DNA of 64,000 bases from Coriobacteriaceae bacterium (GCA_025992855.1 DAJPGB010000001.1:1832421-1896420), one strand, 5' to 3'. Shown: positions 1-64,000, counted from the first letter of the stretch. The notes: generated from the sequence alone by a model not told the origin. Numbers and translations: made by a program.

Positions 1-902
1 GGGTCACGCTCGGGCAGAGCTACGGCGGCTTTTTGACGCTGAGCTACCTGTCGCTCTTCCCCGAGGGCGTGGCGGCAAGCTTTACCTGCGGCGGCATCCC
101 CCACGTACCGGCGAGCGCAAGCGAGGTCTACGCGCACACCTTCCCGCGCATGGCCGCCAAGACGCAGCAGTATTACAACCGCTACCCCGCCGACGTCGAG
201 CGCGTGGCGGCCCTGGCAGATGCCATCGAGGAGCAAAAGCCCGTGCTACCCGACGGCTCGCCGATGACGGTCGAACGCCTACAGCTCATGGGCAGCGACT
301 TTGGCATGAAGCCGAGCTTTGAGCGCATGCATTGGATTATCGATCATGCGTTTGCTGATGGCGACGGTACGCCGAGCTGCGGTTCCTCGGTATCCGACAG
401 CTTTTTGATGCGTGCCTTCGAGCGTACCAACACGCGCACGAATCCGCTGTACTGGACGCTGCAGGAGTTCATCTACGCCGACGGCGACACCATGCCCATT
501 CAGTGGGCAGCGGCAGAAGAGAAAGCTCATCGTGCCGAGTTCGACACGCTAGCGCGCCCGCTCATGTTTACCGGCGAGGCCATGTTCCCGTGGATGTTCG
601 AGCAGATGCCCGAGCTCAAGCCCTTCAAGCCCGCCATGGACCTGCTGATGGAAGACACCAGCTGGGACAAGATCTACGACCCGCAGCGACTGGCGTGCAA
701 CGAGGTGCCCCTGCAGGCCGCGGTGTATTTCGACGACATGTACGTCGATTCGGGCATGCAGCTCGACACGCTCAGCCGCGTGGGCAACTCGCATGCCTGG
801 GTGACCAACGAGTTCGAGCACGACGGCTTGCACGGCAGCGTGGTGTTCAAGCACCTCTTCGACGAAGCCCTCAACCGAGGAGACCTGCGCCAGATCTTCT
901 AG
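1..902 (+). CDS. alpha/beta hydrolase, prolyl aminopeptidase-like (5' end outside window)
   Basis: The frame is open from nt 3. Nt 12-29 encode GQSYGG, a GxSxG nucleophile elbow. There is a C-terminal NEFEHDG motif. Same frame as listed ORF 33..902. Confidence 0.6.
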   Translation, partial: VTLGQSYGGFLTLSYLSLFPEGVAASFTCGGIPHVPASASEVYAHTFPRMAAKTQQYYNRYPADVERVAALADAIEEQKPVLPDGSPMTVERLQLMGSDFGMKPSFERMHWIIDHAFADGDGTPSCGSSVSDSFLMRAFERTNTRTNPLYWTLQEFIYADGDTMPIQWAAAEEKAHRAEFDTLARPLMFTGEAMFPWMFEQMPELKPFKPAMDLLMEDTSWDKIYDPQRLACNEVPLQAAVYFDDMYVDSGMQLDTLSRVGNSHAWVTNEFEHDGLHGSVVFKHLFDEALNRGDLRQIF

Positions 903-904
903 CA

Positions 905-969
905 AAGGAGTGTCCCCACCTGCCGGCACAAAAAGAACGTCCCCAAGTGCCGAACAAGTGCCGGCAACG
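905..969. repeat. Family A tandem 27-nt units (AAGGAgtGTCCCC..TGCCGGCAC), 2.4 units
   Basis: aaggagtgtccccacctgccggcacaa / aaagaacgtccccaagtgccgaacaag / tgccggcaacg. Related arrays lie at 13626 and 36529. Confidence 0.8.
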
Positions 970-998
970 ACAATGCCGCAGGTAGAGAACGGAAAGCG

Positions 999-1097
999 AA
1001 AACGCCCCTAAGCGAGCAAGGTGACGTGAAAGAGGAGGGCATTGACCTTTTGGTCATGCCCGACGATTGAACGTCAGATTGCCGCTTAGGGGCGTTT
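999..1097. repeat. Family C three-tier hairpin (structured RNA candidate), copy 3
   Basis: Outer stem AAACGCCCCTAAGCG/CGCTTAGGGGCGTTT. Middle stem TGACGT/ACGTCA. Inner stem GGGCAT(T)GACC-TTTT-GGTCATGCCC. Starts 15 nt beyond the proB stop. Homologous copies at 53310 and 57934. Confidence 0.7.
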
Positions 1098-1111
1098 GCA
1101 GCGTCAATTGG

Positions 1112-2239
1112 TTATGCGAAGACGATTAAATTATCCCTGTGTATCGCGGGCTTCTCGGCCAGGTCTGCGAGCAGGCGGTTGCTGGCAATCTGGTCCTGGC
1201 GGCGGCCGGCGGCAAGCTCCAGCACGTCCGAATCGGCCTCGGCGATACCGCGGGCGACAACCATGCCGCTCGGGTCGCACACGTCGAGCACATCGCCCTC
1301 GGCAAACTGGCCATCGACCTCGCGAATACCCACCGCGAGCAGCGACGATCCGCGGCTGACCAGCGCCTTCGCGGCGCCGTCATCGACCGTCACCGAGCCG
1401 TGCGCCTTGTCGCCCAGTGCAATCCACAACTTGCGCGGCGCAATGTCCAGGCGCTCCGCCGGCGGATCGAACAGCGTACCCACGCTCTCGCCGCGGGCCA
1501 GACGCACGAGCGCATCGGGCTCCTCGCCCGAGCAAATCACGCTTTGAATGCCCGCCGTCATGAGAATGCGGCTCGCGCGAATCTTGGTGATCATGCCGCC
1601 CGTACCCACCGATGTGGAAGAATCGCCCGCCGAGGCGATAATCTTGGCATCGATCTTATGCACGACCGGGATAAACTCGGCCGTCGGATCCTCATGCGGA
1701 TTGGCGGTGTAGAGGCCATCGATGTCCGAGAGCGTCACGCACAGATCGGCAGAAACCAGGCAGCTCACAAGCGCCGCCAGCGTGTCGTTGTCGCCAAACT
1801 TGATCTCATCGACGGTGACGGTATCGTTCTCGTTGACGACCGGCACCACGCCGAGCTCCACCAGGCGAAGCAGGGCGTCGCGCGCGTGCAGGTAGGACGT
1901 GCGGCGCGCCGTGTCGTGACGCGTGAGCAGCACGAGCGAGGTGAGCAGGTCGCGCGCATGGAACTCCTCGTCGTAGGCCGACGAGATGATGCACTGACCG
2001 GCCGAGGCGCAGGCCTGCAGGCTCGGCAGGTCGCCGACCGGCTTACGGCCGAAGCCCAGCACGGGATAGCCGCAGGCAATGGCGCCCGAGCTCACCATGA
2101 TCAGGCGCCAGCCAAGCTCGCGCAGCGCTGCGGCCTGGTCGGCAAGCCCGCCGATAAAGGCGCGGTTGACCTTGCCGTCGGCGCCCACCACCGTGGACGA
2201 ACCGATCTTTACCACCATCGTTTTATAAGAAGTCGTCAT
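1112..2239 (-). CDS. proB: glutamate 5-kinase with C-terminal PUA domain
   Basis: 375 aa. N-terminal VVKIGSS, amino-acid-kinase fold motifs and a PUA-like C-terminus. Confidence 0.85.
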   Translation of the reverse strand: MTTSYKTMVVKIGSSTVVGADGKVNRAFIGGLADQAAALRELGWRLIMVSSGAIACGYPVLGFGRKPVGDLPSLQACASAGQCIISSAYDEEFHARDLLTSLVLLTRHDTARRTSYLHARDALLRLVELGVVPVVNENDTVTVDEIKFGDNDTLAALVSCLVSADLCVTLSDIDGLYTANPHEDPTAEFIPVVHKIDAKIIASAGDSSTSVGTGGMITKIRASRILMTAGIQSVICSGEEPDALVRLARGESVGTLFDPPAERLDIAPRKLWIALGDKAHGSVTVDDGAAKALVSRGSSLLAVGIREVDGQFAEGDVLDVCDPSGMVVARGIAEADSDVLELAAGRRQDQIASNRLLADLAEKPAIHRDNLIVFA

Positions 2240-2318
2240 ACGTCAAACCAATCAACTGTTCAGCGAACGGCCGAGGCGGCGGCCAGGGAAGCGTGACTCG
2301 CCCCTACCGCCCAAGGAA

Positions 2319-3824
2319 TTAGTGAGCCCAGGGAAAGGCAGAGGCCGCGGCCATGTTCTTACGCACGAGCTCGTCGCGCACCTGAGCCAGGCCCTGCTCC
2401 ATACCCACCACATAGGTCTGCGGGTACAGGAAGCGCTTGAAAGCTGCGTCCAGATGGTCGAGCGCCCAAGCACAGCGCTCGCGCGCGTCCTGGATGCTCT
2501 CACGCGGAGCCACCGCACTGCCATCGCGCACGATCGGCACCAGCAGCTCGCGATACTCGAGTTCGGACACGTCGGTCACCAGGGCGGCATCGTTCACGGC
2601 CACAAGGGTATTGCCGCGCGCGGCGCCCTCCCCCGCCAGATGGTCCTCGTCGTAGATCATGTCGCAGACCGGGCCGCCAAAGCCGTCGTAATAACGGCGC
2701 ACGCGTTGCACACCCGGGATCGTGCGCTTGTATGGCTGCTCAGAGAGCTTGACCACCGGCGTCCATGGATCTGCCTCGCTCGCACGGCGGGCGGAAAGCT
2801 TGTACACGCCGCCCAGCGCCGGCTGGTCATAGCAGGTCGCAAGCTTGGTACCCACGCCAAAGCTGTCGATGGGCGCGCCCTGGTCGAGCAGCGACTGAAT
2901 CGTGTACTCATCCAAATCGTTAGAAACCGAGATCCCCACATAGGGCAGGCCCTCGGCATCAAAACGGCCGCGCACATACTTGGAGAGCTTGGCGAGGTCG
3001 CCGGAGTCGATGCGAATGGCCGACAGGCGCTCGCCCACCGCTTCCATCTCCTTGGCAACCGTAATGGCATGTTCACAGCCCTCGCGCACGTCATAGGTGT
3101 CGATGAGCAGCGTACAGTTCTTGGGGCTCGACTTGGCAAAGGCGCGGAAGGCCTCAAGCTCGGAATCGAAGCTCATCACCCAGCTGTGCGCATGCGTGCC
3201 AAAGACGGGAATACCGTAGCGGCGGCCGGCGAGCACATTGGACGTAGAGGAGCAGCCGGCAACGTAGCTCGCGCGCGCGACGGCCAAGCCGCCATCGGGA
3301 CCCTGAGCGCGGCGCAGGCCAAACTCGGCAACGGGACGGCCGTCCGCCGCCAGCACCACGCGCGCCGTCTTGGTGGCGACAAGCGTCTGGAACCCAACGA
3401 TGTTGAGCAGCGCCGTTTCGAGCAGCTGGCACTCCAGCGCGGGACCGGTGACGCGAACCATGGGTTCGCGCGGAAAGACGAGCTCGCCCTCGGGGACGGC
3501 GTCGATGTTTACATGTGCACGAAAATCGCGCAGGTAGTCGAGGAATGCAGGCTTGAACATCGCGCCGCCGGCCGGGGCCTGGAGTGAGGCGAGGTAGTCG
3601 ATATCCTCGGGCGTAAAGCGCAGGTTCTCGACCAGCTCGGGCAGCTCGGCGGTGCCGCACATGACGGCATAGGCGCTGCCAAAGGGATGGTCGCGGTAAA
3701 ACGCGGTAAAACAACCCTGCTCATTGGCCTTGCCGCTCTCCCACAGGCCCTGGGCCATAGTGAGCTCGTACAGATCGGTGAGCATTGCAATGTCGGTGGG
3801 ATGAGAGATATCGGTCAAAGCCAT
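2319..3824 (-). CDS. pncB: nicotinate phosphoribosyltransferase
   Basis: 501 aa. N-terminal MLTDLYELTMAQG signature typical of NAPRTase. Confidence 0.85.
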   Translation of the reverse strand: MALTDISHPTDIAMLTDLYELTMAQGLWESGKANEQGCFTAFYRDHPFGSAYAVMCGTAELPELVENLRFTPEDIDYLASLQAPAGGAMFKPAFLDYLRDFRAHVNIDAVPEGELVFPREPMVRVTGPALECQLLETALLNIVGFQTLVATKTARVVLAADGRPVAEFGLRRAQGPDGGLAVARASYVAGCSSTSNVLAGRRYGIPVFGTHAHSWVMSFDSELEAFRAFAKSSPKNCTLLIDTYDVREGCEHAITVAKEMEAVGERLSAIRIDSGDLAKLSKYVRGRFDAEGLPYVGISVSNDLDEYTIQSLLDQGAPIDSFGVGTKLATCYDQPALGGVYKLSARRASEADPWTPVVKLSEQPYKRTIPGVQRVRRYYDGFGGPVCDMIYDEDHLAGEGAARGNTLVAVNDAALVTDVSELEYRELLVPIVRDGSAVAPRESIQDARERCAWALDHLDAAFKRFLYPQTYVVGMEQGLAQVRDELVRKNMAAASAFPWAH

Positions 3825-3905
3825 GGGGCGACCTTTCGGATGCGTTGTGCAGAGGTTGAGGGTTGGCGAGGCGGGCGTGCGGGCATGGAGCCCAGCGCGA
3901 ACAGG

Positions 3906-4346
3906 CTAGTGCAGAACCATGCTGGTCAGGATCGCGTAGCCCATAAAGATGACAAACGCGATGAGGGCAAGGACAATGATGATTTTTTGAGCCGGCGCCA
4001 TGCCAGGGATCTCGTTCTCGCCCGTAGGCTCCTTGGAGGTAACCATGCGCTGGGCAAAGGTCATCTCGTCACGGCTCGGCTTGGGCTCGACGGGCTTGGA
4101 ACGAGCGACCTTTTTAGGCTGAGGTTTAGGTGCGGTGGGCGCGGGCTTCGCGGCGGCGGGCTTGGGCGCGGGGGCGACGTTCGCGGCGGCCTCCTCGGCC
4201 TTCGCACGCTCGGCACGCAGGGCGGCCAGCTCCTCACGCTCGCGGCGTGCCTCTTCCTGGGCCTCGCGACGAGCTTTCTCGGCGCGGAGCTCTTCCAACT
4301 CGGCGCGTTCCTCGGCAGACAGTGGTTGGGACTCAAGCTTGGCCAT
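3906..4346 (-). CDS. tail-anchored coiled-coil protein (E/A/R-rich, Pro/Lys linker, C-terminal TM helix)
   Basis: Start taken at MAKLESQ (ATG 4346), preceded by aaaggg. A single C-terminal hydrophobic helix, IIIVLALIAFVIFMGYAIL. No recognisable family. Confidence 0.55.
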   Translation of the reverse strand: MAKLESQPLSAEERAELEELRAEKARREAQEEARREREELAALRAERAKAEEAAANVAPAPKPAAAKPAPTAPKPQPKKVARSKPVEPKPSRDEMTFAQRMVTSKEPTGENEIPGMAPAQKIIIVLALIAFVIFMGYAILTSMVLH

Positions 4347-4410
4347 GGTACAGCCCTTTCTTTTAAAAAAAGCCGCCGACACAATGTCAGCGGCTTATCA
4401 AATCCAAGGG

Positions 4411-4483
4411 TGGAGACGAAGGGAGTCGAACCCTCGGCCTCTGCCATGCGACGGCAGCGCTCTCCCAACTGAGCTACGTCCCC
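4411..4483 (-). tRNA. tRNA-Ala (anticodon CGC)
   Basis: The reverse complement, ggggacgtagctcagttgggagagcgctgccgtcgcatggcagaggccgagggttcgactcccttcgtctcca, folds as a cloverleaf. It has a G3:U70 identity pair, anticodon loop gtCGCat and a T-loop ggttcgactcc. CCA is not encoded. Confidence 0.95.
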
Positions 4484-4496
4484 AAGACAAGTTGAT

Positions 4497-4524
4497 ATTT
4501 TACCTACGGCTCGCCAACTGTCAA
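4497..4524 (-). promoter_or_regulatory. sigma70-like promoter for tRNA-Ala (TTGACA-16-TAAAAT)
   Basis: On the minus strand: ttgaca gttggcgagccgtagg taaaat. The -10 ends 13 nt upstream of the tRNA 5' end. Confidence 0.55.
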
Positions 4525-4634
4525 CGCCCAATACCCAGTCTTTTTGGGACGCGGCTATTTTGACAACTTTTCGAGCAGGCGATCCTCTCGATGATTTTTT
4601 AATCCCCGTCCCAGAAAAATCATCGGCGAGCGCA

Positions 4635-5588
4635 CTACTTTGCGCTGGTGAGGACGCCGGTGGTGTCGAACGCCGGGGTGAAGCTCTCGTCTACCGCTCC
4701 GCCTTCTTGCCAAAACATCGTCGTAAAGCCCAGGTCGTCGGCATGGTCGAGCACCTGCTCGTACTCCTCGCGCGTCACGGCGCGCGCCAGGTCGCCGCCT
4801 TGTTCGCGCATGAGGGCATTGGGCGTGTACTGGTTCATGACCGAGATCGGCACGTCGCCCACCGTCTGCCACACCAGGTCCAACACGCGGCACGAATCGT
4901 CCGCATGCCCCGGCAGCACCAGATGACGCACGATTATGCCGCGCTTCATGAGCCCGTCCCCGTCTACCAGCTCTCCCCCGCGGCGCTCAATTTCGCGCGC
5001 CATCTGGGCCAGACCCGACACAGCCACGCGCGGGTAGTCCTTAATATGAGAGAGTGACTGCGCAAGCGCCGCATTGGCATACTTAAAGTCGGTAAGCCAC
5101 ACGTCGACCAAATCGCCGAGCGCCGCCACGGCACTCGCACGCTCATAACCGCTCGTGTTGTAGACGATTGGAATGACCAGTCCGCGCTCCCGAGCTGCGG
5201 CAATCGCGGCCGGCAGCAGGTGAGCATAATGCGTCGCCGTCACCAGATTGATGTTATTGGCACCTTGGTCCTGCAGCTCCAGCATAATCTCGACCAGGCG
5301 CTCGGGCGAAATCTCAAGCCCAAAATTGCCCGTCGAGATCTCGTGGTTCTGGCAATAGATACATTTGAGCGAGCAGCCGCTAAAGAAGATCGTGCCCGAA
5401 CCGGCCTCGCCCGAGATAGGCGGCTCCTCCCACATATGAAGCGCCGCGCGGGCCACCTTGAGCGTGTCATCGGCGCCGCACACGCCACGCGCGCCCTCGT
5501 CGCGCGCCGCACCGCAACGGCGCGGACACAAATGACAGGCGGGCGAAAAAAGTTCGGTCAACGACGTCGGCATAAAAACATGCTCCAA
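4635..5588 (-). CDS. radical SAM protein, PflX/pyruvate formate-lyase-activase-related
   Basis: 317 aa. CxxxCxxC cluster motif (GCSLKCIYCQN). The alternative start MPTSL is 5 codons downstream. Confidence 0.75.
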   Translation of the reverse strand: MEHVFMPTSLTELFSPACHLCPRRCGAARDEGARGVCGADDTLKVARAALHMWEEPPISGEAGSGTIFFSGCSLKCIYCQNHEISTGNFGLEISPERLVEIMLELQDQGANNINLVTATHYAHLLPAAIAAARERGLVIPIVYNTSGYERASAVAALGDLVDVWLTDFKYANAALAQSLSHIKDYPRVAVSGLAQMAREIERRGGELVDGDGLMKRGIIVRHLVLPGHADDSCRVLDLVWQTVGDVPISVMNQYTPNALMREQGGDLARAVTREEYEQVLDHADDLGFTTMFWQEGGAVDESFTPAFDTTGVLTSAK

Positions 5589-5840
5589 AACAACGATTCA
5601 GCAGGTCAAACGTAAAGGGCCAGACCGCGTAGACGGCTCCGTCCCTAAGGCGCCGTAATCGTCCGACACGATTTTTGTAATGTCAAGACTGGAATCGACA
5701 AAGTGCCGCTTTATGATGTAGGTATTCCGCCCCCCGCGGAGCAACTGGGTGAACCGTCGCGTTTATTTAGGGAGCCCACACAGTCGTACCTAGTACAGGT
5801 ATCCTTCGTTGTTAAGGACGCTGGAACAGTCGATGAGGGC

Positions 5841-5868
5841 ACCCACCTGTTTTAGGTGGGTTCATTTT
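5841..5868 (+). terminator. intrinsic terminator in the 490-bp intergenic region
   Basis: acccacct-gtttt-aggtgggt followed by tcatttt. There is no U-tail on the other strand. Confidence 0.55.
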
Positions 5869-6081
5869 CGTAACGTGGGGGGTGGTTTTCTTTTGCCGAA
5901 AATCACCATTACAGTCCACATGGATCCCCGCCGGCATCCCGACAAGCCATCGACAACATCCCAATATCTGGTAAGCGCGTGATTATCGCTGCGTGCAATT
6001 CCATGCACCCCCCTTGGTCGAGTATCATGATTCGGCTATGCCCTTTGCGCATGGCGTTCTTCTGACCTTTCCCTTCGACGC

Positions 6082-7299
6082 TTGGCGGTTTTTAGATTCA
6101 TGGCTTCATCCCCGAGCTACATACCGTACCTATGCGTGGCAGCGGCGGCCTTTATCACGACCTTCCTCACGGTGCCCCTGGTCAAGCGCTTGGCAATTAA
6201 GCTCGACGCCGTCGACTATCCTTCTAAGCGCCGCATCAACACCAAGCCCATCCCGCGTTTGGGCGGAACGGCGGTGTTTTTGGGCCTGGTCGTTGCCTGC
6301 ATTGTGCAAATCCTAGGCACCTGGCACCTAGGCTGGCCGCCCGTCCTGGTGCCGCATCCGCGCCTTCACATTAGCTATCCCATGCTGGCGCTCTCCTTTA
6401 CCGTCATCTTTGCGACCGGCGCTATCGACGACGTCATCCAGCTCAAGCCCAAGCAAAAGCTGGCCGGACAGGTCCTCGCTGCGCTCATCGCCTGCGTGGG
6501 TGGCCTGCGCATCGGCGTCATCGTCAACCCGTTTGCCCCCGGCGAAATCATGCTCGGATGGCTCGCCTACCCCATCACCGTGATCTATCTGGTGGCATTC
6601 ACCAACATCATTAACCTCATCGACGGCCTCGACGGCTTGGCCACGGGCATCTGCGGCATCGCGTCGTTCACCATGTTTTCGATGGCCGTTCTCTCGGGCC
6701 GCATCGACGCCGCCGCGCTCTCCATTGCGCTCTTTGGCGCCTGTCTGGCCTTTTTGCGCTACAACTTCAACCCCGCAAGCATCTTCTTGGGCGACTCGGG
6801 GTCGCTGCTTCTGGGCTTTGCGCTGGGCTCCATCTCGCTACTCAACGTGAGCCGCACCGCCGCGCTCACCTCGCTTATCATCCCGCTCATCGTTGCCGGC
6901 GTGCCCATCATCGACACGTTTAGCGCCATCGTGCGCCGCAAGCGCGCCCACATTAGCATCGGGCAGGCCGACAAGGGCCACATCCACCACCGCCTGATCC
7001 AAGAGGGCTACAACCAAAAACAGGCAGTGCTCCTCATCTATGCCTGGTGCATCATGCTTTCGGCCGGCGCCGCCGCGATTAACCAGGTCGAGGTGCCCAT
7101 GCGCGTGCTCATCTTTACCGTACTCGCCATTGGCTCGGCGGCCTTTGCCAAGCACCTGCACCTGTTTGAGCCCGTGCTGCGCCACCATTACAACAAGCGC
7201 ACGCACGAGGACGAGCTCGTCACCCCCGACGATCCCGCCTTTAAGCAGGAGGAGCAGGCGGCAGAAGAACGCAGGGAGGAGCGCCACCACAGGCGCTAG
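6082..7299 (+). CDS. glycosyltransferase family 4 (MraY/WecA-type undecaprenyl-phosphate sugar-1-phosphate transferase)
   Basis: 405 aa polytopic membrane protein. Contains NLIDGLDGLA and FLGDSGS motifs. Alternative ATG at 6100. Confidence 0.8.
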   Translation: MAVFRFMASSPSYIPYLCVAAAAFITTFLTVPLVKRLAIKLDAVDYPSKRRINTKPIPRLGGTAVFLGLVVACIVQILGTWHLGWPPVLVPHPRLHISYPMLALSFTVIFATGAIDDVIQLKPKQKLAGQVLAALIACVGGLRIGVIVNPFAPGEIMLGWLAYPITVIYLVAFTNIINLIDGLDGLATGICGIASFTMFSMAVLSGRIDAAALSIALFGACLAFLRYNFNPASIFLGDSGSLLLGFALGSISLLNVSRTAALTSLIIPLIVAGVPIIDTFSAIVRRKRAHISIGQADKGHIHHRLIQEGYNQKQAVLLIYAWCIMLSAGAAAINQVEVPMRVLIFTVLAIGSAAFAKHLHLFEPVLRHHYNKRTHEDELVTPDDPAFKQEEQAAEERREERHHRR

Positions 7300-7460
7300 G
7301 GTAAGCTGCCGAGGCTGCGCCCAGGCGCCGCCGGCCAAACGCGCAGCCACGCCGCGCCCATCGCACATGCCGCCGCTCTCCCGCCCCTCGCGTACTTACG
7401 CCCCGACCCTCCAATAAACGCGTTATCATCTTGACCCATGAACATACGTTAGGAGCAATC

Positions 7461-8510
7461 ATGCCAAACGAGAACAGCTACGAAGTCGCGCTGCAAAAGA
7501 GCAACGCCATTCGCGAGGGCCTGGCCAAAACGCCCGAGAAGTTCACCATGCTCACCGGCGACCGCCCCACCGGCCGTCTGCACCTGGGTCACTACTTCGG
7601 CACCCTCAAGGGCCGTGTTGAGCTGCAGAACATGGGCGCCAAGACCAACGTGCTCATCGCCGACTACCAAGTCATCACTGACCGCGATACGACCGAGCAC
7701 ATCCAGGACAACGTGTACAACATGGTCATGGACTACCTTGCCTGCGGCATCGACCCCGACAAGACCATGATCTACGCGCACTCCGCCGTACCCGCCGCAA
7801 ACCAGCTCATGCTGCCGTTCCTGTCGCTGGTCTCCGAGGCCGAGCTGGCGCGCAACCCCACGGTCAAGGCCGAGATGGAGGCCTCGGGCCACGAGCTCAC
7901 CGGCCTTCTGCTCACCTACCCGGTGCACCAGGCCTGCGACATCCTGTTCTGCAAGGGCAATGTGGTGCCCGTCGGTCGCGACCAACTGCCGCACATCGAG
8001 CTCACCCGCACCATCGCCCGCCGCTTTAACAACCGTTACGGCAAGGTGTTCCCCGAGGTCGACGCGCTGCTGTCCGAGACCCCGCTGCTGCCCGGCCTGG
8101 ACGGGCGCAAGATGAGCAAGAGCTACGGCAACGCCATTAACATCTCGATGACCGCCGAGGAGACGGCCAAGCGCATCAAGAAGAGCCAGACCGACTCCGA
8201 GCGCATGATCACGTTCGATCCCGAGAATCGCCCCGGCGTGTCCGGCCTGCTTTCAACCGCCGCCATCTGCACCGGCCGTTCCGAGGTCGAGATTGCCGAG
8301 GAGATTGGCATGGGCGGCTCCGGCCAGCTCAAGAAGTACGTGACCGAGGCCGTCAACGAGTACTTCGCGCCGATCCGCGAGCGTCGTCAGCGCTATGAGA
8401 ACGATCTGGACTATGTGAAGGACGTGCTGCACGAGGGCAACCGTCGCGCCAACGAGATTGCCGAGCAGACCCTGGCCGAGGTTCAGGACGCCATGGGCAT
8501 GGTGTACTAG
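7461..8510 (+). CDS. trpS: tryptophan--tRNA ligase
   Basis: HIGH-type motif GRLHLGHYFG and KMSKS. SD aggag lies 6 nt before ATG 7461. Confidence 0.9.
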   Translation: MPNENSYEVALQKSNAIREGLAKTPEKFTMLTGDRPTGRLHLGHYFGTLKGRVELQNMGAKTNVLIADYQVITDRDTTEHIQDNVYNMVMDYLACGIDPDKTMIYAHSAVPAANQLMLPFLSLVSEAELARNPTVKAEMEASGHELTGLLLTYPVHQACDILFCKGNVVPVGRDQLPHIELTRTIARRFNNRYGKVFPEVDALLSETPLLPGLDGRKMSKSYGNAINISMTAEETAKRIKKSQTDSERMITFDPENRPGVSGLLSTAAICTGRSEVEIAEEIGMGGSGQLKKYVTEAVNEYFAPIRERRQRYENDLDYVKDVLHEGNRRANEIAEQTLAEVQDAMGMVY

Positions 8511-8562
8511 GCAAAGCGCCTTCGCACAACATAGACGGTGAGGCTGAATCCTCACCGAAACA

Positions 8563-8604
8563 GGAACAGGCCCGCTGGCAGATAGTTGCCAGCGGGCCTG
8601 TTCC
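8563..8604. terminator. 18-bp perfect hairpin downstream of trpS
   Basis: ggaacaggcccgctggca-gatagt-tgccagcgggcctgttcc. A smaller hairpin (ggtgagg..cctcacc) precedes it at 8537-8556. No clear U-tract. Confidence 0.45.
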
Positions 8605-8780
8605 CGAAGTACACCGTTGAATCGCACAGAGGGGAGGAATGCGAATCAAACTCAACAGGGCAGGCTTTTTCATCGCCTATTGCCTGCTCCGTTGCTGAAA
8701 ACAATATAGTTCACCGTGGTTTACTTTCTGACGGCAAAGTACGCCATCACACCTTCTCCATAAGTTAGCTCAGGTAAACT

Positions 8781-8823
8781 AAACCAACCACAAAGGGGAC
8801 AGGCACATTTGTGGTGGGTTTGG
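8781..8823. terminator. Family D hairpin (AAACCACCACAAAGG..CCTTTGTGGTGGTTT), copy D1
   Basis: aaaccaaccacaaagg-ggacaggcac-atttgtggtgggttt. Lies between the convergent trpS and MGMT-like genes. Confidence 0.65.
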
Positions 8824-8837
8824 CCACGGAAGAGCCG

Positions 8838-9158
8838 TTAGAGCCCTGCTGGCCAGCGACAGATGGCCAAGTCGACGTGCACGGGATCGGTAAATGCCAC
8901 GCCCTCCCCCATTAAGAGCTCACGCTGAGCATCGGGTCCGCCAAAGGCGAAGCCCTCGCAAATGCGGCCATCGGCAAACACCACGCGATGACAGGGAATC
9001 TCGCCGGGGCGCGGATTGCTGTGCAGGGCATACCCCACGTACCGCGCACTTCGTGGACGACCGGCAAGCAGCGCCACCTGACCGTAGGTGGCGACCATCC
9101 CCTCGGGAATCTGCTCGACCACCTCGTACACCCGATCAAAAAAGCCCTCAGACGCCAT
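8838..9158 (-). CDS. MGMT-family DNA-binding domain protein (methylated-DNA--protein-cysteine methyltransferase C-terminal domain)
   Basis: 106 aa carrying the PCHRVV active-site motif. Confidence 0.8.
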   Translation of the reverse strand: MASEGFFDRVYEVVEQIPEGMVATYGQVALLAGRPRSARYVGYALHSNPRPGEIPCHRVVFADGRICEGFAFGGPDAQRELLMGEGVAFTDPVHVDLAICRWPAGL

Positions 9159-9187
9159 TGCTCACTCCCTTCCACCCGGAATAGCAT

Positions 9188-9224
9188 AAACCACCACAAA
9201 GGTGCCCGCCCTTTGTGGTGGTTT
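9188..9224. terminator. Family D hairpin, copy D2
   Basis: aaaccaccacaaagg-tgcccgc-cctttgtggtggttt. Sits 12 nt beyond the stop of the minus-strand DegV gene. Confidence 0.65.
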
Positions 9225-9235
9225 TGGCAGGTGGG

Positions 9236-10090
9236 CTAGTTAACGGGCTGGAAGAAGGCTACGGCTACGGCGCCGGGGCCTACATGGGTGCCGATGGTGG
9301 CGCCGATGGTGTGAACGGGCAGTTCGCCCTCGGTGTGGCCAGCCCACAGTGCCGCGCTGTCCTCGATATACTTCTTGAGCACCGCATCCGAAAGGCCCGT
9401 ATAGCCGAGCGCCAGCGGCATGGAAAAGTCGATGCCGCCTGCCTTTTCGACCTTCTGGTTGAGCAGGTTACGGCCGTTCTTGGAACCGCGCGCCTTGCCC
9501 AGCTGCACGATCAGACCGTCCTCGGCAGCTACAACGGGCTTTACGTTGAGCAGCGTGCCCACGGCGCCGGCAGCAGCAGACAGGCGACCGCCGCGCACCA
9601 GGTACTCCAGCGTCTCGAGCAGACCAATAACCACCACGCGGTCACGGACGGCCTCGACAGCCGCCGCGATCTGGGCCGCGCCCTGGCCCTCGTCCACTAG
9701 GCGTAGGGCATACTCGACCAGCACGCGCTCACCCAGGGTAACGTTATTGCTATCAACCACATACACGTCGCCGCCCGGCGCCTCGGCAAGTGCGGTACGG
9801 GCGCTCTGATTGGTCCCCGAAAGTTTGGCACCCACGGTAATAATCACCGCCTCGTCGCCGGCCTCACGCGCCTCGGCAATCGCCTGCGAAAACGCGTACG
9901 GGTTGACCTGGCCGGTCTTGGGCAGCTCATCGCGCTCCACAAGCATCTCGTAAAAGCGCTGGTGATCGATGTCGATGCCATCCATATACACATCGGTGCC
10001 AAAGGTAACGGACAGCGGCAAAACACGCAGAGCGGGGTGCTCCGCCGGCGACATATCGCTTGCGGAATCGGTAATAATGCGGACGGACAT
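9236..10090 (-). CDS. DegV family fatty-acid-binding protein
   Basis: Start taken at MSVRIITDSASD, the typical DegV N-terminus. The ORF extends further upstream to 10195. Confidence 0.8.
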   Translation of the reverse strand: MSVRIITDSASDMSPAEHPALRVLPLSVTFGTDVYMDGIDIDHQRFYEMLVERDELPKTGQVNPYAFSQAIAEAREAGDEAVIITVGAKLSGTNQSARTALAEAPGGDVYVVDSNNVTLGERVLVEYALRLVDEGQGAAQIAAAVEAVRDRVVVIGLLETLEYLVRGGRLSAAAGAVGTLLNVKPVVAAEDGLIVQLGKARGSKNGRNLLNQKVEKAGGIDFSMPLALGYTGLSDAVLKKYIEDSAALWAGHTEGELPVHTIGATIGTHVGPGAVAVAFFQPVN

Positions 10091-10209
10091 AACAAATCCT
10101 TTCTTGCACAGGTCCCGCGTAGGGAATTTTGACAGCAATGCCCCGGCACGGCATACGCGCTCAAACGGGACGATGCAGTTTTTAATGGGAAGCAAATGCC
10201 TTGGCGGCC

Positions 10210-10659
10210 TTAGATCTCGCGCAGGGTGTTGAGAATCGTGCGCAGCGACGCATACATCTGCTCGCGCTGCTCCACACCCATAGCCTTACCGGTGGTATCG
10301 AGCACCTCGCGAATGATGCGGTCCGCCTCGCTCATGCTCTCGCCGCCTAGAGCGGTCAGGCGCACCGGAGCACGATACTTAACGGCGGCATCGCCCGAAT
10401 CATCGACCTCGACGTAGCCGCCCTCCTCCAGATGCGCGAGCGTGCGCGAGACGGCAGCACGGGTCACGCCTGCCATGCGAGCCAGGTCAGCACCAGTCAG
10501 GCCGTCCTTGCTGCGCTCAAGATAGTACAGGCACATAACGTCGGAGCCCTTGAGGCCCAGCCTTGCGCCCTCGGATGTCTTAATGCGCTGGATCTCCTTG
10601 TAGAGCCCGCTGATCAGTCCGACAAAGTCCTCGAAACGTGTCTCGTCGTTCTGCTGCAT
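10210..10659 (-). CDS. MarR family transcriptional regulator
   Basis: 149 aa with a winged-HTH region (LTGADLARMAGVTRAAVSRTLAHLEEGGYV). Confidence 0.8.
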   Translation of the reverse strand: MQQNDETRFEDFVGLISGLYKEIQRIKTSEGARLGLKGSDVMCLYYLERSKDGLTGADLARMAGVTRAAVSRTLAHLEEGGYVEVDDSGDAAVKYRAPVRLTALGGESMSEADRIIREVLDTTGKAMGVEQREQMYASLRTILNTLREI

Positions 10660-10762
10660 GGGAGACGACCGCCTTTCGCTTGCATGATGCTAACGGGTAA
10701 ACATCTTAGCCGCACAAGGCAACACCCATACCCAAATATCCCATTTGTTAACCCATCAACAT

Positions 10763-10806
10763 AAAAACCACCACAAAGGGGACAGGCACCTTTGTGGTGG
10801 TTTGGG
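10763..10806. terminator. Family D hairpin, copy D3
   Basis: aaaaaccaccacaaagg-ggacaggca-cctttgtggtggttt. On the minus strand it is followed by ttttta. Lies downstream of the B3/4-domain gene. Confidence 0.7.
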
Positions 10807-10832
10807 GCATCGAGTTTGATCCGCAGACTTCG

Positions 10833-11567
10833 CTACAGCTCCACGCAAGGATTGTCGCGGGTCACAAGCGTCTTAACGACAACCGTCGCTCCCAGATAGC
10901 GCTCGAGCAACTCAGCCAAGCGATCGATCGCGGCCTGGCAATCCCCCATCCGCTCGGGCTCCACACACTCAATCGCCAGGAACGCATCGGCCGAATCGTC
11001 GGACAGCGCCGTGCGAACGCCGTCGCGCCAGTTCCAGCAGCGGCACACGGCGCCCGCATCATCGATGTAGGCGAGCTCGCCGGGAAGCGTCGGGTCATCT
11101 GTCTCCTCGCCAAGCGGCAGAAATGAATCGCCACCGTCGGTCACCGCCAACCGCAGATCGCCCTCGATAGCATGTAGATCCTCGCCGCCAACGGGCAGCG
11201 CGTAGGTCAGCGACACCGTGTTGTAGATGTCCACCGCGGGCGTAATGTGGCCCACCGGTTTGCCCTTGAGCACGCGCTTGAGCAAGTTCTCGATCGAGCA
11301 GCGGGCGCCCTTTTTGGTCTTGAACAGCCGATAAGCCTCGCGCCATGCCTTGACCGGTGCGTTCTCGCTGATAGCATCGCTGGTCAGATGACGCTCCGCA
11401 TCGATATTGGCGCGGTCGAGCAACGCCGCAATCGCACCCACGTCCTCTTGAGGAATCTGAGCCGCGGGCTTCATGCCCTTTACGACCACAACACCGACAG
11501 CCGCCTGCGGAAATAGCTCCCAAAACGAATCCTCGGCAACGAAACTCTTCATGTGCTCTCCCTTCAT
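10833..11567 (-). CDS. B3/B4 (tRNA-binding-related) domain protein
   Basis: 244 aa with an N-terminus typical of B3/4-domain proteins. The likely true start is MKSFVAED at 11552, behind a gggagag SD. Confidence 0.65.
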   Translation of the reverse strand: MKGEHMKSFVAEDSFWELFPQAAVGVVVVKGMKPAAQIPQEDVGAIAALLDRANIDAERHLTSDAISENAPVKAWREAYRLFKTKKGARCSIENLLKRVLKGKPVGHITPAVDIYNTVSLTYALPVGGEDLHAIEGDLRLAVTDGGDSFLPLGEETDDPTLPGELAYIDDAGAVCRCWNWRDGVRTALSDDSADAFLAIECVEPERMGDCQAAIDRLAELLERYLGATVVVKTLVTRDNPCVEL

Positions 11568-11723
11568 AGCATGCGCCCGAGCCCGGGTGCCTAAACAAAA
11601 AGCGCCCTTACGACGGCCACCTTCAAAGTCCTACGGTGCCGCCACAAGAGCGCTTACGCTGCCCCCATCCGGAGAAGGGAGCGATATGTCAGGCGTATTG
11701 TAACCCGAGTCATCCGCGCGAGT

Positions 11724-11767
11724 AAAACCACCACAAAGGCGCCTGTCCCCTTTATGGTGGTTTTGGG
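11724..11767. terminator. Family D hairpin, copy D4 (loop inverted relative to D3)
   Basis: aaaaccaccacaaagg-cgcctgtcc-cctttatggtggtttt. The loop is the reverse complement of the D3/D5 loop. Confidence 0.7.
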
Positions 11768-11779
11768 TCTGAAGCAACG

Positions 11780-13450
11780 TTAGTGTCGGAGTCCCAGCAG
11801 GCCGCGGCCGCGATGACGGACGTCGGCGTGCACCTGAGCGTGCGGACCGGCGGCCTTGACGGACTCGGGCAGGTGCGAGTACTTCTTCTCGAAGTTCTCC
11901 TCGAACATCACCGCCAGATTGTGCGCGGCCTCGTCATAGCGCGCGGTGCTCTGCCAGTACTGGCGCGGCACCAGGATGCCGTCGGGCACACCGTGGCACG
12001 TCGTGGGAATGTCGACGTTAAAGATATCGTCGTGGACGAACTCGCTGTCCTCGATGGTGCCGTCGAGGGCGCGCGCGACCAGGGCGCGCGTGTAGGCCAG
12101 CTCAATGCGATGGCCAACGCCGTAGCCGCCGCCGATCCAGCCGGTGTTGACAAGGTACACACGCGTGCGGCCGTCGGCGATGCGCTCACCGAGCATCTTA
12201 GCGTAGACCATGGGGTCGAGCGGCATAAACGGCTCGCCGAACAGCGAAGAGAACGTGGGCGTGGGCTCGGTGACGCCGACCTCGGTGCCGGGGATCTTGG
12301 CCGTAAAGCCCGTCACAAAGTGATACATGGCGGCGTCGGCCGTCAGGCGCGAGATGGGCGGCAGCACGCCAAAGGCATCGCAGGTCAGGAAGAGCACGAC
12401 GCTTGGAGTGGTGCCCATGCCCTTGGTCCACGCGTTGGGAATGTGCTCCACAGGGTATGCCACGCGCGTGTTGTGCGTGATCGAGATGTCGTCGTAGTTG
12501 GGCTTGCGGTTCTCGTCGAGCACCACGTTTTCGCAGATCGCGCCAAAGCGGACAGCGTTGAAGATCTCGGGCTCGTGGAACGCGTCCAGGCCCTCGCATT
12601 TGGCGTAGCAGCCACCTTCGATGTTGAAGATGCCCATGTCGGACCAACCGTGCTCGTCGTCGCCGATCAGCAGGCGCGTGGGGTTGGCCGAAAGCGTGGT
12701 CTTGCCGGTGCCGGAGAGGCCAAAGAACACGGCGGTCTCATGCGTGACGGGGTCCATACTGGCCGAGCAATGCATGGGCAGCACGTCGTCCTCGACGGGC
12801 AGCAGGTAATTCATGACGCTGAAAATGGACTTTTTGATCTCGCCGGAGTAGCCGGTGCCGGCGACCAGAATCACGCGCTCCTGGAAGTTAATGACCACGG
12901 CGGCGCTGGAGTTGAGGCCCTTGATGGCGGGATCGCACTGGTAGCCCGGCGCGGCGAGCACGCAGAAGTCCGGCTCACCGGTGCGCGCGATTTCGCGGGC
13001 GAGCGGGCGAGCGAGCATCTGCTTAATAAAGAGTGCCTGGCTGGCACGCTCGCAGGCAACGAGCAGTCGACGCGTGTGGTTGCGGTCGGCGCCGGCCATG
13101 CCGCGGGTGACGAACACATCGCGCTCGTTGAGATAGTCGACGATGCCGGCCTTGATGGCCTCGTAGCTCTCGACAGACAGCGGGCGGTTGACGGCACCCC
13201 AGGCAATCTTGTCGTGAACATCGGGGGTGTCAACGATAAAGCGGTCATTAGGCGAGCGGCCAGTGCGCTCCCCCGTCTCGATCACCAGCGCGCCGTTGGA
13301 GGCCATACGACCTTCGTTGCGACGGATGGCGTGCTCGACGAGCTCGGCTGCCGGCAGGTCGACCAGCAGGCGGGGCTGGTTCTCGGCAGGATCTTCGACC
13401 AGCGTAATGCCAAAGTTGGACAGAACTTCTGCAGGGGTAACACCTGGCAT
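11780..13450 (-). CDS. pckA: phosphoenolpyruvate carboxykinase (ATP)
   Basis: GLSGTGKTTLS kinase-1a motif. Start taken at MPGVTPAE (ATG 13450) behind an aaaggagg SD. The ORF continues upstream to 13564. Confidence 0.9.
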   Translation of the reverse strand: MPGVTPAEVLSNFGITLVEDPAENQPRLLVDLPAAELVEHAIRRNEGRMASNGALVIETGERTGRSPNDRFIVDTPDVHDKIAWGAVNRPLSVESYEAIKAGIVDYLNERDVFVTRGMAGADRNHTRRLLVACERASQALFIKQMLARPLAREIARTGEPDFCVLAAPGYQCDPAIKGLNSSAAVVINFQERVILVAGTGYSGEIKKSIFSVMNYLLPVEDDVLPMHCSASMDPVTHETAVFFGLSGTGKTTLSANPTRLLIGDDEHGWSDMGIFNIEGGCYAKCEGLDAFHEPEIFNAVRFGAICENVVLDENRKPNYDDISITHNTRVAYPVEHIPNAWTKGMGTTPSVVLFLTCDAFGVLPPISRLTADAAMYHFVTGFTAKIPGTEVGVTEPTPTFSSLFGEPFMPLDPMVYAKMLGERIADGRTRVYLVNTGWIGGGYGVGHRIELAYTRALVARALDGTIEDSEFVHDDIFNVDIPTTCHGVPDGILVPRQYWQSTARYDEAAHNLAVMFEENFEKKYSHLPESVKAAGPHAQVHADVRHRGRGLLGLRH

Positions 13451-13625
13451 GGGGCCTCCTTTAAAAGCGCGACACGTGGACGAGGCGCGCACTTTACTCA
13501 CGTAAAGCCCGTTGTACCCGATATGCAAAAACGTTTTTGCGGCAACGGCGAAGCGCCCGCCCAACGGTCAAAAATCGCACGCAAGCGGCCTAGTCGTTAG
13601 GGACACTCTTGAACAGGCAACAACC

Positions 13626-13706
13626 AAGGAGCGACCCCGGATGCCGGCACTTAGGGACGTTCCCAAAGTGCCGGCACATAAGGAACGTCCCCAAATGCCG
13701 TCTACT
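13626..13706. repeat. Family A tandem 27-nt units, 3 units
   Basis: aaggagcgaccccggatgccggcactt / agggacgttcccaaagtgccggcacat / aaggaacgtccccaaatgccgtctact. Confidence 0.8.
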
Positions 13707-13802
13707 GAATGGCGCCGCCGAAATTATCGAACAACCTGTTCAAAAACACGAACGAACACCGTCGCGTCTATACTAGAGCGCAGCAATAGAAAGGACTCCG
13801 CT

Positions 13803-15377
13803 TTGAGCATCACGCCCATCGATAGCATTCGCCGCGCCATCGCCCGCCGCAATGGCGTCGCCGACCCCACCGTATCGGACGGGGCGCACGGGCAGGGCGG
13901 ACGCATCGAGAACGGCCTGTTCCCCGCATCGCACACCGCCGAGGAGCTCGCACGAATCCAAGAGCTAAGCCAGCGTAACGCCGGCGGTCCCGACAGCAGC
14001 CAGGCCACACGCCGTCGCCGCGAGCGCAATCGCCAGCCCGGCCCCATCCACCGCATGGTCAATGCCTGGTGGAACCGCCTGCTCGGAGCCGTCTACGGCG
14101 GCGGCTTCTCCACGCAAGAAGCCGAGTACGAAGATCACGCCACCCGTCGCGACTACCTTTGGAATACCCTGGGCACCGCCGTGTGGGGCATGGCGTTTCC
14201 GTTGCTCACCATCGTGTCCACACAGCTCGTGGGCGCCGAGGAAGCCGGTAAGTTCTCCATCGCCTTTGTCACCGGCACGCTCATCATGATCGCGTGCAAC
14301 TACGGCGTGCGCAATTTCCAGGTCTCGGACATCGACGAAAAGACGTCCTTTGCCTCTTACCAGCTCAACCGCTGGATCTGCGGAGCGCTCGCGCTGGCAT
14401 GCGGCCTGGTATACAGCAGCGCCCGCGGCTACGATGCGCAGATGGCCACAATCGGCCTGGGCGTCTACCTGTATAAGGTGATCGACGGCATTGCCGACGT
14501 GTACGAGGGCCGCCTGCAGCAGGCCGACAAACTCTACCTGGCCGGCATGAGCCAAACGCTACGATCCGTCGGCGTCATCGCGGTCTTTAGCGTGGCACTG
14601 TTCCTCACGCGCAGCATGCCCATCGCCGCCATGGCCATGGGCATCGCCGCGATCGCCTCGCTCGTGCTGGTCACCGCGCCGCTCGCCCTGCTCGAAACCG
14701 AAAAATCGCGCCGTATGAGTCTGCGCGAGGCTGGTCACCTGTTTATCCAGTGCGCCCCGCTCTTTGGCGCGCTGTTCCTGTTCAACCTCATCGAGAGCAT
14801 GCCCAAGTTTGTGATGGAGGGCACGCTGGCCTACAAGTATCAGCTGTACTTTAATGCCCTGTTCTTTCCGGCGCAGGCCATTTTGTTGAGCATTGGATTT
14901 ATCTATAAACCGCAGCTCCTGCGTTTGTCGAGCATTTGGGCTAATCCTCGCAAGCGTCGTCGCTTTGACCTGATTATTGTTGCCGTTATGGCACTGATCG
15001 TGGTCATCACCAGCGTGTGCGCCGCATTTATGGCAGGTCCCGGTATTCCCCTCATGAGCTTCATGTACGGCCTCAATTTTGAGCGCTACCGCACGCTGGC
15101 ACTGCTGATGGTTGTCGCCGGCGGCGTCACCGCGGCCATCGACTTTCTCTACGCCATCATCACGGTGCTGTGCCATGCCGGCGACGTCACCAAAATCTAC
15201 CTGATCTGCTTCGCCGTAAGCGTAGTGCTGCCGGTGATCCTGATCAACCTGCTGGGTCTGATGGGCGCCGTGGTGAGCTACCTAGCCATCATGGCCCTAC
15301 TCCTGGTGCTACTGATTATCGAGTACCGCCGCATCCGCCAACGCATCGAACGCGACCGCAACCCATACGGCGTATAA
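13803..15377 (+). CDS. polysaccharide/oligosaccharide flippase (MOP/Wzx-like) membrane protein
   Basis: Polytopic C-terminal ~450 aa. Start is uncertain: I chose TTG 13803 behind gaaagga, and the ORF is open from 13512 through repeat DNA. Confidence 0.55.
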   Translation: MSITPIDSIRRAIARRNGVADPTVSDGAHGQGGRIENGLFPASHTAEELARIQELSQRNAGGPDSSQATRRRRERNRQPGPIHRMVNAWWNRLLGAVYGGGFSTQEAEYEDHATRRDYLWNTLGTAVWGMAFPLLTIVSTQLVGAEEAGKFSIAFVTGTLIMIACNYGVRNFQVSDIDEKTSFASYQLNRWICGALALACGLVYSSARGYDAQMATIGLGVYLYKVIDGIADVYEGRLQQADKLYLAGMSQTLRSVGVIAVFSVALFLTRSMPIAAMAMGIAAIASLVLVTAPLALLETEKSRRMSLREAGHLFIQCAPLFGALFLFNLIESMPKFVMEGTLAYKYQLYFNALFFPAQAILLSIGFIYKPQLLRLSSIWANPRKRRRFDLIIVAVMALIVVITSVCAAFMAGPGIPLMSFMYGLNFERYRTLALLMVVAGGVTAAIDFLYAIITVLCHAGDVTKIYLICFAVSVVLPVILINLLGLMGAVVSYLAIMALLLVLLIIEYRRIRQRIERDRNPYGV

Positions 15378-15438
15378 CGCCCACCTTGGTACATTGGGGA
15401 AAGAAACGTCGATGTTTTGGCGCCAACCTCTTGCGCCG

Positions 15439-16278
15439 TTATTCCCCGGGGCGAATATTCGCGTAGAACTCCGCCCCATCATCGAGCCGCAGGATACCGA
15501 CGCGGCCGAACTCGGAGCCGGTGGCGGCGGCGCAGTCGATATCGATGCGATCGGGCACGCCGGCGGTATCCTCGCCACCCAGGCGCACAATCTGCCCGCG
15601 GCCCGACTCCTCATCGAGCCCCGCAAGACCACCGACCTCGCAATAGCGCCCAAGCGACACCGTTGGCGTGTGACCGCTCACCACGACCGGACCCTTGCCC
15701 TCGGCAGAAAGCAGCCCGGTCGGCGCATCCCAATAGCCGTGACGAATCCACAGCAGGTCATCGGCCGACTGCACCGCGAGCATCTGCTGCAGCAGCTCGC
15801 GATCGGCACCCACCGCTCCAACGCCATCGGCACAATCGACGCCATGCTCAAGCAAAAATGCGCGCGCCGCCTTCATCTCGATTCCAGCATGTACCAGCAG
15901 ATACGGGCGCTCCTCGGTCTCGGCCACCGCGTAGAGCGGCAGCGCGGCCATCCATCGCACGAGCTCCTCGTATGCCTCAAATTCCATGTCGTTGAGCTGC
16001 TCGCGCGTCGTCCAGCCACCGTTGATATCCCAGGTCTCGGCATCGAGCGGATCCTGGCCAATGATGGCATCGAGCATGATCTGTTCGTGATTGCCCTTGA
16101 GCACGCGGGCGTTGGGCAGCGAGCGCACGAGCTTAATAACACCGACAGGATCGGGCCCGCGATCGATCATGTCGCCCAGCACGTACAGCGTGTCGTCGGA
16201 CGTCAACGAGATCTTAGACAGGGCCTCGTCAAGCGCACGCACGTGCCCGTGAGCATCAGATGTCACATAGATCGCCAT
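15439..16278 (-). CDS. metallophosphoesterase (PrpE/ApaH-like Ser/Thr phosphatase family)
   Basis: SDAHGH, GDMIDRG and GNHE motifs in the canonical order. Confidence 0.8.
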   Translation of the reverse strand: MAIYVTSDAHGHVRALDEALSKISLTSDDTLYVLGDMIDRGPDPVGVIKLVRSLPNARVLKGNHEQIMLDAIIGQDPLDAETWDINGGWTTREQLNDMEFEAYEELVRWMAALPLYAVAETEERPYLLVHAGIEMKAARAFLLEHGVDCADGVGAVGADRELLQQMLAVQSADDLLWIRHGYWDAPTGLLSAEGKGPVVVSGHTPTVSLGRYCEVGGLAGLDEESGRGQIVRLGGEDTAGVPDRIDIDCAAATGSEFGRVGILRLDDGAEFYANIRPGE

Positions 16279-16531
16279 GGTACGCCTCTCCTTGCATTGC
16301 GGTCTAAGCCCGGCGCCGCAACTAAAACTTCAAGTTGAACTTAAACGTTACCCATTGTACTCCGTTGCAATAAAGCTGGAAAGGGTTTCCGAGCAGAGGC
16401 AAAGACGGAAGCCGTCTATGACGATATCGCGCACGCCCGCAATCCAACCCCATAAACCCACCATCTTTGGGTACAAATAACCGCAGACAACTGACCGTGC
16501 CACGCCAACCACCCAGGAGCGGACACCATCC

Positions 16532-18133
16532 ATGAACCAGATACTTCTCTTTATCGGCCTCGTCATCATTTTGTGCCTGACCATTAAACCCGTCGGCAAA
16601 AAGCTCCCCTTCCCCACCCTGCTCATCTTTATCGCACTCGGCATGCTGCTGGGCGTCAACGGCCCGGCTCACATCGACTTTAGCGACTACGCGCTCACCG
16701 AAACCGTCTGCAGCACGGCGCTGCTGTTCATCATGTTCTACGGCGGTTTTAACACCAACATCGACCGTGCCAAGCCCGTCGCCGCGCCTGCGGTGCTGCT
16801 GAGCACGCTCGGCGTCGTCATCACCGCAGGCATCACCGGCGTGTTCGCCCACTTTGTGCTGGGCTTCGACTGGATCGGCGGCCTGCTGCTGGGATCGGTC
16901 GTGGCGTCCACCGACGCGGCCAGCGTCTTTAGCGTTCTGCGCGAGCACAGCCTTTCGCTGAGGGGCGGCACCGACTCGCTGCTCGAGGTCGAATCGGGCT
17001 CCAACGACCCCGTCGCCTACATGCTCACTGCCGTGCTCGCGACCCTCGCGGCGGGCGGCGACATTAACATTCCCGTGCTGCTGACCAAGCAGATCATCCT
17101 GGGCGTGGGGTTGGGCCTTGCCATCGGCTGGACATCCAGCCGTCTGATTGAGCGCGCACACGCAACGGCCGAAGGCGCGCAGACCATCTTCTTGTTCGCC
17201 GTGGCCATCGTCGCCTACGCGCTGCCGAGCTACCTGGGCGGCAATGGCTTTTTGGCCGTATACCTTGCAGGCATTGTGCTGGGCGCAAGCGACATCACCG
17301 GTAAGGTCGAGATGGCGCACTTCTTCGACACCCTCACCGAGATGGCAGAGATGACCATCTTCTTCTTGCTCGGCCTGCTCGTAACGCCCGCACGCCTGCC
17401 GCAGATGCTGCTGCCGGGCCTGGCGCTCATGGCGTTCATGCTCTTCGTGAGCCGCCCCATCGCCGTCGGCGTGCTCCTAGCGCCCTTTAAGACGAATCCC
17501 AGCCAGGTCGCGCTCGTAAGCTGGGCGGGCCTGCGCGGAGCAGCTTCGGTCGTCTTTAGTCTCTTTGCCGTGGTGGCCGGCGTTCCCGGCGGACACGACC
17601 TATTTGACCTGGTGTTTGTGATTGCCGCGTCGAGCATCGTGGTGCAGGGCTCGCTGCTGCCGGCGGTGGCGAAGAAACTCGATATGATCGATGCGACCGG
17701 CGACGTGCGCCGCACCTTTAACGACTACCGCGACGAGGACGGCATGTCGTTTGTAAAGCTCAAGGTGGGCGCTGGCCATCCGTTTGCCGGACGCTCGCTC
17801 GCGGACATTGGCAGCGCGACGGACATGCTCGTGGTCCTGGTGCTGCGCGACGGGGCGCATCCGGTACTGCCCAATGGCGACACCGTGATCCAGGAAGGCG
17901 ATCTGCTGGTGATGGCCGCCCCAACGTTCGAAGAGCGTGCCGAGGTTACGCTGCGCGAGGTCACCGTGACTCCCCACGGTCGCCTGGCCGGTCAGCGCCT
18001 GCGCGATGTGCCGCAAGGCAAGCATCCGTTTATTGTAGTGATGCTCAAGCGCGACGGCCAAACGATCATTCCCGACGGCGACACCCTCATATACGCCGGC
18101 GACGAAGCCGTCATCGCCACGCTCGCGTCGTAG
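16532..18133 (+). CDS. K+/H+ antiporter, CPA1 NhaP2-type with C-terminal TrkA-C domains
   Basis: 533 aa. About 12 TM helices in the N-terminal portion, then two soluble repeats (LVMAAP.., IYAGDEAVI). Confidence 0.75.
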   Translation: MNQILLFIGLVIILCLTIKPVGKKLPFPTLLIFIALGMLLGVNGPAHIDFSDYALTETVCSTALLFIMFYGGFNTNIDRAKPVAAPAVLLSTLGVVITAGITGVFAHFVLGFDWIGGLLLGSVVASTDAASVFSVLREHSLSLRGGTDSLLEVESGSNDPVAYMLTAVLATLAAGGDINIPVLLTKQIILGVGLGLAIGWTSSRLIERAHATAEGAQTIFLFAVAIVAYALPSYLGGNGFLAVYLAGIVLGASDITGKVEMAHFFDTLTEMAEMTIFFLLGLLVTPARLPQMLLPGLALMAFMLFVSRPIAVGVLLAPFKTNPSQVALVSWAGLRGAASVVFSLFAVVAGVPGGHDLFDLVFVIAASSIVVQGSLLPAVAKKLDMIDATGDVRRTFNDYRDEDGMSFVKLKVGAGHPFAGRSLADIGSATDMLVVLVLRDGAHPVLPNGDTVIQEGDLLVMAAPTFEERAEVTLREVTVTPHGRLAGQRLRDVPQGKHPFIVVMLKRDGQTIIPDGDTLIYAGDEAVIATLAS

Positions 18134-18360
18134 CGGCCAGGGGTTAGCTAATTTGCGACGAAGAAATCAAGCGCCTAGAGAACCTCATGCCTTCGCTCGC
18201 AGATTTGGATTTGCCCGAGGAGTAAAGCACCCCTCCCCCATGTAACCATCCTGTAAATCATAGCGGCGCACTCGGGTTTTGCTGTGATTCGGTCGCGCCT
18301 GACGCTCCACTGTGCTAAAGTATCCCGAACGTTCAAACGACTACGAGGGGGAACTAGAAG

Positions 18361-19485
18361 ATGGCACGTGTGCACAACTTCTCAGCTGGCCCGGCCGCGC
18401 TGCCTACAAGCGTGCTCGCCGAGATCGCCGACGAGATGATGGACTACCGCGGTTGCGGCATGTCCGTGCTCGAGATGAGCCATCGATCTAGCATGTACCA
18501 GCAGATCATCGACGACGCCGAGGCAACCCTGCGCCGCCTGCTGAGCATCCCCGACAACTACCGTGTCCTGTTTTTGCAAGGCGGCGCCACGCTGCAGTTT
18601 GCGGGCATCCCCATGAACCTCATGCGCCGCGGCCGCGCCGGCTACGTCGTGACCGGCAACTTTGCCAACAAGGCGTACAAGGAGGCCGCCAAGTACGGCG
18701 AGGCCGTGCTGCTCGCGAGCTCCGAGGACACCAACTTCGACCGCATTCCCACCATGGCCGACATCAACGTGCGCATTGCCGCCGAGGCCGCGGGCGACGG
18801 GCTCGACTACGTCTACATCTGCCAGAACAACACTATCTTTGGCACCATGTACCACGAGCTGCCCGATTGCGGCGACGTACCGCTGGTCGCCGATGTCTCG
18901 AGCTGCTTTCTGTCGCAGCCGCTCGACGTTGAGCGCTACGGGCTCATTTACGCCGGCGCGCAAAAAAACGCCGGCGCCGCGGGCGTGACCGTGGTCATCG
19001 TGCGCGAAGACCTCATCGCCGAAGGCCCCGCCTTTGCGCAGACGCCGCAGTACCTGAACCTCAAGACCCAAGCCGCCAAGGGCTCCATGCTCAACACGCC
19101 CAACACCTTTGGCATCTACGTGTGCGGCAAGGTGTTCCACTGGGTCGAGCAAAGCGGCGGACTTGCCGCCATGGCCGAGCGCAACTGGGCCAAGGCCAAC
19201 CTGCTCTACGACCTGCTCGAGCACAGCGAGCTGTTCCATGGCACCACGCAGGCCGACAGCCGCTCCATCGCCAACGTCACCTTCCGCACCGGCGACGCCG
19301 AGCTCGATGCGACCTTTGTTGCAGGCGCGGCCGAGCACCAGATTCAAAACGTCAAGGGCCATCGCCTGGTGGGCGGCATGCGCGCCAGCGTCTACAACGC
19401 CGTAACCATGGAAGACGTGCAGGCCCTGGCCTCGTACATGAAGGACTTCGAAGCGCAGCATAGTTTGAGTCCGCGATCTAACTAG
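18361..19485 (+). CDS. serC: phosphoserine aminotransferase
   Basis: N-terminal NFSAGPAALP signature. Adjacent to serA. Confidence 0.9.
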   Translation: MARVHNFSAGPAALPTSVLAEIADEMMDYRGCGMSVLEMSHRSSMYQQIIDDAEATLRRLLSIPDNYRVLFLQGGATLQFAGIPMNLMRRGRAGYVVTGNFANKAYKEAAKYGEAVLLASSEDTNFDRIPTMADINVRIAAEAAGDGLDYVYICQNNTIFGTMYHELPDCGDVPLVADVSSCFLSQPLDVERYGLIYAGAQKNAGAAGVTVVIVREDLIAEGPAFAQTPQYLNLKTQAAKGSMLNTPNTFGIYVCGKVFHWVEQSGGLAAMAERNWAKANLLYDLLEHSELFHGTTQADSRSIANVTFRTGDAELDATFVAGAAEHQIQNVKGHRLVGGMRASVYNAVTMEDVQALASYMKDFEAQHSLSPRSN

Positions 19486-19557
19486 CCCGCAACCCGCGGG
19501 CCGACCAGCCACTTCAAACCACCCTGCTTAGATCAAAACCTGCTAAGGAGTTTTTCC

Positions 19558-20721
19558 ATGCGTAAGATTAAGACCATCGACGACATCACTAAAGACGGCA
19601 AAGTCGAGTTTGGCGAGGGCTACGAGTTTGTGGGCACCGCCGAGGAGGCCGACGCTATCCTGATGCGCTCCACCGACCTGCACGGCTACGAGCTGCCCGA
19701 GGGCATCCGCGCCATCGCCCGCTGCGGCGCCGGCGTCAACAACATCCCCGTCGAGGAGTACGCCAGAAAGGGCGTCGTCGTCTTTAACTCTCCCGGTGCC
19801 AACAGCAACGCCGTCAAGGAGCTCGTCCTGGGCATGCTGGTGCTTTCGAGCCGCGGCGTCGTGCAGTCGATGAACTGGGTGCGCAACAACGCCGACGACC
19901 CCGAGATCCAGGTCGATGCCGAGAAGGCCAAGAAGGCCTTTGTGGGCCGCGAGCTCAAGGGCAAGCGCATCGGTGTCATCGGTCTGGGCAACGTGGGATC
20001 CAAGGTCGCCAACGCCTGCGTCGATTTGGGCATGGACGTCTACGGCTACGACCCGTTCATTTCCGTCGAACACGCTTGGGTGCTGAGCCGCGAGGTGCAG
20101 CGCGTGGGCACGCTCGAGGACCTGTGCCGCGGCTGCGACTACCTCACCGTGCACGTGCCCAGCAAGGCAGACACCATCGGCATGATCAGCACCGAGCAGA
20201 TTGACCTGCTGGCCCCCAACGCCGTGCTGATCAACTACGCGCGCGAGACCATCATTGACGAGAACGCCGTCGACGCCGCCCTGCGCGAGGGCAAGCTGAG
20301 CTGGTTTAGCTGCGACTTTGCCACACCCAAGACCGTCAAGATGCCCAACACGTTTATCACCACGCACTCGGGCGCCGGCACCGGCGAGGCCGAGGCCAAC
20401 TGCGCCGATATGGCCATTAGCGAGCTCAAGGATTACCTGGAGAACGGCAACATCGCGCACAGCGTCAACTACCCCGCCTGCAGCATGGGCAAGGCGCGCG
20501 CCGCAAGCCGCATCGCCTGCCTGCACGCCAACGTGCCCAACATGATCGGCCAGATCACGGCCATCCTTGCTAAGGACAACGCCAACGTGCAGCGCATGAC
20601 CAACGAGTCCGCCGGCGAGAACGCCTACACCATGTTCGACACCGACGAGCACCTGGACGGCAGCACCATCGAGGCGCTCAAGCAGATTCCCTCGATGTAT
20701 CGCGTGCGCGTGATTAAGTAG
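19558..20721 (+). CDS. serA: D-3-phosphoglycerate dehydrogenase
   Basis: 2-hydroxyacid dehydrogenase fold with GxGxxG (GVIGLGNVG) and a C-terminal ACT-like domain. Follows serC. Confidence 0.85.
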   Translation: MRKIKTIDDITKDGKVEFGEGYEFVGTAEEADAILMRSTDLHGYELPEGIRAIARCGAGVNNIPVEEYARKGVVVFNSPGANSNAVKELVLGMLVLSSRGVVQSMNWVRNNADDPEIQVDAEKAKKAFVGRELKGKRIGVIGLGNVGSKVANACVDLGMDVYGYDPFISVEHAWVLSREVQRVGTLEDLCRGCDYLTVHVPSKADTIGMISTEQIDLLAPNAVLINYARETIIDENAVDAALREGKLSWFSCDFATPKTVKMPNTFITTHSGAGTGEAEANCADMAISELKDYLENGNIAHSVNYPACSMGKARAASRIACLHANVPNMIGQITAILAKDNANVQRMTNESAGENAYTMFDTDEHLDGSTIEALKQIPSMYRVRVIK

Positions 20722-20761
20722 CGCCGGCACCAAACCTGCCAAACGGACCACGAAGCCCATT

Positions 20762-20790
20762 CGGCCCCCGTTTTCACAAAACGGGGGCCG
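20762..20790 (+). terminator. serA intrinsic terminator
   Basis: cggcccccgtttt-cac-aaaacgggggccg followed by atttcgtt. Confidence 0.8.
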
Positions 20791-20814
20791 ATTTCGTTGC
20801 TTACGGGCGGCTTT

Positions 20815-20991
20815 AAAATGCTACCCAAAACAAGTTTTTTCGGATAATCGACAGTGGAACCCAAGTCGCTAAGCACAATCGCCTTGACAACCAGATTTAT
20901 CATAGGTTTTAGCAGGTAAAAATCGATCTCTATATGCCACATTCAAGTTGACTGTCGATTTTCCGAAACAACTTGTTCTGGGCAGCATTTT
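20815..20991. repeat. MITE-like cassette E1: 41-nt inverted repeats (37/41) around a 95-bp AT-richer core
   Basis: Left arm: aaaatgctacccaaaacaagttttttcggataatcgacagt. Right arm: actgtcgattttccgaaacaacttgttctgggcagcatttt. Confidence 0.7.
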
Positions 20992-21069
20992 TCTAAGCCC
21001 CTCCAAGGCGAAATTGAAGCCTTTTCGCGACCGAAACTCCAGTTCCTGCGACCGTTTTCGCCCGCGGGA

Positions 21070-22119
21070 CTACATTCTCGCCCAATCAATGAAAATCTCC
21101 TCACGAAGCCGCCGTTCGAGCCCCTGCTGCCGCGGCGTCTTGTCTTTCAACGGCGCATCGAGATAGGACATGATAAGCTCCATCACCACGCGGAAGGCAT
21201 CAGAGTCGGCCAGCTGACCATAGGTCAACAGAACGACAGGATATCCCATCGCTTGCAGGGCCGTCGTTCGATCGGAATCCGAGATCTTGGATTCTATGGA
21301 TCCGTGAATGGCCTTACCTTGACATTCAACCAGGCACTCTCGGCTGCCGTCCTTATTTGACAGCAGAATGTCGACATAGCGCCTATCAAGCCCCGAAATC
21401 AGGCGGGCACTGCGCGTCATACGAATCTCAACGTTATTGGTAAGGCGCAGCCCTTCGCCGCCGCGCAACCTCGAAAGACCAAACAGCATCGAAGCCTGGA
21501 CCTCGAGCGGCGATGCCGCCATCCCCGTAATGCATTTCGCGGCACGTGTGAACGATTTGGCACCGCGGAGCCCCCGGATCTTATCGACGTACTCTGCAAG
21601 TTCAGAGAGTTCGATCAAGGGAGGTCGTTTCCATAAGTCCGTTGGATTCCCGGAGGCATCCCTTACGTTTTCCCAGCCCAGCTGCGCGTCGCCCCACTGA
21701 TCACCATACGCCTGCACAAGTGCCGACTTTACCTGGGGCGCAATCTTGCACACGGCAAAGGTGCCGCACATCTCATACATGCACATGATCAGACGTTCGT
21801 TTGAGACCGAGGAAGCGAGGGTCAGCAGGGTAAAGAGCGGAGACGTAACATCAAGGCCAAACTCCGTCTGCTGCACGGAGCCAAACGGCCTCGCCCCGTT
21901 CCACACATGCCTGACAATGCGATCGCCCTTACGCCCGCAGCCGCCCTGCGCTAACACGTGTAACGGGGTGCACAGGAAATGCGTGACGAGTGGATGCTCG
22001 CAAAGGCGCTCTCTGCGCGGATCGTCCACAGAATCGGGCAGGTCCGGCATTATCGCCAAGACCTGTGGAGGCATCCGATGATACCGAAAGGCGGATATGT
22101 CGCAAAGCATGTCGTCCAT
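21070..22119 (-). CDS. DUF559/Vsr-like endonuclease-fold protein (paralogue 1)
   Basis: Start taken at MDDMLCD (ATG 22119). The C-terminus has SPLEVQ..., YVDILL...VECQG..H...D..R...L...GYPVVLLTY, the S-x-L-E / D...E-x-x-G / D..R pattern of DUF559 proteins. Low-GC islet. Confidence 0.6.
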   Translation of the reverse strand: MDDMLCDISAFRYHRMPPQVLAIMPDLPDSVDDPRRERLCEHPLVTHFLCTPLHVLAQGGCGRKGDRIVRHVWNGARPFGSVQQTEFGLDVTSPLFTLLTLASSVSNERLIMCMYEMCGTFAVCKIAPQVKSALVQAYGDQWGDAQLGWENVRDASGNPTDLWKRPPLIELSELAEYVDKIRGLRGAKSFTRAAKCITGMAASPLEVQASMLFGLSRLRGGEGLRLTNNVEIRMTRSARLISGLDRRYVDILLSNKDGSRECLVECQGKAIHGSIESKISDSDRTTALQAMGYPVVLLTYGQLADSDAFRVVMELIMSYLDAPLKDKTPRQQGLERRLREEIFIDWARM

Positions 22120-22273
22120 GAAGGGTACGTACCCACCGCGTCGTTTGTGAACCCACTCGGGCGGCAAACGCGATGGCTCGGCCTGCGAACGGTAAATACC
22201 GCTGCGCGCACGTCGCCGATCTCTCAGGAGGCTTACAATCGGTTTGGAAAGCAAACTGATTGTGAGGTTGCAT

Positions 22274-23494
22274 ATGGTTGATGAGGACTTTGCCTGGCGG
22301 CTTGCGCAGGAGCTTGTTCGGATCGATAGCTCAGATCCAGGCGCGTATGAGAGCGATATCGAGAGGCATATCAAGGGGCTGATCGAGTCGCAGGTTATGG
22401 GGCTCGATTGTCCTGCGCTGGATGCGGTGCTGGTCGAGGAGCTCGAGGTGCTTCCCGGGCGCCGCAATCTTATGGTCACCGTGCCCGGTTTGAGCGACGA
22501 GCCGCGACTTGTCTACATCTGCCACATGGATACCGTCACCTTGGGCGACGGGTGGGATGCGGACATCCCGCCGCTCGGGGCGACCGTGCGCGACGACAAG
22601 CTCTACGGCCGCGGCGCTTGCGACATGAAGGGCGGCCTGGCCTGCGCCATTGCTGCGCTCGTCCATACGCTCGAGCGCGTGGCGGTGTGCGGCGAGCTGC
22701 CCCGCCGCGGCTTTTCGCTCATCTGCTCGGTCGACGAGGAGGACTTTATGCGGGGCTCCGAGGCCGCCATCGATGCCGGCTGGGTTGGCTCGCGCGAATG
22801 GGTGCTGGACACCGAGCCCACCGATGGACAGATTCAGGTGGCGCACAAGGGGCGCACGTGGTTCGAGATCGAGATGTCCGGTGTGACGGCGCACGCAAGC
22901 CAGCCATGGAAGGGCGCGGATGCCGTCGCCGCAATGGCCGAGGTCGTGTGCGCGCTTCGTCACGCGTTTGCGGAGTTACCTGCACATGATGAGCTGGGGC
23001 CCTCAACCATCACGTTTGGCCAGATCGAGGGCGGGTATCGCCCCTACGTCGTACCCGACCGCGCCAAGGTCTGGGTCGACATGCGCTTGACGCCGCCGAC
23101 CGACACGGCGGCCGCGACTCGCATGGCGGAGCAGGCCATTGCCACAGCGGAGGCGGCAGTCCCCGGCTGTCATGGCAGCTACACCGTGACGGGCGACCGC
23201 CCCGCTATCGAGCGCGACCCGGGCTCTCCCCTTCTGGCAGCGCTCAAGCATGCGGCAGATGACGTGACGGACGTAGATACGACCGTCGGCTTCTTTACCG
23301 GCTACACCGACACCGCCGTTATTGCCGGCAAGACGGGCAACCGCAACTGCATGAGTTACGGCCCCGGGTCACTTGCGCTCGCCCACAAGCCCAACGAGTA
23401 CGTACCCCATGCCGACATCGTTCGCTGTCAGCAGGTGCTGGTCGCACTCGCCGATAACGCGCTCTGGGACGCGAGCGGCCAAGTTGGGGCATAA
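22274..23494 (+). CDS. M20 family metallopeptidase (ArgE/DapE/ACY1 type)
   Basis: HMDTV, GRGACDMKGG and SVDEE motifs. The ORF is open from 22244. Confidence 0.8.
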   Translation: MVDEDFAWRLAQELVRIDSSDPGAYESDIERHIKGLIESQVMGLDCPALDAVLVEELEVLPGRRNLMVTVPGLSDEPRLVYICHMDTVTLGDGWDADIPPLGATVRDDKLYGRGACDMKGGLACAIAALVHTLERVAVCGELPRRGFSLICSVDEEDFMRGSEAAIDAGWVGSREWVLDTEPTDGQIQVAHKGRTWFEIEMSGVTAHASQPWKGADAVAAMAEVVCALRHAFAELPAHDELGPSTITFGQIEGGYRPYVVPDRAKVWVDMRLTPPTDTAAATRMAEQAIATAEAAVPGCHGSYTVTGDRPAIERDPGSPLLAALKHAADDVTDVDTTVGFFTGYTDTAVIAGKTGNRNCMSYGPGSLALAHKPNEYVPHADIVRCQQVLVALADNALWDASGQVGA

Positions 23495-23533
23495 TAAGCC
23501 GCGAACAAACCGACTCACACGTTAGGACCGCCC

Positions 23534-24217
23534 ATGAAAGCACTTCCGTTTCCCTGCATCCGTCCGGCTCAGGACCGCGTGCTCGAGGCGCTGCCGCAGA
23601 TGGGCAGCATCCTGGGCGGCAACGATACCCTGCGCGGCACCATTGCCGATGGCCTGATGCTCAAGGACCCAGGCGCGGCGTATTACGTGTACGAATGCTC
23701 GGGCGAGCCGGGGCGTGTGACGGGCGTCGTGGCGATTTGCCCGATCGGCGTGATTGCAGGCGGCGAGGCCGATGCCAGCGCCGACGCGACCGCCGCCGCA
23801 CGCGCAATCGCCGAGCTCAAAGTTCAGCCCCGTCCCGTGTCGCTCGCCTACGAAGCCTCGCCCGTTATGGATATCATCCTGGGCGCCGCCAAAGAGGGCG
23901 CGTCGCTCTACGCCGTCACCGACCCCGCGGGCATTACGCACCGCGTGTGGGAGGTCAAGCGCGAGGACGCCGTCGGGGCCATCCGCGCCATGCTCGATCA
24001 GGCGCCCGAGCCGGTACTGGCCGACGACCCCGCCTACGCCGCCGCGCTGGCCGGAGCCTCGCAGCTCCTAGCCGACGAGGCCCGCGCCGACGGCACATAT
24101 ACGGGCAAGGAGCCGTTCAACTTCACCGTGGCCGCGCTCTTCCCTGCCGCGCAGGTCAGCGGCGCCGCACCGCAGGTCCCGACGGGCCTGCTCACCCACC
24201 AAGTCGCGCGGTTCTAG
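23534..24217 (+). CDS. short DUF1015-like protein (degenerate)
   Basis: The N-terminus (MKALPFPCIRP...YYVYE) resembles DUF1015, but the protein is only 227 aa and I see no HExT or DGHHR motifs. Confidence 0.4.
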   Translation: MKALPFPCIRPAQDRVLEALPQMGSILGGNDTLRGTIADGLMLKDPGAAYYVYECSGEPGRVTGVVAICPIGVIAGGEADASADATAAARAIAELKVQPRPVSLAYEASPVMDIILGAAKEGASLYAVTDPAGITHRVWEVKREDAVGAIRAMLDQAPEPVLADDPAYAAALAGASQLLADEARADGTYTGKEPFNFTVAALFPAAQVSGAAPQVPTGLLTHQVARF

Positions 24218-24346
24218 AGGGCTCAAGCGCTCAGTACAAAACTCGGCACCCAAACGAACAAGGGGCGGGGATGCAATGCCAACGCATGCATCCCCGCCCC
24301 CTTCGCATCGAGCAAGTATGCCGGCGACCCATGCACCGCGCTCGCG

Positions 24347-25006
24347 CTACCCGCGCTGCGGGCCCGCTGCCGCCACGAGCGGCTCCAACCCCAGCTCGCG
24401 CGCGTAGTCTTCCTGCGTAAAGATCTCGACCAGTTCAAACATATCCGTCGCATCGTCAAACGCAAAATGCAGCACGGAGCAATTGCCCGGCACGCGGTCG
24501 CGCTCATCGGCCGCCGCGCCCTTCACGTGGTCCATAAACTCTTTGATGGCCGACCCGTGGCTCACCGCCAGCACGCACGTATGGTCCGGACGCTGCATGA
24601 GCTCGGTTAGCGTCGCGACCATGCGCTCGCGCACCTGCATCTGACCCTCGCCGCCAAACTGGCGATAGAAGTCGCGCCATGGGCGCTCGGGCATCAGCAT
24701 CACGCGCTCGGCCTCAAAGTCGCCAAAGAACCATTCGCGCAGGCCGTCCAGGCGCTCGTACGCCAGGCCCGGCCACAAGTTGGCGATGGTCTGCTCGGTG
24801 CGATGTAGTGTGGAGGTGTAGGCGTGATCGGGCTCAATGCCGCGCGCACGCAAGAACATGCCGGCGCGCGCCGCTTGGCCGCAACCAAGCTGCGTGAGCG
24901 GCGAGTCGCTCCAGCCCTGAATAATGCGCTTGAGGTTAAATATTGTCTGCCCGTGACGGACCAGATACAGGTCTTTATTCATAGGGGTCCTTTCGTTCGT
25001 TACCAA
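24347..25006 (-). CDS. histidine phosphatase (phosphoglycerate mutase) family protein
   Basis: LYLVRHGQTIFN RHG motif. 219 aa. Confidence 0.8.
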   Translation of the reverse strand: MVTNERTPMNKDLYLVRHGQTIFNLKRIIQGWSDSPLTQLGCGQAARAGMFLRARGIEPDHAYTSTLHRTEQTIANLWPGLAYERLDGLREWFFGDFEAERVMLMPERPWRDFYRQFGGEGQMQVRERMVATLTELMQRPDHTCVLAVSHGSAIKEFMDHVKGAAADERDRVPGNCSVLHFAFDDATDMFELVEIFTQEDYARELGLEPLVAAAGPQRG

Positions 25007-25542
25007 TCAAGGAGCGAAAACGCCCCGTCGCGATAGCCAAAATGAAGCACGGCACCGTTGTCGGGCATCTCTCCCCCGCCGGCCACATACTCAAGAAACT
25101 CCCGGCAGGCAGAGCCGTGGGAGACTACCAGCACACAGTTATGCTGCGGCCGGTCCATGATACGGGACAGCGCCGCGACCATGCGCGACCGAAGTTGCGC
25201 TTCCGACTCGCCACCAAAGGCAACCGGATAATCGCCCAAGGGCTGCGGCGGCATCTCGCGGTTTGATGTACCCTCCAGCGAGCCCAAATGCCACTCACGC
25301 AGGTCGTCGACCAGCTCTATGGAACAGCCTTCGCCAGCAATAAGCTCTGCCGTATGCCGCGCCCGGCCCAGCGGAGAGGAATACACGTGATCGAAGGTCA
25401 CGCCACGCACCTCAAACGCCGTGCGCGTCGCAAGCGCCTGCTCGCGCCCACGCGCCGTCAACGGCGAATCATGCCAGCCCTGCAAAATGTTCCGCACATT
25501 GAACTCAGTCTGCCCATGCCGCACCAAATACAAATCGGCCAC
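25000..25542 (-). CDS. histidine phosphatase (phosphoglycerate mutase) family protein, tandem paralogue
   Basis: LYLVRHGQTEFN. Its stop overlaps the start of the downstream paralogue by 7 nt. Confidence 0.8.
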   Translation of the reverse strand: MADLYLVRHGQTEFNVRNILQGWHDSPLTARGREQALATRTAFEVRGVTFDHVYSSPLGRARHTAELIAGEGCSIELVDDLREWHLGSLEGTSNREMPPQPLGDYPVAFGGESEAQLRSRMVAALSRIMDRPQHNCVLVVSHGSACREFLEYVAGGGEMPDNGAVLHFGYRDGAFSLLDW

Positions 25543-25556
25543 ATGCCCTCCCCTCG

Positions 25557-25596
25557 AACCACCGCAATGGGGACAGGCACCTTTGTGGTGGTTTTA
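25557..25596. terminator. Family D hairpin, copy D5
   Basis: gaaccaccgcaatgg-ggacaggca-cctttgtggtggtttt. Downstream of the nitroreductase gene. Confidence 0.65.
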
Positions 25597-25620
25597 CAGC
25601 CATCGAACCGCGCCGCACAA

Positions 25621-26292
25621 CTACACCAGCACGTCGGCCAGCGGGCGCTTGGGCACGTGATGCACCTGCGCCTCGTCGCGCCAATAATTGATAGAACCGT
25701 CGGGGTTGGAATCGATCGCATCGATCACCTGCATCTCGGCCGGAACGCCAAACGCCATGATCAGTTTGAGCTCATACTTGTCGTTATCGAGCCCCATGGC
25801 ATCGATCGCGTGGGGCGTAAAGGCCTTGAACATGCAGGCTGCCACCTCGGGCGTTGCGCTGCGGGCGGCGAGCATCATCGTCTGGGCGGCAATGCCGGTG
25901 TCGACCTCGGTGATGGGCGCGGCCGGCTTGCCCGGAACGGCGCGCTCGGCAAGAATCGCGATATAGCCGGTCGGCCGCTCGCCCTCATCGGGACCCGGCC
26001 AATCCTTGAGCGCGCCGGCCCACGCGAGCTCGTCAAACACGCGTGCGCAGTCCTCGGCACCGCTCACCACATGAAAGCGCAGGCGCTGGGCATTGGCGCC
26101 GCACGGGGCCAGGTGCGCCAGCTCCGCCAGCTCGAGCAAAAATTCGCGCGGCACGCGCATGGACTCGTCAAAGCGACGGCACGTGCGGGCGCGGCGGACC
26201 AGTGCGTCAAACGCGTCCAGGCCAAGCTTCTCGCAACCCTGCTTTGCCATCGACTCGGCGCTCACCGGCGCCGCGGGAACTGCTTCGTTCAT
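25621..26292 (-). CDS. nitroreductase family protein
   Basis: Start taken at MNEAVPA (ATG 26292). Has RRTCRRF-type and C-terminal nitroreductase features. The upstream 288 codons of the listed ORF are rejected. Confidence 0.7.
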   Translation of the reverse strand: MNEAVPAAPVSAESMAKQGCEKLGLDAFDALVRRARTCRRFDESMRVPREFLLELAELAHLAPCGANAQRLRFHVVSGAEDCARVFDELAWAGALKDWPGPDEGERPTGYIAILAERAVPGKPAAPITEVDTGIAAQTMMLAARSATPEVAACMFKAFTPHAIDAMGLDNDKYELKLIMAFGVPAEMQVIDAIDSNPDGSINYWRDEAQVHHVPKRPLADVLV

Positions 26293-26556
26293 AGAGACCC
26301 CCAATAAAAGCCAATTGTCCTTAGGAAAATCTAACCTAAAACGTAGGCAATAACGCTCGGCGGCGCAATGTTCCACAACTGTTGAATAGTCCCCACCAAA
26401 ACGGGGATAAAGGTAACAATTCGGGATTGTGGGGCGGCAATTCACCCTTCCCGCCCCATGCAGTGGCGCCCTTGGGCGATACTTGTTGCAGTAATTTTGG
26501 CGTACGCCGCACGGAAAGCAATGAACGCGACGTGCACCGCACGGAAAGGAGACATC

Positions 26557-27159
26557 ATGGGCATCTTTAAGAACGATGACCAAAAATCGAGTCAGTTTGG
26601 ATTTGACGAGAAAAGCATGGCGGGCAAGGCCGTCAAGGCCGTGCGCTGGATCTACGCCATCACCGGCGTCGTCGCGCTCCTCGCCGGCATCGCACTGCTT
26701 TTTGCACCTGCCAAATCCCTCGTCTTTTTGACGACTGTCCTGGGCTTTTACTTTGTAATCACGGCGGCCATCAGGCTGTTTACCGCCATTTTTGAGCCGT
26801 TGCTGCCCACCGGTTGGCGCGTGACGAGCATCATCTCCAACCTGCTCATCATTTTGGGCGGCGTAATAATCCTGCGCAATCAGGCGTTCTCGACCGCGAC
26901 CCTCACCACGCTCGTGGTGGTCGTTGCCGGCTTTGGCTGGATCGTTGAGGGCGTCATGTCGATTCTGGAGTCCGAACTTTCGTCCAACCGCGCCCTCGCC
27001 ATCCTGAGCGGTGCGCTCTCCATCATCGCGGGCATGTTCGTGTTTATCTATCCGCTGTGGTCGGCCAAGATGCTCGTCATCTTTAGCGGCGCTGCACTGT
27101 TGGTGTTTGGCGTGACGCTGATTGTTCGCGCCATTCAATTTGGCAAAATGGTGCACTAG
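26557..27159 (+). CDS. HdeD/DUF308 family membrane protein
   Basis: Start MGIFKND behind ggaaaggag. Six TM helices in the DUF308 repeat pattern. Confidence 0.65.
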   Translation: MGIFKNDDQKSSQFGFDEKSMAGKAVKAVRWIYAITGVVALLAGIALLFAPAKSLVFLTTVLGFYFVITAAIRLFTAIFEPLLPTGWRVTSIISNLLIILGGVIILRNQAFSTATLTTLVVVVAGFGWIVEGVMSILESELSSNRALAILSGALSIIAGMFVFIYPLWSAKMLVIFSGAALLVFGVTLIVRAIQFGKMVH

Positions 27160-27642
27160 ATGCCGCGAACCCTTTTTATTGACGCTGACGCCTGCCCGGT
27201 CACGCGCGAGTCAATCGACTGCGCGCGACGGGCGGGCGTCGCCGTTGTTATCGCCGGCAACAGCACGCAGAACTTGGAACGCCACATTCGCCGCGACGAC
27301 CCGCGCGATGCCCAGCACGCGCGACGCGGCTTTTGGGTCTCGACGCTCGACGTGAGCGTGGGCGCCGATAGCGCCGACTTTGCCATTGTCGAGCGCCTGC
27401 AGGCGGGCGACGTGGTCGTGACGCAGGACATTGGCCTGGCGAGCATGGTGCTCGGGCGCGATGCCGCCGCCATCGGCGTGCGCGGGCGCGTCTACGACAA
27501 GGCGACCATCGATATGCAGCTGTTTATCCGCCACGAGGAAAAGAAGGTGCGCCGCGCAGGAGGACGCACCCGCGGACCGGCAGCCTTCACCGGCGAAGAC
27601 CGCGCCCGCTTTAAACGCAACCTCACCGAGCTGTTGCGCTAA
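27160..27642 (+). CDS. YaiI/YqxD (UPF0178, DUF188) family protein
   Basis: N-terminal LFIDADACPV signature. Confidence 0.75.
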   Translation: MPRTLFIDADACPVTRESIDCARRAGVAVVIAGNSTQNLERHIRRDDPRDAQHARRGFWVSTLDVSVGADSADFAIVERLQAGDVVVTQDIGLASMVLGRDAAAIGVRGRVYDKATIDMQLFIRHEEKKVRRAGGRTRGPAAFTGEDRARFKRNLTELLR

Positions 27643-27809
27643 CAAAGGTAGATTTTTGGGACATGCCCGGAAATCTACCTTTTTTCGTTTAGGGGCAGCA
27701 GACGCACCCTGGAACCATAGCTCAACAAATAACGGACTTCAAAATGCCGCCCCACCGCATGCGCGGGTATTGAGGATGGCAGTTTTGAAGTCCGTTTTGT
27801 TTGGCTTGC

Positions 27810-28910
27810 TTAGAGCCCAAAGGCGGAGAGAACAAGGCCCCAGCCGGCGCCGATGACGTACATCATGACTAGGAACAGGGCGTTTTCACGGGCGCTGCGG
27901 TTGGTGCGGAACAGCACCAGGTAGCCCACGCCGGCAGAAATGAGCGTGCCGGCGAGCATCGGGGCCAGTTGCAGTGCGCCTTCGAGGTACAGCTGCGTAA
28001 TGACGACGCTGGCAGAGCAGTTGGGAATTAGGCCGACGAGCGCCGAGCCCAGGACGGCGAGCGTCTCGTTGCCGCGCAGGAACTGCTCAATCGCGGATTC
28101 GCCAAAGGTCTCGAGCACGGCGACCAGAATCAACGTTACCAGGAAAATGAACACCGACACCTGCACGGTGTGCGAGATCGCGCTGCGGATAATCGACAGG
28201 ACGGGCGCGCCCTCGTGGGAGTGACCATGGTCGTGACCGTGGTGATGCTCGTGCTCGCCCGCGTGGTCGTGGTCATGGTGGCGGCCGTGGTTGTGGTCGT
28301 GCCCGTGGCCGTCCTCATCGTCGTCGCATCCGCAATGGTCGCGCTCGCACAGCTCGTGGATGTGGTCGGCGCTCACGCCCGCCTCGGCCACCTCATCGAT
28401 GATGTCGCCGCCGGTGTGGTCATCGTGCGCACAGTTCACATGGGCCGGATTTGCCGCGGTTCCCAGCACGGTGCGACGGATCGCAGCATGCGCGCGGGCA
28501 TTACGGCGCAGCCCGCGAATAGCAGCGTCCACGATAAAGCCCGTGACCAGCGCGATCAGCGCCTTCGACGCCAGCAGCATCGCCATGGTCTGCACGGGAA
28601 CCTGCTCGGCGAGTAAGAGCGGCAGCATCTCGTCGGAGGTCGAAAGGAACACCGCCACCAGCGTGCCCAGTGTCACGACGCGGCCGGCGTACAGCGTAGC
28701 CGCCATGGCCGAAAAACCGCACTGCGGCACGATGCCCAGCAGCGAACCGACAACCGGACCCGCGGCGCCAGCGCGCTTGATGGCTCCGTTGACGCGGTCG
28801 CCCGCAACATGTTCGAGCGTCTCGAGTGCAAGATATGTCACTAACAAAAACGGCACCAGCGACAGCGTGTCCTTGCCGGCGTCGAGCAGGATATCAATCA
28901 GCAAATCCAT
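27810..28910 (-). CDS. 10-TM metal permease (ArsP_2-like) with a His-rich cytoplasmic loop
   Basis: Polytopic protein. The central loop is HGHDHNHGRHHDHDHAGEHEHHHGHDHGHSHE. The family name is from memory. Confidence 0.55.
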   Translation of the reverse strand: MDLLIDILLDAGKDTLSLVPFLLVTYLALETLEHVAGDRVNGAIKRAGAAGPVVGSLLGIVPQCGFSAMAATLYAGRVVTLGTLVAVFLSTSDEMLPLLLAEQVPVQTMAMLLASKALIALVTGFIVDAAIRGLRRNARAHAAIRRTVLGTAANPAHVNCAHDDHTGGDIIDEVAEAGVSADHIHELCERDHCGCDDDEDGHGHDHNHGRHHDHDHAGEHEHHHGHDHGHSHEGAPVLSIIRSAISHTVQVSVFIFLVTLILVAVLETFGESAIEQFLRGNETLAVLGSALVGLIPNCSASVVITQLYLEGALQLAPMLAGTLISAGVGYLVLFRTNRSARENALFLVMMYVIGAGWGLVLSAFGL

Positions 28911-29081
28911 GACGGATGGAACCTTTCGTGTCTTTCGGCAGCATTGTAAAAGTCCTAGCGGTCAACTAGGGTATTGTAGTTGTCCTAGGCGCGGTGCCAA
29001 TAGTTGCCCATGGTAAACTATCATCTCGCCATAACTCAGTAACCACGAGCCGCGCGACGCGGCCCGTCCAAGGAGCAGCAT

Positions 29082-30050
29082 ATGAACGTTTCGCAAGCAC
29101 TCGAATACGAGCGCCAGCCGTTTATCCCCATGTTTATCTACGGCGACCACGGCGCCATGGAGTCCGAGCGCCAGAAAGGCGAGGAAGCCCTTAAGGTGCT
29201 CGAGACCGAGTACTTTACCGCCGAGGGCGACCCCGGCTTCGACTTTGCCACCGTGCGCGACCTGGCCGACCGCAACCGCGACCTTTGCGACCAGATTGGC
29301 GAGGCACGCCTGCGCAATGTGACGCCCGCGACGCTCTCGCGCGGTCTGTCCGACGCCGACACCTGCGCCGCCATCGGCAAGATGCAAAAGCGCACAGCCG
29401 CGTCCGTCATGCGCGAGATCCGCGGCGACCGCGACGCGCTCGGTGTGGCGTACGCCCGCAAGCCTATCCAAGGCACAGTGCTCGGCATCGACATCGAGAC
29501 CACCGGCCGTGCACCCGAGCGCGGCTACATCATCAACGTGGGCTGGGAGATCATGGAGCTCACCAGCGACGCCGTCCCGCACGACGCCGAGGCACACTAC
29601 TGCGGCCTGCCCGATATCTACCGCGGCGAGGATGTGCCGCTGTCGAATATCCACCACATCACCTGGGACGACATCGACGGCAAAACGCCCTTCCGCGAGA
29701 ACAAAGAGCTGCAAAAGCAGCTGCTCAAGCTTATGAAGAAGTACCCGTACATGGCACACAACGCCGCCTTTGAGGACAGCTGGTTCAAGATCCACCTGGA
29801 CGGCTACGCCGAGGCACGCCGCGCCGGCAAGATCATCGTCATCGACTCGCGCCAGATCTGCCGCAGCCTGGATGCCGACGTCCGCTCGCTCCCCCGCGAG
29901 TCCGCCCCCGCCGCGCTCGAGAACTGGGCGCGCCGCCGCGGCACCCTCGCCGCCGACGCCAACGAGCAGCACCTGGGCCTCGACGACACCGATCTCATGC
30001 TCCGAACCGTCCAAGCCGAGTTCAACCTCAAGAACCTGTTCGCGAAGTAG
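29082..30050 (+). CDS. DEDDh 3'-5' exonuclease (DnaQ-like) with N-terminal extension
   Basis: ExoI LGIDIETTG, ExoII HNAAFEDSW, ExoIII HLGLDDTD. Confidence 0.75.
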   Translation: MNVSQALEYERQPFIPMFIYGDHGAMESERQKGEEALKVLETEYFTAEGDPGFDFATVRDLADRNRDLCDQIGEARLRNVTPATLSRGLSDADTCAAIGKMQKRTAASVMREIRGDRDALGVAYARKPIQGTVLGIDIETTGRAPERGYIINVGWEIMELTSDAVPHDAEAHYCGLPDIYRGEDVPLSNIHHITWDDIDGKTPFRENKELQKQLLKLMKKYPYMAHNAAFEDSWFKIHLDGYAEARRAGKIIVIDSRQICRSLDADVRSLPRESAPAALENWARRRGTLAADANEQHLGLDDTDLMLRTVQAEFNLKNLFAK

Positions 30051-30202
30051 TGAAGTCGGTCGCAATAACACTCATAACGGCACAGCACAAACAGCAGCAA
30101 GCCAGACGAACGCAAAGAAAACGGGGCACGGCCTTTCGACCGCGCCCCGCCTTGCATTCTCGCGGCAAAGAACGCTGCCTGCCACTCATTTTGAAATACG
30201 CC

Positions 30203-30399
30203 CATCTACATTTTTTGAGTTGCGCGGTTTACTCAGCTCATCGCCGAAGCCTTTTTCGCCGTTGCGGAGCCAAAACCCATTCTGAAACCGACTGGTCTGG
30301 CGCCCTAACACCTGGTTCCGGTCATAAATTGCACGACAGACGCAGCTCCATCGACTTTTTTACATGAGTCAAAACCGCCTAACTCGAAAAATGCAGATG
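30203..30399. repeat. MITE-like cassette E2: 28-nt inverted repeats (24/28), CATCTrCATTTTTyGAGTTGCGCGG type
   Basis: Left arm: catctacattttttgagttgcgcggttt. Right arm: aaaccgcctaactcgaaaaatgcagatg. Confidence 0.65.
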
Positions 30400-30572
30400 A
30401 CATCTACGGAAATTCGCCCAAATGAGGCCAAGTGACAGAAAACTCTCCATTGGCGCCAACCGTTCAACCGCGCATCGGGTGAAAACTACCGTTCACAGAA
30501 GATGCGCCGCGTTTCGGCGCCGTTGCCCGATGCCCTCAGTGTGCAGAACACAAGCTATGTCATGATGCGCAT

Positions 30573-31781
30573 ATGGGAATCGTTCTGTCACATGCCACGG
30601 CACGGGCCGTATACCAAGCAGCCGAGTCGGTCGCGCTATTCACGACCGATCACATACCCATGGAAAAGATCAGGGCATCCATCCCAACCGAGCCCGACCT
30701 GCAGACGGCCCAATCGTGGCTGAACGGAAAAGGCATCGAGTCCAAGACCATCCACGTCCTGACGTACTCCAATAACGCCCGAAGGCATTGCGATAGATGC
30801 GTTTGCCATCGTACACGCTATACCTTCGACTCGGAAAGCTACCTTGGGCTCGAGGCTGGCGTCTATATCGTTGACATCAAACTATGCGCCCTGCAAGCCG
30901 CAAACGATCTCAGCCTTCGGGAACTTGTTGAATACTACTTTGAAATCTGTGGCTCCTACGCACTCGACGCATCCAACGAAACAGGATATCGTGAGCGCCC
31001 CGCCCTAACCAATACCGAAGCGCTCAGGAACTTCTTTTCCCAGGCATCGGGCTATCGCGGCTCAAACAATGCAATCAAGGCGCTTGGATATGTGCGCGAC
31101 GGCTGCCGCTCTCCGCTCGAAACGGCTTTCGTCATGATGCTCACAATGCCCAAATCCGTGGGCGGCTTTGGTATTCGCGCCATCAAAACTGACTTTCCGG
31201 TCCCAGTTCCCAAAAGGTACTCTGCCCTTACGAGGCGCACCGTATTCTACTTCGACGCGCTGCTCGAAAAATCGATGACCGACATCGAGTACAACGGATT
31301 TTTCCATGATGAGCCCGAGCAACAGGCGATTGATGAGGAGCGTCGAAACACGCTTCGAAACATGGGGTATGCCGTTATCACTATCAGTCGCCATTCATTT
31401 TTCAAACAGTCCGCCTTTAGACGGGTTATGGAAGCGATTCGCATTCGCGAGAAGATCTGCCCCGGGCGTCTCCCGGATGACTTCCCAGCCCTCCAGGAGG
31501 ATCTTCGCCAATTTGTCTTGCGGCGGTACTTCGAATATGGTCGCCGAATCCTCGAAGAGCGCAGAGAGGCACAGGCAACAGAGCAAGAAATTGCGAGCCA
31601 GTATCCGCAGGTTGACGACCCGAGCATCAACGAGACCCCCGAACCCGATGACATGCAGCATGTTGGCGAACTAGCTGAGGAGATGAACCTGGTTGACGAT
31701 GCTAGCCCGCACGCGAAATCTGTCGGCCCGCGCACTGAAGACGACATGATTGTCGATTTGATCGAGGGCCTGCTGTTCTAA
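30573..31781 (+). CDS. DUF559/Vsr-like endonuclease-fold protein (paralogue 2) with acidic C-terminal tail
   Basis: SPLETAF..., FYFDALL...DIEYNGFFHDEPEQQAIDEERRNTLRNMGYAVITI. Shares its architecture with the 21070..22119 product. Low-GC islet. Confidence 0.6.
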   Translation: MGIVLSHATARAVYQAAESVALFTTDHIPMEKIRASIPTEPDLQTAQSWLNGKGIESKTIHVLTYSNNARRHCDRCVCHRTRYTFDSESYLGLEAGVYIVDIKLCALQAANDLSLRELVEYYFEICGSYALDASNETGYRERPALTNTEALRNFFSQASGYRGSNNAIKALGYVRDGCRSPLETAFVMMLTMPKSVGGFGIRAIKTDFPVPVPKRYSALTRRTVFYFDALLEKSMTDIEYNGFFHDEPEQQAIDEERRNTLRNMGYAVITISRHSFFKQSAFRRVMEAIRIREKICPGRLPDDFPALQEDLRQFVLRRYFEYGRRILEERREAQATEQEIASQYPQVDDPSINETPEPDDMQHVGELAEEMNLVDDASPHAKSVGPRTEDDMIVDLIEGLLF

Positions 31782-31802
31782 AACCTGTTTCCGCATTTGC
31801 CC

Positions 31803-32019
31803 GACTGCAATTTTCGAGTTGCGCGGTAACAGTTGCGCACAACTCATCCTCAAATGGCTCGAGCCAGCTCTCCAAATACATGGATAGCGCGCTTAAAAAA
31901 TTTCGATTGAACAATTTATTGCATTTTTGACCAGATATTTACATCAAAAATAACCAAATACGCACTTTCAGAGAATCCGCGAATAGCCTATCGACCGCGC
32001 AACTCGATTTTTGCAGATG
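31803..32019. repeat. MITE-like cassette E3, same terminal-repeat family as E2 (21/26)
   Basis: Left arm: gactgcaattttcgagttgcgcggt. Right arm: accgcgcaactcgatttttgcagatg. Internal palindrome cagttgcgcacaactc. Confidence 0.6.
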
Positions 32020-32102
32020 AACGATGAACCGAGCCATACGCAACTAGAAAAATCCCACTTCGGCGGCAAGCGATTATCAAATAACGCCACAAATAGCATT
32101 GA

Positions 32103-32159
32103 CATATGAACATGCGCTCATATACTCGGAAGTAAGTTATATGAGCGCATGTTCATATG
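32103..32159. promoter_or_regulatory. paired ArsR/SmtB-type operators O1/O2 (22-nt perfect inverted repeat, 13-nt spacer)
   Basis: catatgaacatgcgctcatata ... tatatgagcgcatgttcatatg. Each arm is itself a pseudo-palindrome, ATATGAaCAtgCGcTCATAT. Ends 13 nt before the arsR-like start. Confidence 0.7.
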
Positions 32160-32172
32160 AAAGGATGTTGCA

Positions 32173-32529
32173 ATGGGCGACCACGCTGATGAAACAAAGG
32201 CAAGCCTCGAACCCGTCGTTCCCACCACCTGCTCGCCCGAGGACCTGCCCGACGAGGAGCTGCTCTACGACCTGGCCGATCTGTTCAAGGTCTTCAGCGA
32301 CACCACGCGCATCAAGATCCTCTATGCCCTCATGGGCCGCGAGCTGTGTGTGGCAGACATCGCCGAAGCGACCGAGACGTCGCAATCTGCGGTTTCGCAC
32401 CAGCTGCGCACGCTCAAGCAATCGCACCTGGTCAAATTCCGCCGCGACGGGCGCAATATCCTCTACTCGCTTGCCGACGACCATGTCTACACCATGCTCA
32501 ACCAAGGCATGAGCCACATCTGCGAATAG
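32173..32529 (+). CDS. ArsR/SmtB family metal-sensing repressor
   Basis: 118 aa with HTH LCVADIAEATETSQSAVSHQLRTLK. First gene of the metal-efflux operon. Confidence 0.85.
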   Translation: MGDHADETKASLEPVVPTTCSPEDLPDEELLYDLADLFKVFSDTTRIKILYALMGRELCVADIAEATETSQSAVSHQLRTLKQSHLVKFRRDGRNILYSLADDHVYTMLNQGMSHICE

Positions 32530-32592
32530 CGACCAACCACGGTACCAACGCGGCCTGCACCCAAGCCGCAAAAACAGAGAAAGGAACCCACC

Positions 32593-32811
32593 ATGAAAAA
32601 GCAGTTCAAGCTCGACGAGATCGACTGCGCCAACTGCGCGCGCAAGCTTCAGGACGAGCTGGCTAAGCTCGAGGGCGTCAAGTCCGTTTCGGTCAACTTT
32701 ATGACTCAGAAGTTGACGCTCGAGGCCGACGACGCCGAGTTCGACGAGGTCCTCGACCGCGTCGTGGAGTTTACCGCCGACGCCGAGCCGGACTGCGAGA
32801 TCATTCTCTAG
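32593..32811 (+). CDS. heavy-metal-associated (HMA) domain protein
   Basis: 72 aa with DCANCA in place of the canonical CxxC metal-binding loop. Confidence 0.7.
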   Translation: MKKQFKLDEIDCANCARKLQDELAKLEGVKSVSVNFMTQKLTLEADDAEFDEVLDRVVEFTADAEPDCEIIL

Positions 32812-32867
32812 TCTGCGTATACGCTGACCCGCAAGGCCGCGCTTGCCGCGGCCTTTGCTCGCGAAAT

Positions 32868-32889
32868 TATATGAGCGAGTGTTCATACA
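32868..32889. promoter_or_regulatory. third ArsR-type operator O3 upstream of the ATPase
   Basis: tatatgagcgagtgttcataca, 19/22 identical to O2. Preceded by the hairpin gcaaggccgcg..cgcggcctttgc at 32831-32858. Confidence 0.55.
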
Positions 32890-32910
32890 TTCAAATGGGA
32901 GGTTTGAATC

Positions 32911-34863
32911 ATGGCAGCCGCCGATCCCACAAAGAAAAAGAAGAAGCGCAAGAAGAAAGAGTCACTTGAGCACAAGCGAAATCGAATCCTGCTAGCACTG
33001 GGTATTTTTGCCGTTGTTTATGCCCTCGACGAGCTCGGCGCCCTCACTATCGCATTTGGGGAGCCCGGCAACGTCTACGCCAGCTTCGCACTGTTCCTCG
33101 TGCCGTTTTTGATTGCCGGCTACGACGTGCTCCAGAAGGCATTCAACAACATCCGCCGCGGCAAGGCCTTCGACGAGAGTTTCCTTATGGCAGTCGCAAC
33201 CATCGGCGCGTTTGCCATGGTGCTCTTCCCCGATACCGACCCGCACATGGCCGAAGGCGCCGCCGTCATGCTGTTCTACCAGGTCGGCGAGCTGTTCCAG
33301 GCATACGCCGTGGGCAAGAGCCGCAAGTCGATCAGCGCCATGATGGACATCGCGCCCGACTACGCCAACGTCGAGCAACCCGACGGCACACTCGAACAGG
33401 TCTTCCCCGATGACATCGCGGTCGGCACCGTGATCGTGGTCAAGCCGGGCGAGCGCGTGCCTATCGACGGCGTCATCGTCGAGGGCGAAACCCAGCTCGA
33501 CACCGCCGCGCTCACGGGCGAATCAGTCCCCCGCCCCGCCAAGTCCGGCGACGACATCATCAGCGGCTGCATCAACATGACGGGCCTCATCCACGTACGC
33601 ACCACCAAGCCCTTTGGCGAGTCCACCGTCGCACGCGTCCTGGAGCTCGTGGAAAATGCCAGCGAAAAGAAGGCGCGCACTGAGAACTTCATCACGCGCT
33701 TCGCCCGCGTCTACACGCCCGCCGTCACCGGCGCTGCCGCGGTGCTCGCGCTTGGCGGCGGCTTGGTCACCGGCGCCTGGTCCGACTGGATCCTGCGCGG
33801 CCTGACCTTCCTGGTCGTCAGCTGCCCGTGCGCATTGGTGATCAGCGTGCCGCTCAGTTTCTTTGGCGGCATCGGCGGCGCCTCCAAGCTGGGCGTTCTC
33901 ATCAAGGGTTCTAACTATCTCGAGACGCTCGCCGATGTGGACACCGTCGTCTTTGACAAGACAGGCACCCTCACCAACGGCACGTTCTCGGTGGTCGCGG
34001 TAGACCCCGAGGCTGGCTACACCGAGCAGTCGTTGCTTGAAGTCGCAGCCCTTGCGGAGTCGTTCTCCGATCACCCCATCGCGCAGTCCGTGCGTGTCGC
34101 CTACCAGAGCGAGGTCGACCCCAAGCGCGTTAGCAACTCCACCAACGACGCGGGCCACGGCGTGACGGCAACCATCGACGGCAAGCACGTCGTCGTTGGC
34201 AATGCCAAGATGCTTGCTGCGGCCGGTATCGACGCTCCCAATTGCGAGGTTGTCGGCACGATCCTCCATGTGCTCGTTGACGGCGTTTACGCCGGCCACA
34301 TCGTGATTGCAGACACCGTTAAGGCCGACGCCGAGCAGACGATCCGCGACCTGCACGCCGCCGGCGTCAAGCGCACCGTCATGCTCACGGGCGACCGCGA
34401 GGAGGTTGCGGCGTCTGTGGCTAAGCAGCTGGGGCTCGACGAGTTCCACGCGCAGCTGCTGCCGGGCGACAAGGTCGAGCGCGTCGAGGCATTGCTCGCG
34501 GGCGAAAGCGGCAAGGGCAAGCTCGCTTTTGTCGGCGACGGTATCAACGACGCACCCGTGCTTACCCGCGCAGACGTTGGCATCGCCATGGGCGCTATGG
34601 GCTCGGACGCCGCAATTGAGGCGGCGGACGTCGTGCTCATGGATGACAAGCCGTCCAACATCTCCCGCGCGATCCGCGTGGCGCGCAAGACCATGTCGAT
34701 TGTTTGGCAGAACATCATCTTTGCGCTGGGCATTAAGTTGCTGATTCTGGTGCTTGCGGCACTGGGCATCGCCAACATGTGGCTTGCCGTGTTCGGCGAC
34801 GTAGGCGTGGCGATTATCGCCATCCTGAATGCCATGCGCGCGATGGGTGTCAAGAACCTGTAG
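32911..34863 (+). CDS. heavy-metal translocating P1B-type ATPase (Cd/Zn/Co type)
   Basis: CPC (SCPCALV), DKTGTLT and GDGINDAP motifs. 650 aa. Confidence 0.9.
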   Translation: MAAADPTKKKKKRKKKESLEHKRNRILLALGIFAVVYALDELGALTIAFGEPGNVYASFALFLVPFLIAGYDVLQKAFNNIRRGKAFDESFLMAVATIGAFAMVLFPDTDPHMAEGAAVMLFYQVGELFQAYAVGKSRKSISAMMDIAPDYANVEQPDGTLEQVFPDDIAVGTVIVVKPGERVPIDGVIVEGETQLDTAALTGESVPRPAKSGDDIISGCINMTGLIHVRTTKPFGESTVARVLELVENASEKKARTENFITRFARVYTPAVTGAAAVLALGGGLVTGAWSDWILRGLTFLVVSCPCALVISVPLSFFGGIGGASKLGVLIKGSNYLETLADVDTVVFDKTGTLTNGTFSVVAVDPEAGYTEQSLLEVAALAESFSDHPIAQSVRVAYQSEVDPKRVSNSTNDAGHGVTATIDGKHVVVGNAKMLAAAGIDAPNCEVVGTILHVLVDGVYAGHIVIADTVKADAEQTIRDLHAAGVKRTVMLTGDREEVAASVAKQLGLDEFHAQLLPGDKVERVEALLAGESGKGKLAFVGDGINDAPVLTRADVGIAMGAMGSDAAIEAADVVLMDDKPSNISRAIRVARKTMSIVWQNIIFALGIKLLILVLAALGIANMWLAVFGDVGVAIIAILNAMRAMGVKNL

Positions 34864-34871
34864 CGCTGTCC

Positions 34872-34998
34872 GGCCGGGGCCGGGCTTGGTTTTGAAAACG
34901 TCCTCGCGCATGAGGCCCGTCTTTCCTGCTCCTGCGGAGCTGCGGAAAGGCGGGCCTCGCGCTGCGGAGTGTTTTCAAAACCAAGCCCGGACCCGGCC
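34872..34998. repeat. 127-nt rod-like nested palindrome
   Basis: 28-nt outer arms: ggccggggccgggcttggttttgaaaac / gttttcaaaaccaagcccggacccggcc. Inner arms: gaggcccgtctttcc / ggaaaggcgggcctc. Tip: gctcc-tgc-ggagc. Confidence 0.8.
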
Positions 34999-35082
34999 TG
35001 CGGTGACACAGCTGGCGGTTCTTGGGCATCACTTGCTGGCGAGGTTCCTTTGCTGGAATGGACTCGGCTGTTAGAGCCCCGT

Positions 35083-35952
35083 TTGTTCCGTCCATTTGTT
35101 TTTCTAGAAACCCCCAAGGGCAGCTGTGGATCCCTAGCGGATATAGTTATCTCAGCCGCAACGAAAGGATCGTACATCTCCGACCGCAAATACCTGTTCT
35201 TCGACATTGACGGTACGCTCGCCTCGGGGATGCCTGACAAGCAGCATGTCCCTGCCTCCACCGAGCTTGCGCTCAAAAAGCTCCGCGACGCGGGCCACTT
35301 CCTGTCCATCGCGACGGGCCGCACGCACGCGATGGCCGTAGACTACATGCACGAGCTCGGATTTGAGAACATGGTGAGCGACGGCGGCTGGGGTACAACC
35401 ATTAATGGCGAGTTCCAGGGCGTGCGCCCGCTCGACCACGATGCCTGCGTTGACCTCGTCGACGAATGCAGCGCAAAGGACTTTATCTGGGGTATTCAGG
35501 TTGAGGATTCCGACGTGCGCTTCGTGCCCGACGGTCGTTTCTACGAAGCCACACATGACATTTACATGCGCACGCGGATCGTACCTGGGCTCGACCCGCG
35601 CAGCTACCCCAAGATTTACAAGGTCTATATCGCCTGCCTGGAGCCGCACGAGCAGGAGCTCGACAACCTCGAGCGTCTCCCCTGGTGCCGTTTCCATCGC
35701 GAGTATCTCTTTGTGGAACCGGCGGATAAGGCCTACGGCATCAAGAAAATCGTCGACGCGCAGGGCGGCAACTACGAGGACGTTATCGTCTTTGGCGACG
35801 GCAAAAACGACCTGTCGATGTTTATCCCCACGTGGACAAGCGTGGCCATGGGCAATGCCGTACCCGAGCTCAAGCAGCGCGCGAGCATGGTGACCGCCGA
35901 TATCGATGACGACGGCATCTATAAGGCTTGCGAGCAGTTGGGTCTGTTCTAG
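35083..35952 (+). CDS. Cof-type HAD-IIB hydrolase (start codon uncertain)
   Basis: FFDIDGTL motif I and GDGKND motif III. There is no ATG, GTG or TTG between TTG 35083 and motif I. See the findings. Confidence 0.65.
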   Translation: MFRPFVFLETPKGSCGSLADIVISAATKGSYISDRKYLFFDIDGTLASGMPDKQHVPASTELALKKLRDAGHFLSIATGRTHAMAVDYMHELGFENMVSDGGWGTTINGEFQGVRPLDHDACVDLVDECSAKDFIWGIQVEDSDVRFVPDGRFYEATHDIYMRTRIVPGLDPRSYPKIYKVYIACLEPHEQELDNLERLPWCRFHREYLFVEPADKAYGIKKIVDAQGGNYEDVIVFGDGKNDLSMFIPTWTSVAMGNAVPELKQRASMVTADIDDDGIYKACEQLGLF

Positions 35953-36008
35953 CAGATTGTTGACACGACGCCGTGGGCACGGCTGTCACGGCGCCCACGG
36001 CAGAGGCA

Positions 36009-36365
36009 CTATTCCAGCATCGCCCTCAGCTTCTCAAAGCTCTCCTCGCTCAGGCAATGCTCCATGTGACAGCCCTCTTGCGATGCAACCTCGGCCGACA
36101 CGCCCGCATCCTCAAGCAGCTGCACAAAAAAGCAGTGGCGCTCCCACATTTGGCGGGCGACCTCTAGCCCACGCTCCGTCAGATGAACGTCGCGTTTGCC
36201 CATTTCGACATAGCCGTTACTCTCCAACGTCGCCATGGCTTTGGACACGCTCGCCTTGGTCACGCCGAGATACTCTGCAACATCAATCGAACGCACGATG
36301 CCCTGGCGTTGTGACAGAACGTAGATCGATTCGAGGTAGTCTTCTCCGGATTCACGTAGGGCCAT
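36009..36365 (-). CDS. DtxR/MntR family metal-dependent transcriptional regulator (short form)
   Basis: GEDYLESIY..., wHTH and a dimerisation helix with metal ligands (HMEH). 118 aa. Confidence 0.8.
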   Translation of the reverse strand: MALRESGEDYLESIYVLSQRQGIVRSIDVAEYLGVTKASVSKAMATLESNGYVEMGKRDVHLTERGLEVARQMWERHCFFVQLLEDAGVSAEVASQEGCHMEHCLSEESFEKLRAMLE

Positions 36366-36528
36366 GGGCCGCCTTTCACGATGATTGCCAGTTAGCCTTT
36401 GGATACTTTCTTTGGCTTACTTTACCGCAAAAGTTGCCCATGTCTTACTACATTGACTAAAAAGTTAGCCGTGTTTCACAAAACGCGCGTGTGAGGCGCA
36501 ACACCCCGGCGCGTGGCGCGCGCCCCGC

Positions 36529-36589
36529 AAGGAGTGTCCCCCGCTGCCGGCCGAAAAGGAACGTCCCCAAGTGCCGGGTGCCGGCCCGT
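36529..36589. repeat. Family A tandem 27-nt units, 2.2 units
   Basis: aaggagtgtcccccgctgccggccgaa / aaggaacgtccccaagtgccgggtgcc / ggcccg. Confidence 0.8.
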
Positions 36590-36591
36590 AA

Positions 36592-37362
36592 CTAGATCAG
36601 GCCGAAGTGCTTGGCGGCGTTGTAGATGCCGTCGTCGTCTACGGCGGTCGTAACGTAGGTCGCTGCGGCCTTCACCGTATCCTGCGCGTTGCCCATGGCA
36701 ACACTTGTGCCCACGGCCGAGAACATCGACAGGTCGTTCTCGCCGTCGCCAAAGGCAATCGCCTCGCTCGCGTCGATATCCAGCCGCTCCAGCGTCGCCG
36801 CCACGCCCAGGTCCTTGCCGCCTTTAGCGGGAATAATGTCGCAGAACAAATCGCACCAGCGCGTGGTAAGCGAATGCGCCACCGCGTCGGTCACGATATG
36901 CTCGTCGGCCGGGTCCACAAAGGCGCAGAACTGGTAAACCGGCGCATCGAAGGCGTGCTCAAACGGCTCCTCGTGGTAGACGATTCCCGCGTTGCTACCG
37001 GCCGTCACCACACGCTCGGACAGGCGGTTCACAAACGAGTTCTCGCCCTGCATGCACAGCGAGTCGTAGCGCCCCTGCGCCACCTGGTCCACAATCACCG
37101 CGACGTCGTCCGGATCGATCGGGCAGCTGCGGTAGACGCCCTCAGCATCAAAACAGTGCTGGCCCGAAAGCGTAATGTATGCATCCCAACCAAGGTCGAA
37201 CAGCCAATCCGGCATCTGATAGGTCGGGCGACCCGTGGCGATCACGCACGCAATCCCCTGCTCGCGAAAGCTGTCGAGCACCTGCTGAGCCGACGCCGGA
37301 ATCCGGTGGGTCTTAAAGCTCAGCAGCGTGCCGTCGATATCGAAAAACGCAGCTTTGATCAT
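36592..37362 (-). CDS. Cof-type HAD-IIB hydrolase
   Basis: MIKAAFFDIDGTLLS and GDGENDLSM. Confidence 0.85.
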   Translation of the reverse strand: MIKAAFFDIDGTLLSFKTHRIPASAQQVLDSFREQGIACVIATGRPTYQMPDWLFDLGWDAYITLSGQHCFDAEGVYRSCPIDPDDVAVIVDQVAQGRYDSLCMQGENSFVNRLSERVVTAGSNAGIVYHEEPFEHAFDAPVYQFCAFVDPADEHIVTDAVAHSLTTRWCDLFCDIIPAKGGKDLGVAATLERLDIDASEAIAFGDGENDLSMFSAVGTSVAMGNAQDTVKAAATYVTTAVDDDGIYNAAKHFGLI

Positions 37363-37368
37363 CCTGGT

Positions 37369-39228
37369 CTACTCCTCGCCCTCGAGCTTTTCGCTCGCCT
37401 CGAGCCACGCCATCTCCAGCTCGTCCATGGCGGCGTGGGCCTCGTCGATCTTTGCCTGCTGCACGCCCAGCGCCGTGTAGTTGGTGGGATCGACCTGGGC
37501 CATGGCGGCCTCGGCCTCCTCCACGCGAGCGCGCTGCGTCTCCATCTTGCGCTCGAGCGAGCTCACCTCGCGGCGGAGCTTCTGGCGTTCGGCGTTGGAA
37601 AGGCCATTGGGCTGCCCGCTCGTCTTAGGCTTTTCGGCCGCAACCGCTGCGGCACCGGTGTCGAACGTGCCGGTCTTGGCACTCGGCGAGCCCACGGGCT
37701 CGCCCTCGGCGGTGGCGTTGCACAGGCGCAGGTACTGATCGACGCCGCCGGGCATATGCGTCAGGTGGCCGTCAAGCAGTGCCCACTGTTGGTCGGTCAC
37801 GCGCTCCATGAGGAAACGGTCGTGCGTCACCAGGATCAGCGTGCCGGGCCAGCCGTCGAGCAGATCCTCGACAATCGCGAGCATATCGGTATCCAGGTCG
37901 TTACCGGGCTCGTCCAGGATGAGCACGTTGGGCTCGTCCAGGATCGTCAGCAACAGCGACAGGCGACGGCGCTGGCCGCCCGAAAGATCGCCGATGCGAC
38001 TCCAGAGCTGCTGGGTCGTAAAGCCCAGGCGCTCGCAGAGCTTCTCGGGAGAGGTCTCCTTGCCGTCGATGACGTAATACTTCTTATAGTTGCCGAGCAC
38101 CTCGCGGATCGTGTCGCCCATGTAGGGCTCGAGCTCCTCGAGCTGCTGCGACAGCACGCCAAAGCGCACCGTCTGGCCGATCTTCACGCGGCCGCGCAGG
38201 GGCGCGATCTTGCCCTGGATCACGTCGAGCAGCGTCGACTTGCCGGCGCCGTTCTCGCCCAAAAGACCATAGCGGTCGCCCGCGCCGATAAGCCAGGTCA
38301 CGTCGGAGAGCACCTGCTTGGGCGCGCCGTCGGAATCCGCATAGCCGGCATCAACGTCGATCACGTCGATGACCTGCTTGCCTAGGCGGCTCACGGCGAG
38401 GCGCTTGAGCTCCAGCTCGTCACGCACGGGCGGTACGTCGGCGATCAGCTCGCGAGCAGCCTCAACGCGAAACTTGGGCTTGGTGGAACGCGCCTGGGCG
38501 CCGCGGCTTAGCCACGCGAGCTCCTTGCGCGCCATGTTGCGACGGCGCTCCTCGGTAACGGCGGCCATGCGGTCGCGCTCCACGCGCTGCAGGATATATG
38601 CCGAGTAGCCGCCCTCGAAGGGATCTACCTGGCCGTCGTGGACCTCCCACATGCTGGTGCAGACCTCGTCCAAGAACCAGCGGTCGTGCGTGACCACGAG
38701 CATGGCGCCCTGGCCGCGCTGCCAGCGGGCCTTTAAGTGACGCGCAAGCCAGTTGATGGTGCGCATGTCCAGGTGGTTGGTGGGCTCGTCGAGCATGAGC
38801 ACATCGTAGTCGCCAATCAGCAGGCGCGCGAGGTCCACGCGACGGCGCTGACCGCCCGAGAGCTCGCCCACCATGCCCTCCCAGGGCACATCGCTAATAA
38901 GACCGGCCAGAATCTGGCGCGTACGCGGGCTCGACGCCCACTCGTACTCAGGCGTGTCGCCCACAACGGCATGATGCACGGTATCGGTGTCGACAAGCTG
39001 GTCCTTTTGGCCGAGCAATCCGATCGTCGTGCCGCGGCGGTGCGTCACGCGGCCGTCGTCGGGTTCCAGCGTGCCGGCGAGTACACTCAGCAGCGTCGAC
39101 TTGCCGTCGCCGTTTTTACCGACGATACCAATGCGGTCGCCCTCGCCCACGCCGAGCGTCACGCTATCGAAAATATGCTTGGTGGGAAACTCTAGGCTGA
39201 TGGAATCGCATCCCAAAAGAATCGCCAT
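37369..39228 (-). CDS. ABC-F family ATPase (Uup/EttA-like translation factor type)
   Basis: Two ABC cassettes (GKNGDGKST, GENGAGKST; LSGGQRRR x2) and a C-terminal coiled coil. No TM domain. Start at MAILLGCD (39228). Confidence 0.85.
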   Translation of the reverse strand: MAILLGCDSISLEFPTKHIFDSVTLGVGEGDRIGIVGKNGDGKSTLLSVLAGTLEPDDGRVTHRRGTTIGLLGQKDQLVDTDTVHHAVVGDTPEYEWASSPRTRQILAGLISDVPWEGMVGELSGGQRRRVDLARLLIGDYDVLMLDEPTNHLDMRTINWLARHLKARWQRGQGAMLVVTHDRWFLDEVCTSMWEVHDGQVDPFEGGYSAYILQRVERDRMAAVTEERRRNMARKELAWLSRGAQARSTKPKFRVEAARELIADVPPVRDELELKRLAVSRLGKQVIDVIDVDAGYADSDGAPKQVLSDVTWLIGAGDRYGLLGENGAGKSTLLDVIQGKIAPLRGRVKIGQTVRFGVLSQQLEELEPYMGDTIREVLGNYKKYYVIDGKETSPEKLCERLGFTTQQLWSRIGDLSGGQRRRLSLLLTILDEPNVLILDEPGNDLDTDMLAIVEDLLDGWPGTLILVTHDRFLMERVTDQQWALLDGHLTHMPGGVDQYLRLCNATAEGEPVGSPSAKTGTFDTGAAAVAAEKPKTSGQPNGLSNAERQKLRREVSSLERKMETQRARVEEAEAAMAQVDPTNYTALGVQQAKIDEAHAAMDELEMAWLEASEKLEGEE

Positions 39229-39391
39229 ATGCCCTGCTCCTTCGTAGAAATTCAACGTTGTCCATGATAGCAGCGAAAAGGCGGGCCGCACACGACACAA
39301 AAAGGCGGGCCATCTCCCAAAAGAGATGACCCGCCTCTCCAATCAGTCCCGTGGCAACCGTGGCCGCCGCGGGCCTCAAGCATGTCCCGGA

Positions 39392-40260
<869 letters not shown>

Positions 40261-40264
<4 letters not shown>

Positions 40265-41211
40265 TCGGCCGTCATCTTCCTTGCCAGTTGCTTGCCCACA
40301 ATGCGGGCGATTACGTTAAACAGCAGCACGCAAATCATCAGCAGTGCAGCGGTGCCCCAGACGATCTGCTGGGCCTCGGGGCTGCCCTCGCCATAGATCT
40401 TGTAGATATGCACGGCAAGCGACTCGCCGGGGCGGAACACGTTCCAGGCGCAGGTAGGGCTCGACAGGTTAAAGCTCAAGAAGTTCAGGCGAACCGGCGA
40501 GCTCATGCCCGAGGTAAAGAGCAGCGCCGCGGCCTCGCCAAAGACGCGGCCGGCCGAAAGCACGATGCCGGTCACGATAGCGGGCATGGCCTCGGGGATC
40601 AGGATGTGCAGCGTGGCCTCCCAGCGGGTGAGGCCCATAGCCAGACACGCATCGCGCTGGGCCTGTGGCACGTCCTCGAGCGCCTGTTGGATCACGCGCA
40701 CCAGGATGGGGATGTTGAACATGGTGAGCGCGACAGCGCCGGAGATGATGGAGTACTTCCAGCCCAGCTGCACCGAGAACACCAGAAAACCGAACATGCC
40801 GACGACGATGGAAGGCAGCGAGGACAACGTCTCGATGGCGGTGGAGGCGATGTCGCGGATGGGTCCGTCCGGCGCGTACTCAACCAAAAAGACCGCTCCG
40901 CCCAGGCTGATGGGCACCGAGATGATCAGGGTGATCAGCAGCAGGTAGAACGAGTCGAACAGCTGGTAGAGCACGCCGCCCTGCGTTCCGTTGGCGCGCG
41001 ACGGCTCCGTGAGAAAGCCCGGCTGGAACAGCGTCGAGATGCCCTCGAACAGGATATAGGCCACCATGGAGACGACGATGAGCATGACGATGGCGACGAT
41101 CGCCGTCAACACGCCCGTGGCGATGCGGTCCTGCTTTTGGACACGCCCGAGTCTCGCCTCGTCGATGTGGATGCGCGTGCTAGCCACGAGCCTTCGCCCC
41201 CTTGCGGCCAA
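40261..41211 (-). CDS. pstA: phosphate ABC transporter permease PstA
   Basis: Polytopic with an EAA-type loop. Position is consistent with operon order. The start may lie downstream, because the ORF overlaps pstC by 32 nt. Confidence 0.8.
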
Positions 41212-42088
41212 TGAGATGGATAATCAGGATGAAGATGAGGCTCATGCCCATCAGCAGCAGACCGAGTGCCCACAGAACGTCGTCCTGGGCCGTGCCCTCG
41301 GCATAGACCGCCATGGACGTGGTGAGCGTGGTCGTGATGGTCGAAGCCGGCGACAACAGCGACGTCGGCATGGCCTCGATACCGCCGATGACCATGCGCA
41401 CGGCGAGCGTCTCGCCAAAGGCGCGCGTCATGCCCAGGATGACCGCGGTCATGAGCGACGGCATGGCGGACTTGAGCACCACGTGCCAGATGGTCTGCCA
41501 GCGGGTGTAGCCCAGCGCGAGCGAACCCTGACGGTAGCTGTCGGGCACGGCGCGCAGGCCATCAACCGAAAGCGTGGTCATAGTCGGCAGGATCATGACG
41601 GCCAGCACGATGGCGCCGGGAAGGATGCCCAGGCCCGTGCTCACGTGGAAAACGCTCTTCATGAGGCCGACGACTACGTGAAAGCCGATCAGGCCAAAGA
41701 CGACCGAGGGAATGCCGGTCAAAAGCTCAATAAGCGGCTGAAAGACCTTGGAGCCAAACTTAGGCTGGATCTCGATCGCAAAGATGGCAGAGCCGATGGC
41801 AATGGGCAGCGCGATGAGCGTGGAGAGCACCATGACCGCAAACGAGGTGACGATCAGGGGCAGGGCGCCGGTATAGGGCAGACCGTTTTCGGCCGTGTTG
41901 GCCAGGTCCCACTTGGTACCGGTGAAAAACTCGACGACCGAGACGCCGTCCTTTACGAAAGCCGAGAGGCCCTTTTGGGCGACCATGAAGATGAGCGCGG
42001 CAACAACAAGCGTCACGAGCGCTACGCACGCGCCCGTGACGCCCAGGCCCACGTTCTCAAGGTCGCGCTTTGGCAGCTGTTTTGCCAT
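41180..42088 (-). CDS. pstC: phosphate ABC transporter permease PstC
   Basis: Polytopic permease between pstS and pstA. Confidence 0.8.
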   Translation of the reverse strand: MAKQLPKRDLENVGLGVTGACVALVTLVVAALIFMVAQKGLSAFVKDGVSVVEFFTGTKWDLANTAENGLPYTGALPLIVTSFAVMVLSTLIALPIAIGSAIFAIEIQPKFGSKVFQPLIELLTGIPSVVFGLIGFHVVVGLMKSVFHVSTGLGILPGAIVLAVMILPTMTTLSVDGLRAVPDSYRQGSLALGYTRWQTIWHVVLKSAMPSLMTAVILGMTRAFGETLAVRMVIGGIEAMPTSLLSPASTITTTLTTSMAVYAEGTAQDDVLWALGLLLMGMSLIFILIIHLIGRKGAKARG

Positions 42089-42113
42089 TGCAAACCTTTC
42101 CGGGGGCGATTAC

Positions 42114-43055
42114 TTATTTAGCGGAAACCTTGCCGCTGGCGTCCTTGACGACCTTCATGGCAGAGACGGGGATGAAGCCCTGCTCTTCGACGAGCTTGCC
42201 CTGGACGTCGTCGGAAAGCATAAAGTCCAGGAAGGCCTTGGTGGCCTCGTCGGCATCCTTGGAGCAGTACATGTGCTCGGTCGCCCAAATCTTGAAGGAG
42301 TCGTCGGTGACGTTCTTGCTCTTGGGCTCGACGCCCTCGACCTTGACGGCGTTGAACTTGGAGTCATCGAAGTGCGAGAAGTCGAGGTAGGAGATGGCAT
42401 TGTCAGTGCTGGCGATCTGAGTCTGGACGTCGCCGGACTTGTCGAGCTCGGCGTCGCCCTTAAAGTCGACGGCCTCGTCGCCAAAGACGACGGCCTCGAA
42501 GGTGGCGCGGGTGCCGGAGCCGGCCTTGCGGTTGAGGACGACGATGGTGGCGTCGTCGCCGCCGACCTCCTTCCAGTTGGTGATCTGGCCGGAGAAGATG
42601 CCCTTGAGCTGCTCGAGGGACAGGTCGTCGACCTTGACGTTCTTGGAGACGACGGGGCCCATGCCCACGACGGCGACCTCGTGGTCAACGAGGTTCTTGA
42701 CCTGGTCGGCCTCGAGCTTGGTCTCGGCAAAGACGTCGGAGTTACCGATGGTGACGGTGCCGGCGGCGACGGCGGTCAGGCCCTTGCCCGAACCGTTACC
42801 CGAACCGGAAACGGAGACGTCCGGGTTGGCATCCATGAACTTCTCGGCAGCAGCCTCGACGAGAGCCTGGAACGAAGAGGCGCCGTCGTAGGTCACCTCG
42901 CCGGAGACGGACTCGGCAGCAGCGGCGGCGCTACCCTTGTCGGCGGCATCGGAAGCGTTGGAACCACCGCAGCCAACGAGACCGAGACCGACGATGCTGG
43001 CAAGACCACCAGCGAGGCCGAGGAACTGACGACGAGAATAAGCCTGATCGAGCAT
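42114..43055 (-). CDS. pstS: phosphate-binding lipoprotein PstS
   Basis: Start MLDQAYSRRQFL behind gaaaggaag. Tat-like RRQF and a lipobox LVGC. PBP-fold body. Confidence 0.85.
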   Translation of the reverse strand: MLDQAYSRRQFLGLAGGLASIVGLGLVGCGGSNASDAADKGSAAAAAESVSGEVTYDGASSFQALVEAAAEKFMDANPDVSVSGSGNGSGKGLTAVAAGTVTIGNSDVFAETKLEADQVKNLVDHEVAVVGMGPVVSKNVKVDDLSLEQLKGIFSGQITNWKEVGGDDATIVVLNRKAGSGTRATFEAVVFGDEAVDFKGDAELDKSGDVQTQIASTDNAISYLDFSHFDDSKFNAVKVEGVEPKSKNVTDDSFKIWATEHMYCSKDADEATKAFLDFMLSDDVQGKLVEEQGFIPVSAMKVVKDASGKVSAK

Positions 43056-43257
43056 GATCTTCCTTTCATACATGCGACTCGCGGGCACCCTGCCCGCTTT
43101 GCTGTTTGGAAAGATACGACCTCGATCAGGCGACAGCCGCGCCAGCTGCGGTTTCTTACGGGCATCTGATAGACCCTTACCGCAAGCGCTGCCCAGCCTT
43201 TACAAACGAATAACAATCCCGGCATTTAGCGTGGCGCGCCTTTTACACCGATAAAAA

Positions 43258-43326
43258 AAGTTGCGGTGAAATAGTTCCTGTTTGGCTGTCAGGCAGCCGA
43301 TTCTAGGAACTATTCCACCGCAACTT
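43258..43326. repeat. Family B hairpin, diverged copy B1
   Basis: aaagttgcggtgaaatagttcctg ... caggaactattccaccgcaactt. Lies 22 nt beyond the pepV-like stop. Confidence 0.7.
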
Positions 43327-43348
43327 AGATTGGCAAAACGCCGTAACC

Positions 43349-44785
43349 CTAAAGCTCCAACTCGTTGAGCTTTAAGATTGCCACGATATAGATCTTGAGC
43401 GCCTGCTTGAGCTGGACTTCGTTGGCACACTCGTTGGGGCCGTGCATCTGGCCGCCCCACGCGGGCAGCTCAAGGCCGGTCTCCTCGGGGCCAAACGACA
43501 CGGCGCGGGCAAAGTTGCGCGCGTACGTGCCGCCGCCCATGGCGAAGGGCTCGGCATGCTTGTCCGTAAACTCGTTATAGGTATCGATGAGCGCCTTCAC
43601 GGCCGGATCGTCGGCCGAAACCGAGAACGGCACCTTGGCGCGACCCACGCGATACGTCACGCCAAAGCGGCCCACGAGCGGCTCGAGCTGCTCGCACATG
43701 GTATCGGCACTCGTGCTATCGGGAAAACGCACGTCGATGACCTGCTCAATGTGGCCATCTGCCACGCGGATGACGCCGGGGTTGCACGTGAGCGGGCCAA
43801 ACGCCGCACTCGTCGCATCAATCCCCAGGCCGCGGCCATAGGCATCCGCGTGCACAAAGGCCAGGAACTTGACGAACTCGTGCTCGGCAGGCGTCAGTAG
43901 GCGCTCGCCGCGGGCGCCAAACGCGTCCTCGGCCTCGCGCAGATACGTCACGATCAGGCCGACGGCATTGATCGTGCCCTCGGGCATCGAGGCATGGCCA
44001 CCGATGCCGTGAGCGAAAATCTGCGCATGACCGTTGTCGAGCGCCGTAATCTCCAGAAGGTCGGCGTTCTCGACCGGCGCCGGCAGCTCGTCGACGGCAA
44101 TCGCAAGCTCGCAGATAGACTGCGACGGGATAGCATTGGTCGCCTCGGCACCGCTCCACGACACGATGCGCCCGCCGTCGATCCTGGGGCTCACGAACGT
44201 TGCCTCAAACTGGCCCTTCTCGGCATTGCAAACCGGGAACTCGGCATCGGGCGTAAACAAAAAGTCGGGATCTGCGTAGTTCTCCAGATAATGGTGAACG
44301 TCGGACATGCCCACTTCCTCATCGCAGCCCAGCAGCGCGCGGAAGGTATAGCGCGGGGTGATGCCGTGCTTGAGCAGGTAGGCGCCGGCGTAGAGCGACA
44401 GCACGGCCGGGCCCTTGTCGTCGATCACGCCGCGGCCGAGCAGCCAGCCGTCGCGACGCTCCATCACAAACGGATCGGTATTCCAACCGGGGCCGGCGGG
44501 AACCACGTCCACGTGGCAGATGGTCGCGAGCTGCTTGTCACCGCGGCCCGGGATATCGGCGATGCCCACATAACCCTGATCGTCGCTCGTCTGGTAGCCG
44601 AGCTTTTGCGCGATGCCGAGCGCGCAGTCGAGCGCGTCACGGACCGGGCGGCCAAACGGCGCGCCGGGCTCCGCATCGGCGGCAACGGCGACAGACGGAT
44701 AACTCACCAGCTGCTCGATATCGGCGACGACATCCTCCCAGACCTCGTCGACATACTCGGCGACGCTCTGCTCCACCTGATTCAT
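43349..44785 (-). CDS. M20 family dipeptidase (PepV/Sapep-like)
   Basis: 478 aa with HVDVVP and GRGVIDDKGP motifs. Confidence 0.8.
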   Translation of the reverse strand: MNQVEQSVAEYVDEVWEDVVADIEQLVSYPSVAVAADAEPGAPFGRPVRDALDCALGIAQKLGYQTSDDQGYVGIADIPGRGDKQLATICHVDVVPAGPGWNTDPFVMERRDGWLLGRGVIDDKGPAVLSLYAGAYLLKHGITPRYTFRALLGCDEEVGMSDVHHYLENYADPDFLFTPDAEFPVCNAEKGQFEATFVSPRIDGGRIVSWSGAEATNAIPSQSICELAIAVDELPAPVENADLLEITALDNGHAQIFAHGIGGHASMPEGTINAVGLIVTYLREAEDAFGARGERLLTPAEHEFVKFLAFVHADAYGRGLGIDATSAAFGPLTCNPGVIRVADGHIEQVIDVRFPDSTSADTMCEQLEPLVGRFGVTYRVGRAKVPFSVSADDPAVKALIDTYNEFTDKHAEPFAMGGGTYARNFARAVSFGPEETGLELPAWGGQMHGPNECANEVQLKQALKIYIVAILKLNELEL

Positions 44786-44839
44786 GGACTACCTCCCAAC
44801 CAATGAGGGGCGAGCGCGCCCGCCCCTCACATCAAACAC

Positions 44840-45508
44840 TTATATTGCGAAAAGTTTAGCAAGCTCGGCCACCGAGTGCACCACCGCATCGGCGCCCGCG
44901 GCCTCGTGCTCCCCCGGCGCCGCCGCACCCGAATAGATGCCGATGCACGGCACGCCCATCGCGTGCGCGCCCTCCACATCGTTAAAGCGATCGCCGATCA
45001 TCACGGCCTCGTCCGCAGTCGCGCCCAGGGCAGCCAGCGCGTCGCGGACCGAATCCGCCTTGGTCTCGCGGCCCTGCGGCGGATTCATGCCAGCCACGGC
45101 TTCGAACTGGCAAAGTCCCAGCTCGCGCACCATATCGATGCACTTCGCCTCCATACGCGACGTCGCGACCGCCATGCGATGCCCCTGCGCCGCGAGCCCA
45201 TCGAGCAGCTCGGGGATTCCGTCGAACACGGGATACTCCTCTGGCCCCAGCTCGTCAAAAAAGGCGCGGTACTCGTCGGCCACCACGAGCGATTCCTCAC
45301 GCGTAAAGCCGTAAAAGTCGTGGAAGCTCTTCCACAGAGGAGGCCCGATCATGCGGCGCAGGTCGCCCATCCGCGCTTCCGAAAACCCGCGCGCAGCCAG
45401 CGTCTTGCGTGTCGAGGTCATCACCGCCCGTCCCGTGTCGGCCACCGTGCCGTCAAAATCGAACAGCACGATCGGCCGCTCACATAGATGTAATGCCGCC
45501 ATGGGCAT
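44840..45508 (-). CDS. HAD-IA hydrolase (phosphoglycolate phosphatase-like)
   Basis: VLFDFDGTVADT motif I and GDRFNDVEGA motif III. Start taken at MPMAAL. Confidence 0.75.
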   Translation of the reverse strand: MPMAALHLCERPIVLFDFDGTVADTGRAVMTSTRKTLAARGFSEARMGDLRRMIGPPLWKSFHDFYGFTREESLVVADEYRAFFDELGPEEYPVFDGIPELLDGLAAQGHRMAVATSRMEAKCIDMVRELGLCQFEAVAGMNPPQGRETKADSVRDALAALGATADEAVMIGDRFNDVEGAHAMGVPCIGIYSGAAAPGEHEAAGADAVVHSVAELAKLFAI

Positions 45509-45658
45509 CCCTCTTCCCCAGTTGACGATTTCCACACCGACGCTTCAAACCGTTGACTATTCAACAATTAAAGCTGGCAATGTGGAACAACTCCACTATA
45601 CTTGACGCACTTTGCTCTCAATCGGCGGCGCGCAGGCGCCCCATCGAAAGGTGCAATT

Positions 45659-46519
45659 ATGTCTTTTGCCATCATAACCGACTCCACATCGGACATCTCC
45701 CCCACCCGCGCCCAAGAGCTCGGCATCTACGTGATTCCGCTGCATGTGATTATCGAAGGCGAGGACCTGCTCGACCAGGTGCAGATCACCGCCGAGGAGT
45801 ATGTCGCCCGCATGGCCGGCTCCGAGCAGCTGCCGCACACCTCGCAGCCGAGCGCCGGCGAGTTCAAGGAGCTCTTCGATCGTGTGCGCGCCGACGGCCA
45901 CGACAGCGCCATCTTTATCTCACTATGCAGTGAGTGGTCGGCCTGCTACGCCAACGCGTGCCAGGTGGCCGATACCCACGAGCTCGACGTACGCTGCATC
46001 GATTCGCGCACCGGCTCGGGCGCCGAGGGCCTGCTAGTGGAGTACGCGCTCGCCATGCGCGAGGACGGTCGCAGCCTAGACGAGACCGAGGCGCAGATCC
46101 GCGCGACGCTGCCCGACGCCCATCTGCTGCTGATTCCGCGCACGCTCGAGAACCTCGTTAAGAACGGCCGCGCCCCCAAACTCGCCGGCCAGCTCACGCA
46201 GATGCTCAACATTCGCCTGGCCGTTTCGCCAGAGTGGCAGTCGGGCGAGATCAAAGCCATCAAGAAGGGCCGCGGCGCCAAGCGCATCGTCGCCAACACC
46301 ATGGCCGATTGCCTCGCGTTTTTGGCCGATCACCCAGGTTCGAGCGTGCGCGTACTCACGACCGGCGCCGCCGAGGAGCAAGAGCTCGTCAATCAGGCGC
46401 TCGCGGGCCAGGACTACGTCGACGCTGGCACCGGCCCCATCGGCTGCACCATCGCCACCCACGTAGGCGTCGACGCCATCGCCATCAGCTACTGCCCCCG
46501 CTACCAACCCACCCACTAG
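45659..46519 (+). CDS. DegV family fatty-acid-binding protein
   Basis: Start MSFAIITDSTSD at ATG 45659. Second DegV paralogue in the window. Confidence 0.8.
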   Translation: MSFAIITDSTSDISPTRAQELGIYVIPLHVIIEGEDLLDQVQITAEEYVARMAGSEQLPHTSQPSAGEFKELFDRVRADGHDSAIFISLCSEWSACYANACQVADTHELDVRCIDSRTGSGAEGLLVEYALAMREDGRSLDETEAQIRATLPDAHLLLIPRTLENLVKNGRAPKLAGQLTQMLNIRLAVSPEWQSGEIKAIKKGRGAKRIVANTMADCLAFLADHPGSSVRVLTTGAAEEQELVNQALAGQDYVDAGTGPIGCTIATHVGVDAIAISYCPRYQPTH

Positions 46520-46528
46520 GAGCACCTT

Positions 46529-46600
46529 CATCACTTGCGGTGAAATAGGGACTGTTTTTAGCTTATCAGCCGCAAATCAATCCCTATTCCACCGCAACTT
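46529..46600 (+). repeat. Family B 72-nt hairpin, copy B2 (left boundary of the island)
   Basis: catcacttgcggtgaaatagggactgtttttagcttatcagccgcaaatcaatccctattccaccgcaactt. 68/72 identical to 50097-50168 in direct orientation. Confidence 0.85.
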
Positions 46601-46688
46601 TATTGCCGCGCGTCACCCACAAACAAGATATTGCTGGCGATCGGCGCGTTCCCAGCTGTTTGGGGAGCTTTGATTGGCCCCGACGATA

Positions 46689-46916
46689 CCCAGTGGGCAA
46701 AAAATGGCGAATATGAGTACTGTCACAATTTTAGTAACAGCAAAATTTCGCTGAAATTGCCCACTTCCACCGATTTTCAAGCTCCATAAAGCACCGAATC
46801 GTCGTGTTTAGGGGGTTGATATATGCAATCGCAGCCAATTGGTCTTAAATACTTTCCAAATGATATGATTCTATCCTAGCAACAGTACTCATATTTGCCA
46901 TTTTTTGACCACGGGG
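46689..46916. repeat. MITE-like cassette E4: 35-nt inverted repeats (about 31/35) around a ~158-bp AT-richer core
   Basis: Left arm: cccagtgggcaaaaaatggcgaatatgagtactgt. Right arm: acagtactcatatttgccattttttgaccacgggg. Confidence 0.7.
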
Positions 46917-47077
46917 TCTCCTGGTGGCTTGACCCCCACGCCTCCAGCCCATCTCATGACCGCTAAAGCCATTTAAGACCAGCAGCCACACGTTCCGGCG
47001 CGGGCCAGGCACCGTTCACGGAGCGACAACCCACCGTTGCCGAACCAAAATCGATGTCGAGTATCCCAAAAAAACGA

Positions 47078-47128
47078 AATGCCGTACTCTCATCTCAATA
47101 AACTCCTTTAAGACGAGAGTACGGCATT
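47078..47128 (+). promoter_or_regulatory. 14-bp perfect hairpin ending 3 nt before the ATG of the 994-aa gene
   Basis: aatgccgtactctc-(23 nt loop)-gagagtacggcatt, then cga ATG. No canonical SD lies outside the stem. Confidence 0.5.
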
Positions 47129-47131
47129 CGA

Positions 47132-50116
47132 ATGTCCAAGCCTTTACATCAATACGCCCTCTTTGGGACCGCACAATTTAAATACGATCAGACGATCGCG
47201 CACACCTCGGACCCACACCGACAAATCGTCATTTGCAACAACGGTTCAGACGTACGCTACGCCACACTTGAAGAGTGGGAAGAAGCTGGCGCTTTGTTCG
47301 ATGAACGAGCGCGAATCGAGGGCATCGTCACCAGCGCGAGCCCAGCACGTGACAAACTCGAGCTCTTTCGCAGTCTCTTTACCGGACGTAAAGATGTTTA
47401 CGCTCATGGATATCGCAGAAAAGACGGAGGTATCGGCTATACGCCCGCTTGCGCAAACGAGTGGAAGCCGGAAATTTGCCCCAAAGCAGCCCATCAAAGA
47501 GTCAAATGCGCAGAATGCGGCAATCGCATCTTCCCCGAATTAAGCGATGCCGCAATCATTGCTCACTTTAAAGGCAAGGACGACCGATTCCGCGATGTCC
47601 TTGGGCAATATGTGCTCGACAGGAACTGCAACACGAGAGTTCTCGTCATCGATTTTGACAAAGCGGACTGGAAAGAGGCAACAAATGCCGTACGGCTTGT
47701 TGCAAAACGACGGGGCATTAACGCCGCCGTTGAGCGCTCAAGATCCGGCAACGGCGCACACATCTGGTTTTTCTTTCTCGAGCCAATCAGTGCAAAGGCC
47801 GCCAGAGAGTTTGGAAGTTGCCTCATAACCGAAGCTGCGGCGCTCAATAAAACAATCACGTTCGAGGCCTTTGATCGAATGCTACCCGCTCAGGTCACTA
47901 TCCCCGATGGAGGCTTTGGAAACCTCATCGCACTTCCCTTTCAAGGCAAGGCACAACGTGAAGGAAACAGCGTATTTGTAGACGAACAATTCGAGCCCTT
48001 TCCCGACCAATGGCTTTATCTGTCGCAAGTCCAGCTGATTCCGCGCTCGACAGTGCAAAATCTGATCGAAACCACTGGGGACAACCCACACGGGCTAGCA
48101 ACAGTTACGGTGGCAAACAAGACCAAACGGTATGCCCAAACGCCCCGCAAACGGCTACCGCTCACATCGCGGGACTTTCCTTCATCGCTGCCCGTCACAC
48201 AAGCCGATATGCTGTACATCCCCGAGAAGTCTCTGAGTCCAGCGGCTCAAATGGAAATCCGCGGGCTCGCAACATTCGCCAACCCGGAATTCTTCCGCGC
48301 GCAATCTATGCATCAATCAGTATTCGGTAAACCGCGGCTCATAGACCTCAGCGAGCTTAGAGGCGGCTGCGTCGCGATTCCCAGAGGCTGCAAAGCTCAA
48401 CTTGAGCGACTGCTCCAAGAAACCGGCGTCTCTGTCCACTATTCAGACGAACGCAAATCTGACAATCAAATTGTGATGACATTTAAAGGCGCCCTTCGCC
48501 CTGAGCAGCAAATCGCCGCTGATCAGATGCTCATATACGAAGACGGAATCATGTCCGCTCCGACAGGCTTCGGTAAAACCGTCACCGGAGCTTACCTTAT
48601 TGCCGCCATTGGTCTTCCAACGCTCGTCATCGTTCCCAAGACCGCGCTCATAACCCAATGGAAATCCCAGCTCGAGCGATTTGTCGACATTACGGACAAC
48701 AGGGAGCCCGTCCGAACCCCAAAAGGACGAATCAGCAAAAAGCAGCCTCCGCTCATCGGGCAAATTGGAGGAGGCAAGACCGCCGTAAGTGGCCTCATCG
48801 ACGTCGCTTCATTTCAATCGCTGTCTGGCAAAGACCGCCAAACCAGAGAGCCAATAGTTAAGGACCTTGTTCGCAATTACGGCCTCATTATCTGCGACGA
48901 ATGTCACCATGCCGCCGCGCCGCAGCTCGAGCTTGTTCTCAAGTCTGCCCCGGCCAAATACGTATACGGCCTTTCCGCAACGCCCGAGCGCTCCGACGGT
49001 CTTACGCGGGCACTCTCCATGCTCTGCGGCCCGCTTCGCTATGTCATCGATCCAAAAACGCAAGCGATCCAGCAGGGCATCCAGCGCATCGTACGGCCTC
49101 GTTTTACCGGAATTCGACTACCGGCCTACGAGCCCGGTGCAAGCTTCAATCAGATTCTCGACCTTCTGTGCGCGCATACGGCAAGAAATGAATTGATTGT
49201 CGACGACGCCCTCGAAGCCGCATCAAGCGGTCGACATCCACTTGTGCTTTCAAAAAGGAAAAAGCATGCCGAGGAGCTGTTCAGGCTGCTTAAAGACCGA
49301 GGACACGAACCCATTCTCCTGACCGGGGAAATCGACGCCAAAGAAAGAAAAGCGATACTGAACAGTCTTCCCTGCTTCGAACACGAACATCGAATCATCG
49401 TCGCCACCGAAAGCCTTCTGGGCGAGGGCTTCGATCTGTCCTACCTTGACACTCTCCTCATTGCCACGCCGATATCGTGGGACGGCAGCATCACGCAGCA
49501 GGCGGGCAGACTGCATAGAAGTCACGAGGGCAAGCGGCGGGTTGAGATATACGACTACGTTGACCTGTCGATACCCATGCTCGCCCGAATGTACCAGAAA
49601 AGACTCAAGACCTACGCCAAGCTCGGGTACGAGGTTTATGTAGCGAAAGACGCCAGCCAAGCCGAGGCAAACATTCTAATTGACTCTTCGCATTTCCTTG
49701 AGACCCTAAACAAAGATATCGTCAATGCCACGAAGAACGTTTTCATCGCCGCCCCCTATGCATCTTCCGCATGCCTTACGAAACTCAAGGATTCACTCAC
49801 CAGCTCCATGACTCGAGGAATTAGCATTGAGATAATCGTTGCCTCAACTCCGCGCGATGACGCGAAGGCGGTCTTTGCCGAAATGGGCATCGACTATTCC
49901 GTCAAAACTGAAGGGCGTTTGTGCGCGGCAGTGATTGACGAGGAAACCGTCTGGTACGGAACCATTCCATTACTGGCTTTTCCCAAGAATGAGGATTGCA
50001 GCATTCGTTTCAAAAGCAGCGAAGTTGCCGCCGAGCTTTTGGACGAAATCCAGCGAAGAGGAGAACCGAAAGCTGCATCAACAAGCGGGACATCCCCATC
50101 ACTTGCGGTGAAATAG
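47132..50116 (+). CDS. AEP primase-polymerase / SF2 (DECH) helicase / degenerate PLD-like fusion protein
   Basis: AEP motifs: VIDFD (aa 172-176), SGNGAH (205-210), GGFGNLIALPF (260-270), with an upstream Cys cluster CANEW..C..KCAECG. Helicase motifs: I APTGFGKT (476), II DECH (589), III SAT (615), VI QQAGRLHR (789). The C-terminal aa ~845-965 are PLD-like without HxK. The last 6 codons and the stop lie inside repeat B3. Confidence 0.8.
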   Translation: MSKPLHQYALFGTAQFKYDQTIAHTSDPHRQIVICNNGSDVRYATLEEWEEAGALFDERARIEGIVTSASPARDKLELFRSLFTGRKDVYAHGYRRKDGGIGYTPACANEWKPEICPKAAHQRVKCAECGNRIFPELSDAAIIAHFKGKDDRFRDVLGQYVLDRNCNTRVLVIDFDKADWKEATNAVRLVAKRRGINAAVERSRSGNGAHIWFFFLEPISAKAAREFGSCLITEAAALNKTITFEAFDRMLPAQVTIPDGGFGNLIALPFQGKAQREGNSVFVDEQFEPFPDQWLYLSQVQLIPRSTVQNLIETTGDNPHGLATVTVANKTKRYAQTPRKRLPLTSRDFPSSLPVTQADMLYIPEKSLSPAAQMEIRGLATFANPEFFRAQSMHQSVFGKPRLIDLSELRGGCVAIPRGCKAQLERLLQETGVSVHYSDERKSDNQIVMTFKGALRPEQQIAADQMLIYEDGIMSAPTGFGKTVTGAYLIAAIGLPTLVIVPKTALITQWKSQLERFVDITDNREPVRTPKGRISKKQPPLIGQIGGGKTAVSGLIDVASFQSLSGKDRQTREPIVKDLVRNYGLIICDECHHAAAPQLELVLKSAPAKYVYGLSATPERSDGLTRALSMLCGPLRYVIDPKTQAIQQGIQRIVRPRFTGIRLPAYEPGASFNQILDLLCAHTARNELIVDDALEAASSGRHPLVLSKRKKHAEELFRLLKDRGHEPILLTGEIDAKERKAILNSLPCFEHEHRIIVATESLLGEGFDLSYLDTLLIATPISWDGSITQQAGRLHRSHEGKRRVEIYDYVDLSIPMLARMYQKRLKTYAKLGYEVYVAKDASQAEANILIDSSHFLETLNKDIVNATKNVFIAAPYASSACLTKLKDSLTSSMTRGISIEIIVASTPRDDAKAVFAEMGIDYSVKTEGRLCAAVIDEETVWYGTIPLLAFPKNEDCSIRFKSSEVAAELLDEIQRRGEPKAASTSGTSPSLAVK

Positions 50117-50168
50117 GGACTGTTTTTGGCTTATCAGCCGCCAATCAGTCCCTATTTCACCGCAACTT
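50097..50168 (+). repeat. Family B 72-nt hairpin, copy B3 (right boundary of the island)
   Basis: catcacttgcggtgaaatagggactgtttttggcttatcagccgccaatcagtccctatttcaccgcaactt. Confidence 0.85.
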
Positions 50169-50180
50169 AGAAATCGGCAA

Positions 50181-50489
50181 TCAGCCCTGCGGGCCCTGGA
50201 ATAATTCCTCATGCGAGCCCATTCTGACCAGCCGGATCACAGGATTAGTCTTATGCGGCAAGTAAAGAACGACCACATCGACCAAGCCATCGGATAGATG
50301 GAAATCGATGTGGCCGTTGTAATTGCCGCCCGGGTTTGAAAGCTCGTGGGCACCATATTCCGCGGGAAGCGAGCCATGAGCTGCAAGCTCTGCGACTGCC
50401 GCCTTAAACTCGGTTTTTAGTTGCGGATGGATGCGCATCGTCCGTTTGTAATCCGCCTTAAACTGAGCCTCGACTTTAATCTCGAACAT
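50181..50489 (-). CDS. yafQ: type II toxin, YafQ/RelE family mRNA interferase
   Basis: 102 aa with FKADYKR ... RMGSHEELF, the YafQ-family hallmark. Starts 2 nt after the antitoxin stop. Confidence 0.8.
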   Translation of the reverse strand: MFEIKVEAQFKADYKRTMRIHPQLKTEFKAAVAELAAHGSLPAEYGAHELSNPGGNYNGHIDFHLSDGLVDVVVLYLPHKTNPVIRLVRMGSHEELFQGPQG

Positions 50490-50491
50490 CG

Positions 50492-50791
50492 CTAGTCCTC
50501 ATCGAGGAATGATATGAGCTCATCAGCGTTATTGAATGACGGGCTGTCGTCTGGCAGAATCCCCAACTCATGAGCCTCGGCAATCACCATGGCGCGTCTC
50601 GTCGCTTCGTTGGGCACCTCCACCCTTCCTACGATCTCAAAAGGAATCTTTCGTTGATTTACCAGCTGTCGAACAGCAAGGTTGAGATACGAATTGAGAC
50701 TCAGGCCAACCGTATCCAAGAACTCAGTCGCCTGTTCCTTGAGCCCTTCTTCGATGCGAACCGTCGTAGGCTTAACCGTTGCAGTAGACAT
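50492..50791 (-). CDS. dinJ: type II antitoxin, DinJ/RelB family
   Basis: 99 aa. An RHH-type N-terminus (TVRIEEGLKEQATEFLDTVGLSLNSYLN) and IPFEI. Confidence 0.8.
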   Translation of the reverse strand: MSTATVKPTTVRIEEGLKEQATEFLDTVGLSLNSYLNLAVRQLVNQRKIPFEIVGRVEVPNEATRRAMVIAEAHELGILPDDSPSFNNADELISFLDED

Positions 50792-50838
50792 ACGCGACCT
50801 CCTCGCCCTCGTCTTTTACACCAGTATACCCAATATAA

Positions 50839-50874
50839 ATGGCAATCTGATGTTAGATAACATCAGATTGCCAT
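50839..50874. terminator. 17-2-17 perfect palindrome: LOG-gene terminator and/or dinJ-yafQ operator
   Basis: atggcaatctgatgtta-ga-taacatcagattgccat. On the minus strand it is followed by ttatatt. Lies 30 nt beyond the LOG stop and about 50 nt upstream of dinJ. Confidence 0.6.
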
Positions 50875-50904
50875 GCGTATTCATGTCGCGTGGGCACGAT
50901 TGAT

Positions 50905-51663
50905 CTACATCAGCCCGCTGAGCGCAATGTCAACGGCCTCGTTGAGGTCGTCGGTAATGTGTACCAGATCCGGATCGAGCGGGCTGATCATACCGGTGCT
51001 CATCACCGGGCCGTTGAGCCAGTCGAATAGGCCCTGCCAGTACTCGGTGCCCACCAGCACGAGCGGCATGCGCTTGACCTTGTGCGTCTGCACCAGCGTG
51101 AGAACCTCGAACATCTCGTCGAACGTGCCAAAGCCGCCGGGAAATACGATGGCGCCCGAGCTGTACTTAACGAACATGGTTTTGCGCACAAAGAAGTAGC
51201 GGAAGTCCATGCCGAGGTTCACGTATTTATTGAGCCCCTGCTCGTGCGGCAATTCAATGCCTAGGCCAACTGACTTGCCGTTGACACTCGCCGCTCCCCT
51301 GTTGGCCGCTTCCATGATGCCGGGGCCGCCACCGGTGATGACCGCCACGCCACGTTGCGCAATCTTGCGCCCGACGGTACGCGCCGCCTTGTAGAGCGGA
51401 TCGGTCTTGGGCGTGCGGGCGCTGCCGAAGATGGTCACCGCGGGCCCGAGCTCGGCAAGCGCGCCAAAGCCGTCGACAAACTCTGCCTGAATGCGCAGCA
51501 CACGCCACGGATCAGCATGCAGCCAGTCGGTCGACTCCTCGGGCGCCAGCAGGTTGGCGTACGTATTGTCCTTAGGAATCATGGGGCCGCGCATGACCAC
51601 GGGGCCGCGGCGGTACGTCTCGTCGTAGGCCGGCTCGCCCTCAACATTCTCGTTCTTAATCAT
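50905..51663 (-). CDS. LOG family (TIGR00730) nucleotide phosphoribohydrolase
   Basis: PGGFGTFDEMFE motif. Start taken at MIKNENV (51663). The ORF is open further to 51867. Confidence 0.8.
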   Translation of the reverse strand: MIKNENVEGEPAYDETYRRGPVVMRGPMIPKDNTYANLLAPEESTDWLHADPWRVLRIQAEFVDGFGALAELGPAVTIFGSARTPKTDPLYKAARTVGRKIAQRGVAVITGGGPGIMEAANRGAASVNGKSVGLGIELPHEQGLNKYVNLGMDFRYFFVRKTMFVKYSSGAIVFPGGFGTFDEMFEVLTLVQTHKVKRMPLVLVGTEYWQGLFDWLNGPVMSTGMISPLDPDLVHITDDLNEAVDIALSGLM

Positions 51664-51874
51664 GGGTACTCCTATCGAGAAAAAGAAAACGGGCGGGGTC
51701 GACGCCATGCGCCAAACACCCGCCCGAACATCAACTATTCGGTATGGTACCCACGATGCATCAAGTGCTTGCAAGCTATCGGTCAGCGGTCGCGCAGACG
51801 GTCTTAGCGAACGCGATGACCGGCCGGCGCTCGCCCTTGCCGTTGCCCGCGCTCTGCAAGCGCCCACGCCGCTC

Positions 51875-53014
51875 TTAGTAATCCACCGCCGCAGGGCTGT
51901 TCATCCAGTCGCTCACAAACGCGCCGTAGCGGCCCTCAATAATGGCCTGGCGGGCACGCTGCATAAGGTTGAGCAGGTAGTAGATATTGTGCATCGACAG
52001 CAGAATACCGCCGAGCATCTCCTTCTGCGTGACCATGTGGCGGATGAGCGCGCGGCTGTAGCCGCCCGTGCACACCGGGCAGGTGCAGGTGGGGTCGATG
52101 GGGCCGTCGTCGTGCGCAAAGCGCGCGTTGCGGAAGTTAAGGCGACCCTCACTGGAGAACGCCGTACCCATGCGGCCGGTGCGCGTCGGCAGCACGCAGT
52201 CGAACATGTCGATGCCCACGCCAACGCCGCGCACGAGCGTGGTAGGGTTGCCGACGCCCATGAGGTAGCGCGGCTTGTGCTTAGGCATGTACTCGGAAAC
52301 CAGCGGCGCCAGCGTCTCGAACATGGTCTCGTGGTCCTCGCCCACCGAGTAGCCGCCGATGCCGTAGCCGGGGAAGTCGCCGCACTCCTCCAGGTGGCGC
52401 AGCGATCGAAGGCGCAGGTCCAGATGCATGCCGCCCTGGACGATGCCAAAGAGTGCCTGGTCATCGCGGGTGTGAGCCTTGTAGCAGCGCTCGGCCCACA
52501 TGCTTGACAGCTCCACGGCGCGCTCGACGTAGGCGCGCGTGGCAGGATAGCCGGGGCACTGATCGAGCTGCATGCAGATGTCGGAGCCGAGCTTCATGGC
52601 GATTTCCATGTTGTCCTCGGGCGTCCAGAACACGTGGCGGCCGTCGTAGTCGTTGACGATAAAGCGCACGCCCTCGTCAGTGAGCTTGACGGCGTCGTTG
52701 TGGCTGAAGACCTGGAAACCGCCCGAATCGGTGAGGATGGGGCCGTGCCAGTTCATAAACTTGTGCAGTCCGCCCAGCTCGGCGATGGTGTCCTCGCCGG
52801 GACGCATGGACAGGTGGTAGGTATTGGCAAGCACGATCTGGGCGCCGAGCTGCTTGACGGTCTCGGTAGGAATACCCTTGACGTTTGCCTTGGTGCCCAC
52901 GGGCATAAAGATCGGCGTCTCGATGTCGCCGTGCGGGGTGTGCAGCACGCCAGCGCGCGCGTGCGTCGTCGGGTCCTCGGCGATCAGGTCGAATTTAAAA
53001 AGGCTCTGGTCCAT
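51875..53014 (-). CDS. tgt: tRNA-guanine transglycosylase
   Basis: 379 aa. TPIFMPVGT, LTDSGGFQ and the zinc site CxCxxC...H (CTCPVC). Confidence 0.9.
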   Translation of the reverse strand: MDQSLFKFDLIAEDPTTHARAGVLHTPHGDIETPIFMPVGTKANVKGIPTETVKQLGAQIVLANTYHLSMRPGEDTIAELGGLHKFMNWHGPILTDSGGFQVFSHNDAVKLTDEGVRFIVNDYDGRHVFWTPEDNMEIAMKLGSDICMQLDQCPGYPATRAYVERAVELSSMWAERCYKAHTRDDQALFGIVQGGMHLDLRLRSLRHLEECGDFPGYGIGGYSVGEDHETMFETLAPLVSEYMPKHKPRYLMGVGNPTTLVRGVGVGIDMFDCVLPTRTGRMGTAFSSEGRLNFRNARFAHDDGPIDPTCTCPVCTGGYSRALIRHMVTQKEMLGGILLSMHNIYYLLNLMQRARQAIIEGRYGAFVSDWMNSPAAVDY

Positions 53015-53153
53015 AAACTGGAACTCCTTGGTTGCGGTTCATACGCAAACCATTATACGGGCAACCCGCAAGAAGCACCGACTCGACAGAAACTGGTGCG
53101 AGGAGGATACGGCAGGGACACGGCAAATGAGCGTGGATTTTTGGACGCTTACC

Positions 53154-53447
53154 GGATGAGCGTGGATAATCTCCCACTTTTGCCCAAAGCACAGCCCAAA
53201 AACGGGAGATTATCCACTTTCATTCTGCGGGCACTCATTTAAGTACGTCCCCGATGAGTGGAGCTATTTACCAGCCACGGCAACGCCGATATTTTGGCAA
53301 CGTCAGCGAGCGGGTCGCATTTGAGACAAGGTGCCGTGAAATGAAAGGGCGCTGACCTTCTGGTCGCGCCCTTGAAATTGAACGGCAGATTGTCCAAATG
53401 CGGCCCGCACAGCGTCGGCCGGTCCGCCGTTCGGTAGAACGGCGGAA
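53154..53447. repeat. Family C composite element, intact copy 1
   Basis: Parts in order: a hairpin with inverted TTATCCAC boxes (53162-53217); the linker tcattctgcgggcactcatttaagtacgtccccgatgagt; a three-tier hairpin (53310-53408); and a terminal hairpin ggtccgccgttc-ggta-gaacggcggaacc that abuts the SDR stop. Confidence 0.75.
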
Positions 53448-53450
53448 CCC

Positions 53451-54251
53451 CTAAGGACGCTGGCCCATGCCACCCTCGAGGGTGACGGTCTCGCCGTTCA
53501 TATACTTAAAGTCGGGACCGCAGAGCTGAACGACAACGCGGCCGATTTCCTTCTCGACGTCGCCGTAGTGACCCGCCGGCGGCATGTGGACGTTGGCCTT
53601 GAACGCCTCGGGATAGGCATCCTGGAAGTTCTCGAGCGCGGCGGTCCAAGCAAGCGGGCAAACGATATTGACGTTGATGCCGTCCTTGCCCCACTCGTTG
53701 GCAGCGACGCGGGTCAGACCGCGGATGCCCTCCTTGGCAGCGGCGTAGCTGCACTGGCCATAGTTGCCAAACAGGCCGGCGCCCGAAGCAAAGTTGACCA
53801 CGGAGCCCTTGGTCTCCTTCAGGTGCGGGTAGGCCTTCTGCATGTACAGGTAGGTGGCATACAGACCGGAGTAAATGGCGAGGTTGAACTGGTCCATGGT
53901 GTGATCGGCAATGGTCACGCCCGAGGCGCTGGCCTGAGCATTGTTGACGACGGCGTCGATGCGGCCGAACTCCTCAATAGCCTTGTCGATGACGTTCTGG
54001 ACGACGGCCTCGTTGTCCTGACCAGCCGAGACATCGGCCTGAACAGGCAGAACCTTGACACCGTACTCGGCCTCGAGAGACTCCTTGGCGGCCTCGAGCT
54101 TGGCGACGTTGCGGCCAGTGATGACAAGGTTCGCGCCCTCCTTGGCAAATGCGATATCGATGCCGTAGCCGATGGAGCCAGCGGAGCCGTCCTTAAGCGT
54201 GGCCTTGCCGCCGCCGGTAACGATCACGGTCTTACCAGTGAAAAGTCCCAT
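53451..54251 (-). CDS. SDR family oxidoreductase (FabG-like)
   Basis: TGGG..GSIG glycine motif and a YxxxK (YAAAK) catalytic motif. Start MGLFTGK at 54251. Confidence 0.8.
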   Translation of the reverse strand: MGLFTGKTVIVTGGGKATLKDGSAGSIGYGIDIAFAKEGANLVITGRNVAKLEAAKESLEAEYGVKVLPVQADVSAGQDNEAVVQNVIDKAIEEFGRIDAVVNNAQASASGVTIADHTMDQFNLAIYSGLYATYLYMQKAYPHLKETKGSVVNFASGAGLFGNYGQCSYAAAKEGIRGLTRVAANEWGKDGINVNIVCPLAWTAALENFQDAYPEAFKANVHMPPAGHYGDVEKEIGRVVVQLCGPDFKYMNGETVTLEGGMGQRP

Positions 54252-54539
54252 ATAAAGTCCTTTCAAATCGCGACGGGCCTGCCCGTCGACTGCGCGCATC
54301 CAACTTCACGCGCCAAAAGCTGAAATGCAACTTTAGCGGGTTCAAGTGAAAAATAAAGCCCATGGCAGGCGAACGGCGCAACGTCTTTCGGCGAAGGGAA
54401 TGTCAAGTACAAACTGGATAAAGTGGCCGAGTTTTTGCTATCGACGCGAGCCATCGAACACGTTTTGAAACTTTGCTGCAGTGCGCGGGATGTCGGCGCG
54501 AGACTTTATCATAGGGTGACAAACAACGATGAGGAGCAC

Positions 54540-56309
54540 ATGCCTATGACAGACGAGCTGGACCCCCAGACTCAACAGCATATTGATGATTCCGCAGACG
54601 TCACTGCAGATGCCGACGCTGTGACCTGCGATGATATTGACCTCGACGACCCCATCTTGGACGAAAGCGCTACGGCGGAAACCCCCGGCGCCGAAGATGC
54701 CGGCGAGCAAAACGACGATGCGCCCGCTCAGGACGACGACCCCGTACAGGATGCCGCTTCGCAAGCTGCGGGCCCTATCGAGGTTTCTTCGGAAGAAGAG
54801 CTCGACGCCGTCATGGACTCCATGATGGATGCCGTCAAAGCGATGAAAGACGCCGTGGCCGACGCTGACGTTGACGCCGAGGAAGAGGAGGCCGCCGAGG
54901 CAGCCTCGACCTTCGTACCCGGCGAGACTCCGGTTGCCGACCAGGGCAGCGCCATGCCCTCGTTTCTGCAGCTCGAGCATCCCACGATTGGCGCTGATGC
55001 GGTCGACCCGCACGCAGCAGGCTTTTCTGTGGTCGAGGGCGGCACCGGCAATATCGCCGCGCCGCAGGCTACCGATGCGGACGCTGCCGACACCGCTCGC
55101 CCGACCGCCCCGCACTCCCCTGCCGCGAACCGCGATCTGGGGACCGCTGTCTCGAACACCGCGAACGCCGTGGGCACCTTTATCGCCCAGGGCGCCTCGG
55201 CCATGCGCGAGATGAACGCCGCGAAAAAGGCACTTGCCGATGCCCGTGCCCACTTGGCCGAACTTGAGCAGCGCATTGCCGATCAGGCCGAGGAACTCGA
55301 GACGCGCCAGGATATCGCAGGCCGCTACGACCAGATCGTCGCCGACCAGCGCCAGGCGATTGCCACGGCCCAAAAGACTGCAGCGGCCGCCGAGATTGAT
55401 CGTGATGCCCACGCCTCCAAAGCGACAGAGCTCAAGGGTCAGCTCGAACAAATGAAGACAGAGGATGACGCGACTGAGCTCCGTCTGAAGGCCGCGCTCG
55501 ACGCCGTGGAGGCCCGCGAGGCGAGCTCACGCGAGACCGGCAACCGCCTCGTTCGACGTCTTGAGGATTCCAAGCGCATCCGCGACAAGGTGAAGGCAGA
55601 GCGAGACGCCGGCATTGCCGCCGCACAACAAACCGTCGACGCCACGCGCGCCCAGCTCGAGACGCTGCGTCATGAGTATGCCGAGCTGCAACGCAATCCC
55701 TCGGCAAATCCCGCCAACTATACGGTGCGCACCAGCGAGCTCTCGATGCAGATTTCCGACACGGCAGATGCCCTGCGTAAAGCCGAAGAAGATGTCCCGC
55801 GCATCACCGCCGACCTTGAGCACTCGCTTGCCGCAGCCGAGCAGGCCGTCGAGCAGGCTCAAGCCCCTATCGCCGACGCAAAACGCGCGCACCAAGCCGT
55901 GACGACCGAAGCCGATGCCGCGCGCGACGAGCTGCAGACGGCGAAGACAGCCGCCGCGACTCGTCAGCGCGAACTGCGCGAGAAGATCACTGCCGAGGAC
56001 AAGGCACGCCGCGACCAGGAGCAGAGCATCGCCAACGCCCAAGCAGATGCCGCACATGCGCAGTCGATCATCGGACAGGCGACCGAAGTGCACGACCACC
56101 CAGAGATCACTGAGTCGCTTGCAGGATCCTTGGCCCGAGACAAAGCCGAACACGCCGAGACCGAGCGAGAAGTCGCCCAGCTCGAGGCCACCGAGGACGC
56201 GGTGCGCGAACGTACCCGCGACTCACGCATCAAATTCACCGGCGCCATCGTCTGCATCGTCGCCGCAATCCTGGCGATCATCCTAGTCTGGCTGTTCGCA
56301 AGCAAGTAG
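54540..56309 (+). CDS. 589-aa tail-anchored protein: acidic N-terminus, long Ala/Glu/Arg coiled coil, C-terminal TM helix
   Basis: Start MPMTDELD behind a gaggag SD. The C-terminal helix is FTGAIVCIVAAILAIILVWLFA. No enzymatic motif seen. Confidence 0.6.
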   Translation: MPMTDELDPQTQQHIDDSADVTADADAVTCDDIDLDDPILDESATAETPGAEDAGEQNDDAPAQDDDPVQDAASQAAGPIEVSSEEELDAVMDSMMDAVKAMKDAVADADVDAEEEEAAEAASTFVPGETPVADQGSAMPSFLQLEHPTIGADAVDPHAAGFSVVEGGTGNIAAPQATDADAADTARPTAPHSPAANRDLGTAVSNTANAVGTFIAQGASAMREMNAAKKALADARAHLAELEQRIADQAEELETRQDIAGRYDQIVADQRQAIATAQKTAAAAEIDRDAHASKATELKGQLEQMKTEDDATELRLKAALDAVEAREASSRETGNRLVRRLEDSKRIRDKVKAERDAGIAAAQQTVDATRAQLETLRHEYAELQRNPSANPANYTVRTSELSMQISDTADALRKAEEDVPRITADLEHSLAAAEQAVEQAQAPIADAKRAHQAVTTEADAARDELQTAKTAAATRQRELREKITAEDKARRDQEQSIANAQADAAHAQSIIGQATEVHDHPEITESLAGSLARDKAEHAETEREVAQLEATEDAVRERTRDSRIKFTGAIVCIVAAILAIILVWLFASK

Positions 56310-56312
56310 TCA

Positions 56313-56356
56313 TTGGGGACGTTCTTAAACGACTAGTCAAACAAGAACGTCCCCAA
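56313..56356 (+). terminator. hairpin built from inverted Family A cores
   Basis: ttggggacgttctt-aaacgactagtcaaac-aagaacgtccccaa. Begins 4 nt after the stop of the coiled-coil gene. Confidence 0.6.
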
Positions 56357-56365
56357 CGACTAGCC

Positions 56366-56465
56366 CAATGACGAGAGTGGATAATCTCCCACTTTGAGCC
56401 CCCAAGCAGGCCAAAAACGGGAGATTATCCACTCTCATTCTGCAGGCACTCATTTAAGTACGTCC
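56366..56465. repeat. Family C composite element copy 2, left part (interrupted by IS110)
   Basis: gtggataatctccc...gggagattatccac, then tctcattctgcaggcactcatttaagtacgtcc. Colinear with 53154-53250 up to the IS junction. Confidence 0.8.
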
Positions 56466-57896
56466 ATTACAGTCGAAATTGTCAGCCCGGGACCGTCTCG
56501 GGCTACGATTGAGGCGCGCCCAGAACGGGCCGCCGACCGGGCGCCCGCGCACGGCCGAACGTCCCTGCCCCCGAGAGGGCCCGTTGGGTGCTGCCGGCGC
56601 GGGACGCGCCGCCCCCGACGGCTGATAGGAAAGTGCCGGGCAGGCGCCGCGGCTGGTAATGTGAGTGCCGAGGGGGAGGCCATCCGGTCGAACGACTACC
56701 GGAAGGATACCACCGTGAAAGCGCCATCCACCAGGCCCGCGGCCGTGCTCGGCCTGGACGTCGGCAAGTCATCGCACTGGGCCTGCCTGATCGACCGCGA
56801 CGGGGAGGTGCTGGCCAGCGCCCCCGTCCGCAACAGGGAGGCCGAGCTCGACGCGCTGTTCGCCTCCGCGCCCGCCGGCACGCTCGTCGTCGTCGACCAG
56901 TTCCGCAACATAGGGTCCCTCGCCGTGAGGCGGGCCCGCGCCGCGGGGCTCGGGGTCGCCCACCTGCCCGGGCTCGCCGCCAGCCGCGCCGCGGGCCTGT
57001 TCGCCGGCGAGGCCAAGACCGACGAGCGCGACGCCGCGGTGATCGCGCGGACCGCCCTGGGCGTGCCGGACTCCCTGTCGGGGGTCCCGGGCCGCGGCGA
57101 GGCCCTCGAGGCCGCCCGCGCCCTCTCGTCGCAGCGCGACCACGTCGTCGCCTGCGCGACCAGGGACAAGAACCGCCTGCGCGCGGTGCTGCTCGAGTCC
57201 TGCCCGGCCCTCGAGGCCGCGGTCGACCTGTCGGACCGGCGGTGGCTGGAGCTGCTCGCCGGGTTCGGCGGGGCGTGGGGGATCGCCCGCTCCGGGGCCG
57301 GGGGCCCGCGGGCCGAGGCCGCCGGGGAGGCCGCGGCCGCCTCCACCGCGCCCCCGCCTGCGCTCGTCGAGGCCGAGAACAGGCAGGTCAGGTTCCTGGC
57401 CGCCCGGATATCGGAGGCCCTCGACGAGGCCGGGGCCCTCGAGGCCGAGACGGCGGCGCTGCTCGAGGGCGACGAGACCTACGCGTGCCTGCTCACCGTG
57501 CCCGGCATCGGCCCGAGGACCGCGGCGCAGCTCGCGGTGTCGGTCGACATCGGGAGGTTCCCGGACCACGACCACCTGGCCTCGTACTGCGGCATAGCCC
57601 CGAGGGTGAGGAGCTCCGGAACGTCGGTGAGGTCGGTCAGGGCGTCCAGGCGCGGCGACGCGAGGCTCAAGTCCCTGCTGATCTTCTCGTGCAACAGCCT
57701 GGTGAGGTCCTCGGGGCGCTACGGCGAGTACTACCGGGCCTGCAGGGCGCGGGGCATGGGGCACGGGCGGGCGCTCAAGGCCGTCGCGAGGAAGCGGCTC
57801 AGGGCGATATACGGGCTCAGGGCGATATACGCCGTGATGCGCGACCGGGTGCCCTACCGGGAGTAGCCCCGACGGTTGACAAAACTATAGGAACAC
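56466..57896 (+). mobile_element. IS110-family insertion sequence (~1.43 kb, boundaries +/-2 nt)
   Basis: Interrupts repeat C exactly between ...aagtacgtcc and ccaatgagt..., whereas the intact copy reads aagtacgtccccgatgagt. GC is about 75% against ~63% for the host. No terminal inverted repeats, as is usual for IS110. Confidence 0.85.
56715..57866 (+). CDS. IS110 family transposase (DEDD recombinase)
   Basis: GTG start behind ggaagga. N-terminal LGLDVGKSSHWA and C-terminal GIGPRTAAQL...YCGIAPRVRSSG. Contains an in-frame 18-nt tandem duplication (LRAIYG x2) at 57795-57830. Confidence 0.85.
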   Translation: MKAPSTRPAAVLGLDVGKSSHWACLIDRDGEVLASAPVRNREAELDALFASAPAGTLVVVDQFRNIGSLAVRRARAAGLGVAHLPGLAASRAAGLFAGEAKTDERDAAVIARTALGVPDSLSGVPGRGEALEAARALSSQRDHVVACATRDKNRLRAVLLESCPALEAAVDLSDRRWLELLAGFGGAWGIARSGAGGPRAEAAGEAAAASTAPPPALVEAENRQVRFLAARISEALDEAGALEAETAALLEGDETYACLLTVPGIGPRTAAQLAVSVDIGRFPDHDHLASYCGIAPRVRSSGTSVRSVRASRRGDARLKSLLIFSCNSLVRSSGRYGEYYRACRARGMGHGRALKAVARKRLRAIYGLRAIYAVMRDRVPYRE

Positions 57897-58068
57897 CCAA
57901 TGAGTACCTGCCGATGCTTTGGCAAAGTCAGCGAAAACGCCCCTAAGCGAGCAAGGTGACGTGAAAGAGGGGGGGCATTGACCTTCTGGTCATGCCCGAC
58001 GATTGAACATCAGATTGCCGCTTAGGGGGGTTTGCAGCGTCGGCCGGTTACGGCGTTTGTAAAACGCC
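57897..58068. repeat. Family C composite element copy 2, right part
   Basis: ccaatgagtacctgccgatgctttggcaaagtcagcg, then the three-tier hairpin at 57934-58033, then the terminal hairpin ggttacggcgttt-gta-aaacgccgtaacc abutting the queA stop. Confidence 0.8.
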
Positions 58069-58073
58069 GTAAC

Positions 58074-59291
58074 CTACAGAATGAGCATCGCGTCGCCAAA
58101 GCTGAAGAAGCGGTAGCGCTCTTCGATAGCAGCGGCGTAGGCATCCATGATCTGGTCGCGGGTGGCAAGCGCGCTTACGAGCATCATGAGCGTGGAGCGC
58201 GGCACGTGGAAGTTCGTGATCAGCGCGTCGACCACGTGATAGGTCGAGCCGGGCATGAGGTAAAGCTGCGTCGTGGCGTTCTCGCGCGCCACGATGTCGC
58301 CGCGGCCGAGCGTGTCGGCACCGTCCTCGCGGCCTTCAAAATAGCGCGCCGTCACAGCCGGATCGGACACCGGCGCGTCCGCGTCAAACGCACTCTCGAG
58401 CGAGCGCACCGCGGTGGTGCCGACGGCGATCACACGATGACCCTCGGCCTTCGCCTTATGCACGGCGTCGACAACCTCCTGCGACACGTGGTAGCGCTCG
58501 GTGTGCATGACGTGCTGCGTAGGGTCGTCCTCCTCCACCAAGCGGAAGGTATCGATGCCCACCTCGAGCTCGACGGCGGCAAACTTCGCGCCCTTGGCCT
58601 CGATAGCGGCCATGAGCTCGGGAGTAAAGTGCAGACCCGCCGTAGGAGCGGCAGCCGAGTGCTCCTCCTTCATGGCGTAGACGGTCTGGTACTTCTCGGG
58701 GTCGCCCTCGTAATCGGTAATGTAGGGCGGCAGCGGCACGTGGCCGGCCGCATGGATGGCCTCGTCGAGCGTGCGCGGGTCGCCGGCGGCATTGCAACCG
58801 ACCGGCTCAAAGCGCACCAGACGGCCACCACGGCTATCGGTGACAAAGTCGATGACCTCGGCCGTCAGCACCACGGGAGCCCCCTCGGGCGCATGGGCGC
58901 CACCGGCGCGATACTCAATCTGGGCACCGGGCTTCAGGCGCTTGCCCGGCTTGACCAAGCACTCCCAAACATGGCCCAGCGGGTCAACATCCTCGCGGCG
59001 CTTGAGCAGCAGCGTCTCGACCACGCCACCCGAGCCGGCTTTGCGACCGATCAGGCGGGCCGGCATCACACGCGTCTTGTTGATGACGAGCACGTCGCCC
59101 GGCTCGATATAGTCGATGATGTCGCGGAAGATGCAGTGCTCAACGGTGCCGCCATGCTCCAGCGGCGTTCCCGCCTGGGAGCCCTTGCGATCCACCACCA
59201 GCAGGCGGCAGGAGTCGCGCGGCTCGGCGGGAGCCTGGGCGATCAGTTCCTCGGGAAGGTTGTAGTCAAAATCATCGGTACGCATAGACAC
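58074..59291 (-). CDS. queA: S-adenosylmethionine:tRNA ribosyltransferase-isomerase
   Basis: N-terminal FDYNLPEELIAQ signature. 405 aa. Confidence 0.9.
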   Translation of the reverse strand: MSMRTDDFDYNLPEELIAQAPAEPRDSCRLLVVDRKGSQAGTPLEHGGTVEHCIFRDIIDYIEPGDVLVINKTRVMPARLIGRKAGSGGVVETLLLKRREDVDPLGHVWECLVKPGKRLKPGAQIEYRAGGAHAPEGAPVVLTAEVIDFVTDSRGGRLVRFEPVGCNAAGDPRTLDEAIHAAGHVPLPPYITDYEGDPEKYQTVYAMKEEHSAAAPTAGLHFTPELMAAIEAKGAKFAAVELEVGIDTFRLVEEDDPTQHVMHTERYHVSQEVVDAVHKAKAEGHRVIAVGTTAVRSLESAFDADAPVSDPAVTARYFEGREDGADTLGRGDIVARENATTQLYLMPGSTYHVVDALITNFHVPRSTLMMLVSALATRDQIMDAYAAAIEERYRFFSFGDAMLIL

Positions 59292-59355
59292 GTCGGATTC
59301 TCCTTATATAGCTAAAGTCCGCCCTACATCCTAGCAGGCTGACGTCCCAAATGAA

Positions 59356-59937
59356 CTACTTTTTGGCAGCCTTGCGCTCGTCGCGAATGCGAGCGCGGTC
59401 CATGGCCGCCTCGACGGCAGAAAAGCGGCAGCCGCAGTAGTTCTGTCGATACATGCCCAGTTCGCGCGAACGGCGCGTAGCCTCGGGATAATACGGGCGA
59501 AAATCGCGGATCACCGGGGTAAGCCCACGTGCCGCCGCCAGGCGCTCGAGTACGTCATTGCAGGTGTCGAACAGCTGGTACGGCGAGACGGCGAGCGTCG
59601 TACCCACATATTCAAACCCGCGCTCCTGGGCAACGCGGCATGCCTCGGCCAAGCGCAAGGCATAGCACACGCGACAGCGACGGGGACGATCGGCACCCAA
59701 CGGGGCCACGCCGGTCTCCCAGCGTTCGCGGTCCTCCCCGGCCTCGATGAGCTCGATGTCGCCGTCGGCACACCACCGGCGCAGCTCGTCCAAACGACGC
59801 TGCCATTCATCGCGCGGCTGAATATTGGGATTGGTCCAGCAAATCGTGGGCTCAAACCCCTCCTCGCGCAGCAGGCGAACCGGCTCAAGCGAGCATGGCG
59901 CGCAACAAGCATGCAGCAACAACGGCTTCATCGACAT
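59356..59937 (-). CDS. queH: epoxyqueuosine reductase QueH (DUF208)
   Basis: Start MSMKPLLLHACCAPCS behind gggtgaggag. Conserved Cys pattern. The upstream 57 codons of the listed ORF are rejected. Confidence 0.8.
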   Translation of the reverse strand: MSMKPLLLHACCAPCSLEPVRLLREEGFEPTICWTNPNIQPRDEWQRRLDELRRWCADGDIELIEAGEDRERWETGVAPLGADRPRRCRVCYALRLAEACRVAQERGFEYVGTTLAVSPYQLFDTCNDVLERLAAARGLTPVIRDFRPYYPEATRRSRELGMYRQNYCGCRFSAVEAAMDRARIRDERKAAKK

Positions 59938-59941
59938 CTCC

Positions 59942-60508
59942 TCACCCGAAAAAGCGCACGCCAAAGGACGTATCCTCGCAGGCGACAATGCGGCGGTCGC
60001 GCAGGATGGTCCGCACGTAATACCAATCGCCCACGCAGCCAGACAAGTGCAGACCAGCCGCCAGGTAGCACAGCAGCGGATAGCCCGAGAACGCAAACCC
60101 CAGGGCAAACGCCACCGTCAAAGCAACCGTGGGCGCCAGGCAAATGGCCATGTACCGCCGACGCGAATACACAACGCCCTCGGCGCAGGCATAGATCATC
60201 GCCGTCTCGCGATTCGCCCCAAAGGTCACCTGCGCGCCCGCAGGCGCCAGCAGCTTAAAAAACACCGCATGCACCAGCTCGTGCACAGCAAACGACGCTG
60301 CAGAAACCGCAGCCACACCGACTATCCAGCCCACGACGGTGGTCCAGCCGCCCGCCTCAGCCGCGTCCAAGTCTGCAGGCCCGCCCAGCAGCATAAACAC
60401 CGGCACCAAGCACACGGCAAACACGCCGACTACGACCATCCCCCACACGAAGCAAGCGTGCAGAAAATCCTCGTCCTCAAACGCATGTATGTTGGAAATC
60501 TCATTCAT
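59942..60508 (-). CDS. DUF3267-like membrane protein with HExxH (putative zincin)
   Basis: 188 aa with 4-5 TM helices and the HELVH motif. Confidence 0.6.
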   Translation of the reverse strand: MNEISNIHAFEDEDFLHACFVWGMVVVGVFAVCLVPVFMLLGGPADLDAAEAGGWTTVVGWIVGVAAVSAASFAVHELVHAVFFKLLAPAGAQVTFGANRETAMIYACAEGVVYSRRRYMAICLAPTVALTVAFALGFAFSGYPLLCYLAAGLHLSGCVGDWYYVRTILRDRRIVACEDTSFGVRFFG

Positions 60509-60640
60509 AGCATCTTAGGATAGCGCCCCTGCCACGTACCCGTCCGCATGTGCGATAATGTCGAACGATATGCACGAATTGACCACCGCGTCGCCAGGCC
60601 TTGCGCCCGGCCGCGCTCCCACCATATGCGAAGGAGTCCC

Positions 60641-62791
60641 ATGGCATCCAAATATTCCATGAACGACCGTCCCAGCTGGCCGCGCCGCGCCATCGTTACC
60701 GCCGGCGAGCCCTACGGCAACAAGGGCCTTCACTTTGGCCACGTTGGCGGCGTCTTTGTCCCTGCCGACTTCTTCGCCCGCTTCCTGCGCGACCGCCTGG
60801 GCCGCGAGAACGTCATCTTCACCTCGGGCACTGACTGCTACGGCTCGCCCATCATGGAGAGCTACCGCAAGCTCAAGGAGAACGAAGGCTACGATAAGTC
60901 CATCGGCGAGTATGTCGAGTCCAATCACTCCCGCCAGGCCGCGACCCTCAACAACTACAACATCAGCTGCGATATCTACGGCGGCTCGGGCCTTGAGCCG
61001 GCCGCGCAGATCCACAACGAGGTAACCGCCGAGATTATCAAGCGCCTGCACGAGCAGGGCACCATCTCCAAGCGCTCCACGCTGCAGTTCTACGATGCCA
61101 AGGCCGGCACGTTCCTCAACGGCCGCCAGGTGATCGGCCGCTGCCCCATCCAGGGCTGCAAGTCCGAGAAAGCCTACGCCGACGAGTGCGATCTGGGTCA
61201 CCAGTTTGAGCCCGAGGAGCTCATCGCGCCCAAGAGCCAGCTCACCGGCGAGGTGCCCGAGCTGCGCCCGGTCGACAATCTCTACTTTGACCTGCCGGCC
61301 TACCTCGACTTTATGAAGACCTACACCGCCAAGCTCGCCCAGAACCCGCAGGTTCGCTCCGTGGTCTCCAAGACCATGGAAGAGTGGCTGCTGCCGGCTC
61401 AGCTCTACATCCAGAACAAGTTCCGCGAGGCCTTCGATGCCGTCGAGGACCAGCTCCCCGAGCACACCGTGCTGGAACCCGAGGGCAACAAGAGCAGCTT
61501 TACCGTCACCTTCCCCAGCTGGAAGGAGCGCGACGACGCCCACGCGGTGCTCGCCAACGGCGGCGTGCGCTTCCGCAGCGGCAAAGCGCTCGTGCCCTTC
61601 CGCATCACCGGCAACATCGACTGGGGCGTTCCGGTACCCGAGGTCGACGGCGTCTCCGACGTCACCTGCTGGTGCTGGCCCGAGAGCCTATGGGCGCCCA
61701 TCAGCTATACGCGTACCGTACTCGCCCGCGACGCCCGCGCCGCCGGCGTGACCGAGGGCGTCGCCGCCCAGGATGCCGCCCTTATGGGCGAGCCCGCTGC
61801 CGACTCCACGCAGGTGCCCGCGCCCACCTACCAGCACAGCTCGCTCGACTGGCGCGACTGGTGGTGCTCAGACGACGCACAGATCTACCAGTTTATCGGT
61901 CAGGACAACATCTACTTCTACTGCATCGCGCAGACCGCCATGTGGGAGGCCCTGGGCTGGGACCTCACGCAGAGCACCGTCAGCGCCTGCTACCACCTGC
62001 TCTACATGGGCAAAAAGGCCAGCTCGTCCTCGCAGACGCCTCCCCCGCCGGCAGACGACCTGCTCAACCACTACACCTGCGAGCAGATGCGCGCGCACTG
62101 GCTGTCGCTCGGCCTGTCCGAAAAGCCGGTGAGCTTTAGCCCCAAGGCATACGACACCCGCGTGACCGGCAAGGACAAGGACGGCAACGAGGTGCGCGCC
62201 TGCGACGACAAGCGCGTCATCGATCCGGCCCTTAAGGAGAGCGCCCTTTTGACCGGCGTGTTCAACCGTCTGGCCCGCAGCTGCTTCTACGGCGTCGCCG
62301 TCAAGGAAGGCGACGAGAGCCCCTATCGCAGAGGCTGCATCCCCGCCGGTGCGGCCTCTGCCGCCGTGGTCGAAGCCGCCGAGCAGGCAGCTCTCGCCTT
62401 TGAGCAGGCTATGTACAAGTTCGAGACGCACCGCGCGCTTGCCGTGTGCGACGACTACCTGCGCGCCGCCAACAAGCGCTGGAGCGACGCTTCCAAGGCC
62501 GCCAACAAGCTCGAAGGCAAGCCAGCAAACGCCGCGATGACGCAGGCCCTCGTCGACGCCTTTGCCGAGCTGCGCGTGGCGACCGTGCTCATGCACGGCA
62601 TCGTCCCTGCCGGCTGCGAGCTCATCTGCGAGTACTTCGACATCGACCCGGTCGCCTTCTTTAGCTGGGATAACATCTTCGCCTCCACGGATGAGTTTGT
62701 GGAGAGCCTGGGCGAGAAGCCCGGCGAGCACCGCGTAAAGCCGCTGCCCCCGCGCTTCGACTTCTTTAGCAAGCACGAGAGCCAGTACTAA
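60641..62791 (+). CDS. metG: class I aminoacyl-tRNA ligase, MetRS-like
   Basis: Start MASKYS behind gaaggag. HIGH-type GLHFGHVGG, GTDCYGSPI, and a knuckle CPIQGC..ADECDLGH. The KMSKS position reads GKKASSS. Confidence 0.65.
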   Translation: MASKYSMNDRPSWPRRAIVTAGEPYGNKGLHFGHVGGVFVPADFFARFLRDRLGRENVIFTSGTDCYGSPIMESYRKLKENEGYDKSIGEYVESNHSRQAATLNNYNISCDIYGGSGLEPAAQIHNEVTAEIIKRLHEQGTISKRSTLQFYDAKAGTFLNGRQVIGRCPIQGCKSEKAYADECDLGHQFEPEELIAPKSQLTGEVPELRPVDNLYFDLPAYLDFMKTYTAKLAQNPQVRSVVSKTMEEWLLPAQLYIQNKFREAFDAVEDQLPEHTVLEPEGNKSSFTVTFPSWKERDDAHAVLANGGVRFRSGKALVPFRITGNIDWGVPVPEVDGVSDVTCWCWPESLWAPISYTRTVLARDARAAGVTEGVAAQDAALMGEPAADSTQVPAPTYQHSSLDWRDWWCSDDAQIYQFIGQDNIYFYCIAQTAMWEALGWDLTQSTVSACYHLLYMGKKASSSSQTPPPPADDLLNHYTCEQMRAHWLSLGLSEKPVSFSPKAYDTRVTGKDKDGNEVRACDDKRVIDPALKESALLTGVFNRLARSCFYGVAVKEGDESPYRRGCIPAGAASAAVVEAAEQAALAFEQAMYKFETHRALAVCDDYLRAANKRWSDASKAANKLEGKPANAAMTQALVDAFAELRVATVLMHGIVPAGCELICEYFDIDPVAFFSWDNIFASTDEFVESLGEKPGEHRVKPLPPRFDFFSKHESQY

Positions 62792-62827
62792 ACACTCGAC
62801 ATGTAATGGAATGGGAAGGAAAGACGG

Positions 62828-63931
62828 ATGTCCAAGCCGCGTCGTCGTAAGCAGAAAAAGCAGGTCAAGGCCGAGCTCAAGCGCAGGCAGTTTGCCGCCA
62901 CCGAGCTTTCCGACCAGCTTGCCGCCCTTCCTTGCGCCGCCGACCTGCCGCGCTTTATGGTCGACACGGTCGCCGGCGCCTATGCGCCCGCCGATGCCGA
63001 GCTCATGATCGAGGGCTTCGGCGCCGCGGCCACACGCCCGGTCACGCTGCGCGCCAACACGCTCAAGGCAACCGCCGAGGACATCGCTGCGGCGCTCGAT
63101 GCCGCCGGCATCGCCCACAACCCCGTCACCTGGTACCCAGACGCCTTTATCCTGCCCGAGGCCCAGGTTTCCGATCTGTGGGATCTCGGCATCTACCGCG
63201 ACGGCAAGATCTACCTGCAGAGCCTGTCGTCCATGATGCCGCCGCTGGTCCTGGGCGCTCAGGTAGGCGAGGACATCCTGGACATGTGCGCAGCCCCTGG
63301 CGGCAAGACGACGCAGATCGCCGCCCTCACCCAGGGGCAGGCGCACCTTACCGCCTGCGAGATGAGCATTCCCCGCGCCGAGAAGCTCGAAGCCAACCTC
63401 CACCGCCAAGGCGCAAAAAACGTGCCCGTCATGCGCACCGACGCACGCGAGCTCGACGAGTTCTTCCGCTTTGACCGCATCCTGCTCGACGCTCCCTGCA
63501 CCGGCACGGGCACCGTTATCAGCGGCAACGAGAAAACCCTGCGCGGCCTGACCGAGCAGCTGCTCGTCAAATGCGCCCGCTCGCAGCGTGCGCTTCTGGA
63601 CCGCGCCATGGGAACCCTCAAACCGGGCGGCACGCTCGTCTATTCGACTTGTTCGATCTTGCCGCAGGAAAACGAGGACGCCCTGCAAGAGGCCCTCGAC
63701 AAGCATATGGACTGCGAGCTCATCCCCCTCGACGGCACGCCAAGCGAAAGTGAGGCACGCCGCGCCCAGGAAGCTGGCGAGGAGCCGCGCATCGAGTCCA
63801 ACGCCCTAACCGAGGCCATTGCCGCGGGTCAGGTATCGGCCATCGCCAACGGCCTGTCCGGCACGCTCACCATTCCGCCCAGCCGCGACTTTGAGGGCTT
63901 CTACATTGCCCTGATCCGAAAACGCAGCTAG
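62828..63931 (+). CDS. RsmB/NOL1/NOP2/Sun family RNA (cytosine-C5) methyltransferase
   Basis: DMCAAPGGKT SAM motif, DAPCTGTG and the TCS catalytic Cys motifs. Confidence 0.8.
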   Translation: MSKPRRRKQKKQVKAELKRRQFAATELSDQLAALPCAADLPRFMVDTVAGAYAPADAELMIEGFGAAATRPVTLRANTLKATAEDIAAALDAAGIAHNPVTWYPDAFILPEAQVSDLWDLGIYRDGKIYLQSLSSMMPPLVLGAQVGEDILDMCAAPGGKTTQIAALTQGQAHLTACEMSIPRAEKLEANLHRQGAKNVPVMRTDARELDEFFRFDRILLDAPCTGTGTVISGNEKTLRGLTEQLLVKCARSQRALLDRAMGTLKPGGTLVYSTCSILPQENEDALQEALDKHMDCELIPLDGTPSESEARRAQEAGEEPRIESNALTEAIAAGQVSAIANGLSGTLTIPPSRDFEGFYIALIRKRS

Positions 63932-64000
63932 CGCACGGATCCAAAACTCAACAAGCTATCTCCGTGCGCGTTTGCTCTGCTGGTCGCGATGCTGTTTAAG

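Follow-up and report, generated by a model that had tools for sequence, protein, structure and literature searches.

The bridge-RNA mechanism was described in 2024. In IS621 of Escherichia coli (Durrant et al. 2024, PMC11208160; Hiraizumi et al. 2024, PMC11208158), a DEDD and Ser recombinase is combined with a long left end and a short right end, and insertion into REP-type repeats is scarless. A sigma-70-like promoter is divided between the right end, which supplies the -35 half, and the left end, which supplies the -10 half. The left-end RNA comprises a hairpin at the 5' end and two loops, one that binds the target and one that binds the donor, and the 3' strand of the target loop runs on into bases complementary to the donor end in a handshake-type arrangement. 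Each loop pairs with both DNA strands: its 5' strand recognises the bottom strand over 8-9 nt, and its 3' strand the top strand over 4-7 nt (PMC11208160). Cleavage of the top strand takes place 3' of the core, which the left target guide overruns by 2 nt (PMC11208158). REP-targeting IS110 elements are also a subject of Tobes and Pareja (2006), as cited in PMC11208160. ISPpu10 of Pseudomonas putida and other REP-targeting IS110 elements insert in many copies of one intergenic hairpin repeat (bioRxiv 10.64898/2026.03.19.712850).

Here, we describe an IS110-group element at 56466-57896 of a 64,000-nt stretch of DNA from a Coriobacteriaceae bacterium (the window; all coordinates are those of the window, and features lie on the plus strand unless stated). 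The element shares with IS621 the DEDD and Ser recombinase, the long left and short right ends, scarless insertion in REP-type repeats and, at the level of sequence, the two halves of a putative divided promoter. A left-end RNA with the same hairpin and two loops, including the handshake-type extension, is predicted. It is unlike IS621 in that the two proteins are distant and the second acidic residue is Asp rather than Glu throughout the clade of the element. Both cores of IS621 are CT, whereas the donor AC and target CC of this element differ at the first position. The left donor guide, unlike that of IS621, stops 3 nt before the joint except by wobble, and a long-range stem closes both loops.

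The use of one intergenic hairpin repeat is shared with ISPpu10, and the crossover in both cases lies beside or inside a hairpin, in a 13-nt loop for the element described here. Its junctions are of the type expected from top-strand transfer, which would fit the reports on CazIS110-1 and on the copy-out and top-strand-transfer models (bioRxiv 10.1101/2025.10.25.684509; 10.64898/2026.08.31.748434). The IS1111 group, with its seekRNA elements, has the same recombinase family and RNA-guided site choice (predicted for our element), but in those elements the RNA is encoded in a long right end and the inverted repeats are subterminal. The element is a clear new example of the mechanism described in 2024 and no new kind of system. 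A literature search found no published description of it. We consider it highly probable (about 0.9) that the locus records a recent, precise insertion into the loop of a REP-like hairpin by a bridge-RNA IS110 element with an IS621-like mechanism.

Results

Structure of the element and its recombinase

The element is 1431 bp in length, and its ends are supported by empty orthologous sites. The boundary is uncertain by one C, because the last base of the element and the next base of the target are both C. The G+C content is 74%, compared with 60% for the 2.31 Mb genome, in which this is the only copy of the element. A gene of 383 codons is flanked by a non-coding left end of 249 nt and a right end of 30 nt. 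An earlier reading of the window from its sequence alone (the sequence-only reading) had placed a non-coding left end of this length before a DEDD recombinase; this was confirmed, with the GTG start at 56715. There are no terminal inverted repeats and no target-site duplication, consistent with the IS110 group. The lengths of the left and right ends therefore assign the element to the IS110 group rather than the IS1111 group.

The recombinase gene (56715-57866; stop codon at 57864-66) encodes 383 aa and has a Shine-Dalgarno sequence, GGAAGGA, upstream. The protein contains the domains DEDD_Tnp_IS110 (PF01548, E 3.7e-33) and Transposase_20 (PF02371, E 5.5e-22). The reading frame is open and the catalytic motif set is intact. 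The motifs GLDVGK, VVVVDQ, KTDE.DA and S-G-T/K-S were kept in an alignment with 11 relatives, with KTDERDA and SSGTS as forms of the latter two. The positions of the D..D..D..D/S motif are kept across the clade, with Asp as the second acidic residue in all members. Alignment with IS621, the only solved relative, was restricted to the C-terminal domain (E 1e-6), where the SG of the query aligns with the SG of the motif that carries the IS621 catalytic Ser.

An in-frame 18-nt tandem duplication (57788-57823) adds 6 aa to the C-terminal helix of the recombinase. It was found in the window copy alone among the 78 copies compared, so this copy may have reduced activity or none. All others measure 1412-1413 bp, except one (L064) whose length of 1464 bp comes from a run of N in its left flank.

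Insertion site and target repeat

The element lies between GTCC and CCAA, with the arrangement aagtacgtcc-element-ccaatgagt. The sequence-only reading had the element splitting a repeat (repeat C) at this point; the coordinates were confirmed, and seven empty orthologous loci agree. An intact copy of the repeat, AAGTACGTCCCCGATGAGT, is present at 53241-53259. The left half of the split target (56449-56465) reads ACTCATT-TAAGTACGTCC, and its last 8 nt, GTACGTCC, comprise the left target and the target core CC. Between the site GTACGTCC and the left target guide there is one mismatch, as is also the case in five other copies. The right half (57897-57908) reads CCAATGAGTACC, in which CCAATG is the right target and the predicted partner of the right target guide.

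The seven orthologous loci, from genomes of the same genus, are unoccupied and read aagtacgtcc directly followed by CCAATGAGTACC, with no duplication and no loss. The flank of one of these loci, in the closest genome, is 100% identical. As the empty sites equal the left flank joined to the right flank exactly, the insertion was recent and precise, without duplication or loss.

The target is a REP-like hairpin with the arms TAGTCATT and AATGACTA and the loop TAAGAACGTCCCC. The loop of this 8-bp hairpin is 13 nt long and contains the crossover, which lies 2 nt short of the 3' arm. The 14-nt core GAACGTCCCCAAYG occurs 25 times in exact form in the genome, where the full unit also has several dozen looser matches. 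Vacant target sites comprise 25 perfect and 35 near-perfect ones, including two that lie within 150 bp of the element; the element itself has not spread and is present once despite the 25 free perfect sites. Within the window, two vacant sites are perfect matches to both target guides (56311-24, minus strand; 56345-58, plus strand), approximately four further sites of the repeat type have at most two mismatches, and ACGTCCCC occurs seven times. The figure of more than eight potential sites in the window, given in the sequence-only reading, is thus approximate.

Other copies of the element

A scan of a genome collection listed at least 80 loci, nearly all labelled Collinsella, with proteins 97-98% identical. 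Among the copies listed, 75 other full copies share the ends of the window copy, starting with ATTACAGTCG and finishing with ATAGGAACAC. The results of a search for proteins of near-equal length were filled by copies of the same element. A protein group listed there at 88-89% identity and 360 aa was rejected as a set of separate relatives, as it represents the same IS with a later gene-call start. The region 56466-57896 is a genuine IS110-group insertion sequence native to Collinsella-type Coriobacteriia.

The target ...A(A/G)GAACGTCC-CCAAYGACTA was present in approximately 70 of the 78 copies listed. A related unit, GGAA(C/T)GTCC-C(T/C)AACTGCC, hosts four of the 78, and the left flank was unrelated in one. 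Homing to a host repeat had been proposed from the sequence, with a different unit (Family A) as the destination. Examination of the copies and their flanks, which had been suggested as a check, showed nearly all of them in a single repeat type, GAACGTCC-CCAAYG; the preferred repeat is however repeat C (...CCAAYGACTA), with Family-A-like units accounting for the four copies above.

The left end of the window copy equals the family consensus at every guide position. A change in the left target guide, C56560U, is present in four copies, two of which sit in GAATGTCC sites, compared with none of the 73 other copies (Fisher p 0.002, a figure that is overstated, as the copies are kin). The right target guide variant G56583A was in the fitting direction with respect to CCAATG sites in five of five copies, but the association was not significant (p 0.3).

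Predicted structure of the left-end RNA

Folding of the left end predicted a 5' stem-loop at 56478-56509 (-17.7 kcal/mol, z -3.9), followed by a putative bridge RNA core at 56531-56693. A closing stem (56534-39/56685-90) encloses a target-binding and a donor-binding stem-loop. In the minimum-energy fold, the target stem-loop (loop 1) has an outer stem at 56544-55/56593-603 and an inner hairpin at 56567-80, and the donor stem-loop (loop 2) has an outer stem at 56612-22/56667-76 and an inner hairpin at 56635-53. For this G+C-rich RNA, the folding energy was not unusual relative to shuffled sequences: the z-score was approximately -0.8 when the two loops were folded and -2.4 when the entire left end was.

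For comparative analysis, 32 diverged relatives were collected from genomes of the same class, with their ends set from multiple copies, and 13 representative left ends were aligned with that of the window. RNAalifold analysis of the 13 relatives and the window returned the same architecture together with the closing stem, and compensatory changes on both sides were observed in 22 of 48 pairs. A covariance model derived from the 13 relatives, with the window sequence excluded, matched 56531-56693 end to end (93.7 bits, E 7e-15), and there was no other match anywhere in the genome, the window included. Departures of the window sequence from the model occur chiefly at the guide positions. The fold and covariance model proposed as a check in the sequence-only reading thus gave two stem-loops with internal loops and a fit to a model derived from relatives only. 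When 55900-58400 was compared with Rfam, with E values of up to 10 allowed, no family was found within the left end (56466-56714); chance microRNA and snoRNA matches were restricted to neighbouring REP hairpins.

A GC-rich hairpin, ggcgcg-gga-cgcgcc, had been proposed between the guide-like segments. The sequence is present at 56596-56610, but its reading as a hairpin was wrong: it is mostly the 3' strand of the outer stem of the target loop, where it pairs with 56544-55, and it is unconserved in the relatives.

Predicted guides and their matches

The predicted guides fall exactly on both strands of both internal loops, with a polarity that agrees with that reported for IS621 (PMC11208160). 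The left target guide, GAACGUCCCU (56557-56566), is on the 5' side of loop 1 and reads as the target top strand GAACGTCCCC, its last position forming a U-G wobble. The right target guide, CGUUGGG (56582-56588), is on the 3' strand of loop 1 and is complementary to top strand CCCAAYG. It is followed by UG (to 56590), which is complementary to the CA of the donor end CAC in a handshake-like manner. The left donor guide, AUAGGAA (56625-56631), is on the 5' strand of loop 2 and equals ATAGGAA of the right end. Its canonical pairing ends 3 nt before the joint, and the AGU that follows (to 56634) reaches the donor core through G-T and U-G wobble pairs only. The right donor guide, GUAAUGUG (56656-56663), is on the 3' strand of loop 2 and is an 8-nt complement of CAC-ATTAC across the putative joint of the right and left ends. 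This guide is alike in 12 of 13 relatives and reads GUGAUGUG in the remaining one (L114).

Two of these guides include segments to which attention had been drawn from the sequence alone. The match of ataggaa (56625-31) to the right end of the element was borne out, as this segment is the left donor guide and varies together with the donor. Of two segments identical to the host repeat, gaacgtccc (56557-65) lies in the left target guide. The other, aagtgccggg (56631-40), is present but is not a target guide: it comprises the tail of the 5' strand of the donor loop and the inner stem of that loop, and the stem reads UGCCGGGC in 10 of 13 relatives, whatever their target. The UGCCG of this inner stem is invariant in the 13 aligned relatives. 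As a right target guide, aagtgccggg would also have the wrong polarity, since such a guide should be the reverse complement of the target and not identical to it (PMC11208160).

To control for chance, 2000 dinucleotide shuffles of the left end were analysed. A 9-nt identity to the target, as seen for the left target guide, was reached in 17 of 2000 shuffles, the 7-nt identity to the right end (left donor guide) in 77 and the 8-nt complement to the joined ends (right donor guide) in 11. All three matches together were reached in 0/2000, and the matches therefore exceed chance.

The guides also change together with their partners, as seen in relatives whose recombinases are 50-67% identical. The right target guide and right flank pair as ..UUGGG-UG with CCAAYG in the window family, ..GGGGGG-UG with CCCCC in six lineages, and ..GGGAC-GUG with GTCCC in eight of eight copies examined. 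Similarly, the left donor guides AUAGGAA, AUAGAGA and AUGGGAAC pair off with the right ends ATAGGAACAC, ATAGAGACAC and ATGGGAACAC, respectively. The stems keep their pairing while the guides shift across these three target and three donor classes. At the level of sequence, the prediction that the left end encodes a bridge RNA matching the host repeat and the joined ends of the element holds.

Crossover core

The empty sites carry four C (GTCCCCAA), and the occupied site reads GTCC-ATTACAG at the left junction and GGAACAC-CCAA at the right. The donor (A-C) and the target (C-C) therefore share one C and no dinucleotide. An identical core dinucleotide in donor and target, as in IS621, was absent. 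A conventional 2-nt core, duplicated as CC at either side, was considered and rejected: where the empty site has four C, the occupied site has two C to the left of the element and three to its right when the last base of the element is counted. In every clade member examined, the left flank ends in CC and the right end in AC. In all relatives, the 3' strands of both loops end in G-U-G, a complement of the donor CAC but not of the target.

The junctions of all 78 copies were solely of the top-strand-transfer type, comprising left target, target core and left end on one side and right end, donor core and right target on the other. Such junctions are predicted for a single-strand pathway when the cores differ, a link that we infer from the junction sequences.

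Putative joint promoter and search for a circular form

The left end starts with AT-TACAGT, of which TACAGT (56468-56473) is the putative -10 half. ATTACAG is invariant in the relatives, and the T that follows is nearly so (13 of 14 rows as aligned). The -35 half, TTGACA (57876-57881), is followed by 15 nt up to the right end at 57896, and both hexamer and distance are kept in the relatives. Joining of the ends therefore gives TTGACA-17-TACAGT, as had been proposed from the sequence. Both halves were located as described, and the geometry is kept in approximately 75 copies and in relatives with 50-67% identical recombinases, which retain ATTACAGT, TTGAC(A/G) and the 15-nt distance. The -35/-10 spacing was thus retained when the ends were set from multiple copies, a further check that the sequence-only reading had named. 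The conservation of the promoter halves is supportive and not proof, as part of it is also required for donor recognition.

In the integrated state, the hexamer at the -35 position of the left flank is AGGCAC, which provides no usable -35, and a consensus promoter scan of the integrated locus found no site. The exact 23-nt circle joint had no matches in JGI metagenome contigs. A degenerate 18-nt joint had 34 matches, about the number expected by chance, all in unrelated contexts except one (L181). In public sequencing runs, all matches to the element were Logan contigs. The element forms its own contig of approximately 1427 bp in these data, RNA libraries included, and no joint leading from 57896 back to 56466 was found there, although contigs cannot show transcription, starts or circles.

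Discussion

By analogy with IS621, the element would leave as a circle or a copied-out strand, with the joint ...GGAACAC-ATTACAG.... This joint would create the promoter TTGACA-17-TACAGT, from which a left-end RNA of approximately 200 nt may be transcribed. The RNA is predicted to fold into a 5' hairpin and then a closing stem around the two internal-loop stem-loops. The 3' strand of the target loop, CGUUGGG, would pair with the top strand C-CCAAYG, and the 3' strand of the donor loop, GUAAUGUG, with the joint top strand CAC-ATTAC. The DEDD/Ser recombinase would then exchange strands just 3' of the C common to donor A-C and target C-C, which would yield the observed junctions GTCC-ATTACAG and GGAACAC-CCAATG.

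The element could instead be a genuine IS110 with bridge-RNA features of which the window copy is an inactive relic, owing to the duplication or to a lack of expression. The genome has only this copy and yet offers 25 perfect and 35 near-perfect vacant sites, including two that lie within 150 bp; none of the other copies among the 78 compared carries the 18-nt duplication; and the integrated state has no promoter-like site. On the other hand, the frame is open with its catalytic motifs intact, the guides of the left end are at the family consensus throughout, and the insertion is recent, with an empty site in the closest genome, whose flank is 100% identical. IS110 elements are also generally low-copy and seldom excise, as reported in PMC13626964. 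We regard a relic as somewhat unlikely. It is very improbable that the structured left end serves chiefly to regulate the recombinase as a 5' untranslated region, with matches that are by-products of the history of the element rather than guides. The structure does adjoin the Shine-Dalgarno sequence and its thermodynamic z-scores are weak, but the matches occur on both strands of both internal loops with bridge-RNA polarity, and shift with the flanks and ends in three target and three donor classes while the stems still pair. Within the family, moreover, a guide variant tracks a target variant.

A core of CC in the target and AC in the donor, with the geometry of IS621, reproduces both junctions and would be the best placement, with the cleavage position deduced from the junctions. 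In an alternative placement, which we consider unlikely, the core would be C2C3 of the target and CA of the donor, with cleavage 5' of the core. The left target guide (GAACGT-CCC(C)) and the right target guide (CCC-AAYG) overlap on the second and third C, and exchange on the other side of the shared C would also fit the observed junctions. However, the IS621 cut 3' of the core gives both junctions directly with CC/AC (PMC11208158), and the GUG that ends the 3' strands of both loops is complementary to the donor CAC in all relatives.

The unequal donor and target cores may be the one feature of the element that goes beyond the IS621 paradigm. Together with the G-U-G of both loops and the junctions of all 78 copies, they raise the tentative possibility, in our view a minority one, of a naturally occurring bridge system in which a single strand, the top strand, is transferred and one base of homology is used. 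If true, this would relax the 'matching core' rule used for IS621 programming, and the clade is a natural test of the core identity needed by a bridge recombinase.

The element, with its many copies, exemplifies bridge-RNA targeting in nature, in a genus that is common in the human gut. The clade keeps near-constant donor ends and putative promoter, while the target loop has been rewritten at least three times, for C-runs, for ..CCCC-GTCCC and for the REP-like GAACGTCC-CCAAYG, and it offers ready orthogonal guide/target sets. For annotation, the finding accounts for a 74% G+C element in the intergenic repeats of a 60% G+C genome and predicts the landing sites of further copies.

Results

The element (window 56466-57896, + strand) is located within the second copy of a composite repeat of approximately 300 bp (window 53154-53400 and 56370-58070). 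The repeat comprises, in order, a DnaA-box-like hairpin, a REP unit and a structured segment of ~100 nt, and blast matches identified many further occurrences in the genome. Two unoccupied repeat units, each a perfect match to both target guides of the bridge RNA, were present 110-150 bp upstream of the element, at window 56311-56324 (- strand) and 56345-56358 (+ strand). In contigs from other strains, the sequence ...GAACGTCC at window 56352 runs directly into ATTACAGTCGAAATTGTCAG. As the repeat unit is multicopy, this contig end may derive from any of its copies.

In two diverged relatives (L087 and L114), the right end ran into ATTAC..., with which a left end begins, in place of the usual C-run, and the C-run on the left flank was normal. 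The arrangement looks like an insertion at a "half-match" type of site, with the right side recognised by the donor guide. A near-identical copy in a Collinsella MAG contig (L008, CAKMWN010000002.1) had a normal right flank (CCAATGACTACC) and an unrelated left flank (..GTTGCGTTC), which could be due to off-target insertion or to a later rearrangement.

A right-end-like TTGACAAAACCATAGAAACAC directly adjoined ATTACAGT... in the metagenome contig Ga0163159_1016585 (L181, reverse strand, ~100-130). The ATTACAGT... sequence belongs to a degenerate relative, the recombinase of which is frameshifted and the own right end of which differs from TTGACAAAACCATAGAAACAC. DNA in which a right end abuts a left end with the 15-nt geometry therefore exists, in the form of tandem elements or of an insertion beside a remnant.

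Two identities to host sequence concern the donor-loop segment at window 56631-56640 and the right flanks of L030, L047 and L069. In the family of the window element this segment, AAGUGCCGG, agrees exactly with a portion of the host family-A unit (..CCAAGTGCCGG). Related elements carry AACUGCCGG, which matches the other host variant (..CTAACTGCCGG) exactly, a double coincidence. The segment is a conserved stem, and the matching is therefore probably due to chance, although the double coincidence is left unexplained.

The C-terminal helix of the recombinase contains an 18-nt in-frame tandem duplication (LRAIYG-LRAIYA; window 57788-57823, + strand). The duplication was missing in all of the other element copies (77/77) and in all contigs matched to the window.

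The G+C content of the element was 74%, compared to 60% for the genome, and several families belonging to the same order harbour relatives. This composition points to a past in hosts of higher G+C content, or to strong internal constraints.
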